DNA of 64,000 nt, taken from NCBI GenBank assembly GCA_041674405.1, contig JBAYVT010000004.1, forward strand, positions 74,599-138,598, read 5' to 3'. Shown here piece after piece: positions 1 through 64,000 of this stretch. Origin of the DNA: Patescibacteria group bacterium. Lineage in GTDB: Bacteria; Patescibacteriota; UBA1384; XYA2-FULL-43-10. The notes beneath the pieces are model-generated. The model was given only the letters and a program-made list of their open reading frames with translations, made no database searches and was not told where the DNA came from. Within the stretch, counting starts at the first letter, position 1; the number at the start of each line of letters is the position of its first letter. The position numbers and the translations under genes were made by a program.

Positions 1-823
1 TGGTGATGGCAAGATAAAAACATACGCCTGCAAAGAGGATAGATAAAAACGAAAGGCCTGGGTCTCCGTCCGTTAAAGGAGCTAGCCATCTGCCGCCCAC
101 CCAAAGCCAGAAGAGGGACACAACCGGCATAAATGTCCATTTCCAGAACATTTGCCACCATTGATTAAAAACGGACTTAGAGAGGGTTAAGACGCTGGCC
201 ATAAATGCGAGCGGTGCCAGTGCAACTAAGAAATATAGAACATAATTTCTAACGAAAAAGAAAAATGCCAGAACCAGCACCATTATCGCACCAGCGAATT
301 CAACCAAGGTCAAGACAAGAAAAAGGCCTATTTGTTTCCAATTGAGTGCCCCATTTGTTACCAGGGTGCTTTTATCGAAATTAGTAAGGAATGCCCCAGA
401 AATTCCATAATCATTATTACCTATTCCAGCTCCACCTGCAGGAGAATTTATCAGCATGCTCATCGCTGCGCTCGACAAGTCGACAATAAAGCGGCAAATC
501 AAGTAACTGAAGTTTGCAAGAACAACAGCCATCACCAGTGCGGGCAAGAATTTTTTGATCCCGTATGTATTTATGTTTAGCTGTAAAATGTTGGCAAATG
601 CGATAAAGATAAGAGCGGCAATCACAACATAATTTACCATGCTGCGGATAGATTCCCAGACCTCTTTGATTGTTGCCGAAGGACCGGTTGTGCCTTGAAG
701 TACCTGGTAGAGTAACTCAGCGTGAGCATGAGCTGGAAAAGCAAGCGTTATCACAAAAAGAATCAGGATGATCAAGTTTGCCATAGCCACGATTCGATAA
801 AATTTTTGCGATTTTGCACTCAT
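1..823 (-). CDS. Polytopic membrane protein, N-terminal part only (start at 823; the C-terminus runs off the window at position 1). It has a signal-like N-terminus followed by several TM helices. Possibly TrbL/VirB6-like; that call is very tentative.
   Basis: I translated the minus strand by hand from ATG 823..821 and it stays open to position 1: MSAKSQKFYRIVAMANLIILILFVITLAFPAHA... with repeated hydrophobic stretches. It is missing from the ORF track because no stop codon falls inside the window. The tabulated 332..580(+) ORF lies inside it on the opposite strand and is probably spurious. Confidence 0.5.
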   Translation of the reverse strand, partial: MSAKSQKFYRIVAMANLIILILFVITLAFPAHAHAELLYQVLQGTTGPSATIKEVWESIRSMVNYVVIAALIFIAFANILQLNINTYGIKKFLPALVMAVVLANFSYLICRFIVDLSSAAMSMLINSPAGGAGIGNNDYGISGAFLTNFDKSTLVTNGALNWKQIGLFLVLTLVEFAGAIMVLVLAFFFFVRNYVLYFLVALAPLAFMASVLTLSKSVFNQWWQMFWKWTFMPVVSLFWLWVGGRWLAPLTDGDPGLSFLSILFAGVCFYLAIT

Positions 824-838
824 TTGATTCTTGCCTAT

Positions 839-2731
839 TTAGTTGCTAGCCAAATTTTCATATTTTCCGGAATTAACCATGTTATTATAAACTTCTGAAA
901 ACAAAAGATAATTGTTCGCTCCTGTTCCCGCTAAGATGGCCTGGGAAGAGTAAATCGAGGGGACAAGATTCGCGGCTTTAAAAGTTGCAGTCAGCGTAGA
1001 AGTTAAGTCATCCCAGCCCTCAAAGGTAATAGTGGCCGATGAGTTATGTTGGCTATTTGGTATCCAATTTTTGGCTTGGTCTAAGGGTCCGATCTTTGCC
1101 CAAACACTGCCCCGTTGAGTCTGTGCTGCAGTCTTCAGTGCAGAGTACTTCGCAACATTTCTAAATTGAATTTTTGCTCGTAATACGTAGGCATAAGAGC
1201 TTCCTCCGCCTCCTGTTCCGCCTGCGGCGGTTCCGCTATCGGTTGTACCACCGCTAGGTGTACCACTAGTGGAATCCGTTCCAGTTCCGGAGGCTTCAGA
1301 GCTGGCAGGAGAGCTTTGTGGCTCACTGGCCTTGGCGCAGACATCAGTTTTGTTTGCCGAGGCTGATCCCGTTGCCTCGTCAGTGACTCCAAGCGATTTT
1401 TCCATTATTCCAAGTGACCAACAATAAAACGCGTTTGCCCAATTGTTTAGTATTATTGTCAGGCCGCAAAATGCACTAGCGATCATATTTACAATATATG
1501 ATTGGTCCGACACGTCGCATTCAGTTTTTCCGTCATTGGTCGAATTTAATCTTCCAGCATCCCAGAAACCCCTTGGGCCCATAACTAGCTGTAAACTGCA
1601 ATTTTTTGCTGCCGGGTCGCTAATACTTCCGTCAGCTCCAATCGTAACTTCATAATTCTGGTTCATAAAAATTTCCATATTGTTTTCTGTGGCTTGTCTT
1701 GCCTCTGACCAATCTTTGAAACCTCCTTGTGTGGGAGTATCGGGTCGGGTGACACTGTTCGGCTGGTCAGGGTTGTCATTTTTTAAGAAAAATTCCGGCA
1801 TAATTTTATAAGTTCCGGCCGGAAGGCCAGAGAGATCTGCGGACCACTGACCACTGGGTGTTCCCTCATTTGAAATCAAAACATATCCTTTGGAAATATT
1901 TCCCATCGAGGCATTTACATATGTATCAGTTGCAATTTTGAATTGGATGTAAACTGGCACATCTAGTGTCCTTGTGGCACCGGCGTCCATAAAATCCCCC
2001 GGCCATTGGACCTTGTCTTTTGGAGCCAGTTTTTTATCATTCTCAGAAAGTTTGTCCCAATAAACTGATTTCGAAAAATCAATCGCTGCAGTTCCACAGA
2101 TTTTAGTACCATTGGGGATTTTTTGGGTATAAAAATTGTTAACTTTTTGGAAAATTCCAGCCACATTGCTATTTTCAGCACCAACTCCACCGTTCATATA
2201 AAAGATATAATCTTTCATGCTTTGATCAAGAGTAGGGAGCTCTTTTGATGAAGTGCCCATGGTACTCGGAAGTACCTCATACGTTTTATTATCAGTCCCC
2301 CTGTGTAACCAGAGGTAAAAATCCTTACCCTGAAGGCTTTCCTTTTTGTACAACCCCAGGGTTTCGGCATTTTTAAAACGAACCCCCAGGTAGAATCCTG
2401 CTTGTCCTTGCATCTGATACATCAAGATGCCTTCGTCATCGGTGATACCCCCTACGGTTGCAACAACAGGTGGTAAACCATTAAATGGTTTACCTGCCTT
2501 CCATAGCTCACCAGAAATCTTTTGGGGAGATGAAAATTTGTGGCCCGTTTCTGTTGCCCCCAATTTTTCTGTAATAGTTGTGGAGGAAACGTCGAAGTAA
2601 TAATCATATTTTTGGCCTGGTGTGGGAATCATGGCTGCGCGCGCGCGGGGAGTTGTGTATGTAAACAACCCAAATAAGTTTGCTGATAGCAGCAAAACAG
2701 ATAAGGCCAAAGAATAAATTTTTTTAATCAC
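839..2731 (-). CDS. Secreted protein (630 aa) with an N-terminal signal peptide and a Ser/Thr/Gly/Pro-rich linker before the C-terminal domain. Function unknown.
   Basis: N-terminus MIKKIYSLALSVLLLSANLFG is signal-like. The low-complexity stretch SSPASSEASGTGTDSTSGTPSGGTTDSGTAAGGTGGGG is visible. I recognise no catalytic motif. Confidence 0.6.
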   Translation of the reverse strand: MIKKIYSLALSVLLLSANLFGLFTYTTPRARAAMIPTPGQKYDYYFDVSSTTITEKLGATETGHKFSSPQKISGELWKAGKPFNGLPPVVATVGGITDDEGILMYQMQGQAGFYLGVRFKNAETLGLYKKESLQGKDFYLWLHRGTDNKTYEVLPSTMGTSSKELPTLDQSMKDYIFYMNGGVGAENSNVAGIFQKVNNFYTQKIPNGTKICGTAAIDFSKSVYWDKLSENDKKLAPKDKVQWPGDFMDAGATRTLDVPVYIQFKIATDTYVNASMGNISKGYVLISNEGTPSGQWSADLSGLPAGTYKIMPEFFLKNDNPDQPNSVTRPDTPTQGGFKDWSEARQATENNMEIFMNQNYEVTIGADGSISDPAAKNCSLQLVMGPRGFWDAGRLNSTNDGKTECDVSDQSYIVNMIASAFCGLTIILNNWANAFYCWSLGIMEKSLGVTDEATGSASANKTDVCAKASEPQSSPASSEASGTGTDSTSGTPSGGTTDSGTAAGGTGGGGSSYAYVLRAKIQFRNVAKYSALKTAAQTQRGSVWAKIGPLDQAKNWIPNSQHNSSATITFEGWDDLTSTLTATFKAANLVPSIYSSQAILAGTGANNYLLFSEVYNNMVNSGKYENLASN

Positions 2732-2747
2732 ATCCCCTCCGAATACA

Positions 2748-3398
2748 CTATTTGTTCAGCTCGTCTAGATATTTTGTAACATTTTCATTGGTCGGCTCGG
2801 CTAATCTTGCTTTTTGCCAGGATTCTTCTGCTTTCCCCCTGTAAAATTCTCTTGATTCACCCGATATCTCTGCGTCCTTCATCATATAATAATTTGCAAG
2901 CCCCAGATATATCCACGCATCAGCGTAATTTTCGTCCATTTCGGTTGCGGTGGTCGCAACGAGTATTGCCAGGTCGGGTCGGCCGTTTTCAATGTAGGCT
3001 TTAGCATCTTTTACAGCTTCCGATTCATTTTGCGGAACCTTGTTGGCTTCTGAGAGATCGTTCAGCGCATCTATGTCATTAATCTCTCTGAAAAATGGCT
3101 CTAGTTTTGTAATGTCCTTTTCGCTTTCCCTGGCTATAATTGTCCGTTCGTTAGCCTTGCTGCTACCTGCCAGGAACGCTGCTTTGCGGTATTCGACTAA
3201 TGCAGATATAAATTTGCGATTTTTCAAAAAATCATCGCCCGAAGTTATATATTTATTTGTACCCGAAACTCTGGCGGGGCTTAAGGCGAAATACAAAATA
3301 ACAATCAGCAACAAGCCTATAACTGACCACAAAGCTGCTTTTTTCCATGATTTCTCCCCGAAATTATGCGGAGGTTTACGGGTGGCTACCTTTTTCAA
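2748..3398 (-). CDS. Membrane-anchored protein (216 aa) with a single N-terminal TM helix and a probable helical, TPR-like extracytoplasmic domain.
   Basis: N-terminal basic stretch followed by the hydrophobic segment WSVIGLLLIVILYFAL. The rest is helical, K/E/A-rich sequence. Confidence 0.5.
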   Translation of the reverse strand: MKKVATRKPPHNFGEKSWKKAALWSVIGLLLIVILYFALSPARVSGTNKYITSGDDFLKNRKFISALVEYRKAAFLAGSSKANERTIIARESEKDITKLEPFFREINDIDALNDLSEANKVPQNESEAVKDAKAYIENGRPDLAILVATTATEMDENYADAWIYLGLANYYMMKDAEISGESREFYRGKAEESWQKARLAEPTNENVTKYLDELNK

Positions 3399-3401
3399 GA
3401 A

Positions 3402-4223
3402 TTATCTCACAAAATAAACTATAACGACAACCAGCGCCACGATAACCCTATACCAAGTAAATATGGCGTAATTTCCCTTTTGCAAATATTGTAACAGATA
3501 TTTTATTGCAATAAAACCAAATATTGCTGAAGTTAAAATTCCGACAAAAAATCCGGCATCCAACATCCCGGCATCAATGTGGCGAAATTTAAATAGCGAG
3601 GTTCCTAGCATGATTGGGGCGGCCAGAAGGAATGAAAATCTGGCGCTATCTGGCCTGGTCAAGCCTATTGCCCTTCCTGCGGCCATCGTTGATCCGGCTC
3701 GTGATACTCCGGGTACAATCGCCAACATTTGGGCCAAACCAACTAGTAATCCGAGCTTATAGTTTACAGCTTTTAGCTGATAGCTTCTTTTTGCATATCG
3801 ATCAATCATCCAAATAATAATACCAAAGACGGCTAGATTGATAGCAACAAGAAGCGGATTACGAAAAATCGTTTCGGCATTTTTTTCCAAAAGCACTCCG
3901 GCAATAGATCCCGGAATTGTGGCAACAATGATGATCCAAAGAAGATTCTTTGGATAGCTGCTAGCTGTTAGCTGTAAGCTGTCAGCTTTTTCCGACCCGC
4001 TCTTACTTGAGAATGCCGATCGGAAAATATTCACCCAGTCTTTCCAAAAAAAGGCGATGATAGCGAGGAGTGTGCCGAAATGCAGCGCGACGTCAAATGT
4101 TAATCCGAAATCTTGCCAGTGAAAAAGCCATGGCGTAAGAACAAGGTGCGCGGACGAGGAAATCGGTAAAAACTCGGTGATTCCTTGAATAATTCCAAGG
4201 ATTGCAGGCTGAATTATGCTCAT
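3402..4223 (-). CDS. uppP: Undecaprenyl-diphosphatase (UppP/BacA).
   Basis: MSIIQPAILGIIQGITEFLPISSSAHLVL... is the canonical BacA N-terminal motif. It is polytopic. The start is taken at MSIIQ (4223), which overlaps the upstream PAP2 stop as ATGA. The protein carries an in-frame heptamer-repeat insert (SLQLTASSYP). Confidence 0.85.
   Translation of the reverse strand: MSIIQPAILGIIQGITEFLPISSSAHLVLTPWLFHWQDFGLTFDVALHFGTLLAIIAFFWKDWVNIFRSAFSSKSGSEKADSLQLTASSYPKNLLWIIIVATIPGSIAGVLLEKNAETIFRNPLLVAINLAVFGIIIWMIDRYAKRSYQLKAVNYKLGLLVGLAQMLAIVPGVSRAGSTMAAGRAIGLTRPDSARFSFLLAAPIMLGTSLFKFRHIDAGMLDAGFFVGILTSAIFGFIAIKYLLQYLQKGNYAIFTWYRVIVALVVVIVYFVR
3954..3987. repeat. (GCTGTNA)n heptamer repeat, in frame in uppP.
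   Basis: atagctgctagctgttagctgtaagctgtcagct. Confidence 0.75.
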
Positions 4224-4795
4224 GAAACGTCCTCCAGTTTCCAATATTTTTGAGATTTATGCACAAAAAGAAATGAAAAAATGCCCGATGCTATTCCGAG
4301 AAGTGCTCCCCCTATAACATCGGAGGGATAATGTAGCCCTACGCCAATTCGGGAAATTGCAACCAAAATTGCAACGGCAAATAAAAATACTCCCAGTTTC
4401 TTGTGTCCATACAAAAATATTGCCGTTGCAATTGCAAAGGCAATATAGGTGTGAGAAGACGAAAAAGATGAGGTATGAATGCTAATATTTACATTTTCAG
4501 GGAAAACAAGCTCGGGATGAGAGATAAACGGACGGGGACGGCTCCAGAATATTGAAATAATAATGTCCGTAATCAAGGCCACCCCTGTTGCTAGAGCGGC
4601 GCCTATCAGAGCATTGATCCTTCTTTGCCAGATTAAATATATTGTTGAGAGGACCGAGATTATTACCCCGTAAGCAGCAAAAAAATAGAACAAAAGGCCA
4701 AGTGCGGGGTAGTTCAAATTTGCCCTATGGAAATAAAGGTATAACGTAAAATCGTAATGTCTGATTGCATCAAATAAATTCTGCATTAAATTCAT
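4220..4795 (-). CDS. PAP2-family membrane phosphatase (type-2 phosphatidic acid / undecaprenyl-PP phosphatase-like).
   Basis: Polytopic, with PAP2 signature blocks (...SFSSSHT..., ...GLHYPSDVIGGALLG...). It is translationally coupled (ATGA) to the downstream uppP. Confidence 0.7.
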   Translation of the reverse strand: MNLMQNLFDAIRHYDFTLYLYFHRANLNYPALGLLFYFFAAYGVIISVLSTIYLIWQRRINALIGAALATGVALITDIIISIFWSRPRPFISHPELVFPENVNISIHTSSFSSSHTYIAFAIATAIFLYGHKKLGVFLFAVAILVAISRIGVGLHYPSDVIGGALLGIASGIFSFLFVHKSQKYWKLEDVS

Positions 4796-4806
4796 TCTAG
4801 CACAGA

Positions 4807-4815
4807 TGGTATAAT
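4807..4815 (+). promoter_or_regulatory. Extended -10 promoter (TGgTATAAT) placed so that transcription would begin at or beside the recombinase ATG, giving a leaderless mRNA.
   Basis: TGGTATAAT lies at 4807-4815. ATGs follow at 4814 and 4823. There is no room for a Shine-Dalgarno sequence. The divergent PAP2 start is only 18 bp away. Confidence 0.45.
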
Positions 4816-5884
4816 GGTGGCTATGAAAGACCTTTTTAGGTTGAAGCGAGAATTTTTAGAATACTGCGAGATTGAAAAGGGCCAATCTCTTTTGACGATT
4901 GAAAATTATGACAGATACCTGTCTCGTTTTTTAACTTGGCTAAAAACCGAGAAAACTCAAAACTCAATCCGCCAACCGGCGGGCAAAAGCCAAAACAAAG
5001 GGAGTGCACTACAGACTACAGACTACAGACTACGGACTTCTGATATTGACCAGGAGATTATTCGCAAATATCGTCTATACATCAATCGTTTGCAGGGGGC
5101 GGATGGCAGAGAACTTAAGGCAACGACACAGAATCACCATATTTTGGCCTTGAGGGCATTTTTGCGCTACCTTTCCTTTTCCGGTGAGAAGGTAATTTCG
5201 CCGGAAAAATTGACATTGGCCAAAACCGGAGATCGGGAAGTGAGTTTTCTGAACAAGGAGGAATATCTGCGCCTGCTTGATGCCCCGAATACCGCGAATT
5301 TGAATGGCCTACGTGATAAATCAATGCTTGAGCTTTTGTTTTCGACCGGTTTGCGCGTTTCTGAGCTTTGCGGCCTCAAGCTGGGGCAGATGAATTTTGA
5401 CAAAGGAGAAATTGCTGTTCTGGGAAAAGGGAAAAAACTGAGAGTAGTATTCTTGTCAGATGTTACGCTCAAATATTTGGCCGACTATCTTGTAAACCGC
5501 AAAGTTTTGAAAATTATCGCTGACGACAGCTCAAGTCAATTGCAATATTTTATTTCAGAAACTTATAAAGATGATCCAGTTTTTCTTTCAAATCGCAAGA
5601 ATCCAATCAAACCCAGAGCAGTGGAGCGCCTGGTACAGAAATATGCCAAAGTTGCCGGAATTACTAAAACAGTCACGCCCCACACTCTTCGCCACACTTT
5701 CGCAACTGACTTGCTCGGTGCTGGTGCTGACATTCGTAGCGTTCAATCGCTTTTAGGGCATTCTAATATTTCCACGACTCAAGTCTATACTCACGTCACC
5801 GACAAACACCTGAGGGAGATACACCAGAAATTCCACGATCGATCTCGTATAGAAGTAGATGAGGAACAAAAAAATTCGGGTTAA
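4814..5884 (+). CDS. Tyrosine site-specific recombinase of the XerC/XerD-like integrase family.
   Basis: C-terminal catalytic box HTLRHTFATDLLGAGADIRSVQSLLGHSNISTTQVYTHV (R..HxxR..Y). The N-terminal core-binding domain carries the in-frame insert ...ALQTTDYRLRTSD... from the (GACTACR)n repeat. An alternative start is ATG 4823. Confidence 0.85.
   Translation: MVAMKDLFRLKREFLEYCEIEKGQSLLTIENYDRYLSRFLTWLKTEKTQNSIRQPAGKSQNKGSALQTTDYRLRTSDIDQEIIRKYRLYINRLQGADGRELKATTQNHHILALRAFLRYLSFSGEKVISPEKLTLAKTGDREVSFLNKEEYLRLLDAPNTANLNGLRDKSMLELLFSTGLRVSELCGLKLGQMNFDKGEIAVLGKGKKLRVVFLSDVTLKYLADYLVNRKVLKIIADDSSSQLQYFISETYKDDPVFLSNRKNPIKPRAVERLVQKYAKVAGITKTVTPHTLRHTFATDLLGAGADIRSVQSLLGHSNISTTQVYTHVTDKHLREIHQKFHDRSRIEVDEEQKNSG
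5007..5032. repeat. (GACTACR)n heptamer tandem repeat inserted in frame into the recombinase gene.
   Basis: cactacagactacagactacggact encodes LQTTDYRLRT. Confidence 0.8.
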
Positions 5885-5911
5885 ACCGAATTTTTTAATA
5901 TCCAATATTGA

Positions 5912-6082
5912 TTAATTGTTATCTGGTATATCATTCCACATATCGAATACTTCTACCTGGCAAATCGCCACCTCTTTGGGGCAGTTGGCGATTTCTGTTT
6001 TGATCTGCTCGATACGATGAAAATTCGAATTCACAGGAATTTTTGTTTTTGTATCTTCAATTTTATTTACTTTGAGTTTCAT
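5912..6082 (-). CDS. Small hypothetical protein (56 aa). It is below the ORF-track length cutoff.
   Basis: Hand translation gives MKLKVNKIEDTKTKIPVNSNFHRIEQIKTEIANCPKEVAICQVEVFDMWNDIPDNN. I recognise no family. Confidence 0.3.
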   Translation of the reverse strand: MKLKVNKIEDTKTKIPVNSNFHRIEQIKTEIANCPKEVAICQVEVFDMWNDIPDNN

Positions 6083-6106
6083 TTTTGTTTTGCCTTCGGC
6101 AATTAC

Positions 6107-6187
6107 TTATGAACATAAGAACTTATGAACGGAAGAACAATTTTATGTTTCGGTTCTTCAGTCCTTCGGTTCTTCAGTTTCCGAAGG
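6107..6187. repeat. Intergenic block of direct and inverted short repeats (TTATGAAC..AAGAAC twice; CGGTTCTTCAGT twice). It shares the 11-mer GAAGAACCGAA / TTCGGTTCTTC with the ValRS in-frame insert.
   Basis: Read directly. GAAGAAC...GTTCTTC can form a 7-bp hairpin. Confidence 0.7.
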
Positions 6188-6202
6188 GATTAGATCATTA
6201 TA

Positions 6203-6240
6203 ACAAAAACGACACCCCGTGTCAACCAGTGACACGGGGT
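6203..6240 (-). terminator. Rho-independent terminator for the minus-strand GC-rich membrane-protein gene.
   Basis: 11-bp perfect stem accccgtgtca / tgacacggggt with loop accag. On the minus strand it is followed by cgtttttgtta. Confidence 0.7.
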
Positions 6241-6296
6241 ACAGCTCTCGTCTATTCCGTTGTGGCCCAGTCTTGAGCTTGGCGGTTGGTTGGGGG

Positions 6297-6791
6297 TTAT
6301 CCGGCACCCCCGTTCCAGTGTTTACCCAGCTCCGGAGGCTCCTCCGGCTGGATGTGCGGCTGTCCGGCGGGCGTCGGCGGATCAGCTCGTCTTGTTCGTT
6401 TGCGACAAGCAAGGACAACGATCGCCAGCCCAGCCAGAATAGCCAAGGTAACTCTGTAGTTCCCTGCCAGGCCCAGAGTGATCACCAGGGCCCCGATACA
6501 CCACAGCATTGCCTTAGCCGACATCTCCCTGCTCTGTTCCCTGCTATTGTCGATACCACGGCTACTGCCCATGGTCGCTCCTTTCCTCAATTTCGGAATT
6601 CGCTTCAGAAGTTGCGAGAGTGCCAGTGGCCAATTTGTCCGAAGGACAACAAATATGGCTGCTGCGCAGGCAAGGGCAAAAACGATCATTGCGAAGTAGG
6701 CAAGAATCCCGATCGAGTTGAGTGTCCCGATCGTGAATATTGCTGTGAACGTTCCGACAAGCAACCCACTCGACGATTTTTGTGGCAACAA
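6297..6791 (-). CDS. Hypothetical membrane protein (164 aa, about 4 TM) lying in GC-rich cassette A.
   Basis: Hydrophobic helices (LLVGTFTAIFTIGTLNSIGILAYFAMIVFALACAAAIFVVL; AMLWCIGALVITLGLAG; LAILAGLAIVVLAC). The opposite-strand ORFs are Arg/Ser-rich and implausible. The terminator orientation matches this strand. Confidence 0.5.
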   Translation of the reverse strand: MLPQKSSSGLLVGTFTAIFTIGTLNSIGILAYFAMIVFALACAAAIFVVLRTNWPLALSQLLKRIPKLRKGATMGSSRGIDNSREQSREMSAKAMLWCIGALVITLGLAGNYRVTLAILAGLAIVVLACRKRTRRADPPTPAGQPHIQPEEPPELGKHWNGGAG

Positions 6792-6880
6792 TTTCGACCT
6801 CCTGAGGGACGGGCTTGTTTGTTCGCAGAAACAAAAAACACAACGAGCAACAACTAGAAATCCAGGGTGTTACCGCTGTG

Positions 6881-8209
6881 TCACCTGTCTTCTCCAAACA
6901 AACGGATAAGTTCCTCACGTACGACCTTGCGGTCGGAGTAGGGAACGAACTCATGTAAGCCGACTGCCATCACTTCTTCTGCTCCTTTTCCAGTAACGAC
7001 AACAACATCATTTTTTTTTGCTTCCTTTATCGCTTTGTGAATAGCTTGTTTTCGATCGAGGACTTTCCAATAATTTCGATTCAACCGCCACTGATGTTTC
7101 TTGCCGCCGCGGAAAATACCCTCTGAAACCTGCTCGATAATATCGGCAGGATTCTCGTCATACGGATCTTCGTCGGTAAAAATCACCAGATCAGCATAGT
7201 GTCCGGCAAGCGCGCCCATGATCGGGCGCTTAGTCTTGTCTCTATGGCCGGTGGCACCAAGCACGGCGATCAATCGCCCACCAGTTTTTTGTATGCTATC
7301 AGTCACTGTTTCATAAACATTTTTCAGGGAATCGGCGTTGTGGGCATAGTCCACGATTACGGTAAAGTCTTGTTTTTTACTTACTTTAATCGATTCCATT
7401 CTCCCGGTAACTCCGGACATATTCTCAAGTCCCATCCTAGTCTTTTCTGTATCGAGTCCCAAGGCAAGACCGACAGAAAATGCGGCTAAAGCATTTAGAA
7501 CGTTAAAAATTCCTGGCATTTTCAAGTTGATTGTGGACTGGCCATTGTCGTATGCGGCAGTGAAAGTAACGCTCTCGGGAGAGGTCAATATTTTTCTTGC
7601 AACCGCTCCGTGATCAACCTGCTTCTTAACTGAGTACAAAAATTTTTCGGAGGCTGGGAGAGAGTAGAATTTATTCCATTCTGCGTCATCACTATTGATA
7701 ATAAATTTTGCTTTTGGGTGATCGCGGAAAAGTTTAAGTTTGGCGTTCAGATAGTTCTCTTTGGTTTTGTGATACTCCATGTGCTCGTGCGAAAGGTTGG
7801 TGTAAACCAACACATCGAAATCGATTCCATAAATCCTGTTTTGGTCGATCGCTTGTGAAGTCACCTCTAAAATTGCATATTCACACTTATTGGCCACCGC
7901 TCTTTTCAAAAATCTTTGAATCACATCGGAGGGAGGAGTTGTTACCCATCGATCTTTGGTTTTGTGCGCGGTTATTTCGTCGTTTATTTTCGTATTGATG
8001 GTTGTTTCCATCGCGTTTTTGATGCCATTGGCATCGAGAACAGAAGCGATCATATTACAAACGGTGGTTTTCCCTTTGGTACCGGTAACGCCGATTACTT
8101 TGAGTTTTTTCGCCGGGTGGCCATATTTAAAACCGGCCCATGAAGCCTCAGCTCTGTGGAGCTTGTTTTTCGTTTTCTGCGATAAAATTTTAGATATTAG
8201 TCGTTTCAT
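6881..8209 (-). CDS. murE: Mur ligase, most likely MurE (UDP-MurNAc-L-Ala-D-Glu:diamino-acid ligase), with a shortened N-terminal domain.
   Basis: P-loop VIGVTGTKGKTT, the Mur-ligase middle domain, and VDYAHNADSL, which matches the MurE DYAHTPDAL block. At 442 aa it is about 50 aa shorter than typical MurE. Confidence 0.7.
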   Translation of the reverse strand: MKRLISKILSQKTKNKLHRAEASWAGFKYGHPAKKLKVIGVTGTKGKTTVCNMIASVLDANGIKNAMETTINTKINDEITAHKTKDRWVTTPPSDVIQRFLKRAVANKCEYAILEVTSQAIDQNRIYGIDFDVLVYTNLSHEHMEYHKTKENYLNAKLKLFRDHPKAKFIINSDDAEWNKFYSLPASEKFLYSVKKQVDHGAVARKILTSPESVTFTAAYDNGQSTINLKMPGIFNVLNALAAFSVGLALGLDTEKTRMGLENMSGVTGRMESIKVSKKQDFTVIVDYAHNADSLKNVYETVTDSIQKTGGRLIAVLGATGHRDKTKRPIMGALAGHYADLVIFTDEDPYDENPADIIEQVSEGIFRGGKKHQWRLNRNYWKVLDRKQAIHKAIKEAKKNDVVVVTGKGAEEVMAVGLHEFVPYSDRKVVREELIRLFGEDR

Positions 8210-8214
8210 ATTTT

Positions 8215-8281
8215 ATTGCTAAATTGCTGTATTGCTAAATTGCTTACACAACAATTTGACAATTTAACCATTTAACAATTT
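8215..8281. repeat. Tandem 7-8 bp repeats in the murE upstream region (ATTGCTAAATTGCTGTATTGCTAAATTGCT; CAATTTGACAATTTAACCATTTAACAATTT).
   Basis: Read directly. They sit directly 5' of the murE ATG at 8209 on the minus strand. Confidence 0.6.
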
Positions 8282-9194
8282 ATCTTCGGATTTTTTCCGC
8301 AATTTTAAATAATTGGTATTCGAATGGTTTATAAACCTTGTCGTAACTGCCCATAATTTTAACTTCATCTCCACCGAACTGCTTTTTGAATCTGGTAACT
8401 CCTGCCCATAAGTGGCGCGGGTTGTCATCCGGCGCAATTCCGAAGAAGTCGTATATTTTGCAGCCGCGGCTTATGGCATTTTGAATCATTTCCCATTGTA
8501 ATTTGTATGGCGCCATTAGGTTCTTGAATTCGTCACTTGAGGCACCAAAAAGATAGATTGCTGAGCCCTGATAAATGCTGCAGATTGCCGCTGCTAAGAC
8601 GACTTCCTCACCTTCAATTTCGGCATAAGCTTCGAACAACTCACAATATCCCTTGGGTTCAAGAAAGTCAAGCAACTTCTGAAAATATTCCTCACCTCTA
8701 AATGTAATTCCATGTCTCTTGCCTGTCTTCTCGTAGAGCTTGTAAAAATTACTGGCATCTCTTGTTTTTCTCACCAGAATATTATTTTTTTCGGCAACCT
8801 TGATGTTATAGCGGCCTTTCTGTTTCATCTCACCAAGAAGGTCATCATTCGATTTGGAGAGGTCAAGAACTAGGGTGTGTTCCGGCTGCATCTCCTCGAA
8901 AGATTTAATTAGTCCATAGTCTGTAGTCTGTAGTTCATAGTCTGTGGGGATATCGAATTCAATCCGGTAGAAAATTGCATTTTCCTCTTTTGCTATTTGA
9001 AAGGTTTGGTTCCAGTAGCTTTGGTTTTTGACATTTGAAATTTGATCTTGACTCGCCATCGGCGAGTATAACATCGACCTTCCCATTGGCAGGTCTTTTT
9101 TGAGCACCAAAATATCCTCGACGCGAAAGGATTTCGAATAGCCTGTAGCGAGTTTAAATTTCTCCCATTCGGGAGATTGAAATATAGAACTCAT
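8280..9194 (-). CDS. FemAB-family peptidoglycan interpeptide-bridge aminoacyltransferase (FemX-like).
   Basis: The N-terminus ...FQSPEWEKFKLATGY... matches the FemAB SWEWAEFK block. The length is right. It sits next to murE. It carries the in-frame insert PTDYELQTTDYGLIKS from a reverse-orientation (GACTACR)n repeat at 8911-8948. Confidence 0.65.
   Translation of the reverse strand: MSSIFQSPEWEKFKLATGYSKSFRVEDILVLKKDLPMGRSMLYSPMASQDQISNVKNQSYWNQTFQIAKEENAIFYRIEFDIPTDYELQTTDYGLIKSFEEMQPEHTLVLDLSKSNDDLLGEMKQKGRYNIKVAEKNNILVRKTRDASNFYKLYEKTGKRHGITFRGEEYFQKLLDFLEPKGYCELFEAYAEIEGEEVVLAAAICSIYQGSAIYLFGASSDEFKNLMAPYKLQWEMIQNAISRGCKIYDFFGIAPDDNPRHLWAGVTRFKKQFGGDEVKIMGSYDKVYKPFEYQLFKIAEKIRR
8911..8948. 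repeat. (GACTACR)n heptamer repeat, reverse orientation, in frame within the FemAB-like gene.
   Basis: agtccatagtctgtagtctgtagttcatagtctgtgg. Confidence 0.8.
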
Positions 9195-9207
9195 TACCTA
9201 AATATTA

Positions 9208-9546
9208 TCACTCTTGCCTCTTGCTGCCAATAAAAAAGAGGGCCTCCTGACCCGGTGGGACTGGGTCGGAGGCGGTGCGGGTTGCGGCTATCCTGAGAGA
9301 ATATCGCATCCCCGGGGAGGCTCCTTGCGATGGCCATGGATTGCCTTCATTGCCGTCAGGCGGTAGCTCTGTCCATGTATCTTCGACATCGCTTCGTGGT
9401 GACGGATGCGCCACATAACGCGCTCCGTCATACCTGGCTTGGGTAAATCGGAATGGGCTCCGACCACCAAACCAAGCGTACATCCCAATCTCTGATTTGC
9501 TGTCTTTATCATGTCCACCACTCCTCCAGAAGTTCTGTGATTCCAA
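9208..9546 (-). CDS. Hypothetical protein (112 aa) in GC-rich cassette B.
   Basis: Open frame in a GC-rich block. I recognise no motifs. Confidence 0.3.
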   Translation of the reverse strand: MESQNFWRSGGHDKDSKSEIGMYAWFGGRSPFRFTQARYDGARYVAHPSPRSDVEDTWTELPPDGNEGNPWPSQGASPGMRYSLRIAATRTASDPVPPGQEALFFIGSKRQE

Positions 9547-9597
9547 GCTAGTGTAAAATTACTATAATGTCAAGCTCTGCATTAGATAATTTGGCAT

Positions 9598-9635
9598 ATA
9601 AAAAATTAAGCCCCCACCTAGCGTGTAGGTGGGGG
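9598..9635 (-). terminator. Rho-independent terminator on the minus strand.
   Basis: 10-bp stem cccccaccta / taggtggggg with loop gcgtg, preceded on the plus strand by aaaaaattaa (a U-tract on the minus strand). Confidence 0.6.
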
Positions 9636-9815
9636 TGCGACTTGCGGGACCATCTCGATGCTGTTGCGCGGCACTTCGTGCCGTCTCAGTGTACCGCCAT
9701 CGAGAGCGGCGCGGACGACAGCTTTGCCGCCTTTGTATTCGATGAGAGTACCACCAGTGTACTTGCCGTCTTTCTGCCTGATTCTCACGCGCGCGTTGAT
9801 GGGCATGCCTTTCAC
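9618..9815 (-). CDS. Small hypothetical protein (65 aa) in GC-rich cassette B. It might be a DUF2945/TUDOR-like small beta protein; that is a guess.
   Basis: MKGMPINARVRIRQKDGKYTGGTLIEYKGGKAVVRAALDGG... Its stop codon lies inside the terminator hairpin. Confidence 0.35.
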   Translation of the reverse strand: MKGMPINARVRIRQKDGKYTGGTLIEYKGGKAVVRAALDGGTLRRHEVPRNSIEMVPQVAPPPTR

Positions 9816-9898
9816 CTCGTGGCAGTATTTCAGTCCAACTCATTGTTAATATATCAAAAAAATATGCAGAGTAAACAGCAACACCGCAGGCGTGTTGC

Positions 9899-10270
9899 CT
9901 ACGGTGCGCGGTCGCTTCGAGGCGAAGTTGCCCAGTCTACACAGCCCAGGAGGCCTGCGTGGACGAGCGGGCGAATAGCCCCTGCCAACTTGGTCGTCGT
10001 CATCGGGTCGCGTGGAATTCCATCCCAGGAAATGATGGTTCCGTTTCTGAAGTAGCGGGGCGTTTCCTTACCATCCCTGTTATAGGTGGTGACTTTGACG
10101 ATCCCGCATGGCTCCAGATTGTAACCGCCATTGCCTGTGATTCTGTCCACATCTGCCAACATGGTTGCGATTAGGCGTCGCTCTTTGGAAGACAGACAGC
10201 TCCTTCGCTTTAGCACCATGAGGTGCAAGGTGATAACCTCCTTCTTCGACAGAATTCCAATCCTCTGCAT
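9899..10270 (-). CDS. Hypothetical protein (123 aa) in GC-rich cassette B.
   Basis: Open frame. LSSKERRLIATMLA faintly resembles a LuxR/sigma region-4 HTH. Confidence 0.3.
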   Translation of the reverse strand: MQRIGILSKKEVITLHLMVLKRRSCLSSKERRLIATMLADVDRITGNGGYNLEPCGIVKVTTYNRDGKETPRYFRNGTIISWDGIPRDPMTTTKLAGAIRPLVHAGLLGCVDWATSPRSDRAP

Positions 10271-10355
10271 TATGGTTTTAGATAATTGATTGAGTCAACC
10301 CAACAATTTTCCGAGTGGTAAAAAGTTTGGTTTTGTGCTAGAATTTTTCAGTTAA

Positions 10356-11570
10356 ATGACAAAGAAAAACCTAAAAATTTTAGCAATCGAAACAAGCTGT
10401 GATGAGACGGCTGCTGCTGTGATTTCTGAAAATCGAAATAAACCAGAAATACTATCGAACATTGTTTCTTCACAAATTGATCTTCATGCTAAGACCGGCG
10501 GAGTAGTGCCGGAAGTTGCATCGAGAGCGCATATGGAGGCGATATTGCCTGTCGTAAGTGAGGCGCTTGTACAGGCAAAACTCAAAAATCCAGAAAAACT
10601 ACGGACTACGGACTACAACCTACAAACTGGTCTGTCGGATATCACCCATATTGCCGTAACTGCTGGGCCAGGGCTGATCGGCTCACTCTTGGTTGGGTTC
10701 AACACGGCAAAATCGCTGGCTTATTCGCTGGATTTGCCAATCATTCCAATCAATCATATAGAAGGACATGTGTACTCCGCATTCGCGGAGCAATTTCCAA
10801 TTCCCAATTTCCAATTTCCAATTCTAGCATTGACTGTGTCTGGCGGCCATAGCTCGTTAACTTTGATGAAAGATCACGGAATCTATGAAAATTTGGGTCA
10901 GACTTTAGATGATGCGGCGGGAGAAGCTTTCGACAAGGTTGCGAAACTTCTCGATCTTGGTTATCCAGGAGGACCGGTGGTTTCTAAACTCGCGGACGAG
11001 TTAAGAAACAAAGTCAAAAATCAAAGATCACCCGTCTCGGCCGAGGCACGATCCGAGGTCGGAAAGATCAAAAATAATAAAGAAAAAAATAGCAATTTAA
11101 CAATGAAACAATTTAACAACGAGATTGTATTTCCCCGTCCGATTCTGAATGACGGCACATTCAATTTCTCATTTTCCGGATTAAAAACCGCGGTTTTGAC
11201 GGAGGTGGTCAAACTAAGGACTAAGGACTACGAACTACCGACTAGTGAAATCTGTGCGGCATTTGAAGATTCGCTTACCGATGTGCTTACGACAAAAACA
11301 ATGAGAGCGATTGATAAATTCAAACCAAAAGGTTTGATTCTTGCCGGAGGAGTAGCGGCCAACAGCTATCTGCAAGCCGAACTTCAACGGAAGGTTAATG
11401 AATACAATCAGACTTTAAAGAAAAGAGATCAGATTAATTTTTATATGCCTCCGCGGGATATGACAGGTGACAATGCGGCGATGATCGGTCTTGCAGCTTA
11501 CTATCATATATCGAGGGGAGATGTAAAAGGGTGGGACGAGATCGAAGTCGATTCAAATTTTAAGCTCTAA
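10356..11570 (+). CDS. tsaD: tRNA N6-adenosine threonylcarbamoyltransferase TsaD (Kae1/YgjD) carrying three in-frame low-complexity inserts.
   Basis: ILAIETSCDETAAAVI..., metal-binding His motifs (HIEGH), and C-terminal GGVAANSYL. At 404 aa it is longer than typical (about 340) because of the inserts KLRTTDYNLQTG, FPIPNFQFPIL and KLRTKDYELPTS. Confidence 0.85.
   Translation: MTKKNLKILAIETSCDETAAAVISENRNKPEILSNIVSSQIDLHAKTGGVVPEVASRAHMEAILPVVSEALVQAKLKNPEKLRTTDYNLQTGLSDITHIAVTAGPGLIGSLLVGFNTAKSLAYSLDLPIIPINHIEGHVYSAFAEQFPIPNFQFPILALTVSGGHSSLTLMKDHGIYENLGQTLDDAAGEAFDKVAKLLDLGYPGGPVVSKLADELRNKVKNQRSPVSAEARSEVGKIKNNKEKNSNLTMKQFNNEIVFPRPILNDGTFNFSFSGLKTAVLTEVVKLRTKDYELPTSEICAAFEDSLTDVLTTKTMRAIDKFKPKGLILAGGVAANSYLQAELQRKVNEYNQTLKKRDQINFYMPPRDMTGDNAAMIGLAAYYHISRGDVKGWDEIEVDSNFKL
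10598..10627. repeat. (GACTACR)n heptamer repeat, in frame in tsaD (first copy).
   Basis: aactacggactacggactacaacctacaaact. Confidence 0.8.
10791..10824. repeat. (TTCCAAT)n heptamer repeat, in frame in tsaD, encoding FPIPNFQFPIL.
   Basis: caatttccaattcccaatttccaatttccaattc. Confidence 0.8.
11211..11245. repeat. (GACTAMG)n heptamer repeat, in frame in tsaD (second copy).
   Basis: aaactaaggactaaggactacgaactaccgactag. Confidence 0.8.
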
Positions 11571-11578
11571 AACGGCGA

Positions 11579-11618
11579 ACGCCACCCCGATGTTCTGGGG
11601 TGGCGCGCTTTGTTCTTG
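11579..11618 (+). terminator. GC-rich hairpin terminator between tsaD and the convergent GC-rich gene. It may work in both directions.
   Basis: Stem gccacccc / ggggtggc with loop gatgttct, followed by gcgctttgttctt. Confidence 0.5.
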
Positions 11619-11631
11619 GTGGTGGCCGCTA

Positions 11632-12147
11632 CTAGGCGACCAACCGCAGGGTCGTGTCGAAGCCGGAAAGCCAGGTCGCGACCTGGTCGTAGGCCTCTCT
11701 GGCCCCGTTGTCGAAGTCCTCAGGCCGCAGGATCTGGTCGCTGGGGACCATTATCCGCGACTGCAGCTCCGCTTCCGGAACGCCGGTTGCCCGCTCTGTG
11801 GCCTCGAAGGGCGCTCCTGCTAGGAAGTCCTCGATGGTTAACGGGCCGCCGGAAGTGACATCCCCGAACTGCTTGGATGAGATGACCACATAGCCGCCAG
11901 TGGCGAGCGTGGCCATCATGTCGATGTGGGTCCGAGCAACGTTCCTCTCGGTGACGTAGTAGAGCTCGGCGACGCGGACGTCGCGGGCCATCACAAAGTT
12001 GGGAATGTTCCCCGGAACATGGCGCGGCGCCAGGCGGACCGGAGTGAACGGCGCGTCCTCAAGTGCCTTTGCGAGAAGGCGCCCATGGCCGGGGTTGCCG
12101 GCCACGATGAGCAATGTGGCTTGGTTTATCACAAGCATTACCTCCAT
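11632..12147 (-). CDS. Hypothetical protein (171 aa) in GC-rich cassette C, possibly a Rossmann-like or CoA-binding fold (weak call).
   Basis: MLVINQATLLIVAGNPGHGRLL... The sequence looks protein-like and third codon positions are GC-rich. Confidence 0.4.
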   Translation of the reverse strand: MEVMLVINQATLLIVAGNPGHGRLLAKALEDAPFTPVRLAPRHVPGNIPNFVMARDVRVAELYYVTERNVARTHIDMMATLATGGYVVISSKQFGDVTSGGPLTIEDFLAGAPFEATERATGVPEAELQSRIMVPSDQILRPEDFDNGAREAYDQVATWLSGFDTTLRLVA

Positions 12148-12299
12148 GGGTTTGTTCCGTCCTGCTCGAGCATTTTATATCATAAAATAAACAAATTGTC
12201 AATCGTAAATACGAATAATTGTTCATCTGGTGCGTTTTTATTGGATTCAGCCTCTTTTTGTGTTATTCTTAAGCACGAAACTGGTTAATTTCGGAAGTT

Positions 12300-14549
12300 A
12301 TGTCAAAAGAATTCGCCAAAACCTGGGACTCGAAGAAGTTTGAAGAGGATTTATACCAAAACTGGGAAAAATCCGGCTATTTCAAGCCTGAATTGAACAT
12401 GCCCGAAAATCCAAAATATGATCGGGCGCTCGAAGGCAAACCATTCGTCATCCCAATTCCGCCGCCGAATGTCACCGGCAAGCTTCACATCGGCCATTCG
12501 TTATTCATCACAATTCAGGATGTCATGATCCGCTTCCATCGCATGCTTGGCGAGCCCACGCTTTGGATCCCCGGCACCGATCACGCCGGTATCGCTACGC
12601 AGACGGTCGTGGACAAAGCCTTACAAAAAAAGGGAATTAAGCGCCACGAAATTGGCCGTGAGAAATTTGTCGAAGAAGTTTGGAAGTGGAAAGAAGAATA
12701 CGGCGGTATTATCACCTCACAACTCAAACGAATGGGTGCTTCCTGCGACTGGTCGCGCGAGCGTTTTACCCTCGACGAAGGTTTATCCAAAGCTGTGAAA
12801 GAGGCATTTGTCCACCTATACGAGAAGGGATTGATCTACCGCGGCGAATATATCGTCAATTGGTGCCCGAAATGCGGCACGGCGATCGCGGATGACGAGA
12901 TGGAGCACGAAGAACAAACCGCAAAATTGTACTATTTCAAATACGACAAAAACTTTCCGATCACCATAGCAACTACCCGGCCAGAAACCAAACTTGGAGA
13001 TACGGCTGTGGCGGTCAATCCAACCGACAAGCGTTATGAGCAGTACATTGGCAAAGAATTCGATGTTGATATCGATGGCGTTAAGCGCAAGATCAAAATT
13101 GTTGCCGATCGCTCTATTGATATGAAATTCGGTACCGGCGCAGTCGGAATTACGCCTGCACACTCGGCTATCGACTGGAAAATCGGTGAAGTTAATGATC
13201 TTCCGATTGTCAAAGTCATCGACGAACGAGCAAAAATGACCGCCGAGGCCGGCAAATACGAGGGAATGAAGGTGCTCGAAGCCCGAGAAAAACTAGTTGA
13301 ATATCTGAAAGGCGAAACACTCCTGGAAAAAGAGGAGCCGATCACAAATAATTTGAGCGTCTGCTACCGCTGCAACACGGCTATAGAGCCGATTCCGTCT
13401 CTACAGTGGTTTGTGAGTATGCGCCCACTGGCAGAAAAAGCTAAAGCGGCCGTAACCTCCGGCGCTATCAAAATTATCCCGAAAAGATTTGAGAAGAATT
13501 ACAATCAGTGGATGGACAATATCCGCGACTGGTGCATCTCCCGCCAGCTTTGGTGGGGACACAGAATCCCGGTTTGGTATCGCAAACAGGAAAATCTCAA
13601 ACCTCAAACCTCAAATCTCAAACCCGAAGACATCTATGTCGGAAAAGAACCGCCAGCTGATATTGAGAGTTGGATTCAAGACGAAGATGTGCTCGATACC
13701 TGGTTTTCCTCGGCGCTTTGGCCGTTTTCTTCACTTGGTTGGCCAGAGAAAACCAAAGATCTGCAGTATTTCTATCCGGCAACCGTTCTCGAAACCGGAT
13801 ATGACATTCTCTTTTTCTGGGTCGCCCGAATGGTAATGATGGGACTTGAGCTTACTGATTCGATTCCATTTGAGAATATTTACCTCCACGGCTTGGTTCG
13901 CGATGAGAAAAATAGAAAGATGTCCAAGTCTCTCGGCAATGCGCTCGATCCGCTCGATATGATCGATAAATACGGCACAGATGCTGTCCGGATGGGTCTT
14001 GTGGTCGGCACTACCCCCGGGCTTGATATTCCTGTGGGTGAGCACAAGCTTAAGAATTATCGCAATTTCTCGAACAAAATCTGGAATGCCTCGCGCTTCG
14101 TTTCTCTTCGAGTTTCCGAAGGTGATCTGGCCTCGGGAGAAATTGGAGATGAGAAAATCGAGAACTTAAATATCGACCAATCAATTTTAACCGACGCCGA
14201 CAAAAAAATTCTCGAAGCACACGAGGAAATCAAAAAGCGCGTGACAAAAGACCTCAAGGAGTTCAAATTCTCTGGCGCCGGCGAAGGGCTATATGAGTAT
14301 TTCTGGCACAATTTCTGCGATATCTACATAGAAGCTGCTAAAGGGCAGCTCCAAACTGAAGAACCGAAGAACCGAAGAACCGAAGAACATTCAGAAAACA
14401 CAAAAAAAATCCTGCTCAAAGTTCTGTCTGAATCTTTACAGATGCTGCATCCGTTCGTTCCTTATGTCACCGAAGCTGTCTGGCAGGAACTACGCGAAAT
14501 TTATCCAAAACTTTCCGAATCGATCATGATCTCCAAGTGGCCTATGTAA
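12300..14549 (+). CDS. valS: Valine--tRNA ligase (ValRS), a short form lacking the C-terminal coiled-coil, carrying two in-frame repeat inserts.
   Basis: Class I HIGH region PPPNVTGKLHIGHS, the KMSKS motif KMSKSLGN, a CP1 editing domain and zinc-knuckle cysteines. The inserts are ENLKPQTSNLKPED and EEPKNRRTEEH. Confidence 0.8.
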   Translation: MSKEFAKTWDSKKFEEDLYQNWEKSGYFKPELNMPENPKYDRALEGKPFVIPIPPPNVTGKLHIGHSLFITIQDVMIRFHRMLGEPTLWIPGTDHAGIATQTVVDKALQKKGIKRHEIGREKFVEEVWKWKEEYGGIITSQLKRMGASCDWSRERFTLDEGLSKAVKEAFVHLYEKGLIYRGEYIVNWCPKCGTAIADDEMEHEEQTAKLYYFKYDKNFPITIATTRPETKLGDTAVAVNPTDKRYEQYIGKEFDVDIDGVKRKIKIVADRSIDMKFGTGAVGITPAHSAIDWKIGEVNDLPIVKVIDERAKMTAEAGKYEGMKVLEAREKLVEYLKGETLLEKEEPITNNLSVCYRCNTAIEPIPSLQWFVSMRPLAEKAKAAVTSGAIKIIPKRFEKNYNQWMDNIRDWCISRQLWWGHRIPVWYRKQENLKPQTSNLKPEDIYVGKEPPADIESWIQDEDVLDTWFSSALWPFSSLGWPEKTKDLQYFYPATVLETGYDILFFWVARMVMMGLELTDSIPFENIYLHGLVRDEKNRKMSKSLGNALDPLDMIDKYGTDAVRMGLVVGTTPGLDIPVGEHKLKNYRNFSNKIWNASRFVSLRVSEGDLASGEIGDEKIENLNIDQSILTDADKKILEAHEEIKKRVTKDLKEFKFSGAGEGLYEYFWHNFCDIYIEAAKGQLQTEEPKNRRTEEHSENTKKILLKVLSESLQMLHPFVPYVTEAVWQELREIYPKLSESIMISKWPM
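13592..13625. repeat. Heptamer repeat (ACCTCAA-like), in frame in valS.
   Basis: aatctcaaacctcaaacctcaaatctcaaaccc. Confidence 0.8.
14358..14388. repeat. Octamer repeat (GAAGAACC) x about 3.5, in frame in valS.
   Basis: gaagaaccgaagaaccgaagaaccgaagaac. Its reverse complement also occurs in the intergenic repeat block at 6151-6187. Confidence 0.8.
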
Positions 14550-14590
14550 CATATGTTGCATTGACAAATTAATGTAACATATGTTACAAT
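14545..14590 (+). promoter_or_regulatory. Promoter (TTGACA, 17-18 nt spacer, TACAAT) sandwiched between and overlapped by two palindromic operator sites (TGTAACATATGTTrCA). This is the likely autoregulation site of the HTH-Doc operon.
   Basis: Palindrome 1 at 14545-14560 (15 of 16 bases symmetric; it overlaps the valS stop). Palindrome 2 at 14573-14588 is a perfect 16-bp palindrome and overlaps the -10 element. The centres are 28 bp apart. The -35 element TTGACA is at 14561-14566. Confidence 0.6.
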
Positions 14591-14599
14591 AAAATCGAA

Positions 14600-14851
14600 A
14601 TGCAACACGATTATGTTTCGACAATTGAAGCGGCAAAAATCACAGGTTTGAACAGAACCCAGATTTTTCGCTTGATCAAGGTGGGCAAACTCCCAGCCGC
14701 TCGTATTGGGCGCAATTATATCATCAAAAAAGATGATCTCGGAATTTTGACTGCAGAAATTACGCCAAAAGAGAAGAAAAACATCGAACACTCGGTAGAT
14801 AAGGTTTTTGAAGAGTATGGCGATGTGCTTAAAAAACTGGGGGAGGAATGA
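14600..14851 (+). CDS. Excisionase/MerR-family HTH DNA-binding protein, the putative antitoxin of the Doc toxin.
   Basis: ISTIEAAKITGLNRTQIFRLIKVGKLPAARIGRNYIIKKDDL matches the excisionase-family HTH pattern. Its stop overlaps the doc start as ATGA at 14848-14851. Confidence 0.65.
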   Translation: MQHDYVSTIEAAKITGLNRTQIFRLIKVGKLPAARIGRNYIIKKDDLGILTAEITPKEKKNIEHSVDKVFEEYGDVLKKLGEE

Positions 14852-15267
14852 TATTCCCAATCTCATTAAACGAGGTTGAGCTTATTTCTCACCGAATGGC
14901 AAAAGAAATGCTTCGCTGGAATGAACCAATTCCTGATTTCTCCACCCGCTATCCCAATGTGCTTGAATCTTGCCTATCTACACCATTTCAAACCTATAAT
15001 AAGCGAAATCTTTACCGCGGCCTTGTGCCACAAGCTGCAGCTTTGTTTTATCTGATGATTAAAAACCACCCGTTTCAGAATGGGAATAAAAGGGTGGCGA
15101 TCACGACTTTGTTCGTATTTTTATCGAAAAATGGCAAATGGATCCGCGTCGATTCGCAAGAACTATACAATCTCGCTGTCTGGGTAGCCGGCTCTCCGCC
15201 TGCTTTTCGTGAAGAAGTAGTTGCCGCAATTGAAAAATTCCTTAAGAAAAATATTGTTGATAAATAG
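14848..15267 (+). CDS. doc: Doc (death-on-curing) / Fic-family toxin.
   Basis: NHPFQNGNKRVAITTLFVF matches the Doc signature HxFx(D/N)GNKR. At 139 aa the size is right. Confidence 0.75.
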   Translation: MIFPISLNEVELISHRMAKEMLRWNEPIPDFSTRYPNVLESCLSTPFQTYNKRNLYRGLVPQAAALFYLMIKNHPFQNGNKRVAITTLFVFLSKNGKWIRVDSQELYNLAVWVAGSPPAFREEVVAAIEKFLKKNIVDK

Positions 15268-15430
15268 AAATTTCAGTATGTGCAAAAAATGCACATATAG
15301 ATTAGTCAATTCTACAATGGATAATATCTTAGTTATTTCCATTTTGAAAAACACCTGAAATATCAAACGTAAAACTTGACAAAATTTTATCAGCTGTTAA
15401 AGTATGAACAATTTAGTCTCTGGAATTATC

Positions 15431-15505
15431 ATGATTAAGAAAAGCAACAATCAGGTGCGTCGTCATCATTACCCGTTTCTCTCGAGCTGCTTTTTTGTTG
15501 TGTAA
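15431..15505 (+). CDS. Putative 24-codon leader peptide ORF (MIKKSNNQVRRHHYPFLSSCFFVV) overlapping the upstream arm of an antiterminator/terminator pair. Speculative.
   Basis: ATG at 15431 and stop TAA at 15503. Its 3' end covers the segment (15478-15490) that is complementary to the terminator's 5' half. Confidence 0.2.
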   Translation: MIKKSNNQVRRHHYPFLSSCFFVV

Positions 15506-15560
15506 AACTTTATAAAATCTCATAGACATCAAGGTTGGCAGCTCGAGAGAGCTGTTTTTT
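15478..15560 (+). promoter_or_regulatory. Candidate transcription attenuator upstream of the tandem-GNAT gene. A 13-bp long-range helix (15478-15490 with 15538-15550) is mutually exclusive with a terminator hairpin (CAGCTC-GAGA-GAGCTG followed by TTTTTT, 15539-15560).
   Basis: tctctcgagctgc is the exact reverse complement of gcagctcgagaga. The downstream copy doubles as the 5' arm of a 6-bp/GAGA-loop hairpin followed by T6. Confidence 0.4.
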
Positions 15561-15616
15561 CGTACCTTGAAATCTTGTCTGTAATAAAATCAATCTGGAA
15601 AAGGAGATGGTAGAAG

Positions 15617-16639
15617 GTGGTAAACACGAGTGAGGTTGTCGGTAAGTCCGAGTGTGCGCGGATCATTTCAGAAATGATCCGGCCCGAGTCAGCGTCTGGA
15701 AAGATGCTGTACCGCGATCAAGACGAGATTCTCTCAATGCTCGAATCCGGACATAGCACGTTCATCCGAGATGGCGCCGGTATGCCGGTGTCATTCTGCG
15801 GCTTCTATGAGTTCGACCAATACATCGAGGTCGGCTCTACGATCACGAATCCGGAATTTCGCGGGCGTGGGCTTGCCACCGAGTGCCTTTACCGGGTGCT
15901 GGATGCCATTCAGTGTTCCGGGAAGGAGATAGTGGCATTCTGCAACGATGGCTCAGCTGGTCTCTTTGCGAAAGCCGGATTCAGCGAACGGCCAAAGGCC
16001 GAGATGCCGGACGAAGCGCTAGCTTTTTGCGCAGACTGTGCGGAGAGCCAAACATTCCCAGGATGTCACTGCCGCTACATGGTATTTGGGCATCGAGTTG
16101 TGCAGGGAAGGGGCGTCTGGCACACGATCATCGAAGACCCGGCAGGCGGCCAGCTTAAAAAGGTGGCAGAGCTTTACTGCCAAGTCTGGGCGGAGCCGCC
16201 TTGGGACGAGTACGACTGGGATCTGGCCGAGGTTGAGACCGAACTTAGTGAAGCGTCAAGTGATCCAGCAACGGCATTCTTTGTGAGTATGGTCCGTGGA
16301 GAAGTCAACGGCTTCACCATAGGCTACCCGATGGACAAGACGGCGCTTGCGGCGAAAGCCGGAGGAGAACAACTTGGCCATCTGTGCGAAGATCGCAGGC
16401 AGGTCTTCTATGTGGCCGAACTGGGAGTGGCGAAAGAATCCCGGTGCCATGGCACGGGAATCATGCTATCAGAGCTACTCTCTGCCAGGGCAAGGTCTCT
16501 CGGGTACAGCCGGCTGATCCTGCGTACTCACATAAAGGCCGCCCCCGCCAGGGCGTTGTATGCCAGGCTGGGGTTTGTCGATACCGGCATTCCTGACGCA
16601 AACTACCCCGATCGCACATACTGGGTTTACGACGAATAG
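15617..16639 (+). CDS. Tandem-GNAT N-acetyltransferase (two GNAT domains joined by a Cys/His-containing linker), in GC-rich cassette D.
   Basis: GNAT motif-A-like blocks in both halves (EFRGRGLATECL...; ESRCHGTGIMLSELL...). The linker contains CADCAESQTFPGCHC. The sequence is strongly GC-rich compared with its flanks. Confidence 0.65.
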   Translation: MVNTSEVVGKSECARIISEMIRPESASGKMLYRDQDEILSMLESGHSTFIRDGAGMPVSFCGFYEFDQYIEVGSTITNPEFRGRGLATECLYRVLDAIQCSGKEIVAFCNDGSAGLFAKAGFSERPKAEMPDEALAFCADCAESQTFPGCHCRYMVFGHRVVQGRGVWHTIIEDPAGGQLKKVAELYCQVWAEPPWDEYDWDLAEVETELSEASSDPATAFFVSMVRGEVNGFTIGYPMDKTALAAKAGGEQLGHLCEDRRQVFYVAELGVAKESRCHGTGIMLSELLSARARSLGYSRLILRTHIKAAPARALYARLGFVDTGIPDANYPDRTYWVYDE

Positions 16640-16709
16640 CGCAAGGTACGAACATCCAGCCGAGCGGGCAAAAACCCGCTCGGCCAGCATTCATAAATTA
16701 AGGAGAAAA

Positions 16710-17777
16710 ATGGATCTGGAAATCTTAAAAAAGTTAGTAGAGTTTGACACAAGATCGGAAAATACGAATTTGCCGCTAATTTATTATTGCCAAAAGAAAT
16801 TTGAAGAGTATGGTTTTGAAACGCGAATATGGGGAAAGGACAACAAAGCAAATTTATTTGCATTCAAGCCTGCTTATGGCAGTAGAATTGTACTTTCGGC
16901 GCATACCGACACCGTCCCGCCCGGCGAAGGTTGGAATTCGGACCCATTCAAGCTTGAACAAAATGAAGATTCGATAATTGGGTTGGGTATTGCCGACATG
17001 AAAATTTTTATTGCGATCATGCTTAAATTGGCTCAAGCTAATTTAGCCAAAAATTTAGCCTTTCTTCTAACTTACAACGAAGAAACCGATTTCGAAGGGG
17101 CAAAATTAATTGATAGAAAAATTATCGGCAAAAGCGATTATTTAATCATTGGAGAACCGACTGGCGGGAAGATTATTACAAATTCTAAGGGTCTTGTCGC
17201 ATATGAGCTGGAATTGACCGGAAAAGGAGGCCACGGAAGCGAACCGGAAAATGGAGTCTCCAGCATATTAGACTCATCAAAATTTATTTTAGAATTGTCG
17301 AAAGGATTTAAAGAAATTCAAGAAAAAAACAAAGATGATTCATTTGTAAATCCACTGCCTACTTTGAATTTTGGCACAATTTCTGGCGGAGAAGCTATAA
17401 ACAGCATACCGGTTGGGACAAATTTGTCGTTTGAAATCAGAACCACAAATGCAGCAGTTGAAAAAATATTTAATGAACTAATCAAAAAGACATCCAAATC
17501 TTTAAAATCCTCAGTAAGTTTCACGAAAAAAATATCGCTGAATCCGTTCGTGTCTTCTGGTAAAGTGGTAAAAATTATCAAAAAATCTGGGTTGCCTGTC
17601 GAAAAAGGGCCATCATACGCCACAGAGGCTAATATTTTGGCGGATATATGTCCAAATGCTGTTATCTTTGGGCCAGGGGAGATTAAATACGCACATAAAG
17701 AGAATGAGAAAATCAGTTTCAAAGGGATTGTTAAATACAAAAAAGATTTGACATATCTGATTAGTGTGTTAAAGTAA
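16710..17777 (+). CDS. M20-family metallopeptidase/deacylase (ArgE/DapE/acetylornithine-deacetylase-like).
   Basis: LSAHTDTVPPGEGW, GIADMKIFIAIML (the GxADxK region) and NEETDFEGAKL (catalytic Glu-Glu/Asp) are visible. The start is taken at MDLEIL, preceded by the RBS AAGGAG. The tabulated ORF start at 16560 lies inside the previous gene. Confidence 0.7.
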   Translation: MDLEILKKLVEFDTRSENTNLPLIYYCQKKFEEYGFETRIWGKDNKANLFAFKPAYGSRIVLSAHTDTVPPGEGWNSDPFKLEQNEDSIIGLGIADMKIFIAIMLKLAQANLAKNLAFLLTYNEETDFEGAKLIDRKIIGKSDYLIIGEPTGGKIITNSKGLVAYELELTGKGGHGSEPENGVSSILDSSKFILELSKGFKEIQEKNKDDSFVNPLPTLNFGTISGGEAINSIPVGTNLSFEIRTTNAAVEKIFNELIKKTSKSLKSSVSFTKKISLNPFVSSGKVVKIIKKSGLPVEKGPSYATEANILADICPNAVIFGPGEIKYAHKENEKISFKGIVKYKKDLTYLISVLK

Positions 17778-17926
17778 GATCAAACTTAGCAGTTAAGTTT
17801 AAATTTATGGAATCACAAATGCACAAAATTTATTTTACTTGCGGTACCGATCGAGTTAAGACCTGCGGCATTTTTGATGGTTCCAAATTATTGATCTAAT
17901 AATTTTCTAAAACTATACATCAAAAA

Positions 17927-17951
17927 GCCGCCGGTCCATGGGCGGTTTTTT
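17927..17951 (+). terminator. Weak hairpin followed by T6. Possible terminator after the M20 gene.
   Basis: ccgcc-ggtccatg-ggcgg followed by tttttt. Confidence 0.35.
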
Positions 17952-18031
17952 GATTTTCTTGTGCTCTTAAAGTCGAGAAGGGCACAAGCGCAGTCAAACT
18001 AATTGCCCCATGGGGCAGAAAGGAAAGAAAA

Positions 18032-18703
18032 ATGTACGGTCCGAAAATCAAATTCGCGTACGATCGAGGGGAAAAGAGCGGGGGAAGAGTTGAGGTCGAG
18101 CTTGGCTCGCCGGCTGACGAGGTCGTTGCTGCCAAACAATTCACTGAGTGGATCAACGACAATCGGATTCGCCTATACCTGGCGACTCCGGCGCCGTGCA
18201 CGGAAAGTGCTGAGATGGATTGGGTGAAGAACCAAAACAACCGGCCAGACGACCTGTCGTGGAATATCATGATTGAAGGCGAGATGGTCGGCAATATCGG
18301 TTTGCATCGTATTGACCGAACGCATCGCCGTGCCGAACTCGGTATTATGATCGGCGACAAGAAACGCTGGGGGAAGGGATTAGCCCAGGCGTTGGAGGCG
18401 GTAATTCTCGACTACGCCTTTTCAAACATTGTCGCCGGAGGCCTGAATAAGGTCGCAGCCGAGGTCCTTGACGGCAACGAACCGAGCCGTGCAGCAATCA
18501 AGAAATGCGGCTTCCGCGATGTAGCAGTGCGCCGAGAGCATTTCTGGTTCTTCGGTCGATGGTACGATGCCTGGGAAGGCGAGATCTTGGCCTCCGAGTG
18601 GTCAAAAAATCGCGCCAAGGTGATGAAAGCCGTGGGGATCAAGTATCTTGACCTCTACTGCGGCTGCGCTTCAGAAGGCTTCACGCCCGAGAAATTCGAC
18701 TAG
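18032..18703 (+). CDS. GNAT-family N-acetyltransferase of RimJ/RimL type, in GC-rich cassette E.
   Basis: NIGLHRIDRTHRRAELGIMIGDKKRWGKGLAQAL... and a conserved RimL-like C-terminal half. A 12-bp perfect palindrome GCCCCATGGGGC lies immediately upstream of the RBS. Confidence 0.65.
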   Translation: MYGPKIKFAYDRGEKSGGRVEVELGSPADEVVAAKQFTEWINDNRIRLYLATPAPCTESAEMDWVKNQNNRPDDLSWNIMIEGEMVGNIGLHRIDRTHRRAELGIMIGDKKRWGKGLAQALEAVILDYAFSNIVAGGLNKVAAEVLDGNEPSRAAIKKCGFRDVAVRREHFWFFGRWYDAWEGEILASEWSKNRAKVMKAVGIKYLDLYCGCASEGFTPEKFD

Positions 18704-18708
18704 GACAA

Positions 18709-18745
18709 ATCCCTCACCCTTGCAAGGGTGAGGGATTCTAATTAT
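18709..18745 (+). terminator. Hairpin with an 11-bp perfect stem after the GNAT gene. The downstream T-tract is weak.
   Basis: atccctcaccc-ttgcaa-gggtgagggat, then tctaatt. Confidence 0.45.
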
Positions 18746-18773
18746 TGGCACAACATGTTAAGATAGCGATGTC

Positions 18774-19397
18774 ATGATAACTGCACTTATCGATATTCTT
18801 GCAAATTTTGTTGTGAATACTATTCATGTTCTGGGCGCTCCAGGACTATTTTTCTTAATGTTTATCGAATCCTGTGGGATTCCGATGCCCTCCGAGGTTA
18901 TAATGCCATTCTCGGGCTTTCTGGTGGCCGACCATGTGATGAACTTCTGGCTTGTTGTCGTTGTTGGCGCACTCGGGAACCTTGCAGGTTCTTTATTGGC
19001 CTACTGGATTGGTTGGCGAGGCGGCCGTCCACTTATCGAAAAATATGGCAAATATATCTTGATCTCCAAGCATGATCTTGATCGCGCTGACGTCTGGTTT
19101 CAAAAATACGGCGATGCAACAACTTTTGTCGGGAGGATTTTGCCTATCGTTCGCACCTACATTTCATTTCCTGCGGGGATTTCGAAAATGGAGATCAAAA
19201 AATTTTCATTTTACACATTTATCGGAGCTCTTATTTGGAGTGCGGCGCTTACTTGGGGAGGGGTTATTCTTGGCGAGAATTGGGAATTGATTCGGGCAAA
19301 ATTGCACACTTTCGATACGGCAATATTGATCATAATTATTGTCCTGATTGCACTTTATATATATCGGCATATTCGCAATATCAAAAAGGCAAATTAG
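18774..19397 (+). CDS. DedA/SNARE-associated (TVP38-like) family membrane protein.
   Basis: LFFLMFIESCGIPMPSEVIMPFSGFLV... plus the rest of the DedA core and TM helices. Confidence 0.7.
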   Translation: MITALIDILANFVVNTIHVLGAPGLFFLMFIESCGIPMPSEVIMPFSGFLVADHVMNFWLVVVVGALGNLAGSLLAYWIGWRGGRPLIEKYGKYILISKHDLDRADVWFQKYGDATTFVGRILPIVRTYISFPAGISKMEIKKFSFYTFIGALIWSAALTWGGVILGENWELIRAKLHTFDTAILIIIIVLIALYIYRHIRNIKKAN

Positions 19398-19535
19398 TTT
19401 TTTTCTATTGACATAAAATATAATTTGTACTATTGTAATGCTCCACAATATTATTGTGTGCCCATGTTTATACAGGGGGATGCAGTATATGGGCGTTAAT
19501 GCCTTGCCCACCTTTGCTGTAGTATAGACATCTTA

Positions 19536-19577
19536 TGGAGAAAACCGGCGATGGCCCCCTTTCTAGGGGGCCATCGC
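19536..19577 (-). terminator. Rho-independent terminator for the minus-strand sensor-like membrane-protein gene.
   Basis: 12-bp stem gcgatggccccc / gggggccatcgc with loop tttcta. On the minus strand it is followed by ggttttctcc. Confidence 0.65.
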
Positions 19578-19622
19578 TGTGTCTGATAGATCTATTTTAA
19601 TTAAAAAGTCCAAATTCCAAGT

Positions 19623-20894
19623 TTAGTTTGCTTCGGATTTGGTTTCTTTGGCCTTGTCCAATGGAATTTTGATATTTAGGAAGCTGTCTGCTGCAGACTC
19701 AACCTTGATTTTTTCTCCTATATAGCCATTTTCAGCCTTTGATGGAAATGAATAGCCCTCTTTGGTTACGGTAATCTTGTATTCGCCCTCAGTAACAATA
19801 AAACCAAACCTGCCATCTTTGTCGGTGGCACGCGTCTCAATAATTCTTTCATCGGAAGCATCATGCAAGCGAACTAGTGCAAGATCCACCGGCTTTTTTG
19901 TTTCTGATTCGTAAACTATTCCCCAGGGCAGCGGAGTTTGGTTGATCATCACGATAAAGCCCGGTTCATTTTTCCTAAGTTCTATTCTGGCAATGCTGAT
20001 ATCGTAAATGTTTTTTAGTTCATCTTGGGCCTTGAAGGAGAACCTCTTGGTGTTATTCGATTTGAAATCTTCAAGATAAATGACAAGTTTTGGTGCAAAG
20101 AAAATTGGTAGTTCGCGAACTGGAAAATTGGTTAAATCTTTTTTGTTTTTCAACATTTCGGAAAGCGCTTCATTGATCTGAACAATTCTTAAGTGATTAT
20201 CAAGTACAATCAATCCTTCCCGCATATTTTTCAAAATTTCATCGGAAGTCGTTTTCGATTGTTGATAGAGCTTCTTGTTTTCCATTGCCAATTTAGCAAT
20301 TTTATCTCGACTTTTGCGAATCATATTGTTGAAGTAAATAGTCATTAATCCAACAAGAATAATAAAAAGAAGGCTGAAAATTGTCCCGACTTTCCAGGCA
20401 ACGCTTTCACCGCGTATATCATATGGTTCTGCCAAAAATCTTATACCCGAATATTCTATGGCAAACATTGCGCTTATGGATGCAAGGACAGTTAAGAGCG
20501 TAGTAATGCCGAAGGATAAGCTTTGCGAGGCGGCAAAAATGACTGAAGGTAAAAAAGCAAGTAAAAATGATGATCGTCCGACAGGGTAGTAATGCACAAA
20601 TATCGCCAGGCTCAAAATGATAGAAGTTCCCATAATCAACAGAACAATTTCTTGCGCAAGCCTGCTAGCTTTAAAAACAATAAAAAGATTGAGTGCGACA
20701 TTGGTTACTAGCGTCACAATGATTGCTTGCAACGCAAGCCAAAGTGGAATTGCATGAAAATAATAAACGAAAAACAAACCAAAAAATCCCTCGATCACAA
20801 TAAGGGCATAGTTTGTTTCGACAAGCTTTAAAATATCCTGGGATTTTATCCCGAATAAAGTTTTTCCCTGGGACTCGACGAGATCTTCTGGCAT
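19623..20894 (-). CDS. Membrane sensor-like protein (423 aa). It has an N-terminal polytopic domain of about 7 TM, a cytoplasmic PAS-like region, and a C-terminal prealbumin/CarboxypepD_reg-like beta domain. No kinase or other output domain is present.
   Basis: TM helices over about the first 200 aa. ...LKNMREGLIVLDNHLRIVQINEALSEML... is PAS-like. ...ETRATDKDGRFGFIVTEGEYKITVTKEGY... resembles a carboxypeptidase-regulatory-like fold. Confidence 0.5.
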   Translation of the reverse strand: MPEDLVESQGKTLFGIKSQDILKLVETNYALIVIEGFFGLFFVYYFHAIPLWLALQAIIVTLVTNVALNLFIVFKASRLAQEIVLLIMGTSIILSLAIFVHYYPVGRSSFLLAFLPSVIFAASQSLSFGITTLLTVLASISAMFAIEYSGIRFLAEPYDIRGESVAWKVGTIFSLLFIILVGLMTIYFNNMIRKSRDKIAKLAMENKKLYQQSKTTSDEILKNMREGLIVLDNHLRIVQINEALSEMLKNKKDLTNFPVRELPIFFAPKLVIYLEDFKSNNTKRFSFKAQDELKNIYDISIARIELRKNEPGFIVMINQTPLPWGIVYESETKKPVDLALVRLHDASDERIIETRATDKDGRFGFIVTEGEYKITVTKEGYSFPSKAENGYIGEKIKVESAADSFLNIKIPLDKAKETKSEAN

Positions 20895-20912
20895 TGTCCC
20901 CTTGTTTTAAGG

Positions 20913-21533
20913 CTAATTTGCCGGGGTATTTGGCGGAATAAATGTGTTTGTAGCGTCGTCGTTTGGCGTATCAGAAGCAACTGGCGGAGTTGGTTCTGGC
21001 ATACTTACTTCCGGTATAGCCGGTTGTTCAGCGGGGGGAAGATTGGGCAGAACGGCATTCTCCTCAGCACCTGTATTTAGAGGAGCCGCAGTATTGTTGC
21101 TATCTGAAATTACCGGAGCAGGTTCCACTGGGGCCGGTTCAGGCACGGAGGAAGTGGGTGTGGCCGGCACAGATTCCTGCGGCAGGGGTGCTTCGGGGGC
21201 CGGAATGGTTTCAGCAGGAGCGGCCGGAACCGGCTCCTGAACCTCTGGCATAGGAGTTGAATCGGTTCCCACAAACGGCTCTACTGGTTGTGTGCTTTCA
21301 GGGCTATCAGAAGCCATATCAGAAATTTTTGCCATAACTTTAGCACCTTCGGTCCCTGTAAGTTTTTCCAAATGATTTACGCCGACAAGAACAGCAGATG
21401 GTTTGCCGTTTTTGGTGAGAACATACATATTGTCAGTACCCTCAACTTCATCAACAATCTTATTAAACATATCTCGCGCTTCGGTAACGGGAATTATTTT
21501 TTCAATATCAACTTGCAACATCTCCTCCTCCAT
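20913..21533 (-). CDS. Phd/YefM-family antitoxin domain (N-terminal, about 60 aa) fused to a long Pro/Ala/Glu/Val-rich low-complexity tail. It is the first gene of an operon with the sensor-like membrane protein.
   Basis: IPVTEARDMFNKIVDEVEGTDNMYVLTKNGKPSAVLVGVNHLEKL is the Phd/YefM signature. The tail is PEVQEPVPAAPAETIPAPEAPLPQESVPATPTSSVPEPAPVEPAPV... Confidence 0.55.
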   Translation of the reverse strand: MEEEMLQVDIEKIIPVTEARDMFNKIVDEVEGTDNMYVLTKNGKPSAVLVGVNHLEKLTGTEGAKVMAKISDMASDSPESTQPVEPFVGTDSTPMPEVQEPVPAAPAETIPAPEAPLPQESVPATPTSSVPEPAPVEPAPVISDSNNTAAPLNTGAEENAVLPNLPPAEQPAIPEVSMPEPTPPVASDTPNDDATNTFIPPNTPAN

Positions 21534-21671
21534 AACTTAACTAACTGATCAATTTTTATTAGGTTTAATCTGACATAATGATACGTTGGAAAAGAGATCT
21601 CGTCAAATTTCTGCTCGTAAAACAAACAGCGCATTTAAGGCTTGTAATGAAATATTTTCTGAGCAAGTATA

Positions 21672-22409
21672 CTATTTTTGTTTACGATAATAATCCAGGA
21701 TTTTAGCACGATAGAAAATTGCCATTGTATCCGTAACCATTTTCTTAATTGCTTTAAAATTAATTCCACTCCCAGCCGCATTGAAGTCTAGTTCTACCGG
21801 TGCCTCAAATATTCTTCGATATCCCAGTTGGTGCGCAATCACCAACATCTCGAGATCAAAAGCGTATTGTTTAACTAAAACTCGCGGCATAATGTCTTTT
21901 GCCACATTCCTTTTTATAAATTTTAGCCCTGCCTGGGTATCGGTAACATTGAGCCCGAAAAGAAAGCGAATCATTTTGTGGTAAATCCAAGAATAAACCC
22001 TTCTTTTTTTAGGGTAATTCACTTTTGATGCCGGATGCCTTTTGGATCCTATCACGAAATCGGCATCGAAAATTTCCAGAAGTTTTACAAATTTATCGAA
22101 TTGCGCAGGATCAAAATCTCCGCCGGCATCTGTAAAGGTTACAATGTCACCTTTTGCCATTTTGGTCCCGTATTTTAACGCGTGCCCCTTCCCATGGTTT
22201 TTTTCGTAACTGAATATTCTCACATTCTTGTTCTTAATTTTTTTGGCTTCTTTCAATGTGTTATCAGGTGATCCGTCTACAACTACGACCACCTCGTAGC
22301 TATATTCAAGTACATCATGCGTATCAACGATGTTTTTTAATGTTTTATAGATATTTTTTTCCTCTTTGTAGGCAGGAATTACAATAGAAAGTTTAGGATT
22401 CATTTTCAC
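21672..22409 (-). CDS. GT2-family glycosyltransferase (dolichyl/polyprenyl-phosphate sugar synthase-like).
   Basis: LSIVIPAYKEEKNI..., ...VVVVDGSPDNT..., a DxD region and a short GT-A fold (245 aa). Confidence 0.7.
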   Translation of the reverse strand: MKMNPKLSIVIPAYKEEKNIYKTLKNIVDTHDVLEYSYEVVVVVDGSPDNTLKEAKKIKNKNVRIFSYEKNHGKGHALKYGTKMAKGDIVTFTDAGGDFDPAQFDKFVKLLEIFDADFVIGSKRHPASKVNYPKKRRVYSWIYHKMIRFLFGLNVTDTQAGLKFIKRNVAKDIMPRVLVKQYAFDLEMLVIAHQLGYRRIFEAPVELDFNAAGSGINFKAIKKMVTDTMAIFYRAKILDYYRKQK

Positions 22410-23676
22410 TCTTAAATATTGCTAGCAGCGCTTCTTTCTTCGTGTAAACATAATACCCCATAAGCAAAGCGAATAAAACACCATTCATCAAGATAAATGT
22501 ACGAATTACCGCAAGAATGCTTGGGTGCCAATACGAAACCATGACAATCTGAGCTACAAGCACGATGAAATAAAGAATTAAGAAAAAGAAGTTTTTGATG
22601 ACCATATAGTAATTTGCCATAAGATTAACCATGGAATAGAACAAAACAAACAAACCAACCTCGGGAAGAAGCGTGTATGCAGAAACATAATCAGGCCCAT
22701 ATAAAATTGATACCACCTTGCCTGGCATTATCATATAAATGGCAAGCACAGCAAATGCCCCGATTAGCGTGATTATGATCGAAAAAAGAAAGATCTGATA
22801 ATGTTTGTCACCTTTGACTTTTCGCTCTGATACCATTGGGAACATGACGCTCGCAATCGGTGCTGTTACATAAAGAATAATCTTGGCAACCGTCGAGATG
22901 GCAGCGTATAAGCCAGCGCTTTGCGGATCAAAATAATGTTTAACCAGAATAATATCGATATTGAGCGAAGCAACAAGAAATAAAGACGCAATCAGTGTTG
23001 GCCAAGTGTAGGATATTATTTCCTTTTTATCGAATTTAAAAGAGTGCCCATCATGGAATTTTATTTTATTAAACATTCGCTTTATCGGCAAAAACGAAAT
23101 GGAATATGCAATTATGGTGGCTAGTACTATGGCACTGACCGCTCCGTTTAATTTTAAACCTGCCATCACCAGTGCTAAGCCCAATCCAAGCCGGAGGGCC
23201 ATTTCTAAGATGTTGATTGAAGCCAGGCTTCTAAATTTTTGGAGGCCCTGAAAATATCCTTTGTTAATTACAATAAGCAGAGAGAATATTACTCCTGATA
23301 ACACAATTGAAATTGGCATGAGTGAATTGATAGAAAAGAAATTCGCGATAGGCTTTAGAAACAAAAGGCAAACCAAAAATATTCCAACACCGATCAAAAG
23401 TAGATATTTTGTGAGAAACAAAAACAATTTTTTTAATGCATCAAAATATCGTTCGTTGAATAATTCTCCGGAGTATCTCATCGAGATGGTCAAAATTGCG
23501 CCGCTAGCTACGGCAATAATAGTTTGCAATGACATTAGGGCTGTCATCTCGCCATATTCCGTCGGACCCAAAAGCCGCCCCATCATCATATTGAACAGGT
23601 AGGAAAATAAACTGGCAATCAATGTCCCGATAAAGACAATTGAACTGCTTTTAAGTAATTTTTTGGCTTCATTCAT
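22393..23676 (-). CDS. Wzx-like polysaccharide flippase of the MOP superfamily (polysaccharide biosynthesis protein).
   Basis: 427 aa with about 12-14 TM helices and a Wzx-like N-terminus (...SSIVFIGTLIASLFSYLFNMMMGRLLGPTEYGE...). Confidence 0.65.
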   Translation of the reverse strand: MNEAKKLLKSSSIVFIGTLIASLFSYLFNMMMGRLLGPTEYGEMTALMSLQTIIAVASGAILTISMRYSGELFNERYFDALKKLFLFLTKYLLLIGVGIFLVCLLFLKPIANFFSINSLMPISIVLSGVIFSLLIVINKGYFQGLQKFRSLASINILEMALRLGLGLALVMAGLKLNGAVSAIVLATIIAYSISFLPIKRMFNKIKFHDGHSFKFDKKEIISYTWPTLIASLFLVASLNIDIILVKHYFDPQSAGLYAAISTVAKIILYVTAPIASVMFPMVSERKVKGDKHYQIFLFSIIITLIGAFAVLAIYMIMPGKVVSILYGPDYVSAYTLLPEVGLFVLFYSMVNLMANYYMVIKNFFFLILYFIVLVAQIVMVSYWHPSILAVIRTFILMNGVLFALLMGYYVYTKKEALLAIFKSENES

Positions 23677-23801
23677 ACGGGTTAAACTATAGCAGGTTGA
23701 TTAAGCTTCGAAAAGGCTGTTTCAAAATTAGCAAATTATCTGATAACATCGAAATGCTTGACCAACTTTTTGCAATCTCAATTTCAATAATCGAATTATA
23801 A

Positions 23802-24827
23802 ATGCCAGATAAAGAAATAATTAAAACCAGTGTTTTTGCCAGGATCGGATTTTTAGGCAACCCCTCAGATGGATTCGGCGGCAAAACAATTAGCCTGCCC
23901 TTAAAAAATTTTCAAGCCGAGACATTGGTCTGGCAATCACCAACTTTCAAATTGCTCTCAAACAGCGAAGATCAGGACGAATATGAGCATGTCGGCGACA
24001 TGGCTCGATATGTCAGGGCAAATGGCTATTATGGTGGAATCAGGCTTGTCAAGGCGGCGATTGTCAGCCTTAAGAAATATTGCGAGCAACATTCGATAGA
24101 ATTTCCTGGTGGCAATTTTACTATCAGTTATCGTTCAAATATTCCGCGCCAGAGCGGTCTTGCCGGTTCGAGTGCAATCATTGTCTCGACTATCAAATCG
24201 GTAATGAAATTCTACAAACTCCCCGAAGCCAGTTTGCCACCGGAAATCCTTGCTAACATTGCAATTGCCGCTGAAACTGAGGAACTGGGCATTACTGCTG
24301 GGCTTCAAGACCGAGTGGTCCAATCTTTTGATGCCCCGGTCTATATGGATTTTGGTCCGGCAGCATTTAAAAGGCATGGAGGGATTTTTGGTGAATACAA
24401 AAAAATAAATCCGAACTTATTTCCTGAAATGTACATAGCCTGGAACGACAAACCTTCTGAATCGGGCAAAATTCACTCGGATGTTAAATCTCGCTTCCTG
24501 GATGGTGATCAAAAAGTAGTTAATGCAATGGCAAGATTTGCCGAAATTGCCGAATCTGGGATGAGCGCCTTGCTTAAACGCGACCATGCCAAGCTTTGTG
24601 ATCTTGCAGACCAGAATTTTGATCTGCGTAGAAAAATCTACGGTGATTCTGTAATTGGGGCCGACAATCTAGCGATGATTAAATTGGCTAGAAAATTTGG
24701 CGCTGCCGCCAAGTTCCCAGGTTCAGGCGGGGCGATCATCATTATTCCACGAAATAAAGGACAGGCTGATATAATTTTAGAAGAGTTTGCGCGAAGAAAA
24801 TATAACATTGAAAGAGTAGTCGTATGA
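23802..24827 (+). CDS. GHMP-family sugar kinase, probably a sugar-1-kinase feeding the downstream nucleotidyltransferase.
   Basis: The GHMP ATP-binding motif IPRQSGLAGSSAIIVSTIKS (PxGSGLGSSAA-like). It overlaps the next gene as ATGA at 24824. Confidence 0.65.
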   Translation: MPDKEIIKTSVFARIGFLGNPSDGFGGKTISLPLKNFQAETLVWQSPTFKLLSNSEDQDEYEHVGDMARYVRANGYYGGIRLVKAAIVSLKKYCEQHSIEFPGGNFTISYRSNIPRQSGLAGSSAIIVSTIKSVMKFYKLPEASLPPEILANIAIAAETEELGITAGLQDRVVQSFDAPVYMDFGPAAFKRHGGIFGEYKKINPNLFPEMYIAWNDKPSESGKIHSDVKSRFLDGDQKVVNAMARFAEIAESGMSALLKRDHAKLCDLADQNFDLRRKIYGDSVIGADNLAMIKLARKFGAAAKFPGSGGAIIIIPRNKGQADIILEEFARRKYNIERVVV

Positions 24828-25711
24828 TGAGAAAGATAACAAAAGCGGTCATTCCGGCGGCTGGTCTTGGTACCCGTTTTTTGCCGGCCACCATTGCGCA
24901 ACCGAAAGAAATGCTGACAATTGTTGACAAGCCAGTGATTCAATTTGTGGTCGAAGAAGCGGTCGAAAGCGGAATTAAAGATATCCTCATTATCACCGGC
25001 CGAAGCAAGAGAGCAATCGAGGACCATTTCGATCCATCGTATGAGCTCGAAGAAATGCTTCAAAGGAAAAACAATGAAGAGCTTCTTTTGACACTTGATC
25101 GAATTTCAAATCTCGCCAATATCCATTTTATTCGCCAAAGGCGCCAGAGAGGTCTAGCAGATGCAATATATCAAGCCAAAACTTTTATTGGCGACGAGCC
25201 ATTTGCCGTCCTCTTAGGGGATACAATCATTGATTCGAGTGATGAAAAAACCCACAATCTATCAAAAATGGCTTCGCTTTATGAAGAAACAGGGAAATCC
25301 GTAGTTGCTCTCGAGCGAGTTTCGAAGGCACAAATTTCGCGTTATGGAATAGCTGGCGGAAAAATGCTCGACAAACAGGTGATGGAGATTGACGAACTGG
25401 TCGAAAAGCCGGACCTGGTTGATGCTCCGTCGAATCTAGCGATCGCCTCACGCTATATTTTTGCAACTGGCATTTTTAGCCTGGTCGAGAAAACTAAACC
25501 CGGTGTCAATGGGGAGATTCAGATTACCGATAGTATGAAATTTCTCGCCGAAGCGGGAGAAATACTTGGTTATATCATCAGCGGCCGCCGGCATGACATC
25601 GGCAATAAGGTTGATTTCGTCAAAACAAATCTTGATTTTGCCTTAAAGCGCAAAGATACAAAAGCAGAGATCAAAAAATATATTAGAGAAATTTTGAAAG
25701 GTGAAAAATGA
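24824..25711 (+). CDS. galU: UTP--glucose-1-phosphate uridylyltransferase (GalU family).
   Basis: The N-terminus KAVIPAAGLGTRFLPATIAQPKEMLTIVDKPVIQFVVEEAVESGI is essentially the canonical GalU motif. Confidence 0.8.
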   Translation: MMRKITKAVIPAAGLGTRFLPATIAQPKEMLTIVDKPVIQFVVEEAVESGIKDILIITGRSKRAIEDHFDPSYELEEMLQRKNNEELLLTLDRISNLANIHFIRQRRQRGLADAIYQAKTFIGDEPFAVLLGDTIIDSSDEKTHNLSKMASLYEETGKSVVALERVSKAQISRYGIAGGKMLDKQVMEIDELVEKPDLVDAPSNLAIASRYIFATGIFSLVEKTKPGVNGEIQITDSMKFLAEAGEILGYIISGRRHDIGNKVDFVKTNLDFALKRKDTKAEIKKYIREILKGEK

Positions 25712-26640
25712 AAACATATCTAATCACCGGTGGCGCTGGCTTTCTTGGGTCCAACCTGGCAATTCGTCTTATTAAGAACGGGCAGAAAGTTATTGTAGTC
25801 GACGATTTGTTTACTGGCCGATTAAAAAATCTGGCTGAAATCAAAGAAAATCCCAATTTTAGATTTATTAAGCACGACGTCAGAAAACCTCTAAAAATTG
25901 ATGGCAATGTTGATTATGTCTGCCATTTAGCTTGCCCGGCTTCGCCGCCAGTTTATTTGATTGATCCTATACATACCCTTGAAACATCGGCAATCGGCAC
26001 CCAGAATATGCTTGAATTTGCACTCTCCAAGGGGGCAAGGTTTTTTTATACTTCTACAAGTGAAATTTATGGCGACCCTTTGGTGCACCCGCAGAAAGAG
26101 AGCTATTTTGGTAATGTAAACCCATATTGCAAGCGCTCCTGCTATGATGAGGGAAAGCGCTATGCAGAGGCCCTTATTTATGAATACCGGCGCGAAAGAG
26201 GGCTAAACACGGGAATCATTCGCATTTTCAATACTTATGGTCCCAAAATGGACCCTGATGATGGTAGGGTAGTTACAAACTTCATCAAACAGGCCCTGCG
26301 GGGCGAAGATATTACCGTGCAGGGCGACGGTAAACAGACGCGTTCTTTTTGTTATGTTGACGATCAAATCGACGGTATGATAAAAATGATAAAATCCAAT
26401 GAGGAAGGCCCTATCAACATTGGCAACCCAAATGAGTTTACAATCCTTGAACTTGCAAAAATTGTCATAGATTTGACAAAGACAAACTCAAAAATTGTGT
26501 ACACCGCTCCAGTTGAATCTGATCCTAAACAGAGAAGGCCGGATATCAAATTAGCCAAGGAAAAACTAAATTGGAAGCCCAAAATCAATCTTCGTGAAGG
26601 GATCAAAAAAACGATGGAATATCTAAAGGCAGAAATTTGA
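25708..26640 (+). CDS. UDP-glucuronate decarboxylase (UDP-xylose synthase) of the short-chain dehydrogenase/reductase (SDR) family.
   Basis: ITGGAGFLGSNL, the catalytic region YDEGKRYAEAL (UXS-typical YDEGKR), and a length of about 310 aa. Confidence 0.7.
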   Translation: MKTYLITGGAGFLGSNLAIRLIKNGQKVIVVDDLFTGRLKNLAEIKENPNFRFIKHDVRKPLKIDGNVDYVCHLACPASPPVYLIDPIHTLETSAIGTQNMLEFALSKGARFFYTSTSEIYGDPLVHPQKESYFGNVNPYCKRSCYDEGKRYAEALIYEYRRERGLNTGIIRIFNTYGPKMDPDDGRVVTNFIKQALRGEDITVQGDGKQTRSFCYVDDQIDGMIKMIKSNEEGPINIGNPNEFTILELAKIVIDLTKTNSKIVYTAPVESDPKQRRPDIKLAKEKLNWKPKINLREGIKKTMEYLKAEI

Positions 26641-26668
26641 TAATTAATATGATTGCTAAGGAAAGAAA

Positions 26669-27958
26669 ATGAAAATTGTTGTCATTGGTACTGGTTATGT
26701 TGGCTTGGTACAAGGTGTAGCATTGGCAGAATTGGGCAATGAGGTTACCTGCATTGATGTAGACGAGGATAAAATTGCAAAACTCAAAGAGGGAATTTCC
26801 CCAATATACGAGCCGGGAATCGAAGAGCTAATTAAGAAAAATCTAAAACAAGGCCGGATTACTTTCGAAACATCGCTTAAAAGATACTTGAATAAATCCG
26901 ATATCGTATTTATCGCGGTGGGGACGCCGTCGGACGAAAATGGAAAAGCCGATTTGAAATATATTATCGCTGCAGCGGAAGAAATCGGAAAAAATATCAA
27001 GAAACCTCTTGTTATCGTAAATAAAAGCACAGTGCCGATTGGGACAGGAGAAATGGTAAAAAGTACCATCAAGAAGCACTACAAGGGAAGCTTTGACGTC
27101 ATCTCCAACCCGGAATTTTTAAGAGAAGGTTCGGCAATCGACGACTTTTTTCATCCGGATCGAGTGGTAATAGGGTGCAATGGGGACCGAGAAGCAGCAG
27201 AAAAAGTCGCTGAAGTTTACAAGGTCTTAACTTGCCCAATTGTCATAACGAACCTAGAAACCGCAGAAATGATCAAATATGCCTCAAATTCTTATCTGGC
27301 AACCCAGATTTCATTCATCAATTCAATTGCTAATATATGCGAAAAAGTCGGTGCCGATGTAGCCGATGTCTCGCGCGGCATGAAACTGGACAAACGAATT
27401 GGCGAGCGGGCATTCCTGAGTGCCGGCATCGGCTACGGGGGATCATGTTTTCCAAAAGATGTAAGCGCAATGGTAGAAATCGCCAAAGAAACCGGAGAGG
27501 ACTTTAGGATATTGGAGGAAGTCGAGGCAGTAAACAAATCCCAAAGGCAAAGATTCGTTAAAAAAATTGTTGAGAAACTAGGCAAATTAAAAGGAAAGAG
27601 AATCGCGATCTGGGGAGTAGCTTTCAAGGCAAAAACGGATGATATCAGGGAAGCGCCGGCGATTACAATAATGGAAGCATTAATTGATTTGGGTGCAGAA
27701 GTTTTAGCATATGACCCAGTCGCCGTGGAAAATGCGAGTAAAATTATTCCCGATGCAATCTATGTTAATCGACCAACAGACGCTTGCAAGCGTGCAGACG
27801 CGTTGCTTATTGTCACTGATTGGGACGAATTTAAACAAGTAAATCTTGATGAACTTGGCAACTCAATGAAATCAAAAGTCATTTTTGACGGCAGAAATAT
27901 CTATAACCCCGAAGATGCAAAGAAAGCTGGGTTCACATATTTTGGGATAGGTAGATAA
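26669..27958 (+). CDS. ugd: UDP-glucose 6-dehydrogenase, or a related UDP-sugar 6-dehydrogenase.
   Basis: MKIVVIGTGYVGLV (Rossmann fold), catalytic ...GGSCFPKDV..., and a length of 429 aa. Confidence 0.8.
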   Translation: MKIVVIGTGYVGLVQGVALAELGNEVTCIDVDEDKIAKLKEGISPIYEPGIEELIKKNLKQGRITFETSLKRYLNKSDIVFIAVGTPSDENGKADLKYIIAAAEEIGKNIKKPLVIVNKSTVPIGTGEMVKSTIKKHYKGSFDVISNPEFLREGSAIDDFFHPDRVVIGCNGDREAAEKVAEVYKVLTCPIVITNLETAEMIKYASNSYLATQISFINSIANICEKVGADVADVSRGMKLDKRIGERAFLSAGIGYGGSCFPKDVSAMVEIAKETGEDFRILEEVEAVNKSQRQRFVKKIVEKLGKLKGKRIAIWGVAFKAKTDDIREAPAITIMEALIDLGAEVLAYDPVAVENASKIIPDAIYVNRPTDACKRADALLIVTDWDEFKQVNLDELGNSMKSKVIFDGRNIYNPEDAKKAGFTYFGIGR

Positions 27959-27991
27959 TAGAAAGAAATATCATTATTTAAGATTAAAATT

Positions 27992-28975
27992 ATGAAAAAT
28001 CAGCCCAAGGTTTCCATCATCATTCCTGTTATTGCCGTAAATGATTACATTCGCGAGTCCATCCCTGAGATTCTGAAGTTAGATTGGCCGGATTATGAGA
28101 TTTTTATTTTTCCTGATCAACCTGACAAAAAACATAAATGGCCGAAAACCAAAATTATCGCATCGGGCAAAGTCGGGCCGGCAGAGAAACGCGATCTGGC
28201 AATTAAATATGCCCAAGGCGAGATCATTGCATTTTTAGACGATGATGCATTTCCGAGAGCCGATTGGCTCAAAAAGTCGATCAAATTATTTTCTGACAAA
28301 AAAGTCGGCGCTGTCGGCGGGCCTGCGATGACACCGAAGCATGACGATACCCTACAAAAAGTTTCTGGCGCTGTTTTTGAATCTTATCTTGGCGGTGGCG
28401 GAGCGAGAAACCGCTATTTGCCGATCGGCAAAGAGTGTGAATGTGACGATTGGCCAACAGTGAATCTGCTTGTCCGCAAGGATGTTTTTGCAAAAATAGG
28501 TGGCTTCGATAATACTTACTGGCCAGGGGAAGACACCAAACTTTGCCTTGATATTTTAAGTGCCGGTTACAAAATCATGTATACGCCGGAGGCGGTCGTC
28601 TACCACCATCGCCGATCCGACCTTGTGAAGCACTTCAAACAGATTGGAAATTATGCCCTGCATCGCGGTTTCTTTGCCAAGATCTATCCGAAAACTTCGC
28701 TTAAACTATTCTATTTCATGCCGAGTATTTTCGATCTATATCTGTTGGCGTTGATAATAATTACCCTCATTCCTCATTCCTCATCTCTTGTAATGATTGC
28801 CTCAATTCCAATTGCGCTATATGCCGTTGGGCTTATTTTGGATGCCCTTGTTATCTCATTTCGTTGGAAAAATCCATTGGTAGGATTAATCACGATACCC
28901 ATGGTCCTCTTCACTCATGTCTGGTACGGCATCCGCTTCGTTTGGGGGCTGATTATTCCAAAACTTGCTAGATAG
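27992..28975 (+). CDS. GT2 glycosyltransferase with C-terminal TM helices.
   Basis: VSIIIPV..., ...AFLDDDA... (DxD), and a C-terminal hydrophobic region. It contains the in-frame repeat insert at 28765-28787. Confidence 0.65.
   Translation: MKNQPKVSIIIPVIAVNDYIRESIPEILKLDWPDYEIFIFPDQPDKKHKWPKTKIIASGKVGPAEKRDLAIKYAQGEIIAFLDDDAFPRADWLKKSIKLFSDKKVGAVGGPAMTPKHDDTLQKVSGAVFESYLGGGGARNRYLPIGKECECDDWPTVNLLVRKDVFAKIGGFDNTYWPGEDTKLCLDILSAGYKIMYTPEAVVYHHRRSDLVKHFKQIGNYALHRGFFAKIYPKTSLKLFYFMPSIFDLYLLALIIITLIPHSSSLVMIASIPIALYAVGLILDALVISFRWKNPLVGLITIPMVLFTHVWYGIRFVWGLIIPKLAR
28765..28787. repeat. (CCTCATT)n heptamer repeat, in frame in a GT2 gene.
   Basis: cctcattcctcattcctcatctc. Confidence 0.7.
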
Positions 28976-28977
28976 AT

Positions 28978-29871
28978 CTATCTAGCAAATCTCAAAATAA
29001 GTAGAACAGCAGCTATCAAAACAGCACATCCAGTCAACCTGATGATGTATGTTTTTGATGAATTTTTTTCGAGCCAGGTAGGGTAATATCTGGAGGTGAT
29101 GCCAGTAATTAGTAGGGTGAAAAATGACCCGAACATTGCAAGGGCTTGTGAAACTGCCACATTCGTCAAAAATGCGATGAAAACCAATACTTGTGCGCTT
29201 ACGATAAATAAGTTGCTTAGGAAAAGTGGAAAAATCTGGATTGCGGTGACCCTGATTTCTTTTTTTGCTAGAAAATATGTTGGGCTCAAAAGAACTGCGA
29301 CTCCCAATAAAGACCAGGCCTGAAAATTGAAAGGATCAAGCCCGGTATTGAGTGAAAGTTTCACGAAAATATCAGTTGCCGCATAAAGCAAAACAGCAAG
29401 GAGCATCAGTAAAATGTTTTTGTTGAAAATTGATCCCAGTCGTTGTTTGTCGTTGTAGGAAACAAGAATTCCACCAAGCACCGTCAAGGCAATTGAAAGA
29501 TAGATCAGGACAGGGAATCTTTCGCCTAAAACAATAAATGACAGCAGCGTTACAAAAATGGTCTGTATGTTAAATAGCGATTGATAGACTGATACGTCGA
29601 TGGAATATAAGGCTTTCCATGTCAGAAGCGTTGCAACCGCGGTGGTAGCAATATAGGCAAAATAAGGCCAACTTAGCGGATTCTGAATGTGCCCTGCCTT
29701 GGCCCAAAGAAACGGCAGAAAAATTAGTGCTGTCACATTCAACCAAAAAATCAAGGAATATAGATTCTTAATTTTGTACTTTGTTGTAATTTTGCCGGCA
29801 ATGCCGGAAAGCGAGTAGAAAAAAGCTGCTGTTAAGGACAGAAATATATACATAATGCGATTGTAGCACAA
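28978..29871 (-). CDS. EamA/DMT-superfamily transporter (10 TM).
   Basis: Two five-TM repeats with EamA-like topology. The real start is probably at MYIFLSL (29853). Confidence 0.55.
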   Translation of the reverse strand: MCYNRIMYIFLSLTAAFFYSLSGIAGKITTKYKIKNLYSLIFWLNVTALIFLPFLWAKAGHIQNPLSWPYFAYIATTAVATLLTWKALYSIDVSVYQSLFNIQTIFVTLLSFIVLGERFPVLIYLSIALTVLGGILVSYNDKQRLGSIFNKNILLMLLAVLLYAATDIFVKLSLNTGLDPFNFQAWSLLGVAVLLSPTYFLAKKEIRVTAIQIFPLFLSNLFIVSAQVLVFIAFLTNVAVSQALAMFGSFFTLLITGITSRYYPTWLEKNSSKTYIIRLTGCAVLIAAVLLILRFAR

Positions 29872-29912
29872 GAATTGTTAGTCCTCACCCAAAATAATTG
29901 TTTTTAAACGCA

Positions 29913-29950
29913 AGACCGCCGCCCACGTTGGGGCGGCGGCGGTCTGCTTT
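29913..29950 (-). terminator. Very GC-rich hairpin (about 11-bp stem) with short T-tracts on both sides. Probable terminator for the minus-strand GC-rich gene; it may work in both directions.
   Basis: agaccgccgcc ... ggcggcggtct followed by gctttt on the plus strand; the minus strand has guuuaaaaac. Confidence 0.5.
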
Positions 29951-29964
29951 TGGGAATCCGGGCG

Positions 29965-30819
29965 CTACGCATAGCGCTCGACCATCATCTTCATGTTGGC
30001 GAGGAACCACGCCATGTGGTCCTGCACGGCCGAGGGCGTGCCCAGCTTGGGCTTGTACTCGGCAACGAAGTTGATCTCGGCCGGCCGGTTGGCCGCCGAG
30101 AGAAGGTTCTCCACGATCGTGTGTGACCCGCTGTCCGTCACCGATTTCACGTGCACGGCGGCGACGTACGGCGCGAGGACCTTCACGGCCTCGTGTCGCT
30201 CGGTGCGAGTGGCGCCCAAGACAGAGCTGTCTTCGGCGGCGTTGCGATCGGCGCGAAGGAGATGCTCTGTGTCGATGACCAGCCTGCATCCCTCGTCCCG
30301 GCAGTACCGAGCAATCGTGTTGGCGGCCAGTCGATCATCAGGGTTCACCTCGTAGAGGCCGTTGGCCGCAAGGTGGTGGCTGATGTTCTCGCCGGGAAGA
30401 AGTGCCTCCACCTTTCGGCACTCGGCGATCTTCGGGAAGAACGCCCAGTCGATCGGTGTGGAAGGCATGCCCTCACCGCCGATCTGGTGGCGGAGACCCT
30501 GGAGAAGCCCGTTCACCGGGTTCCAGGCGCCTTCGTGGTACTTGACCGGCAGCGGCCAGTTCTCCCTTCCGGTTACCCCACGAAGGGGGAGAACCTGCAG
30601 GAATTCGTAGCCAGCCTTCTGGGCCCACTTGGCCGCCATCATCGGCGAGCCATGCGCCCAGAGTGCCGTCCTCATAGCATACGGCAACAGAGACGCGATC
30701 GAAATACCGTAACCGAACACATTGGGAGTCCGTCGCAAGCTAATCACCCGTTTCTTGCCCCCATGGGACATATTTGATATTCTTGGGTCATGCCCCACGG
30801 CACCGTAACAATATAACAC
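29965..30819 (-). CDS. Hypothetical protein (284 aa) in GC-rich cassette F, possibly TIM-barrel-like. Function not identified.
   Basis: Long open frame with a plausible composition. The real start may be MSHGG (30768). The plus-strand ORFs overlapping it are Arg-rich and look like artefacts. Confidence 0.4.
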   Translation of the reverse strand: MLYCYGAVGHDPRISNMSHGGKKRVISLRRTPNVFGYGISIASLLPYAMRTALWAHGSPMMAAKWAQKAGYEFLQVLPLRGVTGRENWPLPVKYHEGAWNPVNGLLQGLRHQIGGEGMPSTPIDWAFFPKIAECRKVEALLPGENISHHLAANGLYEVNPDDRLAANTIARYCRDEGCRLVIDTEHLLRADRNAAEDSSVLGATRTERHEAVKVLAPYVAAVHVKSVTDSGSHTIVENLLSAANRPAEINFVAEYKPKLGTPSAVQDHMAWFLANMKMMVERYA

Positions 30820-30846
30820 AAATCACTAATAAAGTCAAGGACATTT

Positions 30847-32406
30847 ATGCCAGAACTTAAGCGTGTGAGCAAGCCTACCAAGGATCAAAAAGCTAAAAAT
30901 GCCAAATTTAAGATCTCAATCTCGTATCCGCCTCTTCCTAGTGAGAAAGGCATCCCTCTTCTTACCCAGAATCGCCAATTTCAATGGTTCAACAACCCAA
31001 CGTATATCTATCCGATGGTGCCTTCGTATGCAGCCTCACTTCTGGCCGATCAAGGCTATGACGTGCTCTGGGACGATGCCATTGCCGAGGAGCTCACGCC
31101 GGAATCCTGGCTTCTTAGAATCAAGAAATCCAATCCCAACCTGATAGTGTTTGAATCTAAAACCCCGGTAATTAAGCGACACTGGAAACTTATTGAAGTT
31201 ATGAAAAAAGAGCTTCCCAAGGCGACTATCGCCCTGATCGGCGATCATGTGACTGCGATGCCGGAAGAATCGATGAAAAACTCGAAGGTTGATTATGTTC
31301 TTACGGGCGGAGATTATGATTTTCTGGCATTAAACCTAGCGAATCATCTAAATCATGGTGAGAAACTCGAGGCAGGGATTTGGTACCGTGAAGGGAAAAC
31401 CATTAAAAATACCGGGCATTTTGAGCTTAATCATGATCTTGACGATCTTCCGATGATCGATCGTGATCTCACCAAATGGCAGCTGTACGCTTACAAGAAT
31501 GGTAATTACAAAAGAACACCAGGCACATACACATATGCTGCACGTGACTGCTGGTGGGGCAAATGTGCATTTTGTTCCTGGACGACTCTCTATCCGGGTA
31601 AGGATTATCGCAAACATTCGGCCAGGAGGATGCTCGACGAGATCGGCATCTTGATTGAGAAATATCATGTCAAGGAGATCATGGATGATTCGGGCTCTTT
31701 TCCGATCGGCACATGGCTAACGGAGTTCTGCAATGGCATGATCGAGCGTGGCTACAACAAGAAAATCCGTCTTGATATAAATATGAGGCTAAAGGGGCTT
31801 AAACAAGAAGATTACGATCTTATGGGCAAGGCCGGGATCAGGTTTATCCTGTACGGACTTGAGTCGGCAAACCAGAATACGCTTGATCGAATCCAGAAAA
31901 ATTTGAAGGTAGAGGAAATCGAAAAAGGCGTTAGAATGGCGAAAAAGGGTGGACTGGAGCCTCATATCACTACCATGATGGGTTATCCGTGGGAAACGCG
32001 TGAAGACGCCGAACGAACTGTGGCTCTTGCGAGACATCTATTCAATAAAGGTTATGTTGACACTCTGCAAGCCACTATAGTGATCCCGTATCCAGGCACG
32101 CCACTCTATCGCGAATGCAAGGAAAACGGCTGGTTGGCGACTGAGGATTGGGATAATTTCGATCAGCGCATGGCGGTGATGAAATCACCCTTGACCGAGA
32201 AAGATATCAAAGAACTGACCCAAGAGCTATATAAGTCATTCATGACTCCCCGGTTTGTCATGCGAAAGATTGCTTCGGTGCGAAGCTGGTCTGATGTTAC
32301 TTTCCTTTTCCGTGCTGCTGGCAAGGTAATCGGCCACCTCATTGACTTCTCTCCCAAGAATAAACAAAATTGCGAGTGCGAGGAAAAGGCAGAACACGAA
32401 GCATAG
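30847..32406 (+). CDS. B12-binding-domain radical SAM enzyme (class B-like) with a non-canonical Cx4Cx2C cluster motif.
   Basis: N-terminal B12-binding-like Rossmann region (...LIVFESKTPVIKRHWKLIEVMKKELPKATIALIGDHVTA...). The radical SAM core is ARDCWWGKCAFCSW; the codons were checked and the spacing is C-x4-C-x2-C. A TIM-barrel region follows (...FILYGLESANQNTL...). Confidence 0.65.
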   Translation: MPELKRVSKPTKDQKAKNAKFKISISYPPLPSEKGIPLLTQNRQFQWFNNPTYIYPMVPSYAASLLADQGYDVLWDDAIAEELTPESWLLRIKKSNPNLIVFESKTPVIKRHWKLIEVMKKELPKATIALIGDHVTAMPEESMKNSKVDYVLTGGDYDFLALNLANHLNHGEKLEAGIWYREGKTIKNTGHFELNHDLDDLPMIDRDLTKWQLYAYKNGNYKRTPGTYTYAARDCWWGKCAFCSWTTLYPGKDYRKHSARRMLDEIGILIEKYHVKEIMDDSGSFPIGTWLTEFCNGMIERGYNKKIRLDINMRLKGLKQEDYDLMGKAGIRFILYGLESANQNTLDRIQKNLKVEEIEKGVRMAKKGGLEPHITTMMGYPWETREDAERTVALARHLFNKGYVDTLQATIVIPYPGTPLYRECKENGWLATEDWDNFDQRMAVMKSPLTEKDIKELTQELYKSFMTPRFVMRKIASVRSWSDVTFLFRAAGKVIGHLIDFSPKNKQNCECEEKAEHEA

Positions 32407-32418
32407 GCGGTTTGCATT

Positions 32419-32865
32419 ATGATCGTTGATGAAATATTCCATTTTCTAATATCTTCTGCCGCAGGCCTAGCCGTCGGTTATTTTTCTGGCAACTACTGGG
32501 CAGTGCTTTTTGCGCTTATTTCCGGTTTTTTCATAGATGCCGACCATTTAATTGATTATTTTCTGTACACAAAGTTTAAAAAATTCTCTCTGGCCGAATT
32601 CAAATCAGGATTGTTTTTTGATTATGCCGGCAAGGTCTACGTGTTTGCCCATGGTTTCGAGTACGCGATCATCTTTATTGCACTGGGGATCGTTTTTTCC
32701 CAATACGGCTGGATATTTTACTCGCTCGGGGTATCAAATTTGCTGCATCTTCTGTATGACACGATTTACAATGGGGCTGTTTGGCCGACATATTTTTTAA
32801 TTTTTCGCATCGTGCATAATTTCCGCCATAAAGATTTTAATTTCCCTAAATGTTCTGAAAGATGA
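32419..32865 (+). CDS. Small membrane protein (148 aa, about 4 TM), possibly a YdjM/DUF457-like membrane-bound metal-dependent hydrolase.
   Basis: TM helices plus His/Asp-containing loops (IDADHLIDYF, AHGFEY, LHLLYD). Confidence 0.4.
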   Translation: MIVDEIFHFLISSAAGLAVGYFSGNYWAVLFALISGFFIDADHLIDYFLYTKFKKFSLAEFKSGLFFDYAGKVYVFAHGFEYAIIFIALGIVFSQYGWIFYSLGVSNLLHLLYDTIYNGAVWPTYFLIFRIVHNFRHKDFNFPKCSER

Positions 32866-32981
32866 CAATTCATTGCCTTGCTAATTCAGCATGACCAGAC
32901 TAAAATTGGGATGGTTTGCGGAAAACTTCTTTTTTAGCTATATGTATAAATGCCATTTAATTAAGTTTATCGGATGAAATA

Positions 32982-34091
32982 ATGATTAATGTATCAAAAC
33001 CGGTTATCGAGCAAGACGAGATAGATGTGGTCGTGGAAGTCTTAAAGAGCGGAATGATAGTGCAGGGCCCGAAAACGGCGGAGCTTGAGGAAAAGTTTGC
33101 AAAGTACTGCGGGACTAAGTACGCAGTGGCATTCAATAGCGGCACAGCGGCAATCCATGCTGGCCTATATGCAATGGGGATCGGCGAAGAGGATGAGGTA
33201 ATTACGACCCCTTTTACCTTTGTCGCAACCGCTAATCCGATCCTGATGCAGGGCGCAAAAGTGGTTTTCGCCGATATTTCTGAAGATGATTTTAATCTTG
33301 ATCCGGCCGAAGTTGAAAAGAAAATTACCGATACAACTAAGGCAATTATCCCCGTTGATCTCTACGGTCAAGTTTATGATTATGAAAAAATTTCAAAGAT
33401 AGCTGAAAAGCATAGCCTCAAGATTTTAGAAGATGCCTGCCAAGCAGTCGGCGCAGAGCAAAATGATAAGCGGGCAGGTAATTTTGGTGATGTGGCGGCC
33501 TTTTCCCTGTATGCTACAAAAAATATGATGTCCGGTGAAGGTGGGCTTATTACTACCAACGATGAAAAGCTGGCTGAAAAGTGCAAGATGTTCAGGCATC
33601 ATGGCCAATCTGAAACATTGAGGTACGAATACGTTGATTTGGGCTACAATTACCGCCTGACGGATATGGCAGCCGCGATTGCTCTAGTCCAGCTTGGCAA
33701 AATCGATGAATTCAATAAAAGGCGCAATGCGAATGCAACTAGATTGGAAGAAGGGCTCAAAAATATTAAAGGGCTTATTTTGCCCAAGAGAAAAGAAGGA
33801 AATTTTCACGTTTACCATCAGTTTACAATCAGAATAACCAAGGATTTTGCATTGTCCCGGGATGAACTCATCGAGGAGATGAAAAACCGCGGAGTAGGGG
33901 CCGGAGTGTATTATCCTAAACCTTTGCACCTGCATTCTCATTTCCAAAAGCTTGGCTACAAAGAGGGTGATTTTCCAATAGCAGAAAAGATGTCGAAAGA
34001 AGTTGTGTCTTTGCCGGTCCATCCGTCATTGGCAAATGAAGAAGTCGAGAAAATTATTAAGGCTATAAAGGATATTGCAAATGGAAACTAG
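32982..34091 (+). CDS. DegT/DnrJ/EryC1/StrS-family PLP-dependent sugar aminotransferase.
   Basis: N-terminus ...SKPVIEQDEIDVVVEVLKSGMIVQGPKTAELEEKFAKYCGTKYAVAFNSGTAAIHAGL... A PLP lysine context is present (...LYATKNMMSGEGG...). Confidence 0.8.
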   Translation: MINVSKPVIEQDEIDVVVEVLKSGMIVQGPKTAELEEKFAKYCGTKYAVAFNSGTAAIHAGLYAMGIGEEDEVITTPFTFVATANPILMQGAKVVFADISEDDFNLDPAEVEKKITDTTKAIIPVDLYGQVYDYEKISKIAEKHSLKILEDACQAVGAEQNDKRAGNFGDVAAFSLYATKNMMSGEGGLITTNDEKLAEKCKMFRHHGQSETLRYEYVDLGYNYRLTDMAAAIALVQLGKIDEFNKRRNANATRLEEGLKNIKGLILPKRKEGNFHVYHQFTIRITKDFALSRDELIEEMKNRGVGAGVYYPKPLHLHSHFQKLGYKEGDFPIAEKMSKEVVSLPVHPSLANEEVEKIIKAIKDIANGN

Positions 34092-34278
34092 GGCAGCTGC
34101 TTGCAAGTATTTAATTTCCGGATGTATCGGGTGCCGAATCTGCATAGAAAATAACCCCAAGATATTTAAGCTAAATAACGAAGGGGAGGCTGAGATAGAT
34201 TTGGAAAGGGCAGATAAAAATAGTATCTGTGAGACCGCTAAATTGTGTCCAGTTGGCGCCATTAAAATCATAAATTAG
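34075..34278 (+). CDS. Small mono-cluster ferredoxin ([4Fe-4S]/[3Fe-4S] type) whose start overlaps the 3' end of the aminotransferase gene.
   Basis: The pattern CxxCxxC ... CP (GCIGCRIC ... LCPVGAI) is typical of single-cluster ferredoxins. AAGGA lies 11 nt upstream. Confidence 0.55.
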   Translation: MQMETRAAACKYLISGCIGCRICIENNPKIFKLNNEGEAEIDLERADKNSICETAKLCPVGAIKIIN

Positions 34279-34285
34279 GAGGCAA

Positions 34286-35311
34286 ATGCCAAATAAGAAG
34301 AAGCGCAAAGTTGGCTTGATCGGCTGCGGGATGATTTACACCCGCCACATGGAAGCCATTACATCAAATCCTGAAGATTTTGAGCTAGTTGCTCTGTGTG
34401 ATATAGATGACAAAAAATTAGAAAATCGTGCAACGGAGAATCAAGTTCCCGGATTTACTGACTACAAGAAAATGTTGAAAGATATGAAGGGTAAGATGGA
34501 TTTTGTTTCGATTGCTACGCCGAACAGCCTGCATTACGAAATGGCTATCGAAGCTTTATCAAACGGATACGACATCCTAATTGAAAAGCCCATTGATTTT
34601 AAACACGACAGGGTCCAGGAGATCTCAAAGCTGGCGAAGAAATTAAAAAGGAATGCGTTTGCAGTCCTGCAGGTAAGATATAATCCCACCGTGAATATGG
34701 TGAAAGAAGCCCTGGATAAAGGGTATTTAGGCAATATCAGATCGGTAAGTTTGATTCAGCGTTGGCAGCGCCCGGAAACCTATTTTGATTCTTGGCGGGC
34801 TGATCTCAAAACAGGTGGACGCACTTTGTACGAAGTAGGAATTCACTACCTAGATATTGTCCAATTGCTCTTTGGTGTGCCTGAAGTAAAAGCTTCTGCT
34901 ACCTTCAACAACAAGCACAAAAATGTAAAATTTGAAGATACGGTCTTTTCAATTTATCAATTTCCGCAAGGCGCGTCTGGTTCTTGCGAGGTGACCATAG
35001 CTTCGGAACCGTCAAATCTTGAGTGTTCGGTCTCGATCATGGGATCCGAGGGATTCATCAAAATCGGAGGGCGTGCCCTCGATGCAATAGACCGGGCAAT
35101 GTTCGAAAGCCAAATTTTCGAAAAAAAGTGGGATAATCTTGTCGAAAGATACGGAGAATCATTGGAACCGAATTCTTATGGAACCCATGCTGGTTCTTGT
35201 CCCAACCACCCCACTCTTTATGCGGAAATCGCGAAAGGGAAAGGCATTTCGATAGATGAGGCAATTAATTCTATTAAATTTATCGAGAGAATTTATGGCA
35301 AAGAGGTATAA
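34286..35311 (+). CDS. Gfo/Idh/MocA-family NAD(P)-dependent oxidoreductase (sugar dehydrogenase, WbpB-like role).
   Basis: KVGLIGCGMIYTRHMEAI (Rossmann fold) and EKP in the core, with a typical length of about 340 aa. Confidence 0.7.
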   Translation: MPNKKKRKVGLIGCGMIYTRHMEAITSNPEDFELVALCDIDDKKLENRATENQVPGFTDYKKMLKDMKGKMDFVSIATPNSLHYEMAIEALSNGYDILIEKPIDFKHDRVQEISKLAKKLKRNAFAVLQVRYNPTVNMVKEALDKGYLGNIRSVSLIQRWQRPETYFDSWRADLKTGGRTLYEVGIHYLDIVQLLFGVPEVKASATFNNKHKNVKFEDTVFSIYQFPQGASGSCEVTIASEPSNLECSVSIMGSEGFIKIGGRALDAIDRAMFESQIFEKKWDNLVERYGESLEPNSYGTHAGSCPNHPTLYAEIAKGKGISIDEAINSIKFIERIYGKEV

Positions 35312-35320
35312 GGAGCTATA

Positions 35321-35875
35321 ATGGATTATTTTAAACATGAGACTGCCGATGTTTCAGACAAAGCGAAAATCGGCAAGGGCACGAAAATCTGGAATTGGTG
35401 CCAGGTGAGAGAAAATGCCACAATAGGTGAAAATTGCATTATCGGAAAAAATGCATACGTCGATACGGGTGCTATCGTTGGCAACAATGTAAAAATTCAA
35501 AATAATGCCTCTGTCTATGACGGCGTGACTTTGGAAGACGGCGTTTTTGTCGGGCCTCATGTTTGTTTTACGAATGATAAGATTCCTCGTGCAATAAATG
35601 AAGACGGATCACTAAAAGGCGGCGCTGAAACCGGCGACTGGGAAATTTCCAAAATTCTTGTAAAGCGGGGTGCTTCCATCGGTGCAAACTCTACAATCTT
35701 GCCCGGAGTGACGATCGGAGAATTTGCGATGGTTGGCGCTGGATCAGTCGTGACCAGGAATGTTCCAGACTATACACTGGTACTCGGCAATCCGGCAAGG
35801 GCGTATGGAATTGTCGACAAGTCTGGCAAAATTGTCAGCAAGGAACTTGTCGATGAACCGGCAAGCGTCAATTAA
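35321..35875 (+). CDS. Left-handed beta-helix (hexapeptide-repeat) acetyltransferase, a sugar N-acetyltransferase with a WbpD/PglD-like role.
   Basis: Repeated [LIV]G-x4 hexapeptides (IGENCIIGKNAYVDTGAIVGNNVKIQNNASV...). Confidence 0.7.
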   Translation: MDYFKHETADVSDKAKIGKGTKIWNWCQVRENATIGENCIIGKNAYVDTGAIVGNNVKIQNNASVYDGVTLEDGVFVGPHVCFTNDKIPRAINEDGSLKGGAETGDWEISKILVKRGASIGANSTILPGVTIGEFAMVGAGSVVTRNVPDYTLVLGNPARAYGIVDKSGKIVSKELVDEPASVN

Positions 35876-35888
35876 ATTGAAGGATTTT

Positions 35889-36743
35889 ATGGAGAAAAAA
35901 CCGCTAGTTTCAATCGTTCTATTTACATACAATGTGGAGAGATGGATTGAGAATAATCTCAAATCGATGAATGCCCAGAAATTCAAAGATTTTGAAATTG
36001 TCATGGTGGACAAATATAGCACCGACAAAACTCAAGAAATTGCCAGAAAGTTTAAAAATGTGAAAATATATAACGCGCCAATCGAGCGTTCGACCCAGGC
36101 TAATTATGGTGTTAAAAAAGCTCGCGGTAAATATGTGTTTTTGACGGGTGCTGATTTCGAGTATCACCCTCTTTATCTGAAAAAATGCGTCGAGCTGTGC
36201 GAAAAGAAGGGCTATGACGCAGTTTATACATCAGTCGTTACGAAGAACAATACTTTCTTTGGTAGATGCAAGGCTCTTGAGAGGCTTTGCTATGTTGGTG
36301 ATGATGAACATGAGTCGGCGAGATTTGTGAAAAGAGATGTTTTTTTGAAATTAGGTGGCTACGATGAAAATTTAGTTGCGGCCGAGGATTATGATTTTCA
36401 ACGCAGGCTAAACAAACAGGGTTACAAAACTGGCAGGGTAGATGTGATCGCAGAATATCATCTTGGGGAAGAAGAGACTTTGCGCCATATTGTCCGCCGA
36501 TCATTCTACTATGGAAAAACTCTGTATCAATTTCTGCAGAAATATAAGGGATCCAGCGTCGTACAGATGTCACCGGTACGGACAACTTACTTCAAACACT
36601 GGAGAATTTGGCTCAAAGACCCACTCCATACATTAGGTTTTATTTTCTTCAAGATCACCCAATATTTCTTTGGAAGCCTTGGTATGCTGACGGCAATCAT
36701 TGTAAATTATAAAGGAATAAATTCCGAGAAGGGGAGCAAGTGA
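35889..36743 (+). CDS. GT2 glycosyltransferase.
   Basis: VSIVLFTYNVERWIENNL... (GT-A N-terminus) and a DxD-like ...GADFEY... The start is taken at MEKKPL; the tabulated start at 35760 lies inside the previous gene. Confidence 0.65.
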   Translation: MEKKPLVSIVLFTYNVERWIENNLKSMNAQKFKDFEIVMVDKYSTDKTQEIARKFKNVKIYNAPIERSTQANYGVKKARGKYVFLTGADFEYHPLYLKKCVELCEKKGYDAVYTSVVTKNNTFFGRCKALERLCYVGDDEHESARFVKRDVFLKLGGYDENLVAAEDYDFQRRLNKQGYKTGRVDVIAEYHLGEEETLRHIVRRSFYYGKTLYQFLQKYKGSSVVQMSPVRTTYFKHWRIWLKDPLHTLGFIFFKITQYFFGSLGMLTAIIVNYKGINSEKGSK

Positions 36744-37126
36744 AAAAAATCAGACATAATATTCTTGATGGTTGGGCTAATCTTTCCGTTTTTATTCGCA
36801 ATAATCTCGTTGGCTTTATTGTATTGATTGCGTTTATGTTTGTTTTTCTTATGCTTAAAAATTACTTTCCGGTACTACAAAATTACATGCGCATAAGATT
36901 GATTTATGCCTATGTAGGGATGTTAGCTATCTTGATTCTAAATCTGGAAACGAAATTTTTTCTGAAGCTCTCTATTGCATTTTTAGGGCTTGTTGTGCTT
37001 GCCCTGATATTCAATAATACAAACGCAGCCGATCTTATCTCTACTTACTTTCTAATTACCTTTGCACTAGGAATTGTCGCTTCACCAATTCTCCTTGGCC
37101 TAAAAAATAAATGGCTAGGGGTTTAG
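36740..37126 (+). CDS. Small membrane protein (128 aa, 3-4 TM). Unknown function.
   Basis: Hydrophobic helices. It overlaps the GT2 stop. Confidence 0.4.
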   Translation: MKKIRHNILDGWANLSVFIRNNLVGFIVLIAFMFVFLMLKNYFPVLQNYMRIRLIYAYVGMLAILILNLETKFFLKLSIAFLGLVVLALIFNNTNAADLISTYFLITFALGIVASPILLGLKNKWLGV

Positions 37127-39229
37127 TTTTCTTACTTTATTTAAATAGAAAATTGTTCCCAATAATGCCAGAGCCGAAATTGCGATAGACACATATTGAG
37201 TTCTCTGCAGTTTATATTCAATTGTTACGGTATCAACATTTTTGGATATTGCCCACGAATTGGCAAATCCGTTGTATAGATGATGATCTATCTCCTCTCT
37301 GTCCGAAGTTTTTGCTTTCCAGTTTCCATTAAAATTCTGGTTTAAAATGAGCGTGAAAGGCGCAACTAAGCCTTTCGTATTAATCTTAAATTCCACGGGA
37401 TTAATTTCTTCAAAAGAGATCGGAACCAAGCTTCCGTCTTTTTCTACTGAAATAATTTGGCTGTTAGGGTCTGTACCCTTGATCTTATAAATCAAAAGAT
37501 CGCCGAATGTTTGTACCAGCTCGAGCTTACCGGAGTTCCTGATGGAATCCGAAATCATCTGGGCATTTTTTTGCACCGGCTCAGCCGTTCTATTGTAGGT
37601 GGAATAATTGTAATCAACCGACTTATCGTATAAAACATATTTAATATTGAACTTATTGGCATATTCAATAAGTTTTTCAGGGTGATCGATGGTATCCATA
37701 TACATTTCATCAATCAATTGGTCTGCTTTGGTTGTCGGGAATGAAGTATATTTAATTGTTCTATTGTTGATAAGCACAAGAGCCGGGTTATCACCGGCGA
37801 AAAATCCGTGTTCCCATTTATGGCCGACAGCATAACCGGTTGGCGGAATTAGCATCACTCTCTCATCTTGGCTGGTGTTAGAACTGAACCAAGAATTGGC
37901 ATCATTCCAATAGCCCGGAATGCTCACGTAATTAGACCGCATAAGCCCCGTATTGGTGTTCCAGATAATTTTTCCAGTAAGAAGTGGAAATGCCACCACC
38001 AACACCAAACAAAGGCCTAAAGGAGGGATCAGAAAGGCCAGAAGAGGTGCTTTGCGCCTGAAATAGTCAAATAGATATGCAATGCTACAGCCGAAAAGAA
38101 TGCTGATAGAAAACAAGTGGATCGGAGTAAATTTGGCCCAGGGTTCGCGGTATATCCAAAGAATTTTGATATGAGTATATAAATAATTGTACATTTCCCC
38201 GAAAGGAGGAGTGGATCCTTTGGCCAAGAACAAGCCGACGAGAGCCATTATTGCAAAAAAACGCACATGTTTATTTTTGTAGTTTAAAAGCAGGGCTAAA
38301 AGTGCGATTGCAGTAATGCCATAGCTTAAAATTAAGAAGAGAGGTTGGTCGAAATTGGTCCAGTATGAGAAATAAAACGACCCGTTATGGTTGTCATACC
38401 ATCCCCATGATCCCAAGAAGCGGAAAAAATTATGGAACTGCCCCGTATCAATTTTTTGAAACGTAAACACACCGCTCACTTGGTTGAACTGAAGGCTATT
38501 TATGACAAATGGCAGAAACCACCAGACGTTCAGAAGGACCCATATGCCGGCAAAAATTAAAGCATATAATACCGACTGGCGGATTTTTTTTGGGTTGATA
38601 GCGATGAAAAAAATTAAGTAAGCCAAAAGCATGATGGGAATCACGCTTGTGACAGCGAGATTCACATTGGCAGAAATTGATATTAATAATACAAAATTTG
38701 CATAAATCGCATATTTAACCCTGTTTTTGAGATCATATTGTTCAAGTCCCAGCTTAAAAAACAGAAGAACCAACGGCAAAGCAATCATCATCAGTTTTGT
38801 ATTTGTCTGATAGGCCCCTATCTGAACGACATATAGATTAAATGTGTACAAAAGCCCGGCGAAAAATCCTGCCATTCTTGAATATTTAAAATCTTTAAAA
38901 ATATTTCTGGCAAACAGGTACATTGCTATACCGGGCATGCCAAAAAGAATGATGATCCAAATCTTTTCAATAAATATCATTGAAAATCCCACCTTCGAGA
39001 GAATCAACCAGAATGGGAGAAGCGGAAAAAGATATGGCAAATAAATATTCGGCCCACCCATATTAAATGCCTTTGCGTTCCAAGAATAGAAATAATCAGG
39101 CAAGAAGCTTAAGGGGCGGATAATCCAAGACTCGTCACCCCCAGCAATCATAAGGTCTTTTTTGAACCAAAAAAGAGGCAGAAGGCTTAAAACCACTAAT
39201 AGTATTAGATATTTATCTAGTTTTTTCAT
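37115..39229 (-). CDS. Large polytopic membrane protein (about 704 aa) with an N-terminal multi-TM domain, a large extracytoplasmic C-terminal domain and a C-terminal TM anchor. It is a GT-C-like putative glycosyltransferase (YfhO/ArnT/PMT-like); family assignment uncertain. Paralog 1 of 3.
   Basis: More than 10 TM helices in the first 430 aa. The C-terminus has ...NGNWKAK...NGFANSWAI... and a final TM helix YVSIAISALALLGTIFYL. It shares architecture and the GxANxW motif with the genes at 39213..41447 and 42644..44818. Confidence 0.5.
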   Translation of the reverse strand: MKKLDKYLILLVVLSLLPLFWFKKDLMIAGGDESWIIRPLSFLPDYFYSWNAKAFNMGGPNIYLPYLFPLLPFWLILSKVGFSMIFIEKIWIIILFGMPGIAMYLFARNIFKDFKYSRMAGFFAGLLYTFNLYVVQIGAYQTNTKLMMIALPLVLLFFKLGLEQYDLKNRVKYAIYANFVLLISISANVNLAVTSVIPIMLLAYLIFFIAINPKKIRQSVLYALIFAGIWVLLNVWWFLPFVINSLQFNQVSGVFTFQKIDTGQFHNFFRFLGSWGWYDNHNGSFYFSYWTNFDQPLFLILSYGITAIALLALLLNYKNKHVRFFAIMALVGLFLAKGSTPPFGEMYNYLYTHIKILWIYREPWAKFTPIHLFSISILFGCSIAYLFDYFRRKAPLLAFLIPPLGLCLVLVVAFPLLTGKIIWNTNTGLMRSNYVSIPGYWNDANSWFSSNTSQDERVMLIPPTGYAVGHKWEHGFFAGDNPALVLINNRTIKYTSFPTTKADQLIDEMYMDTIDHPEKLIEYANKFNIKYVLYDKSVDYNYSTYNRTAEPVQKNAQMISDSIRNSGKLELVQTFGDLLIYKIKGTDPNSQIISVEKDGSLVPISFEEINPVEFKINTKGLVAPFTLILNQNFNGNWKAKTSDREEIDHHLYNGFANSWAISKNVDTVTIEYKLQRTQYVSIAISALALLGTIFYLNKVRKLNP

Positions 39230-41447
39230 AGAAAAATTTGAAATAAATGAATGAACCAGCGGCAATTAATATGCTGCAAATTGCTAAAATGCTGAATACT
39301 TTCTGTGCCGAATATTCAATTGTCATTGTATAATCCCCCTGTTCGCGAACATACCAGCCATTGGCATAACCATTTGCAAGGTAATGTTGGCCTTCATCAA
39401 TTTTCTGGGTTTTTCCATTTTTATTGATCGTGACTTTCCAATTTTTATTATAACTTGCAAGGAAGGTCAGTATATAAGGCGAATTTGCGTTCTTAACTTG
39501 AACGGAATATTTAGTAGGGCTAATTTTTGAAAAGATTGTTTCGGGCGATTTTCCAGAAATATTTAAATCTGCAAGCGAAGACGGCATATTAAAATCTTTG
39601 GCTTCTGGCGTGAAAAATATTACAGGTTGTTTTGTAAAATCAATATTACCCAAGTAACCATCAAGGCTCTCGGTTTGCCCGCCTTGGCGATCGATATTAA
39701 TATCACTCATATGAATGTCAGTAGTAGTGTAGATTTGAGGTAGGTTTGTGCCTGACTTATAAAAATCCAATCCTCCGATTTTTCTTTCCAGCCCAATATT
39801 TTCTTGGGTGGACAGGTTTTTTTCAATTGTTTCTTTTGAATTGATTGTGCGGAGAAACGACTCAGAATCACCGCGCACCATGAGTGTATCTACGCCCATA
39901 AGAGCAAGGATGCGATCGAGATGGACACCAAGACCGGCGTGATTAATTTCGTCATAAGCGATCGTCATCATATCAACAGAATGAGAAAAGGCCAGCCTGT
40001 TTTCAGGATAATCTCGCACAATAGGTTTGTTAAATAAATAACGGGTGAAATCAGGCATATCATAATATGCCCAAGTGAATTTTGACAGCCATTCTTCCTG
40101 GGGTAATATTAATATTCTGCCTTCTCCCTGATTTTTGAGCCAATCGGCGGCTTCATAATATTCCTGAGGAATTGTTACTGGTTTAATGCTTTGTTTCATA
40201 TCTCCTGTGATCATCGGATATTCGCCAATGAAAACCAATGCCAACATTAAGGAGACAAAGATTATTTTTGCATAAGATTTCTTAAAAAATGCAAGAATTT
40301 CGTCCGCGGCAAAGGAAAAAAGAACGCAGTAAGAAAAAATAGTCCAGATAGCAAACCTATATGGGTTTCTGAACATTTGCAGAATGGGAATCTTCATCAT
40401 AAAAAACTGGATAGGCTTACCAAAAACACTATTGCGCCCAGCAGCAAGAACGAAAGAGACAATCAGCAGGATAAGTAAAAACCAAATCATTTTTTTGCGT
40501 TCTGGGCTGGTATTTCTTCCGATAATTCTTATGATTGAATAAATCAAAGTGATCGAAACTAAAATTGCGATTGCACAGAGGGGCCCGGAGGTTGGTGCCG
40601 GAACACCCCTAACTAACAAGAGGTTAATCGGAGTTGCTGCTTGGGATATTAGCTTCCAAGTAAATAACCATAGGCGATTAATGTCCCCGATTTGCGAGCT
40701 TCCGCCCAGTCCAAGAACTGCCGGAACAAGCCACCAGATATTTAAAACAACCACATAAACAATTGAAAGAATCGTAAATTTGGCAACATTCTTGCGGTTT
40801 TTGCCCGTTGCTATCTCGTACAGTAACCAGAAATACAAAGGCAGCATATGCACCACAAATGAAGGCATGTTGGTAATTGCCATAAAAACGCTGACTATCC
40901 CAATATACAAAGCGTAAATGGGCTTTTTGTTCTCCACGCCCAATTTTCCCAGTAGAAATACGAGTGGAATGAAAGCATAAGAAAAAATTGCTATATGCTC
41001 TCCCTGAGAGACATAGAGCCCCATAATCGGGTTAAAAATATAAAACAACCCAGCCAATAATGATGCGAAATGATGTTTGCCGCGCAAGATATTTCTTGTA
41101 AGAAGGTACATCGAAAGCCCAGCTAAAAATATTCCGGCAACATACCAAATTCTCTCAATCGCACCGATTGATAAACCAAGAGTATTAAGGCTGGCTAGGA
41201 TTCCATAAAAAGGAATTTGGGACAAAAATGCAGATGAGATATCGTAACCCATCGTTACTTTGTCGTACCATACGGATAGGGAAGAGTGCAGGTTTGAGAG
41301 AGGGGCCAAGGGAAAATCCGCATCGGTTCCGTCAATAATTCCCAAGATCCCTGTCTTCCAAATGGGTAAGATTGCAGAAAACAAAAGAATCGGCAGATCG
41401 ATGAGCAAAGGGTTTATGCGCGTAAACCAATTTTTGAGTCTATTCAT
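39213..41447 (-). CDS. Large polytopic GT-C-like membrane protein. Paralog 2 of 3.
   Basis: Same architecture. The C-terminus has ...NKNWKVTINKNGK...NGYANGWYV... and the TM anchor FSILAICSILIAAGSFIYF. Confidence 0.5.
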   Translation of the reverse strand: MNRLKNWFTRINPLLIDLPILLFSAILPIWKTGILGIIDGTDADFPLAPLSNLHSSLSVWYDKVTMGYDISSAFLSQIPFYGILASLNTLGLSIGAIERIWYVAGIFLAGLSMYLLTRNILRGKHHFASLLAGLFYIFNPIMGLYVSQGEHIAIFSYAFIPLVFLLGKLGVENKKPIYALYIGIVSVFMAITNMPSFVVHMLPLYFWLLYEIATGKNRKNVAKFTILSIVYVVVLNIWWLVPAVLGLGGSSQIGDINRLWLFTWKLISQAATPINLLLVRGVPAPTSGPLCAIAILVSITLIYSIIRIIGRNTSPERKKMIWFLLILLIVSFVLAAGRNSVFGKPIQFFMMKIPILQMFRNPYRFAIWTIFSYCVLFSFAADEILAFFKKSYAKIIFVSLMLALVFIGEYPMITGDMKQSIKPVTIPQEYYEAADWLKNQGEGRILILPQEEWLSKFTWAYYDMPDFTRYLFNKPIVRDYPENRLAFSHSVDMMTIAYDEINHAGLGVHLDRILALMGVDTLMVRGDSESFLRTINSKETIEKNLSTQENIGLERKIGGLDFYKSGTNLPQIYTTTDIHMSDINIDRQGGQTESLDGYLGNIDFTKQPVIFFTPEAKDFNMPSSLADLNISGKSPETIFSKISPTKYSVQVKNANSPYILTFLASYNKNWKVTINKNGKTQKIDEGQHYLANGYANGWYVREQGDYTMTIEYSAQKVFSILAICSILIAAGSFIYFKFFYEKTR

Positions 41448-41547
41448 AAATATAAAGCTTAGGTTACTTTAGAAAAATACCAGAAGCACTTCTAAAAAGC
41501 AATTGCAGGTCAGCAGCATCTTAAGCTGTGATATAATTTTTTAAGCC

Positions 41548-42660
41548 ATGAAAAAAAATTGGATCAAAGAGATAGACTATTTAAGAGCTGTCGCCATACT
41601 AGCTGTAATTTTAATTCATGCAACAGACCCCTGGGATTCTATTACTCCACTTACGTCTGTCGGTATCATTGCCCTGACACTAAATGAACTATCAATTTTT
41701 GGGGTTTCCTTCTTCTTTGTAATAAGCGGCATGGTTTTATTCCGGAGCATGCAAAAAAAAGATGCGATCATTCCATTCTACCTGCGGCGCATCCAGTCAA
41801 TTCTGATTCCATATCTTTTTTTCACGATAATTTATGAGATTTTCAAAAAATTCTATTTAGGCATACCCTTGTCGCAGGCCACAGTTTTTCATGATTTGTA
41901 TACGGGCCAAGGTTATTTCCATTTCTGGTTCCTTGTCGTGCTATTTTATTATTATCTAATTTATCCTTTTCTTTACCGAATTTTTATAAAGTTTAAGCAG
42001 TTAAACCCCTTTTTAAACGGGATTGTCTTTATTGTTTTTCTGGTTCTTCCTTTTTTGTGGCAAATAACATCAAGTAAATTTGGATTAGCAAAGATCGATG
42101 GACAAGTTAGAATCACTGAGTTTTTCCGCTATTTACCATTTCTGTATGGCGGTATCGCGATCTCAGCAAATTATGAAAGAATAAAACAAAATTTGCACCT
42201 TACAAAAACTTTAATATTGGCATCAGTTTCTTTGGTTGCCATTTTTACATTGATATTTTCAATCTATCTTGCGGTGAATCACCCTGGAATTTTTGTTCAT
42301 ATTCAGGGTATCTATCACTATTACAGCCTCATATTTCTCCCATTTTATGTGTTTCCTTTATTTTTTATTCTTATTAAATTTTTTTCTTCAGTAAATATAA
42401 ATCAATCCGTTTTGAATCTACTTAAAAAGATCGGTGATTATTCTTTGGGTATATATTTGATTCACATAATGTATAATATTCTTATATTTGGTGAGCTGAT
42501 ATACAAATATCTCAATCTGACATGGAATAATATCCTGGCTTATATTTTACTTTTTATCGGTTCCTCTTTAGCGAGCATTTTAACCATCTGGATAATCTCT
42601 AAAATACCGTATTCCGGATGGATATTAGGAAATAGGGTACGTAATGCAAAAACAATCTAG
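41548..42660 (+). CDS. Acyltransferase-3 (OatA/OafA-like) family membrane O-acyltransferase.
   Basis: The N-terminus EIDYLRAVAILAVILIHATDP matches the Acyl_transf_3 signature. It has 10-11 TM helices. Confidence 0.7.
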   Translation: MKKNWIKEIDYLRAVAILAVILIHATDPWDSITPLTSVGIIALTLNELSIFGVSFFFVISGMVLFRSMQKKDAIIPFYLRRIQSILIPYLFFTIIYEIFKKFYLGIPLSQATVFHDLYTGQGYFHFWFLVVLFYYYLIYPFLYRIFIKFKQLNPFLNGIVFIVFLVLPFLWQITSSKFGLAKIDGQVRITEFFRYLPFLYGGIAISANYERIKQNLHLTKTLILASVSLVAIFTLIFSIYLAVNHPGIFVHIQGIYHYYSLIFLPFYVFPLFFILIKFFSSVNINQSVLNLLKKIGDYSLGIYLIHIMYNILIFGELIYKYLNLTWNNILAYILLFIGSSLASILTIWIISKIPYSGWILGNRVRNAKTI

Positions 42661-44818
42661 AGTACGAATAATGCTTCTGCCGCTTTCTGTGCTTGCTTTT
42701 ATGTTGCTGCTTTTTTGGCCGTACCGACATGGTATTGGCAACTATTGGGATTGGACTGTCCCATATTTCAATTTGAATTTTTGGGATGCTATTCTTGGCA
42801 AGCTGTTGATATGGCAAGGCATTACATTTGGCCAGTCGCTGCCATACAATTCTGGCATGTATTGGCAACTTGTACTGAGCGCAATATATTCAATACGGAT
42901 TCCGACCGAATATCTTGTCTACCTCGGCCTTTCGTTTTTTGGTTTTTTTACGATCTGGATCGTTTGGAAGACATGCAAACCCAAGAAGGAAAAGATCAAT
43001 TTTCTCTATTTGCTCATCGCAATGGCCTCATTCCTTAATCCGGCCATTTACTACAAGCTATTGGCCGGCCATATGAACTATTATTTTTCTTTTCTTTTGT
43101 TTGTTGTTTTAATTTACTATCTTCTTAAAAAATTTAAACCGACATTAAAACATTATCTTGTGTTGGCAATTATTCTGGCATTTGTCGGAGCCCAGATTCA
43201 ATTCTTTCTTTTTGCCATTCTGGCCCTGCTGGTTTATTTTATTGTTTATCGCGAGAGATTCCGTTGGAAGTTCGCCATATGGACTGCTGTGATTGCTTTT
43301 TTCATAAACTTGCCATGGATGGTGAATATTTTTTTTGGCGTGAATAATGTAAGCCAAATTTCCGGTATCGCTGGGAGTGAATCTTTTTCTGCAGCAATGT
43401 TTACGAACCCTGCTAGAATTTTTGCGATGGTTTTTGCCCCCGCCACAAACATTCAATACGCTTTCCCCAAAATTGCATTTGGTTTTTTTGCCGTATTTAG
43501 TTTGGTTTTAGTATCATCAATTATTATTTTCTTCGCAAAAAGAAAATATGTTGGCCAAAGGGGGAAAGACGCGATTTTCATCATCATTCTTTGGGCAATT
43601 TTTGTTTTTCTCTGTACTGGATTATTTAACTATTTGAAAATTCCATACGTGCAGGATTTGTATCCGCTTTTACGCGAGTCTGGCCATTTTGCCCCACTCA
43701 TTCTTCTAACCGGTTTGCTTGCCTTGGCGTTTATTTGGGATGAATTGAGGCCTGCTAAATTGATAAAAAGCTTGCTTATTGTGTATATGGCGCTGTTTAT
43801 TATTATTAATTTTTATACTTTTTATCGCTATCTTCCAAAGGTCAATTATGCCTTGGCGCGTGAGAGTTTTTCCCAAACCAAAACTTATCTGGATGATGAG
43901 GTTGGCGCATTTAACGTTGCTGAATACCCATTTTGGAATCAGTACGGATTTGTGGGCCAAGAAATTGATGTTGTGCAAGAAAAACAGATCAACCAGAGCG
44001 GCTGGGATAGTTTTATCCTCTATTCCGGGCAAGATTTCTTGTCGAATTATCATGATGGTGGAAAAAATATCAATGATTCTTTTCAATACGCCATTTTAAA
44101 AAATAATGCCCTGGAGAAACTTCGAAGCCATAATATTAAATATCTTCTTGATTTTTCCTCCATTTATAAGAGCAATTATGGTTTTTATACCTCGCCTGAT
44201 AGATATGAGAGCAACCCAAGCTTACTCAATAATCCCAATTTTGTTCCCTCGCTTCTGGCTGAAAACCAGCAGGAAATTAATAAAGTTTCGGAAAACGTTT
44301 ATGAAATCAAAAATAGTCTTCCTAGAATTTATGGCGACGGGGTAACATTCAAACGTGTCAACTCCACAGAATACAAAATTCAAATCAAAAATCTCAAAGA
44401 TTCAACACCCCTGTATTTTTTGGATAATTACAATAATGGATGGAAGATATATTTAAGTGAAAGCAAAGGTTCTCTTTGTTCAAATCCAACTAATTTTTCC
44501 GCCCAGAAAACGAGTGAATGCCAGTCAAAAGATCAAATTGATTTAACTGCCCTCGGTTACCTTCGATCGCCTTCGTTTGCAAACAGCACGCACAAAATGA
44601 TTTCCGGATATGCAAATAGTTGGAATTTCAGCATCTCTGAATTGAAAAATAATCCCGATTATAAAAAATATGCCACAGAAAATTCTGATGGCACTATCGA
44701 TCTAACACTTACTTTGTTGTTTTTGCCACAGGTTTACTACTATGTTGGAATGGCCGTAAGCCTAATGGCAATTCTAGCCGTGGTTTTTATGGTAGTTTTT
44801 CTCAAGCCCCAGGATTAG
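42644..44818 (+). CDS. Large polytopic GT-C-like membrane protein. Paralog 3 of 3.
   Basis: Same architecture. The C-terminus has ...NNGWKIYLSESKG...SGYANSWNF... and the TM anchor YYYVGMAVSLMAILAVVFMVVF. Confidence 0.5.
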   Translation: MQKQSRVRIMLLPLSVLAFMLLLFWPYRHGIGNYWDWTVPYFNLNFWDAILGKLLIWQGITFGQSLPYNSGMYWQLVLSAIYSIRIPTEYLVYLGLSFFGFFTIWIVWKTCKPKKEKINFLYLLIAMASFLNPAIYYKLLAGHMNYYFSFLLFVVLIYYLLKKFKPTLKHYLVLAIILAFVGAQIQFFLFAILALLVYFIVYRERFRWKFAIWTAVIAFFINLPWMVNIFFGVNNVSQISGIAGSESFSAAMFTNPARIFAMVFAPATNIQYAFPKIAFGFFAVFSLVLVSSIIIFFAKRKYVGQRGKDAIFIIILWAIFVFLCTGLFNYLKIPYVQDLYPLLRESGHFAPLILLTGLLALAFIWDELRPAKLIKSLLIVYMALFIIINFYTFYRYLPKVNYALARESFSQTKTYLDDEVGAFNVAEYPFWNQYGFVGQEIDVVQEKQINQSGWDSFILYSGQDFLSNYHDGGKNINDSFQYAILKNNALEKLRSHNIKYLLDFSSIYKSNYGFYTSPDRYESNPSLLNNPNFVPSLLAENQQEINKVSENVYEIKNSLPRIYGDGVTFKRVNSTEYKIQIKNLKDSTPLYFLDNYNNGWKIYLSESKGSLCSNPTNFSAQKTSECQSKDQIDLTALGYLRSPSFANSTHKMISGYANSWNFSISELKNNPDYKKYATENSDGTIDLTLTLLFLPQVYYYVGMAVSLMAILAVVFMVVFLKPQD

Positions 44819-46052
44819 TAGCTTTGGCGATGGAATTTAGTGTTTTTGGATAGATATAGAATTTTGTCTTGGCTTTGTTCTTTTTGCTTGCATAATTTAT
44901 TGCGTCATTGATATCGGAGAAGCACTTAAACGGGGTATTTTCAAAAAGTTTCTGGTTGCCCGAAACAAAGACAATATCGTATTTACGAAGATGTTTTAAA
45001 ACCATGTATGTTCTGTGCCCACCCGCTTTGAAGCCCACCTTTTTGATATGGGATAAAAATTCCGCTGGATCCTTGATGGACCTAAGGTCTTTGTAAAACC
45101 GAATTTCGCCAATTCCGTTCCCGGCACCCTCTGATAGCTCCGCAGCTATAATCAAACAACCGCCGGTTTTTATAATCGGATTTTCAACGTCGAGTAAATA
45201 ATTTATTACCCTAGAGGCCTGATACAGGTTTGAATCCTTGGGAAACCCCAAACCGCAAATGGCCGCATCGGCCACACCATCTACTGATAATATAAAATTC
45301 TCTTTTACAAACTTGATCCCATCCTTGTAAACCTTTTCAAGCTGGCCGGAAAAGCACTTTAGAAGATTTCCCTGGGCATCATTCACCAAATTAATTGAGT
45401 AATCGATTTTTATTGGTTTGATAATTTCCCAAAGAGTTTGATGAAAAGGATTCGACTCGGTCTCGCAAAGTTTTGTGTTCTCATCTCCAAGAAATTTAAG
45501 GCTATGGGTTGCATTTATTGTCGGTTCTCCGGCGCAACCTATCGCGATTGTTTTTGGGCCGCCGCTAAAGCCGGCATATAGATGAGGCTCAATTACCCCT
45601 ATCGTCATAATAAAATCATGGTTTAACAACAATTTGTTTAAAACAATTGGGACCCCCAAGGATGTAACACCCAGATTTTTGTGTGTTTTTTTGTCTTGTG
45701 TATGAGAAATAATCCGATATCTCTCTGCAATTTCTTGCCCGAACATCTCGTTTATTTGCTCTTTGTCCTGGGCTTTATGCAGGCCCGTTGCAATCAATAT
45801 CTCTACTTCACAACCAGTTTTTTCAAACATCGGCAAAACTGCTTCCAAAATTTCATTAAGATGGGCCTTGCGCGTAATGTCAGGCACTACAATCAGTGCT
45901 TTTTTCCTGCCCTGGATTATATTTTCCAAATCGGTAAAATCGGTTTTTGTATCCGCGATTTTTGATGGGCCCAGAGGCTTGATTATGCCAAGGAGATTTT
46001 TGCCTGAAAGGTTTACAGAAACTTGTTTTTTACCATAAGAAATATAGTGCAT
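44802..46052 (-). CDS. LarA-like protein (DUF2088; lactate-racemase family of nickel-pincer-nucleotide-dependent racemases/epimerases).
   Basis: ...ALIVVPDITRKAHLNEILEAV... (D.TR motif) and ...IEPHLYAGFSGGPKTIAIG... (the LarA HxxAGFSGG.K block), with a length of about 416 aa. No larB/C/E is present in the window. Confidence 0.55.
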   Translation of the reverse strand: MHYISYGKKQVSVNLSGKNLLGIIKPLGPSKIADTKTDFTDLENIIQGRKKALIVVPDITRKAHLNEILEAVLPMFEKTGCEVEILIATGLHKAQDKEQINEMFGQEIAERYRIISHTQDKKTHKNLGVTSLGVPIVLNKLLLNHDFIMTIGVIEPHLYAGFSGGPKTIAIGCAGEPTINATHSLKFLGDENTKLCETESNPFHQTLWEIIKPIKIDYSINLVNDAQGNLLKCFSGQLEKVYKDGIKFVKENFILSVDGVADAAICGLGFPKDSNLYQASRVINYLLDVENPIIKTGGCLIIAAELSEGAGNGIGEIRFYKDLRSIKDPAEFLSHIKKVGFKAGGHRTYMVLKHLRKYDIVFVSGNQKLFENTPFKCFSDINDAINYASKKNKAKTKFYIYPKTLNSIAKATNPGA

Positions 46053-46074
46053 TTATAACTCTAGTGTTAAATAT

Positions 46075-46881
46075 TTACAGGGTTTTGAATAATTTATATG
46101 GCCAACGGATGATGCGCATTATCAGTGTGGCCAGCCTTCCATTGTGTTTATACCAAAAATACGTTTGTGATCTGTAATAATATTTCTTGCGGGCGCTGCT
46201 AGTTTTTATGCTTCTTCCTTCTAAGTGAATAATCTTGGCAGAATTCAAAACTGCGTTTTGGTACCCAACGTCCGAGAGGCGTTTGCAAAGATCATCATCT
46301 TCTAAATACATAAATATGTTTCTGTCGAAACCACCTACGTCCTCAAATTTCTTACGTTCAAGCATCATGGCGGCACCAACTACGATATCAGCAGTAAAGT
46401 ACTCTTTTGAAAAATCAATCTTATGGTCGTTGTAACGGCGGATAGTTACGGAACCGAGATTTTGAAATGATGCAAAAAAGTTTTTTTGAATTATTCCGTC
46501 CTCATGATATAGGAGCGGCGATAGGGCACCAATTTTGGGATGTTTATCTAGAAAAGAAACCATTTTTGATGGAGAGTCATCCGTCAGAAGAGTGTCCGAG
46601 TTCAAAAACCACAGATATTTTCCTTTAGCATCTTTTGCGCCTAAGTTATTCCCCTTACCAAAACCAAGATTGGTTTTTGAAAAAATGACCTTGATTTTTT
46701 CAGGAGGCAGTAATTTGCGGAGTTTTACTGAATCTATCTTTGACTTGTCGCCGGATCCGTTGTCGACAACTATTACCTCGTAATTTAGCCGGACATATTT
46801 TGCAATTGTTCGCAAAGAATCCTGTACCAGATCAGGCGTGTTGTAATTTATCATGACAATTGAGAGTTCCGGCGTTTTCAT
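46075..46881 (-). CDS. GT2 glycosyltransferase.
   Basis: LSIVMINYNTPDL... and ...VVDNGSGD...; GT-A fold. Confidence 0.65.
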   Translation of the reverse strand: MKTPELSIVMINYNTPDLVQDSLRTIAKYVRLNYEVIVVDNGSGDKSKIDSVKLRKLLPPEKIKVIFSKTNLGFGKGNNLGAKDAKGKYLWFLNSDTLLTDDSPSKMVSFLDKHPKIGALSPLLYHEDGIIQKNFFASFQNLGSVTIRRYNDHKIDFSKEYFTADIVVGAAMMLERKKFEDVGGFDRNIFMYLEDDDLCKRLSDVGYQNAVLNSAKIIHLEGRSIKTSSARKKYYYRSQTYFWYKHNGRLATLIMRIIRWPYKLFKTL

Positions 46882-46901
46882 AACGTTTGTTGGGGATTCG
46901 A

Positions 46902-47852
46902 TTAGAAAAAACCCATTAATTTATCCATATAACGAAAAGATACCTTGCGTTCGCGCAGAATTTTCTTTCGCTTTTCAATCATTTTTCCATGCTCGCTGAT
47001 ACATGTTTTGACGGCCCAGATATATTCAGTGAAATATCCTTTTACGATTGCTGCTGCTAAAAATCGGAGCTCAGAAAGCAGAATCAGGGGGGAATAAATA
47101 ATTATTCTGCTCAAAGGAAAATTTTTGTACATCACATGCCAGCGGTTTTTATTGATGTATTTAAACACAAACCCAGATTTTTTGCCTGCAGAAGCAGACC
47201 CCATGTGATAGATTATGGCACCTGGCACAAAGAGGCATTTAAATCCTGCATATTGGGCCCTTAAGCTGATATCAACGTCCTCTAGATACATAAAGAAATC
47301 TTCGTCAAATAAACCGATTTTTTCAAATAGCGCTTTTCTGTATACGGAAGCTCCTGCGCAGGCACCAAAAACATATTTTTCAGAATCAAAGTTTTCGTTG
47401 TTTTTTTCGTATTTTCCGATATTATACGCCCGCCCCCACCAGTTCATCGCATCTCCGGCGGCGGCGATAATTTCGCGGTGATAATAATCAATCATTTTAG
47501 AAGCAAAAAACCCCGCTTCGGGATGATTTTTGGCTGCCACATACATCTCTGAAACCCAATTTTCATCAACTTCGGTGTCGTTATTTATGAGCCCGATTAA
47601 TTCTGAATTTGCAGCCTTAATTCCCACGTTGACTGCTATTGAAAAACCGCAATTTTCTTTAAGTTTGATGAGTTTTACTTGTTTGTATTTTTTGATTATT
47701 GTTTCAGATTGGTCGCCGGATCCATTGTCCACGACAATAATTTCAATATTGTTTTCCGACTGATGGAGCAATGAATCCAGGCATTTTGATAGAAATTTCT
47801 CTCCGTTCCAATTGGGAATAACAATGCTTAGTTTTACTTTTTGAGTTTGCAA
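46902..47852 (-). CDS. GT2 glycosyltransferase.
   Basis: LSIVIPNWNGEKFL... and ...VVDNGSGDQS... DxD. Confidence 0.65.
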   Translation of the reverse strand: MQTQKVKLSIVIPNWNGEKFLSKCLDSLLHQSENNIEIIVVDNGSGDQSETIIKKYKQVKLIKLKENCGFSIAVNVGIKAANSELIGLINNDTEVDENWVSEMYVAAKNHPEAGFFASKMIDYYHREIIAAAGDAMNWWGRAYNIGKYEKNNENFDSEKYVFGACAGASVYRKALFEKIGLFDEDFFMYLEDVDISLRAQYAGFKCLFVPGAIIYHMGSASAGKKSGFVFKYINKNRWHVMYKNFPLSRIIIYSPLILLSELRFLAAAIVKGYFTEYIWAVKTCISEHGKMIEKRKKILRERKVSFRYMDKLMGFF

Positions 47853-47867
47853 TCTGTTTGTTCCGTA

Positions 47868-49286
47868 TTACGACTTTAATATTTCTCGAAAGGTCTGTGG
47901 CTTGACAACATTAAATAGGTATAACAACAGAAAATATAAGGCGACTACGACTGGAATGAGTATGAGAAAATTCAAGTGGCTCTGTTTGCTTAGAAATCCG
48001 ACAACCAAAGCAAGGAAAGCCGCCAAGAGCACCTTGAAAATTAATCGGAAATTAAATCGATATCCGACAATTTTCTGGGTGTAGTGAGCATTGATCAAGA
48101 GGAGCAACAACTCGGAAACAACGGTGGTAACGGCGGCGCCAATAAATGAGAAGAGGGGAATAAAAATCAGGTTAGCTATAAGATTAAACGATAAAATAAA
48201 AATCGAAATTTTTATCAACAATTTTCTCTCATCATTGGCAAGGAGAATTTCGCCAAGCAAATTATCAAAATATATTAAGGGCAAAGCAAAGGACAAAATC
48301 ATCAAAGCCCAACTTCCAGATAGAAAATCTGCATTACTGAGAAACAATATTATTTCCTTGGAAAACACAACGCAGGTTATTGTCAGAGGCATAGCAACTG
48401 CCAGCATAATAGTAATTGATTTCTCAATAATGTTCCCAACCGATGCTTTGTTACTCTGGATGTTTTGAGAAATGGCTGGTTTGAGCGCTGAGGAAAAATA
48501 TGACCCGATAAAAGCTGTGACTTCCAAAACTTTGTAAGCAACTGTGTAGATACCGACAGCAACACTGCCCTTGATAGCAAAAAGTAGCAAGGTGTCCAGT
48601 TTGAAATAAAGATTATTAATGATAAATACAATTCCTAGCGGCCAAGAGAGCGATAGTATCCAATTTGAAATTTGCCGATCATATTTTGGCACAAAGCTAG
48701 TAAATTTTATTGAGAACAGCCATTTAAAGATATAAATAAGCACGCCGGTAAGAGCGACAGTCGAGACAACCCAAAGGAAGCTGCCATGCATTCGTATAAT
48801 CACATACAAAGCGATAATTGCGGCAAGTTTACTCAAAAATTCGGCTGTAGCCGAATATTGCATCTTGAGGCGATATTGCAAAACAATATCATAAATGCTT
48901 CCTAGTAAATTGAAAAGCAAAAAACCCGTCGCGATCAAAACGCCCAATTTTATATTGAAATTGTATTTTGTAGCAAATACGAGCGCTGACGCAATAATAC
49001 AGGCAAGAAGCGCAGATACGAGCCTGATTAAAAAAACATTTGATAAGATTTTCTTTTCGTTATTGGGATTTTTAGCGATTTCCCTAACCGCTACAGAGAA
49101 CAAACCCAGATCGGCAATTACAATAAAAAAATTGATATAAGTCGTTATTGTGTTATATTCACCAACACCGGCTGTGCCCAGATAATTGGTTAAAAGCTTG
49201 ATCGAAACCAACGTAAAAACCAAAGTAACCAACCTTACGGTCACTTGGGATACGGTATTTATAAATACGGCTTTTTTATCAAACAT
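47868..49286 (-). CDS. Wzx-like flippase of the MOP superfamily (second copy in the locus).
   Basis: About 12-14 TM helices, polysaccharide-biosynthesis-protein-like. The start is taken at MFDKKAVF; the tabulated start at 49340 overlaps the upstream gene. Confidence 0.6.
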   Translation of the reverse strand: MFDKKAVFINTVSQVTVRLVTLVFTLVSIKLLTNYLGTAGVGEYNTITTYINFFIVIADLGLFSVAVREIAKNPNNEKKILSNVFLIRLVSALLACIIASALVFATKYNFNIKLGVLIATGFLLFNLLGSIYDIVLQYRLKMQYSATAEFLSKLAAIIALYVIIRMHGSFLWVVSTVALTGVLIYIFKWLFSIKFTSFVPKYDRQISNWILSLSWPLGIVFIINNLYFKLDTLLLFAIKGSVAVGIYTVAYKVLEVTAFIGSYFSSALKPAISQNIQSNKASVGNIIEKSITIMLAVAMPLTITCVVFSKEIILFLSNADFLSGSWALMILSFALPLIYFDNLLGEILLANDERKLLIKISIFILSFNLIANLIFIPLFSFIGAAVTTVVSELLLLLINAHYTQKIVGYRFNFRLIFKVLLAAFLALVVGFLSKQSHLNFLILIPVVVALYFLLLYLFNVVKPQTFREILKS

Positions 49287-49294
49287 TAAATCCC

Positions 49295-51157
49295 TTAACG
49301 AGCCTCTGTATAAACGTGGCCAGTTCCAACAAACTCCCAAATCTTAGTAAGTGCCCCATTGTATCCGTAAAAGGTGAAGGCATTTTCTGATCCATCTCCA
49401 TCAAGATCTAGAAACGCAACATTGTTATTATTGGTTGGGCACCAGTTGCCCTTACCGCTATCAAACCATCTTTCGGAAGTGAGAGTTGCGCCATCCTCGT
49501 GGAATATCCATAATTTCATATATGAATTTCCATAATTATACACTACAGCAATTTCATCCTTACTATCACCATCGATATTTCCTGCGGAAAGCTCATTTCC
49601 AGAACTAAAGGCCCAGCTACCCTTACCGCTATCAAATTTTGAGCTTAAAACAAAAGTCGAACCAGATAGCTTAAAATTCCAGATTCTTGCTTGGGAATTT
49701 CCATAATCATACATTGCTGCGATTTCGGTCTTGCCGTCTCCATCAAAATCACCCGATGTCAGGTTGCCGGTTCGGCCAAATGCCCAATTCCAAATTCCGC
49801 TATCATATTTAACTGATGGAGTTAGCGAACCATCACCATTTGCCTTAAATACCCAAACTTTCATCTGTCCCAAACCATAATCATACATTGCTGCGATTTC
49901 GGTCTTGCCGTCTCCATCAAAATCACCCGCAACAATATTGCTCATACTTGAAAATGACCAATTACCCGGTCCACTATCGAAAAGTTTTTGGGGGCTTAAA
50001 TTTGAGCCGGATTTGACATATGCCCAAATTGCAGTTTGCAGATTGCCGTAATTGTAAGGAATTGCCAATGCGGGATTGCTACCGACGGTGTAGGGCACCG
50101 ACTTTCCTTTGGAACTAAAGAGCCAATTACCGGCACCAGAATCGTATTTTGGCGAAAGGGAAAGAGATTGATAAAAGTTTGCCTCTACGATCGCTCCGTC
50201 TGCCATGGTTTTTTTGCATACGCCGTTATCAATGGTATTGCATCCCGACCAATTGGCGAATTCAGATGCTGGATTATTGACTGCTGTGATAGAAATCGAA
50301 GTATCTTCTGGAATTTGATAATTACAATTTGTGCTCTCGCAATTTGCAGTTGTTCCGCCATAAGAAATATTAACTGATCCCCCGGGAGATACGCGAATCG
50401 TAATTATACTTTCAAAATAGATTTTGTATAGCTTCCAAAAGTTATAATTTCCATTAAAAACATGGGGCGTGTATCTATAAAGCGAAGCTGTTGCCCTGTT
50501 GGCCGGAGTTACGTTATAAGTTCCACTCCAGTCTGAAAAAGCCGTAGTTTGGCCAACTTGATAATCCGAAAATCCGTAATCTTGCGCTCGATACCAATTG
50601 TACCGGAATTGCCATGCTGCCCAGTCAACCTGTTTTGTAAACCCTAGTTTTGTAGGATCGCAACCACCCGAATCAGGACAACCGTAACCCATTGCGTGGG
50701 TAAGAGCGTAATTTACATCTCCATACCCTCCGGAAATTAAACTCTGTTCTTTCTGGAGAGTTGCCAGGATAATGTGAGGACTGACCGTGCCTGTCGTCTG
50801 ATTGATATCCGGAAAATCGGGATACCCATATGGTTTCCAGCCATTTGACCTTGAGTCATATGAATTTCCTTGGGCAGCATCCCAAATTATCTGGGCAGCA
50901 GATCTGCCATTCTCAAAATAGCCGGCAAGATATGATCCTTTCTCATTCAAGAAACGCTGAATTTCTTCAACGCTCATTGAGTCCTTGGCAATGAAAGCGT
51001 CATCCGAAATTAGATTGTTATAATAATGCCCATTTAAAAAATACGATGAAGATGTATCGGAAGCATAGGCATTTTTACTCCCGACATAAAAGATGCCTCC
51101 GATGGTAATAAGGGCCAAAAGGGCAATATTTACAAATTTTTTTCTATTGAACCACAT
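49295..51157 (-). CDS. Secreted FG-GAP/VCBS-like repeat protein.
   Basis: Signal-like MWFNRKKFVNIALLALITIGGIFYVGSKNAYA. Repeated Ca-binding-like blocks: GDFDGDGKTEIAAMYDYG appears twice, NIDGDSKDEIAVVYNYG once, and LDLDGDGSENAF once. The start is uncertain; alternatives are 51193 and 51211. Confidence 0.55.
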   Translation of the reverse strand: MWFNRKKFVNIALLALITIGGIFYVGSKNAYASDTSSSYFLNGHYYNNLISDDAFIAKDSMSVEEIQRFLNEKGSYLAGYFENGRSAAQIIWDAAQGNSYDSRSNGWKPYGYPDFPDINQTTGTVSPHIILATLQKEQSLISGGYGDVNYALTHAMGYGCPDSGGCDPTKLGFTKQVDWAAWQFRYNWYRAQDYGFSDYQVGQTTAFSDWSGTYNVTPANRATASLYRYTPHVFNGNYNFWKLYKIYFESIITIRVSPGGSVNISYGGTTANCESTNCNYQIPEDTSISITAVNNPASEFANWSGCNTIDNGVCKKTMADGAIVEANFYQSLSLSPKYDSGAGNWLFSSKGKSVPYTVGSNPALAIPYNYGNLQTAIWAYVKSGSNLSPQKLFDSGPGNWSFSSMSNIVAGDFDGDGKTEIAAMYDYGLGQMKVWVFKANGDGSLTPSVKYDSGIWNWAFGRTGNLTSGDFDGDGKTEIAAMYDYGNSQARIWNFKLSGSTFVLSSKFDSGKGSWAFSSGNELSAGNIDGDSKDEIAVVYNYGNSYMKLWIFHEDGATLTSERWFDSGKGNWCPTNNNNVAFLDLDGDGSENAFTFYGYNGALTKIWEFVGTGHVYTEAR

Positions 51158-51602
51158 TTTGTAAAATATCCAATTGTGTTTTAAGATCCTCATTGTTTGG
51201 CAATACATCAAGCCCTTGTTCTATCACCTTGATTGCATCCTGTTTTCTTTGAAGGCCAGCCAAAGCTTGTGATTTTCCAATATAAAATTTTGCATCATCT
51301 TGTCTTAATAAAAGCGCTTTATCAAAGTAATCCAGCGCCTGGACATAATTTTTTTGGTTTAAATTTTTCTCTCCCGCTTCGTAAAGAGAATATGGGTCAG
51401 ACTGGTCAATGTTATTTGAACTCTTGGTCTCCTCGGATGTCGCTTGCCCTTTGTTGTCGAAATTGTCGGTTGTGCCAGAATTAGAGTCAATATTCTCACT
51501 GGTTAGATTTTCCTCTTGAGTGCTGGCTGGTGAACTTTCTTCAACCCTAGAATAACGCCAATATCCGATTACGATACCGCACAATACAACAACCAAAATC
51601 AT
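51144..51602 (-). CDS. Membrane-anchored TPR-repeat protein.
   Basis: N-terminal TM helix. TPR-like helices (YVQALDYFDKALLLRQDDAKFYIGKSQALAGL...). Confidence 0.5.
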   Translation of the reverse strand: MILVVVLCGIVIGYWRYSRVEESSPASTQEENLTSENIDSNSGTTDNFDNKGQATSEETKSSNNIDQSDPYSLYEAGEKNLNQKNYVQALDYFDKALLLRQDDAKFYIGKSQALAGLQRKQDAIKVIEQGLDVLPNNEDLKTQLDILQNVVQ

Positions 51603-51735
51603 ACCGACAAATATGATCGTTCTTTTTCTGTTTTGAAAATTAATACTTACTCCTCAATCCCCGTAAAACTGATTCCTACGAAAATATTATACCACAGGTG
51701 TTAAATGCTCGTGAAATCTATGATAAACTTAATTC

Positions 51736-53022
51736 GTGGATAGTAATGTACTAAAAAATAAGATCCTTCCAGTGATAATTTCATCGCTTTTTTTCTTTAT
51801 GCCATTCGAGAGAATTCCCACGATAGAAATCGCCGGCTTTACGGTTAAAATCAGTTATCTGATCGGAGTTGTTTTCATTTTGATTGCAGCTACCGCCGGA
51901 ATTGGCAAACTTTTTTTAAGGCACAGGCTTTCGGCCATTGACTGGTCGCTTCTAATTCTCTGGATTTTTGGTGCGCTTAGCCTTGTTAGGGCAGAAAATT
52001 TGATGCGCAGCCTGGCCACAATCATAATGTGGACATTTGTATTTATCATCTTTTTATTATTATCACGGTATCTAAAAAACAAAAAAATTCTTGCGCAAGC
52101 TGAAAATTGGTTACTTGTCGCAACACTGATCGCTTGTATTTTTGGTATTTATCAATTCGTAGGAGATTCATTGGGCCTCTCGGCAGCATACACCGGGCTT
52201 CGCCTCCGTTATACAAAAGAAATATTGGGTTTTCCTCGGATACAATCATTTGCTCTTGAACCATTGTATTTTGCTAATTTCTTATTTGTGCCGTTGTTTA
52301 TTACAATTCGAAATCATATCCAGTCGGGAGAAAAAGTATTTGGAAAATATTTTTGGTTGGCAACACTTATTTTTGTGAATATAATTTTGTCTGTTTCCCG
52401 GGGTGCATACTTTGCCCTCGCGATCACCATGTTATCTGCCTTGCTGATTTTTTGTTTTAGTTGTGGTCGTAAATATTTAAAACGATTTAGCCATATTATA
52501 ATTGCCGCAGTTTTTGCCCTCGCAATTTCGATCTCTCTTATCGGCATTTTCGATGGAAAAGAACAAATTCTTAGTTTTAAAAACCACGCTTTTATTGATG
52601 ATTCCACAAATGCTGCTTCAGTGGTTGGGAGGCAAAAGGGATATGTTATTGCCTGGAATCAATTTAAGGCAAGCCCTGTTTTTGGCATTGGTATTGGCAA
52701 CTCCGGCATTCTTTCAACGCCGGTGGTAGAGCATGGCGAGACATTTACTTACGGCTCTCTCAATAATGAATATTTAGAAATTCTGTCGGAAACGGGAATA
52801 TTGGGATTTGCCGCATTTATAGGATTCCTCGTTTTTATGTTAGTGCTTATTTTCCGTAGCATAAAGTCAGCAAATGATGATAATAAAACCGATATTGCGT
52901 TGGTCGCTTTAGGTTGTCTGGCAATTTTTATTCAATATAATTTCTTTTCCACCCTTTACATTATTTATATCTGGGCATTCCTTGCGCTCTTAAGGGCCAA
53001 GGCAGAGGAGGCTATGGCATGA
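51736..53022 (+). CDS. O-antigen ligase / Wzy-like polytopic membrane protein (1 of 3 in tandem).
   Basis: About 10-12 TM helices with an O-antigen-ligase-type periplasmic loop region (...SRGAYFALAITML...). Confidence 0.5.
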   Translation: MDSNVLKNKILPVIISSLFFFMPFERIPTIEIAGFTVKISYLIGVVFILIAATAGIGKLFLRHRLSAIDWSLLILWIFGALSLVRAENLMRSLATIIMWTFVFIIFLLLSRYLKNKKILAQAENWLLVATLIACIFGIYQFVGDSLGLSAAYTGLRLRYTKEILGFPRIQSFALEPLYFANFLFVPLFITIRNHIQSGEKVFGKYFWLATLIFVNIILSVSRGAYFALAITMLSALLIFCFSCGRKYLKRFSHIIIAAVFALAISISLIGIFDGKEQILSFKNHAFIDDSTNAASVVGRQKGYVIAWNQFKASPVFGIGIGNSGILSTPVVEHGETFTYGSLNNEYLEILSETGILGFAAFIGFLVFMLVLIFRSIKSANDDNKTDIALVALGCLAIFIQYNFFSTLYIIYIWAFLALLRAKAEEAMA

Positions 53023-54230
53023 ATTATTTGATCTATCTTAATGTTCTCTTGATCCCATCCTACATATTCCGGTTCGAATTATGCGGCATTCCAACCAATG
53101 TTTTTGAGATTGCTGTTGCTATAACTTTTATTGCGTTTCTCGCAGTTCAAATTGCCAAGAAGAAAAAAATAAAAATCAACAATGTCGATTGGGCGATCAT
53201 ATTTTTCCTGTTTTTTGCCTTTTTGGCAATTCTGATTTCACCTGACAAAAGGGCAGCGTTAGGGATTTTTAAAAGCTGGTTTATAGCTCCATCATTACTA
53301 TATTTTATTACGAAGGAAACTATAGCCAAAAAAGACGCTTATAAACTTGCAATTCCGGTTTTCATTTCACTTATGCTAGTGACAGCTTGGGCGATTTTGC
53401 AAAAACTTGGTATCATTTCAACTCTTTTCTATCAGGTAAACGATCTTACCTTCAATCAATATCTTCATGGCAATGTTCGTCTCTTTGGCCCGTTTGGTTC
53501 ACCAAATTATCTGGCCATGTTCATTGTGCCGTCATTTTTTCTTTCGTTAGCACTTTTTTCGAAAATAAAGAATGTAGCTCTGAAAATTCTTTTTTTACTG
53601 CTTGAGGTTGCACCACTAGTAGTCCTATACTACACGAAATCCCGCGGTGGGGTTCTCGCTTTGGGATTTGGAATGGTAATCTATGTTCTCGTTTATTCGT
53701 TGCACAAATTCAATATTTACAAATCGTTGAATCTAAGAGCGATCATTACTTCGATCATGGCGGTCCTAACTTTTCTTGTATATGCCTTTGGGTTTTATTC
53801 TCCAAATGATCATGCCAGGCGCGAAATATACCGATATGCTTGGCAAATGATTAAATCCCATCCGGTAACCGGTATTGGCCTCGATAATTTCCAGGGTGAG
53901 ATTCTTAAACTCTCGGCTGGGAATATAAGCTTTCAACAAAATATTTTGTCCTATGCTCTGCACCCACACAATCTTTTTCTAGCGATGTGGCTTTATGTCG
54001 GTCTCGGCGGGTTGATCGCTTTTCTCATTCTCATTTTGCAATTTTTTGGCCGGGCATTTCATTCTTTGCATGATAAAATGGCTATCTTTCCGATTGCAGC
54101 GATGACTGCCATGCTTGCCCACGGGTTGGTCGACACGACATTTTTCAAGAATGACCTATCAGCATTATTTTTTATCACCCTCGCCTTTGTAATTATTATC
54201 AACCAAAATGCCGAAAAAAATCCTCGATAA
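53019..54230 (+). CDS. O-antigen ligase-family (Wzy_C domain) membrane protein (2 of 3).
   Basis: ...YTKSRGGVLALGFGMVIYVL... and ...LHPHNLFLAMWLYVGLGGLIAFL... match the Wzy_C / O-antigen ligase motif region. Confidence 0.6.
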   Translation: MNYLIYLNVLLIPSYIFRFELCGIPTNVFEIAVAITFIAFLAVQIAKKKKIKINNVDWAIIFFLFFAFLAILISPDKRAALGIFKSWFIAPSLLYFITKETIAKKDAYKLAIPVFISLMLVTAWAILQKLGIISTLFYQVNDLTFNQYLHGNVRLFGPFGSPNYLAMFIVPSFFLSLALFSKIKNVALKILFLLLEVAPLVVLYYTKSRGGVLALGFGMVIYVLVYSLHKFNIYKSLNLRAIITSIMAVLTFLVYAFGFYSPNDHARREIYRYAWQMIKSHPVTGIGLDNFQGEILKLSAGNISFQQNILSYALHPHNLFLAMWLYVGLGGLIAFLILILQFFGRAFHSLHDKMAIFPIAAMTAMLAHGLVDTTFFKNDLSALFFITLAFVIIINQNAEKNPR

Positions 54231-55452
54231 AATCACTTACTATTTTGCCCTTATCGTAATTGTCTTTATTCCATTTCAGACCCCGATTCAAAATTTTCTT
54301 GAAAAGAGGCTTTCTCCAAGCCTGTCTTTTTGGCTAACACATTTTTATGAGCCAGTAATTATTTTCCTGCTAATTTTTGCCATCATATCAAATGTCGCCA
54401 GGAAAGATTTCTCAAACTGGAAAGCCAAAATTCCGCCTATTCTTTTGGTTTTTTTAGGGCTTGCATCAGTTTTTTTTATTGCAACTGGTTTTAGCCGTGG
54501 CCTGCAGGGATTTCGGTTTGATTTTATCGGGGTCCTGTTTTTTCTCATATGTTCAGTTGCATTGATGCAAAAAGCAGAGAAAAAAACGTTAATTTCAGCC
54601 TATATATTCGTTGCTCTCATAGCTTCCGTCTGGGCAATCATTGAGCGGTTTCTTCCCTTAAACTACTGGCAGTTGCTTGGGGTGCCAAGCTTTGGCTGGG
54701 GGACATTTACCGTCGTTTCTGTCTATCAAAGCTCGGCTTTCCTACCTGGACCAAATCAGCTTGGAAGCTACTTATTGCCTGCAGTTTTCTTGCTTATCTT
54801 AAACAAGCCGGAATTTTTCAAAGAGGGGATTTTGTCAAAAATCACAAGAGCCGTTGGATCAATCTTGCTCATATCGGCGATTGTTCTTACATTCTCAAGG
54901 GCTGCTCTTGTCGGATTAATTCTTGGGGTGGTTGCTTATATTATATTTATTGAAAAAAGCAGAAAAAGGCAGGCCTTATATGCAGTAATTCTGCTTGCGG
55001 TAGTGGCAATTATGGCTAGTTATTATCTTTCAGGAGGCAGAGAAGCCAGAGATCTCTTTACCCACGGGAGTTCCCAAGCAGAGCATGAGACTGCGCTTTC
55101 GTCTTCACTTACTGAAATAGGCCGCCGATTTTCCGAACCTTTCAAATTGACATTTGGTTCGGGAATCGGAGATGCTGGGCCTGCGGCTTTAAAGTATGCT
55201 GATGGTTTTATCTCTGAGTCTTGGTATATCCAGCTTCTTCTCGAGCTTGGAATCATCGGCCTCGCCTTGTGGCTATATTTCATTTTTGTTACACTGATCA
55301 GGCTTTATCGCGACAAGAATGCAGGATTGTTTTTAGGCTTAATATCAGTTTCTGGCGTGGCAATTTTTCTTCACACCTGGGCTGACAATCCGGCAGTAGC
55401 GATTACGATTTTTATTTTAATCGGGAGTTATCTATATGAGAATTCTAATTGA
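54208..55452 (+). CDS. O-antigen ligase / polymerase-like membrane protein (3 of 3).
   Basis: Polytopic, with ...FSRAALVGLILGVVAYIIF... and ...YIQLLLELGIIGLALWLYFIF... of Wzy_C type. Confidence 0.55.
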   Translation: MPKKILDKITYYFALIVIVFIPFQTPIQNFLEKRLSPSLSFWLTHFYEPVIIFLLIFAIISNVARKDFSNWKAKIPPILLVFLGLASVFFIATGFSRGLQGFRFDFIGVLFFLICSVALMQKAEKKTLISAYIFVALIASVWAIIERFLPLNYWQLLGVPSFGWGTFTVVSVYQSSAFLPGPNQLGSYLLPAVFLLILNKPEFFKEGILSKITRAVGSILLISAIVLTFSRAALVGLILGVVAYIIFIEKSRKRQALYAVILLAVVAIMASYYLSGGREARDLFTHGSSQAEHETALSSSLTEIGRRFSEPFKLTFGSGIGDAGPAALKYADGFISESWYIQLLLELGIIGLALWLYFIFVTLIRLYRDKNAGLFLGLISVSGVAIFLHTWADNPAVAITIFILIGSYLYENSN

Positions 55453-56569
55453 TGGGCGCTTTATTGGCGTGGGCGAATCTATCTCCCGCTACACGCTTGA
55501 AATAGTTCAAGGCATCTTAAAATTGGATCAAGAGCACGAATACACTCTCTTAATCCGCCCGCAAGGCGAAAAGTTTATAGCTGACAACTTACAGCTGAAA
55601 GCTAAAAATTTTCGTACAAAAGTTTTAGATATTCCTCACTACAGCTTCAAAGAGCAAACAGAGCTTCTCAAATATTTAAATTCTGAAAAATTTGATCTTG
55701 TGCACTTTACCCAATTTAACCATCCGATTCGTTACAAAGGAAATTATGTGATCTCGGTGCATGACCTAACCCTTCTTGGGCATCTGCATCGCATGAATAT
55801 TGTAAAAAGGCTGGGGTTTCGGGCTGTTATGAAGTCGGCAATAATGGATTCAAGAAAAATTATTACAATTTCGAACACAACCAAGGACGATCTTGTTGAA
55901 ACATATAGGATTGATCCGGACAAAATTGCTATTACATACCTCGGCGTTGACAACAAGTATAATTCAAATTTCAAATCTCAATCCGCCAGCTGGCGGACAA
56001 AAATTAGGGATTTTAAAGAAAAGTATAAGACGGGAGAGAAATACATTCTCTATACAGGAATGTGGAAGCGGCACAAGAATCTTCTGCGTATGTTCGATGC
56101 TTTCGAGCGAGCGAAACTTTCTGATGTAAAGCTTGTGCTGGTCGGCAAAATTGATAAAGAAGAGCCGGAAATCTTGAAACGAATTGATGAAATCAATTCC
56201 AAGCAAAAAATTATTGTAACGACCGGATTTGTTGAGGAGGAGGAACTTCCCATTGCTTATGCTGGGGCAGTAGCTTATTGCATTCCCTCGCTCTCCGAGG
56301 GGTTCGGCCTTCCACCACTCGAGGCAATGGCTTGTGGTACGCCTGTAATTTCTTCAGCAGTATCGGCGATGCCGGAAATTCTCGGCAAGGCGGCGTTCTA
56401 CTTCGACCCGTACGATATTGAAGATATGTCGATGGCGATGAAAACAATCGTCGAAGATGAAAAATTGCAAAAAGAACTATCGCAAAAGGGGTTGAAGTGG
56501 GTAGCGCGCTACGATTGGGAGAAGACCGCAAAAGAAACTCTGGATGTGTACAAAAGTTTATTGAAATAA
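55436..56569 (+). CDS. GT4 (GT-B fold) glycosyltransferase.
   Basis: C-terminal [20 protein letters not shown], the E-x7-E region of retaining GT4 enzymes. Confidence 0.75.
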
Positions 56570-56574
56570 TTGTT

Positions 56575-56618
56575 CTCATAAACGCGAAAACGCCGCAGAT
56601 CGTACTGATCCGCGGCGT
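56575..56618 (-). terminator. Terminator for the minus-strand lipoprotein gene.
   Basis: 12-bp stem with one mismatch (acgccgcagatc / gatccgcggcgt) and loop gtact. On the minus strand it is followed by uuucgcguuu. Confidence 0.55.
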
Positions 56619-56644
56619 CCTCGGTGATACCCTCCATGGCGTGT

Positions 56645-57394
56645 CTACTTCTTGGGGCTTGTCCTCGCCAAGTCCGCGTTGTAGACCCGTTCGATGGCTT
56701 GGCTGTCCGCTTCGCCGTCTCGGATGTTGATTTCCTTCGGCCAGGGCTTTATCTTCCAGTGATTGCCCTGGTAGCCGTCGGAGATGGCCAGCCAAAGGTG
56801 CTCGCCCTGGCGAATGCCCATCGGGTAGTTGGGTCCAGCCAGCGCCAGGTCCTCCCATACAGCATCCGAGAGCTTCTGCTCGACTTCCAGCTTGATGCCG
56901 TCGAGAGTTCCCGAACCGATGACCAGACTTTGCTGCCTCCCGAGATGATGTAGCACAACGGTGACTTGGCCTTCTGGATTGTTGGGGGGCGGCAGCGGAG
57001 TGCCGGGCGCTACCCCGGGGACCGCCGTGTTGCTGACCGGAGTGATGGTGATTTCGGTGTACTGCACGCCATCACTCGAGGTGGTGCCCACGGGGTAAAT
57101 CTTGACCGAAGGCACATTCCAGATCTCCATGAGCCCCTGCATCACAGGGCCAAGGTTCGTCCAGTTCGGGTCTCTGGTGGCGAATAGCGCCATTCCTTCG
57201 TTGTAGTCAAGGAGACCGCTTGCCCCGTGATGCGTGACGTCGTTCAGGTTCTCGATCTTGTGCAAGGACGATGCCGACATCGCTGTGGTAGACGCGGTGT
57301 TGCTGCCGGTATTGGTGCAGCCGGCAATCAACAACGCTAGCAGCAGAATCACGAGCAAAGACAACGGAACGTTTCTCACAAGAATCCCTCCCAA
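56645..57394 (-). CDS. Lipoprotein (249 aa) in GC-rich cassette G. It is a paralog of the next gene.
   Basis: Lipobox LLALLIAGC. It shares ...TLDG[IL]... and the overall pattern with the 285-aa neighbour. Confidence 0.55.
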   Translation of the reverse strand: MGGILVRNVPLSLLVILLLALLIAGCTNTGSNTASTTAMSASSLHKIENLNDVTHHGASGLLDYNEGMALFATRDPNWTNLGPVMQGLMEIWNVPSVKIYPVGTTSSDGVQYTEITITPVSNTAVPGVAPGTPLPPPNNPEGQVTVVLHHLGRQQSLVIGSGTLDGIKLEVEQKLSDAVWEDLALAGPNYPMGIRQGEHLWLAISDGYQGNHWKIKPWPKEINIRDGEADSQAIERVYNADLARTSPKK

Positions 57395-57536
57395 AGTTTC
57401 AGCCCCGCCTTGGAGGCGGGCTGTATGGCTGCGGAATCAGAATATCCGAGCGGGCTGCCCCGCACCACATGAGTGGGGGACGGCACCGCTTGGTGCTAGC
57501 CTCAATGAGACTAACCAAGCACAAGTTGTAGGGTTC

Positions 57537-58394
57537 CTAGTCCGGCTGGCCCTTGGGGTCGTACCGCGGCGTCGACGGGGGTTGTGCCGCGAACTGGACC
57601 TCGGCGTGCTCAGTTGCGAGCTTGTTGCCTTTGGTATCCAGATTCGACCAGGTGATCTTGGCGTAGACCGCCTTGACACCCCAGTACGCCTTGAGGTCTC
57701 TGACGGCATCCCCGAAACCCGCAAGCTGGGGATCCTGGGAGACCCAGTCAGCAAAGCGCGTACTGAGCGTCTTGCCGTCTACGAAGCTGAATCCGCCCTG
57801 GGACAAGCTCTTGTCTGCGATCAGCGCTTGCCGATCATGGGTTGCGAGCTTGGATTCCAGGTTGGACTCGGCCACTGATGCCAGAAAGGCCCTCTCGATA
57901 GCCTCGGGGTACGTCTCGGTCAGGCCGACCTTGACCTTCTCTGGCCACGAGCAGAGGTTCCAGGTGGGATCGCCCATCCGCCAGACGGAAACCTCGGCGA
58001 ACCAGAACTGGTCACCCCTAACGATCCCAAGACCCGAGTACGCCCAGTGTTCCATGTCCTTGTTGACCTTCGCCAAGATCGACTTGTCGCCGATCGTGAG
58101 CGAAAGGCCGTCCAGCGTGGCCGGGGAATTCATGGTTTCCCTGGTGCCAAACTTGTACAGCACCAGAGTCACCGGACCATCGGGGTTGTCAGCCGGCCGA
58201 GTGCTTGCCGGCATCTCGGGGACGACCTTGAGGGTCACTTCGGGAGCCTCAGCCTTTTCGGTCGTGCAGCCGGGCATCCAGACTACCATCATGACAGCGA
58301 TCGCGGTCATGATGAACTTCAGAATATGCTTCACGGGAATCCCTCCATGGTAGTCAGTCACGCTTGGGGGCGTGCTGTTGTTGTCGGATAGCAA
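57537..58394 (-). CDS. Lipoprotein (about 257-285 aa) in GC-rich cassette G.
   Basis: Lipobox VVWMPGC. The start may be the internal MTAIAV (58310). Confidence 0.5.
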   Translation of the reverse strand: MLSDNNSTPPSVTDYHGGIPVKHILKFIMTAIAVMMVVWMPGCTTEKAEAPEVTLKVVPEMPASTRPADNPDGPVTLVLYKFGTRETMNSPATLDGLSLTIGDKSILAKVNKDMEHWAYSGLGIVRGDQFWFAEVSVWRMGDPTWNLCSWPEKVKVGLTETYPEAIERAFLASVAESNLESKLATHDRQALIADKSLSQGGFSFVDGKTLSTRFADWVSQDPQLAGFGDAVRDLKAYWGVKAVYAKITWSNLDTKGNKLATEHAEVQFAAQPPSTPRYDPKGQPD

Positions 58395-58684
58395 TCTCCG
58401 AGCGGGATGGCGCCAATCGCGAAGATTGAAGCGCCGACTCCGCTTGGGCCGACCAAAGTCGGTTTGGGCTCAATTCTACTTGTGGCTAAGCATCATGTGG
58501 CAAATCGCTCCGATGAAGAGGAGTAGGCCACCGGTGCCAGCAACCAGCAGGTCATTTATTACATGCATTACTGCGTCCATGTGTGTGCTCCTCCTGTACT
58601 GTAATCATTCGAGCAGTCTCGCTCGGCACCCTTGTGGGATGCTGAGCGGGAACTGCGCAAGTGAATGCGCGTGATGGCCAAGGG

Positions 58685-59098
58685 CTAGCCCCAGCCGTCC
58701 AAAACCGGGAAAGTGTAGGTCGCGATGACCTTGCCATCCTTGTGTGCGATGGCAGTGCACATGCCAGGCGCCTGGAAGACCCAGTTCTTGCCTGTTGGGA
58801 GGATGATGGCCCCCTTGCCATCCGTCCCCTCGGTGACCGTGATCTGCGCATCGACGCCCCCCTGGGGGCTCGGCGTGCCGATCTCCCTTGAGGCGACTAC
58901 GTAGAAGTCGGTAGGGACTGTGATGGCCGTCTCGGTCGCCGGGCGCCAGACGTGATCTGTGGAGGCCCAGATCTGCATCTGGATGTGATACTGGGGAGCT
59001 GTCGGCATGGGGCTGCCGCCACCGGCGCAGCCGGCGAGCACGACAGTCAGGAGTACGGCAATCACGAACCAGCAAAACGACGAAATCTGCTTCAACAT
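58685..59098 (-). CDS. Lipoprotein (about 137 aa) in GC-rich cassette G.
   Basis: The start is taken at MLKQISSFCWFVIAVLLTVVLAGC (lipobox LAGC). Confidence 0.5.
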   Translation of the reverse strand: MLKQISSFCWFVIAVLLTVVLAGCAGGGSPMPTAPQYHIQMQIWASTDHVWRPATETAITVPTDFYVVASREIGTPSPQGGVDAQITVTEGTDGKGAIILPTGKNWVFQAPGMCTAIAHKDGKVIATYTFPVLDGWG

Positions 59099-59261
59099 TT
59101 GAAACCCTCCCGGGGTAGTGGTATGGCGCGCGCAAGCGCAGCGCCTATTGTTACTCAAGGTAACCGAACAATATAACATAAAATATAAGAAATGTCAATA
59201 TTGTTGAGCGTGGTTAGATGTGCTAATCTTACGCTGTAACAGCTAGATTGATAGGAGAATT

Positions 59262-60965
59262 ATGAACATGATCCTCGTTTTTGCGCCAATAGCGGCAGCT
59301 TTGATCTCGGTACTATTCGGGCTTGTCACGCTTATCCGTGCAGGCAACTCTCATGTTAGTAACAAAAAAATCCTCGATGCCGGAAAAGATGTCGAAAAAA
59401 AGGTTCGCTCCTATATCAGCCGTGAATTTAATGTACTTGCGGTTTCGGTGGTGATTTTATTCGTAATATTGCTCTATTTGCTCGGTTGGAAGATCAGCCT
59501 TACTTTTCTCGCAGGTGCCGTCATCACGATTGCGGTCAATCTTACAAATTCAATTCTATTTGCACGGGCTTATTCACGCATTGTTGAGGATACGCGCTCA
59601 AACCAAATCAACGCTGCAAATATTATATTTACTCTTTCCGGAGCTTCGTCTTTGTTTGCATTCGGAGCGGCTCTTGTTGCAAGTGTTATAACTTATGTAT
59701 TATCTGGAGACTTTGTTTTTCTGCTTTCACTCACTTTGGGCGCGATTTTGGTTGAAATTATCTCAAAACTGCGATTTCACGGGATTTCAGATAAAAACAC
59801 CGAAAAAATCGAGATAAATGAGAACGATCACACCTCCGGAGGACTTATCGGCGCGGTTGCCGGAGTATCCGCGGCAGGCGTTTATTTTATCTCAAACTTA
59901 TATTCAGGAACTGAAAACTCGGTGTATTTATCTTTCCTTATTCTGGGGTTGGGGGCCATTGCAATGCTAATAGGCGTACTTATCACAAGATTCCGAACCG
60001 ACATGAAGCTGGGCCGGCTTATGCTCACATTCCTTATAATTCCCTCGGTGTTGATTCTGGTAGGATCATATTTTGCTGTATCTTGGTTGATTTATGGAGA
60101 AGGCTTACATGCCACGATCAATCTATCGGTTTCTGCACTCGCTGGCCTGATCGCAGCATTCATGCTGTATATATCCGGCTATTTCATCTCTCAAAAATAT
60201 CGCCTTCACGGCGAAAATTATATCCTAATTTCAAATGTAATCTCGATTGTTCTCGCCATCGCTGCAATTTTGGGCATCTATACCCTAAATGGATATGCTG
60301 GAGTTTCAGTATTCGCGCTGGCCCTGTCAGCTTTTCTTATCCCAATGATGTCGCAATCACGTATGCTTTCAACAAGTAGTAATGCCGAGTTTGTAAGAGC
60401 CATTTCTGGCATTGAAATGGAGACAGACAAGATCAAGGGTGCGTATGACTCAACAAATGTCTTTCGCAGAAGTTTGGCAGACTACCCGTTTTATCTAGCT
60501 ATCATTGTAAATTTACTCCTCTTTTGGGTGTTTATTGGTAGAATGGGGAGCAGTATGCTTTCCGCAAATTTATCCGATCCTTACCTTATTGCCGGAATCG
60601 TCCTCGGGGGATTGGCTGCATATGTACTTGCTATGAATCTATCTGGTTGGGTAAAACAGGGAATAATCGTGCCGATCGCTATCCTTTTAGCCCTTCCGGC
60701 TCTATCTGGACTACTTTTGGGTGCCAGCATGTCATTCGGGGCAGTGATTGGCTATGTTGTCGTAGCGTTGATTTTGGCGGCGATCAATGATCGGGTCTCG
60801 ATCAGTGTGAGTTCCATCGGGTTGATTCTGGGTGCGACATTATTTTCATCGCTAATTAAAATGGCTCCAAGTTTGCGTTTGAAACTCATAATCGGAATTG
60901 CTCTAGTCGTATTGATCCTGGTCTATGTTGTAATGTCTCGAATGACAAAAAAGGAAGCTAAATGA
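59262..60965 (+). CDS. Large polytopic membrane protein (567 aa). Unknown function.
   Basis: About 14 hydrophobic helices. I recognise no catalytic motif; H+-PPase motifs are absent. Confidence 0.5.
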   Translation: MNMILVFAPIAAALISVLFGLVTLIRAGNSHVSNKKILDAGKDVEKKVRSYISREFNVLAVSVVILFVILLYLLGWKISLTFLAGAVITIAVNLTNSILFARAYSRIVEDTRSNQINAANIIFTLSGASSLFAFGAALVASVITYVLSGDFVFLLSLTLGAILVEIISKLRFHGISDKNTEKIEINENDHTSGGLIGAVAGVSAAGVYFISNLYSGTENSVYLSFLILGLGAIAMLIGVLITRFRTDMKLGRLMLTFLIIPSVLILVGSYFAVSWLIYGEGLHATINLSVSALAGLIAAFMLYISGYFISQKYRLHGENYILISNVISIVLAIAAILGIYTLNGYAGVSVFALALSAFLIPMMSQSRMLSTSSNAEFVRAISGIEMETDKIKGAYDSTNVFRRSLADYPFYLAIIVNLLLFWVFIGRMGSSMLSANLSDPYLIAGIVLGGLAAYVLAMNLSGWVKQGIIVPIAILLALPALSGLLLGASMSFGAVIGYVVVALILAAINDRVSISVSSIGLILGATLFSSLIKMAPSLRLKLIIGIALVVLILVYVVMSRMTKKEAK

Positions 60966-61195
60966 GTATGCCAGAAGAATCAAAAACGACAACATTTACC
61001 CTTGATCGCTTCGAGGGAAGCAAAGCGATCTTGATCGGCGAACATGAGGAGGTCATTGTTCCCAAGAAAATTGTTCCCAAAGGTGTAGGCGAGGGTGATA
61101 TAGTGCATCTCACCTTGTCGTCCGATGAATTCGAGACCAAAAAACGCGAGAAAACCGCCAAAGAAATTTTGAATGAGATACTGAACCAAAAATAA
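60962..61195 (+). CDS. Small conserved-looking protein (77 aa), possibly DUF3006-like.
   Basis: MSMPEESKTTTFTLDRFEGSKAILIGEHEEVIVPKKIVPKGVGEGDIVHL... ATGA-coupled to the upstream membrane-protein gene. Confidence 0.4.
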   Translation: MSMPEESKTTTFTLDRFEGSKAILIGEHEEVIVPKKIVPKGVGEGDIVHLTLSSDEFETKKREKTAKEILNEILNQK

Positions 61196-61305
61196 CCATG
61201 GCTTACTGGTAAATAATTTAGTATTATCGGAATAGAAAACAAAAACAGAACTACACTATTGATAGAGATTGCTTCGTTGCAAGCTCCTCGACCCAGGGGG
61301 TCCCC

Positions 61306-63273
61306 TTGGGGGCAATGACAAAAAGGGTTCTCAACGGGCTCGAACTAAAGGGTATTTTAAGCTATATGGCAAAGGGCAAAGAAAAGAAAAAATTACAAAT
61401 TAAAATCAATTTTGATTTTTTAAAGAGTAAATATTTGCGTTATGTGGCACTAGGAATTGCTGCAATTCTTATTTTGCTTTTGATCACATTTGGTATTTAT
61501 TCAATCTCGTATGCGCATAAATCTTACAAGAATATCAAGATCGGGGATATTGCCTTGGGTGGCAAAACTGAGGGAGAAATAAAAGATATTTTACAGACGA
61601 ATTCAAATCAATTTTTGGCAAAAAATATCATTCTTTCTTATCAGGGAGACAATCCAAAAGATTATCAAGTTGCCCCTGCTGATATCGGATTGGCTTATGA
61701 TGTCGATGGGAGTATGAAGAGAGTGATGGGGATCGGGCGTGATAGAGGTATTTTCCGTGACTTCTGGGAACAGCTAAAATCCGTATTTTCTGAACAAAAT
61801 GTGCCAATGCTTTATAGCGTGAATGATTCAGCCCTTTCGGACAAAATTGCCGCAATTGCAAAAGAAGTTGATATACCGGAAAAAGATTATTCGATTTCGT
61901 ACCAAGGTGGGGAATTTGTTCTCTCTACCGAAAGAGCGGAGGGCAAAAGGATCGATCAATTGGGATTGATCAATAATGTCAAATATCAAATTTCAAATGT
62001 CAAAAGTAATCCGATTGCATTCAACGCACAGAAATATGTGCCGCAGGTAGATGAAGTGAAGGCGCAAAAACGGCTTTCTGAGGCGCAGAATATTCTTTCT
62101 GGCGGTGATTTGGTTCTAAATTATAAAGATTTTGAATTTACCTTGGGCGGCGATGATATTGGGAAATTGATTTTATCCAAGACTGATGGAGATGATCTGA
62201 AACTATATGTGTCTTCCGAACAAGCCACGAATCAAATCAAAAACATGGCGACAACTATCAATTCCGAGCCTGTCAATGCACAATTTTCGGTTGTTGGGGG
62301 AAGCGTTACAGCTTTTGCAGTGTCGAAAGACGGATTAAAGTTGGACGAAAACCAGACCAAAGTGGATATCGAAAATGCACTACTTGGCAGGGTTTACAAA
62401 GTAGCCGAGGGAATTGATACAAAAAAAATCAGCCTGAAAGTTGCTGTCACTAAACCGGCCGTTTCTTCGGATGATGCAGGAAAATATGGCTTAAAAGAAT
62501 TGGTATCTACCGGTGTCACAACGTTTACCGGTTCGCCCTCAAATCGAATTCACAATATCAATGTGGGTGCAGCTGCTATCAATGGTGCTCTCTTGGCACC
62601 AGGAGAAACTTTCTCGACCCTAGGACGCTTAGGAAAAATTGATGCATCCACAGGTTATCTTCCGGAATTAGTAATAAAGAACGATAAGACAGTGCCGGAT
62701 TATGGCGGAGGGCTGTGCCAGGTTTCAACCACCCTTTTTCGTGCAGCATTGAATTCGGGAATGGAAATAGTCGAGCGGCAGAATCACTCTTATCGCGTAT
62801 CCTATTACGAACCGCCGGTTGGGATGGACGCGACAATTTTTGATCCAGCCCCTGATTTTAAATTCAAAAATAATTACAATTCATACATTCTGATCCAAGC
62901 CCAAGTCGTCGGGACTAAGATTACTTTTCAGTTTTATGGCACAAAAGATTCAAGGATTATCTCAATTGGGACTCCGTCGGTTTACGATGTGATAAGCCCA
63001 CCTACTCCTCTTGAGATACCGACAGACACTCTTAAGGTTGGTGAAAAGAAAAAAATCGACTCCGGCCATCCGGGGGCGACAGCGAGCTTTCATTATAAAG
63101 TCACCCGTGACGGAGCGATTTTACAGGAAAAAGATTTTGTATCGAAATATGTTCCTTGGCAGGAAAAATGGCTGGTTGGAACGGTTCAGCCGGAACCTGT
63201 CCCTGAGCCCGCACCTGAACCCACTCCCGAGCCGGCTACGCCAACGGCTGATCCTGCAACTCCAACAACATAA
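61306..63273 (+). CDS. VanW-family protein with an N-terminal TM anchor and a Pro/Glu/Thr-rich C-terminal tail.
   Basis: The VanW-domain block GGGLCQVSTTLFRAALNSGMEIVERQNHSYRVSYYEPPVGMDATIF. The tail is PEPVPEPAPEPTPEPATPTADPATPTT. The start may be 61369 (MAKGKEKKK). Confidence 0.7.
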   Translation: MGAMTKRVLNGLELKGILSYMAKGKEKKKLQIKINFDFLKSKYLRYVALGIAAILILLLITFGIYSISYAHKSYKNIKIGDIALGGKTEGEIKDILQTNSNQFLAKNIILSYQGDNPKDYQVAPADIGLAYDVDGSMKRVMGIGRDRGIFRDFWEQLKSVFSEQNVPMLYSVNDSALSDKIAAIAKEVDIPEKDYSISYQGGEFVLSTERAEGKRIDQLGLINNVKYQISNVKSNPIAFNAQKYVPQVDEVKAQKRLSEAQNILSGGDLVLNYKDFEFTLGGDDIGKLILSKTDGDDLKLYVSSEQATNQIKNMATTINSEPVNAQFSVVGGSVTAFAVSKDGLKLDENQTKVDIENALLGRVYKVAEGIDTKKISLKVAVTKPAVSSDDAGKYGLKELVSTGVTTFTGSPSNRIHNINVGAAAINGALLAPGETFSTLGRLGKIDASTGYLPELVIKNDKTVPDYGGGLCQVSTTLFRAALNSGMEIVERQNHSYRVSYYEPPVGMDATIFDPAPDFKFKNNYNSYILIQAQVVGTKITFQFYGTKDSRIISIGTPSVYDVISPPTPLEIPTDTLKVGEKKKIDSGHPGATASFHYKVTRDGAILQEKDFVSKYVPWQEKWLVGTVQPEPVPEPAPEPTPEPATPTADPATPTT

Positions 63274-63284
63274 ACTATATTTGT

Positions 63285-63850
63285 GCTCTAAGACGCAATT
63301 TCGGCCCAGGTGAACACACCGGGCCGAAAGGTTAACCATGCCCGAAACGGGCAGGAGAGATTGGGGGTTACCCGGGAACTCTGCTCGGCAACCGTCACCG
63401 ACACCATCACCGACAACTGGCAACGACACCGAACTCTGAGCAGTAATAGTACAGCGCTCATCAACCACAGAACCATCCGTGGTCGGGGAACGACTCTGAC
63501 GCCGTGCGCGCTGACATCGGGTAACCGAAACTGGAATATCTTGACCCCGCCACTCGGCGGAGATTGGCTACGAAAGCCTGGTCGATCGAGGCATCGGTTT
63601 CACCCTTCCGGCGGAAAGCTGAACAAGCGATGCATAGCGCTATCTCCAGGCAGTCGACAGGGGAGCCACCTCCCAGCAAACAGCATACACATGCTACGCG
63701 TTTTGCGTTTGTGGTGGCGCTACGTGGGGAGAATCTCACAGCTAACATACGTACTAGCTGATCGAAACCCCTATAGGCAGTGGTTGCACCCATTTTCCAT
63801 GCATGCTGCGCCTCTCTGTATCTGTAAACTATCAAACACAGCTTCCTAAG
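63285..63850. other. GC-rich island H whose content I could not resolve. Both strands carry long ORFs with implausible Arg/Cys/Trp-rich translations. It is either a degenerate or mis-framed gene cassette, or a structured RNA.
   Basis: There is an abrupt composition shift. The ORFs 63310..63849(+) and 63461..63835(-) have unprotein-like composition. I checked by eye for RNase P, tmRNA and group II intron signatures and found no convincing match. Confidence 0.3.
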
Positions 63851-63880
63851 TCAAGTTTGTGTTGGATGAAAGAAAGTAAT

Positions 63881-63946
63881 CCGTAGTCTGTGACCTGTGA
63901 AGTAAAAGAATTTTTTAAGGACTACGAAGACAGACTACAGACTAAT
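63881..63946. repeat. Two intergenic copies of the (GACTACR)n heptamer repeat family, in opposite orientations.
   Basis: ccgtagtctgtgacctgtgaag ... ggactacgaagacagactacagactaat. Confidence 0.7.
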
Positions 63947-63974
63947 AATTTTAGCTATGCTAAAATAAAATTGA

Positions 63975-64000
63975 TGAAAGAATTTGCCTATCATCAGTGG
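63975..64000 (+). CDS. 5' end of a plus-strand gene (MKEFAYHQW...) that runs off the window.
   Basis: ATG at 63975 with an open frame to the window end. Confidence 0.3.

What the first reader, a model, noticed from the sequence alone, without database searches (positions are those of the whole stretch)
14545..15267. A Doc toxin is paired with an excisionase-family HTH antitoxin rather than Phd, under a promoter overlapped by two near-perfect palindromic operators
The downstream gene has the Doc signature (HPFQNGNKR). The upstream partner is an 83-aa excisionase/MerR-type HTH, not Phd/YefM, and the two are ATGA-coupled. Two copies of TGTAACATATGTTrCA are centred 28 bp apart; the second is a perfect 16-bp palindrome and overlaps the -10 element TACAAT. 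The TTGACA -35 element lies between them. This is the arrangement expected for autorepression by the antitoxin or the complex. The TSS would fall within a few nucleotides of the ATG, giving a near-leaderless mRNA. An HTH_Xis-Doc pairing is an uncommon TA architecture.
Basis: partly seen in the sequence, partly recalled or inferred. Interest (0 to 1): 0.6.

Follow-up and report, generated by a model that had tools for sequence, protein, structure and literature searches.

The report
Doc toxin with excisionase-type antitoxin
This is a two-gene toxin-antitoxin cassette in which a Doc kinase toxin is paired with a small excisionase-like DNA-binding antitoxin; the pairing has apparently not been described in the literature I could search, but it is widespread and well conserved in uncultured bacteria.

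Summary
An 83-aa HTH_17/excisionase-type protein (14600-14851) overlaps by ATGA a 139-aa Doc toxin (14848-15267) that has an intact HPFQNGNKR motif. Two 16-bp palindromes, centred 28 bp apart, flank the -35 element and overlap the -10 element of a near-consensus promoter that ends 9 nt before the ATG.

The interpretation also holds, and comparison with relatives extends it.
- Starting from Doc, 78 of 80 related genome loci from at least 8 phyla carry the same ~85-aa HTH gene directly upstream.
- Starting from the antitoxin, 76 of 80 metagenome loci have Doc directly downstream. The other 4 are cut by a contig end.
- The operator is conserved (core AACnnnnGTT, about 43-fold enriched upstream). 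So are the 28-29 bp site spacing and the -10 element lying inside a half-site.
- Recognition-helix residues co-vary with half-site bases in three classes.
- The antitoxin tail weakly resembles the Doc-binding helix of AbrB-type "doc_partner" antitoxins (PDB 9VZC).

The pairing is therefore not rare in nature. It is absent from PLSDB plasmids, from the TA surveys I read and from curated antitoxin models. I rate it a new variant of a known kind, of moderate interest. Toxicity, neutralisation and DNA binding remain untested.

The parts
14545..14560 (.). Operator site 1, TGTAACATATGTTGCA. It has one mismatch from a perfect palindrome, contains the valS stop codon, and abuts the -35 element.
   Evidence: In relatives this position usually keeps only the promoter-proximal half-site (ATGTTGCA or ATGTTAAC) next to TTGACA.
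14561..14566 (+). -35 hexamer TTGACA
   Evidence: TTGAC(A/T) lies 17-18 nt upstream of an operator-embedded -10 element in about 40 related loci.
14573..14588 (.). Operator site 2, TGTAACATATGTTACA, a perfect 16-bp palindrome that overlaps the -10 element.
   Evidence: Identical or nearly identical sites sit at the same offset (-27 from the ATG) in L003, L005-L007 and L083. The family-wide core AACnnnnGTT is enriched about 43-fold upstream.
14582..14590 (+). Extended -10 element, TGtTACAAT
   Evidence: In relatives the -10 element is TAAC(C/A)T inside the GTTAAC half-site.
14600..14851 (+). Antitoxin gene, 83 aa. Residues 5-47 form an Xis/MerR-type winged HTH. Residues 50-55 are a linker. Residues 56-82 form a helix predicted to bind Doc.
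   Evidence: Family searches. AlphaFold2 model. Fold search. Tail similarity to doc_partner.
14657..14677 (+). Codons for the predicted recognition-helix core T20-Q-I-F-R-L-I26; the preceding Arg19 (14654-14656) completes the R-T-Q-I-F-R-L motif
   Evidence: Residues of this helix co-vary with half-site positions 2-3 across about 150 loci.
14848..15267 (+). Doc toxin gene, 139 aa. Its start overlaps the antitoxin stop (ATGA).
   Evidence: Family and sequence evidence. The model's best fold matches are P1 Doc in 3DD7 and 3K33.
15067..15093 (+). Doc catalytic motif HPFQNGNKR (residues 74-82)
   Evidence: Invariant in 17 of 17 relatives. Aligned to HIFNDANKR of P1 Doc and HCFYNANKR of EFDoc.

Best explanation
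This is a chromosomal type II toxin-antitoxin cassette with three working parts.

1. Toxin. The downstream protein is a Doc-type Fic-fold kinase. By homology it would phosphorylate EF-Tu and arrest translation.

2. Antitoxin. The upstream 83-aa protein is modular.
   - Its N-terminal Xis/MerR-type winged helix-turn-helix reads 6-bp half-sites (TGTAAC) arranged as 16-bp palindromes.
   - Its C-terminal segment (residues ~56-82) is probably disordered when free. It would fold as a helix into the Doc groove and neutralise the toxin, as the tails of Phd and of the AbrB-type 'doc_partner' do.

3. Control region. Two operators centred 28 bp apart bracket the -35 element and cover the -10 element. 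Bound antitoxin, or antitoxin-Doc complex, would therefore shut off its own promoter. Transcription would start 2-4 nt before the antitoxin ATG, giving a near-leaderless mRNA. Doc would be translated by coupling through the ATGA overlap.

Shown here by computation:
- the domain identities;
- the intact catalytic motif;
- obligate gene pairing in both directions;
- conservation of the operator, its spacing and its overlap with the promoter;
- covariation between the recognition helix and the operator.

Inferred, not shown:
- toxicity and the EF-Tu target;
- neutralisation by the C-terminal tail;
- dimeric binding to the palindromes;
- any bridging of the two sites by Doc (conditional cooperativity);
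- the position of the transcription start.
For: Domains:
- The antitoxin matches HTH_17 and TIGR01764 above their cut-offs, and Doc matches TIGR01550 at 52.9 bits against a cut-off of 38.65.
- All 79 aligned antitoxins hit HTH_17 and excise.
- HPFQNGNKR is invariant in relatives and aligns with the catalytic loops of P1 Doc and EFDoc.

Structure:
- In the antitoxin model, residues 5-47 form a beta-alpha-alpha-beta-beta winged HTH (pLDDT 77-87). Its best fold matches are Pukovnik Xis, BldC and RdfS. A low-confidence linker and a long helix (56-82) follow.
- The best fold matches of the Doc model are P1 Doc-Phd complexes.

Pairing:
- 78 of 80 Doc loci from Patescibacteria, Acidobacteriota, Omnitrophota, Planctomycetota, Nitrospirota, Elusimicrobia and other phyla have the ~85-aa HTH gene directly upstream, mostly with a 1-4 nt overlap.
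- 76 of 80 antitoxin-seeded metagenome loci have Doc directly downstream. 4 are cut by a contig end and none lacks Doc.

Operator:
- The core AACnnnnGTT occurs at 8.6 per kb in the 130 nt upstream against 0.2 per kb elsewhere in the same loci. It is present in 70 of 78 loci and in 66 of 77 loci of an independent set.
- Neighbouring full sites are 28 or 29 bp apart in 12 of 13 multi-site loci and in 9 of 13 site pairs.
- The -10 hexamer is TAAC(C/A)T inside a half-site, with TTGAC(A/T) 17 nt upstream.

Covariation:
- xTTAAC half-sites go with the helix S-R-(I/V/T)-(A/T/S)-x-(F/Y)-(K/N)-(K/R).
- xGTAAC half-sites go with S-R-(I/V)-(E/Q/H)-V-(Y/F)-R-x.
- TG(C/T)AAC half-sites go with R-T-Q-(V/I)-F-R-L.

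Tail:
- 16 of 79 antitoxins hit TIGR02609 doc_partner in the C-terminal register at E<0.1.
- hhalign aligns 21-23 C-terminal columns with a bona fide doc_partner, with P about 0.003.
- That doc_partner is homologous to 9VZC chain B (E 1.9e-14). Residues 52-79 of 9VZC chain B are the helix seen in the Doc groove (PMC13034048).
Against: - Nothing was tested experimentally. Toxicity, neutralisation, DNA binding and the transcription start are all inferred.
- The tail homology is weak. hhalign probability is only 9-10%, and neither Phd nor 9VZC chain B is found with the antitoxin profile at E<=10.
- The antitoxin model is of only moderate confidence (mean pLDDT 69.6), and the tail helix has pLDDT around 50.
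- The Doc model is mediocre (pLDDT 65), with residues 33-57 below 50.
- Xis and BldC-type domains usually bind head-to-tail on direct repeats, not as symmetric dimers. No dimerisation element was identified.
- In most relatives the half-site GTTAAC is itself palindromic, so its orientation is ambiguous there.
- The 28-bp spacing is about 2.7 helical turns. It is therefore not obvious how two bound dimers would contact each other.
Confidence: 0.8

Rival explanations
1. The HTH protein is a true excisionase (recombination directionality factor) of an integrated mobile element. The Fic/Doc gene would then be cargo, and the palindromes would be recombination or attachment sites rather than operators.
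For: The N-terminal domain scores as 'excisionase family' (TIGR01764). Its best structural matches are excisionases: Pukovnik Xis, RdfS and P2 Cox.
Against: - There is no integrase or phage gene among the ORFs within about 8 kb. The neighbours are a Mur ligase, FemAB, TsaD, ValRS, GNATs, an M20 peptidase and a VTT-domain protein.
- The partner is Doc in 154 of 154 checkable loci, across many unrelated contexts.
- The sites always lie over the cassette's own promoter.
- A conserved C-terminal extension, absent from excisionases, resembles Doc-antitoxin tails.
- A scan of IMG/VR viral contigs found nothing.
Confidence: 0.03
2. The two palindromes act mainly at the RNA level. Together they would form a 3' stem-loop that ends or stabilises the valS transcript, and their position over a promoter-like sequence would be incidental.
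For: As RNA, 14545-14588 folds into a 20-bp hairpin of -24.2 kcal/mol, with z = -6.7 against shuffles. The valS stop codon lies inside it.
Against: - No U-tract follows the hairpin.
- Any pair of identical palindromes will fold like this.
- The same motif travels with the cassette into contexts that lack valS.
- The motif often occurs as lone half-sites that cannot form a hairpin.
- Its bases co-vary with the HTH recognition helix.
- In the close relative L083 the left half of site 1 is degenerate, while site 2 and the promoter are intact.
Confidence: 0.05
3. The pair is a regulator plus Fic-fold enzyme with a non-toxic or different role, such as reversible modification of a target other than EF-Tu, or phage defence by abortive infection. 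It would not be a classical addiction or stress toxin-antitoxin module.
For: - Doc is unusually conserved, at 57-80% identity across at least 8 phyla. This suggests strong constraint.
- The Doc domain resembles the C-terminal domains of candidate defence proteins PDC-S23 and PDC-S05.
- Residues 26-48 form an extra invariant block, EPIPDF..R..N.LESC..PFQ. It has no counterpart in the P1 Doc alignment.
Against: - The catalytic loop is the Doc type (NKR), not the AMPylating Fic type (GNGR).
- The architecture is that of a type II TA: a small antitoxin gene first, an overlapping toxin gene, and an autoregulatory operator.
- The distribution is patchy and multi-phylum, as is typical of mobile TA cassettes.
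- The PADLOC hits are at domain level only.
Confidence: 0.1

Closest known systems
Phd-Doc of bacteriophage P1 (PDB 3K33, 3DD7)
   Same: - The toxin has the same fold and the same catalytic loop: HPFQNGNKR against HIFNDANKR.
- The gene order is antitoxin first.
- Two palindromic operator sites lie at the operon's own promoter. PMC13034048 describes the two-site arrangement in the canonical (E. coli/P1) Phd-Doc system.
- The antitoxin is neutralising through a C-terminal helix. This is established for Phd and inferred here.
   Different: - The antitoxin DNA-binding domain is an Xis/MerR-type winged HTH, not the Phd/YefM fold. There is no PF02604 hit.
- There is no detectable sequence similarity to Phd.
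- Doc is only about 23% identical.
AbrB/MazE-type 'doc_partner'-Doc systems: TasAB of B. thuringiensis pGI1 (PMC1626090), E. faecalis EFPhd-EFDoc, PDB 9VZC (PMC13034048), and NCBIfam TIGR02609
   Same: - EFDoc is the closest solved Doc by sequence (9vzc_A, E 2.9e-7).
- The antitoxin tails share a motif in the same C-terminal register: K.IE.SVDKVFEEYGDVLKKL here against DEIDVAISQALTEYDTTFRELV.
- That register corresponds to the crystallised Doc-binding helix, EFPhd residues 52-79 (PMC13034048).
   Different: - The N-terminal DNA-binding domain is a winged HTH instead of a swapped-hairpin beta domain.
- The whole-protein score against TIGR02609 is 14.7 bits, against a cut-off of 55.9.
- EFPhd recognises a single palindrome. 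This family typically has two or three sites, phased at 28-29 bp.
Truncated-MerR HTH antitoxins paired with PIN toxins (Makarova et al. 2009, PMC2701414)
   Same: The same general class of small MerR/excisionase-like HTH domain is used as the DNA-binding module of a type II antitoxin.
   Different: - The toxin there is a PIN nuclease, not Doc.
- That survey lists AbrB, Xre, YhfG and PHD as Fic/Doc partners, but not MerR.
- In those proteins the extra small domain is N-terminal. Here the toxin-binding segment is C-terminal.
Xis/BldC/RdfS family of small winged-helix DNA-binding proteins (PDB 4J2N, 6AMA, 8DGL)
   Same: The N-terminal 47-50 residues superpose with TM 0.74-0.79 (normalised to the target) and rmsd 1.6-2.1 A. 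The profile hit to 4J2N has E 0.0078.
   Different: - Those proteins act in recombination or development, and bind head-to-tail on direct repeats.
- This one carries a Doc-antitoxin tail and is always encoded with Doc.
- Its sites are inverted repeats over its own promoter.

Membership tests
Doc toxin family (TIGR01550 DOC_P1 / Pfam PF02661 Fic) | Profile score above the curated cut-off | tested here: met
   TIGR01550 scores 52.9 bits against 38.65. PF02661 scores 41.5 bits against 24.
Doc toxin family (TIGR01550 DOC_P1 / Pfam PF02661 Fic) | Doc-type catalytic loop HxFx(D/N)(A/G)NKR. The motif definition is taken from my own knowledge of the Doc literature. | tested here: met
   HPFQNGNKR is at residues 74-82. 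It is invariant in 17 of 17 relatives and aligns with HIFNDANKR of P1 Doc and HCFYNANKR of EFDoc.
Doc toxin family (TIGR01550 DOC_P1 / Pfam PF02661 Fic) | Fic/Doc all-helical fold | tested here: met
   The AlphaFold2 model (pLDDT 65) matches P1 Doc best: 3dd7_A and 3k33_A, probability 1.00, TM 0.56-0.65. Fic proteins come next. The model quality limits the weight of this result.
Doc toxin family (TIGR01550 DOC_P1 / Pfam PF02661 Fic) | Kinase activity on EF-Tu and growth arrest | not testable with these tools
   Needs expression and biochemical assays.
Type II toxin-antitoxin system | Two-gene operon with a small antitoxin gene first, adjacent to or overlapping the toxin gene, and with the pairing conserved | tested here: met
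   ATGA overlap in the window. The pairing holds in 78 of 80 Doc-seeded loci and 76 of 76 checkable antitoxin-seeded loci.
Type II toxin-antitoxin system | The antitoxin binds an operator at its own promoter (autoregulation) | tested here: inconclusive
   The comparative support is strong: conserved palindromes over the -10 and -35 elements, and helix/half-site covariation. Binding and repression themselves were not measured.
Type II toxin-antitoxin system | The antitoxin neutralises the toxin by direct binding | not testable with these tools
   There are only indirect indications. These are a conserved C-terminal helix and weak similarity to the Doc-binding tail of doc_partner and EFPhd.
Phd/YefM antitoxin family (PF02604) | Profile match to the Phd/YefM domain | tested here: not met
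   No PF02604 hit at E<=1. No Phd chain was found with the family profile at E<=10.
TIGR02609 doc_partner (AbrB-type Doc antidote) | Whole-protein score above the cut-off, and an AbrB/SpoVT N-terminal domain | tested here: not met
   14.7 bits against 55.9, covering only residues 41-80. The N-terminus is HTH_17. The C-terminal similarity alone is suggestive.
Excisionase / recombination directionality factor | Xis-type winged-helix DNA-binding domain | tested here: met
   TIGR01764 scores 36.3 bits against 28.8. Fold matches are to 4J2N, 8DGL and 4LHF.
Excisionase / recombination directionality factor | Encoded with an integrase in a mobile element and acting at att sites | tested here: not met
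   No integrase among the ORFs within about 8 kb. The constant neighbour across about 150 loci is Doc.

The most novel reading that the evidence does not exclude
The cassette may represent an unrecognised regulatory architecture for toxin-antitoxin systems. In this reading, an Xis/BldC-type antitoxin assembles on arrays of 6-bp sites phased at 10 and 18-19 bp (a 28-29 bp period), with the promoter's -10 element built into a site. Doc would act as the bridging co-repressor. The unusually conserved Doc (57-80% identity across at least 8 phyla, with an extra invariant N-terminal block) might also have a target or role beyond classical EF-Tu poisoning, for example abortive-infection defence in ultra-small bacteria.
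Probability: 0.15. Interest if true: 0.55.

Novelty: new variant of a known kind. Interest (0 to 1): 0.38.

Why it matters
- It adds a fourth DNA-binding scaffold, the Xis/MerR-type winged HTH, to the known partners of Doc (Phd, AbrB, Xre/YhfG).
- It gives a clean example of antitoxin modularity. The toxin-binding tail appears to be kept while the DNA-binding head is exchanged.
- The family is large, is confined mostly to uncultured lineages including the Candidate Phyla Radiation, and carries its own compact promoter-operator.
- The three-class covariation between the recognition helix and the half-site is a ready-made, testable protein-DNA recognition code.
- For annotation, the upstream gene is currently named 'excisionase family DNA-binding protein' or 'helix-turn-helix domain-containing protein'. 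It should be called a Doc antitoxin, and no curated antitoxin model covers it.

Tried and rejected
- Protein searches:
  - The word-indexed search with the antitoxin alone gave only 13 relatives. The family became visible only through the Doc-seeded genome scan.
  - The last protein-database search, seeded with the Enterococcus doc_partner, returned only close Enterococcus relatives. The profile-profile test of tail homology therefore stayed weak, at probability 9-10%.
  - The antitoxin profile found no Phd, EFPhd or other antitoxin in the PDB, and the single sequence found nothing.
- Collection scans:
It was repeated with A3.
  - The viral-contig scan found nothing.
  - PLSDB plasmids hold only distant Docs (under 35% identity) and no antitoxin relative.
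- Operator spacing: a centre-to-centre analysis built on half-sites was confounded because GTTAAC is its own reverse complement. I relied instead on the spacing of full sites.
- PADLOC gave only domain-level hits.
- Rfam and the tRNA scan of the whole window were empty.
- Literature: searches for excisionase, HTH_17 or MerR together with Doc found no description of this pairing. Three TA surveys do not list it. Subscription-only papers and the TA databases (TADB, TASmania) could not be checked.
- I considered and rejected reading the G-rich run GGGGAGGA (14840-14847) as a good Shine-Dalgarno sequence for Doc. It ends directly at the ATG, so translational coupling is more likely.

Full report
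**1. The observation**

The region reads exactly as described.
- ORF A (14600-14851, +, 83 aa) and ORF B (14848-15267, +, 139 aa) overlap in ATGA.
- Upstream, TGTAACATATGTTGCA (14545-14560) and the perfect palindrome TGTAACATATGTTACA (14573-14588) are centred 28 bp apart.
- They are the only matches in the 64-kb window with 3 or fewer mismatches. The expectation is 0.26, and 5 of 100 shuffles gave 2 or more.
- A near-consensus promoter lies across them: TTGACA at 14561-14566, an 18-nt spacer, and TACAAT at 14585-14590, preceded by TG (11 of 12 positions).
- The -35 element abuts site 1, and the -10 element lies in the right arm of site 2.
- The ATG at 14600 is the first start codon after the in-frame TAA at 14570-14572. 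It lies 9 nt after the -10 element, so a transcript from this promoter would have a leader of about 2-4 nt.
- The stop codon of the upstream valyl-tRNA synthetase gene (12300-14549; Pfam tRNA-synt_1) sits inside site 1.

**2. Domain identities**

Antitoxin (ORF A):
- It passes the curated thresholds of Pfam HTH_17 (34.4 against 27 bits) and TIGR01764 'excisionase family DNA-binding protein' (36.3 against 28.8). It has no Phd/YefM match.
- An AlphaFold2 model gives a beta-alpha-alpha-beta-beta winged helix for residues 5-47 (pLDDT 77-87). A low-confidence linker (50-55) follows, then one long helix (56-82, pLDDT around 50).
- The best structural matches of the N-terminal domain are mycobacteriophage Pukovnik Xis, BldC, the RdfS excisionase, RacA and P2 Cox. 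TM is 0.74-0.79 over about 47-50 residues, with rmsd 1.6-2.1 A.

Toxin (ORF B):
- It passes TIGR01550 DOC_P1 (52.9 against 38.65 bits) and Pfam Fic.
- Its loop HPFQNGNKR aligns with HIFNDANKR of P1 Doc and HCFYNANKR of E. faecalis Doc. The loop is invariant in 17 relatives.
- A moderate-quality model (pLDDT 65) matches P1 Doc-Phd complexes best.
- The catalytic motif is therefore not degenerate.

**3. Is the pairing conserved?**

- The organism is a Patescibacteria MAG. A 100% identical antitoxin carries that name.
- The antitoxin alone retrieved only 13 relatives in the word-indexed search. Doc retrieved 5930, many of them 60-92% identical.
The best 80 span Patescibacteria, Acidobacteriota/Aminicenantes, Omnitrophota, Planctomycetota, Nitrospirota, Elusimicrobia, Margulisbacteria and others, at 57-77% Doc identity.
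- In 78 of these 80 loci the gene directly upstream is an 83-92 aa protein of the same design, mostly overlapping Doc by 1-4 nt. One exception is cut by the contig end, and one looks frameshifted.
- All 79 aligned antitoxins hit HTH_17 and TIGR01764.
- The antitoxins diverge faster than Doc: 34-46% identity to the window's protein, against 57-69% for Doc.
- In the reverse direction, a metagenome scan seeded with the antitoxin confirmed 402 loci. Of the best 80, 76 have Doc immediately downstream, 4 end at a contig edge, and none lacks Doc.
- An exhaustive profile search of 1.84 billion representatives gave 331 clusters at E<=1e-10. About 100 of the top 150 were full-length 83-93 aa matches.

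**4. The operator**

The 90-130 nt upstream of the antitoxin gene carry a conserved palindrome in nearly all loci.
- Most lineages have GTTAACATATGTTAAC. The window's sub-clade has TG(C/T)AACATATGTTACA.
- The core AACnnnnGTT occurs 88 times in 10.3 kb of upstream DNA (8.6 per kb), against 83 times in 419 kb of the remaining locus DNA (0.2 per kb). It is present in 70 of 78 loci, and in 66 of 77 loci of the independent metagenome set.
- Where two or three full sites occur, neighbours are 28 or 29 bp apart in 12 of 13 loci and in 9 of 13 site pairs. The window's 28-bp spacing is thus a family feature.
- Lone half-sites are common. A typical case is ATGTTAAC or ATGTTGCA abutting the -35 element. 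The window's first full palindrome is a variant of this, completed by the end of valS.
- In about 40 loci with a recognisable sigma-70 promoter, the -10 hexamer is TAAC(C/A)T. That is part of a GTTAAC half-site, with TTGAC(A/T) exactly 16-18 nt upstream. TACAAT within GTTACAAT is the window's equivalent.

The predicted recognition helix co-varies with half-site positions 2-3.

| Half-site | Loci (genome set + metagenome set) | Helix |
|---|---|---|
| xTTAAC | about 60 (of the 71 proteins with this helix) + 44 | S-R-(I/V/T)-(A/T/S)-x-(F/Y)-(K/N)-(K/R) |
| xGTAAC | 17 (metagenome set) | S-R-(I/V)-(E/Q/H)-V-(Y/F)-R-x |
| TG(C/T)AAC | 8 + 3 | R-T-Q-(V/I)-F-R-L |

The window's protein (N-R-T-Q-I-F-R-L) has TGTAAC half-sites and belongs to the third class. 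This is the pattern expected if this protein reads this DNA. It is also hard to reconcile with an RNA-level role.

As RNA, the two palindromes would pair into a 20-bp hairpin (-24.2 kcal/mol, z = -6.7). That follows automatically from two copies of a palindrome. There is no U-tract after it, and the hairpin would exist only in valS read-through transcripts. A secondary role at the valS 3' end is possible but not needed.

**5. The antitoxin tail**

- The C-terminal 25 residues are the best-conserved part of the family: K.EID.AVKKTV.EYGEVLKLLG.E.
- Sixteen of 79 members hit TIGR02609 'doc_partner', the AbrB-type Doc antidote, in the matching C-terminal register at E<0.1.
- An Enterococcus plasmid antitoxin is a bona fide doc_partner (66.6 against 55.9 bits). 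It aligns over 21-23 C-terminal columns (DEIDVAISQALTEYDTTFRELV) with P about 0.003 but a probability of only 9-10%.
- That protein is homologous (E 1.9e-14) to chain B of PDB 9VZC. Residues 52-79 of that chain form the bent helix inserted into the concave face of E. faecalis Doc (PMC13034048).
- 9VZC chain A is also the closest solved relative of the window's Doc (E 2.9e-7).

The simplest reading is a modular antitoxin. A Doc-binding tail related to that of AbrB-type partners is fused to a different DNA-binding head. I rate this as suggestive, not shown.

**6. Expression signals**

- No locus from Patescibacteria (0 of 18) has an SD-like motif before the antitoxin. Nine of the 18 have 12 nt or fewer between the -10 element and the ATG. 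The spacing is 9 nt in five of the six Patescibacteria-labelled loci of the window's sub-clade (L002, L003, L005-L007); L001, which is titled only 'bacterium', has the same spacing, and no promoter was called in L004.
- In other phyla, leaders with GGAG-type motifs are usual.
- In this window only 14 of 43 long ORFs have an SD-like motif, and several have an extended -10 element just before the ATG. Near-leaderless expression is therefore plausible, but it is a habit of the genome rather than a special property of this operon.
- The G-rich run GGGGAGGA (14840-14847) ends directly at the Doc ATG. It also encodes the conserved LGEE end of the antitoxin. Translational coupling through ATGA is the likelier route to Doc synthesis.

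**7. Context**

- Neighbouring genes are housekeeping or metabolic: a Mur ligase, FemAB, TsaD and ValRS on one side, then GNAT, M20 peptidase, GNAT and a VTT-domain protein on the other. None is an integrase or a phage gene.
- A related contig (antitoxin 82% identical) has the cassette in the same place after valS, followed directly by the VTT-domain gene. The cassette is therefore inherited vertically at this site in the lineage.
- The window has about 3.4 kb of extra, higher-GC DNA downstream of the cassette.
- The family is absent from IMG/VR viral contigs. It is also absent from PLSDB plasmids, where Doc matches are under 35% identical and no antitoxin relative was found.

**8. Comparison with the literature**

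- Makarova et al. 2009 list AbrB, Xre, YhfG and PHD as partners of Fic/Doc. They found truncated-MerR HTH antitoxins only with PIN toxins (PMC2701414).
- Fico and Mahillon 2006 described the composite mazE-doc TasAB family and ten groups of other upstream partners of Doc homologues (PMC1626090).
- Leplae et al. 2011 report three antitoxin super-families for Doc, and mention neither MerR nor excisionase (PMC3141249).
- Full-text searches combining excisionase, HTH_17 or MerR with Doc found no description of this pairing.
- NCBIfam has no model for this antitoxin.
- Mix-and-match of antitoxin DNA-binding domains is a well-established principle. This is therefore a new variant of a known kind, not a new kind.

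**9. Verdict**

The cassette is a member of a large, conserved and apparently undescribed HTH_17-Doc toxin-antitoxin family.

New information from this analysis:
- the family's breadth;
- the conserved promoter-embedded operator with 28-29 bp phasing;
- the covariation between recognition helix and half-site;
- the possible shared Doc-binding tail.

Interest is moderate. A toxin-antitoxin specialist would not be surprised by the principle, but would gain a well-defined new family and a testable recognition code. All functional steps (toxicity, neutralisation, repression, transcription start) remain inferred.

Noticed in passing
window 15617-18703: About 3.4 kb of DNA lies between the TA cassette and the VTT/DedA-domain gene (18774-19397). 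It holds a tandem-GNAT protein (15617-16639), an M20 peptidase (16560-17777) and a GNAT protein (18032-18703), and its GC content reaches 0.52 against about 0.40 nearby. In the related contig L083 the VTT gene follows the cassette directly. This looks like a horizontally acquired insertion.
   Followed up: partly
window 15279-15297 and 15370-15414: Just downstream of the Doc stop codon there is an inverted repeat, ATGTGCAaaaaaTGCACAT. It is followed by a second promoter-like site: TTGACA at 15376, a 16-nt spacer, then TAAAGT, overlapped by palindromes. This may be a separately regulated promoter for the downstream GNAT gene.
   Followed up: no
window 14355-14390 (inside valS): An 8-nt unit (GAACCGAA) is repeated about 3.5 times in tandem within the ValRS coding sequence, encoding ...TEEPKNRRTEE.... 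The corresponding ValRS segment in relative L083 is quite different and longer, so this is a variable insertion region of the enzyme.
   Followed up: no
proteins P0201-P0220 and others, not in the window: The strongest hits of the antitoxin profile in the 1.84-billion-protein library are proteins of 160-711 aa made of 3-10 tandem HTH_17 domains. They match only the HTH part (query residues ~2-68, mostly ~2-55). I do not recognise this repeat-protein architecture.
   Followed up: no
whole window, e.g. upstream of 10356, 41548 and 29853 (- strand): Only 14 of 43 long ORFs have an SD-like motif. Several have an extended -10-like element (TGnTAnAAT) 6-11 nt before the ATG. This suggests that leaderless or short-leader mRNAs are common in this Patescibacteria genome.
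   Followed up: partly
window 30001-31000 and 56001-59000: Further GC-rich islands (0.58-0.60, against a background of about 0.40). They contain no rRNA, tRNA or Rfam match, so they are presumably acquired protein-coding DNA.
   Followed up: partly
Doc residues 26-48 (window 14923-14991): The block EPIPDF..R..N.LESC..PFQ is invariant or nearly so across phyla. It has no clear counterpart in the alignment with P1 Doc. It is also the least confidently modelled part of the protein (pLDDT 34-49). It may be a subfamily-specific surface for a substrate or for the antitoxin.
   Followed up: no
L083 2230-2838 (- strand): The related contig carries a 202-aa protein with a PhdYeFM_antitox hit about 1 kb downstream of the HTH-Doc cassette. 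This is unusually long for a Phd-type antitoxin.
   Followed up: no
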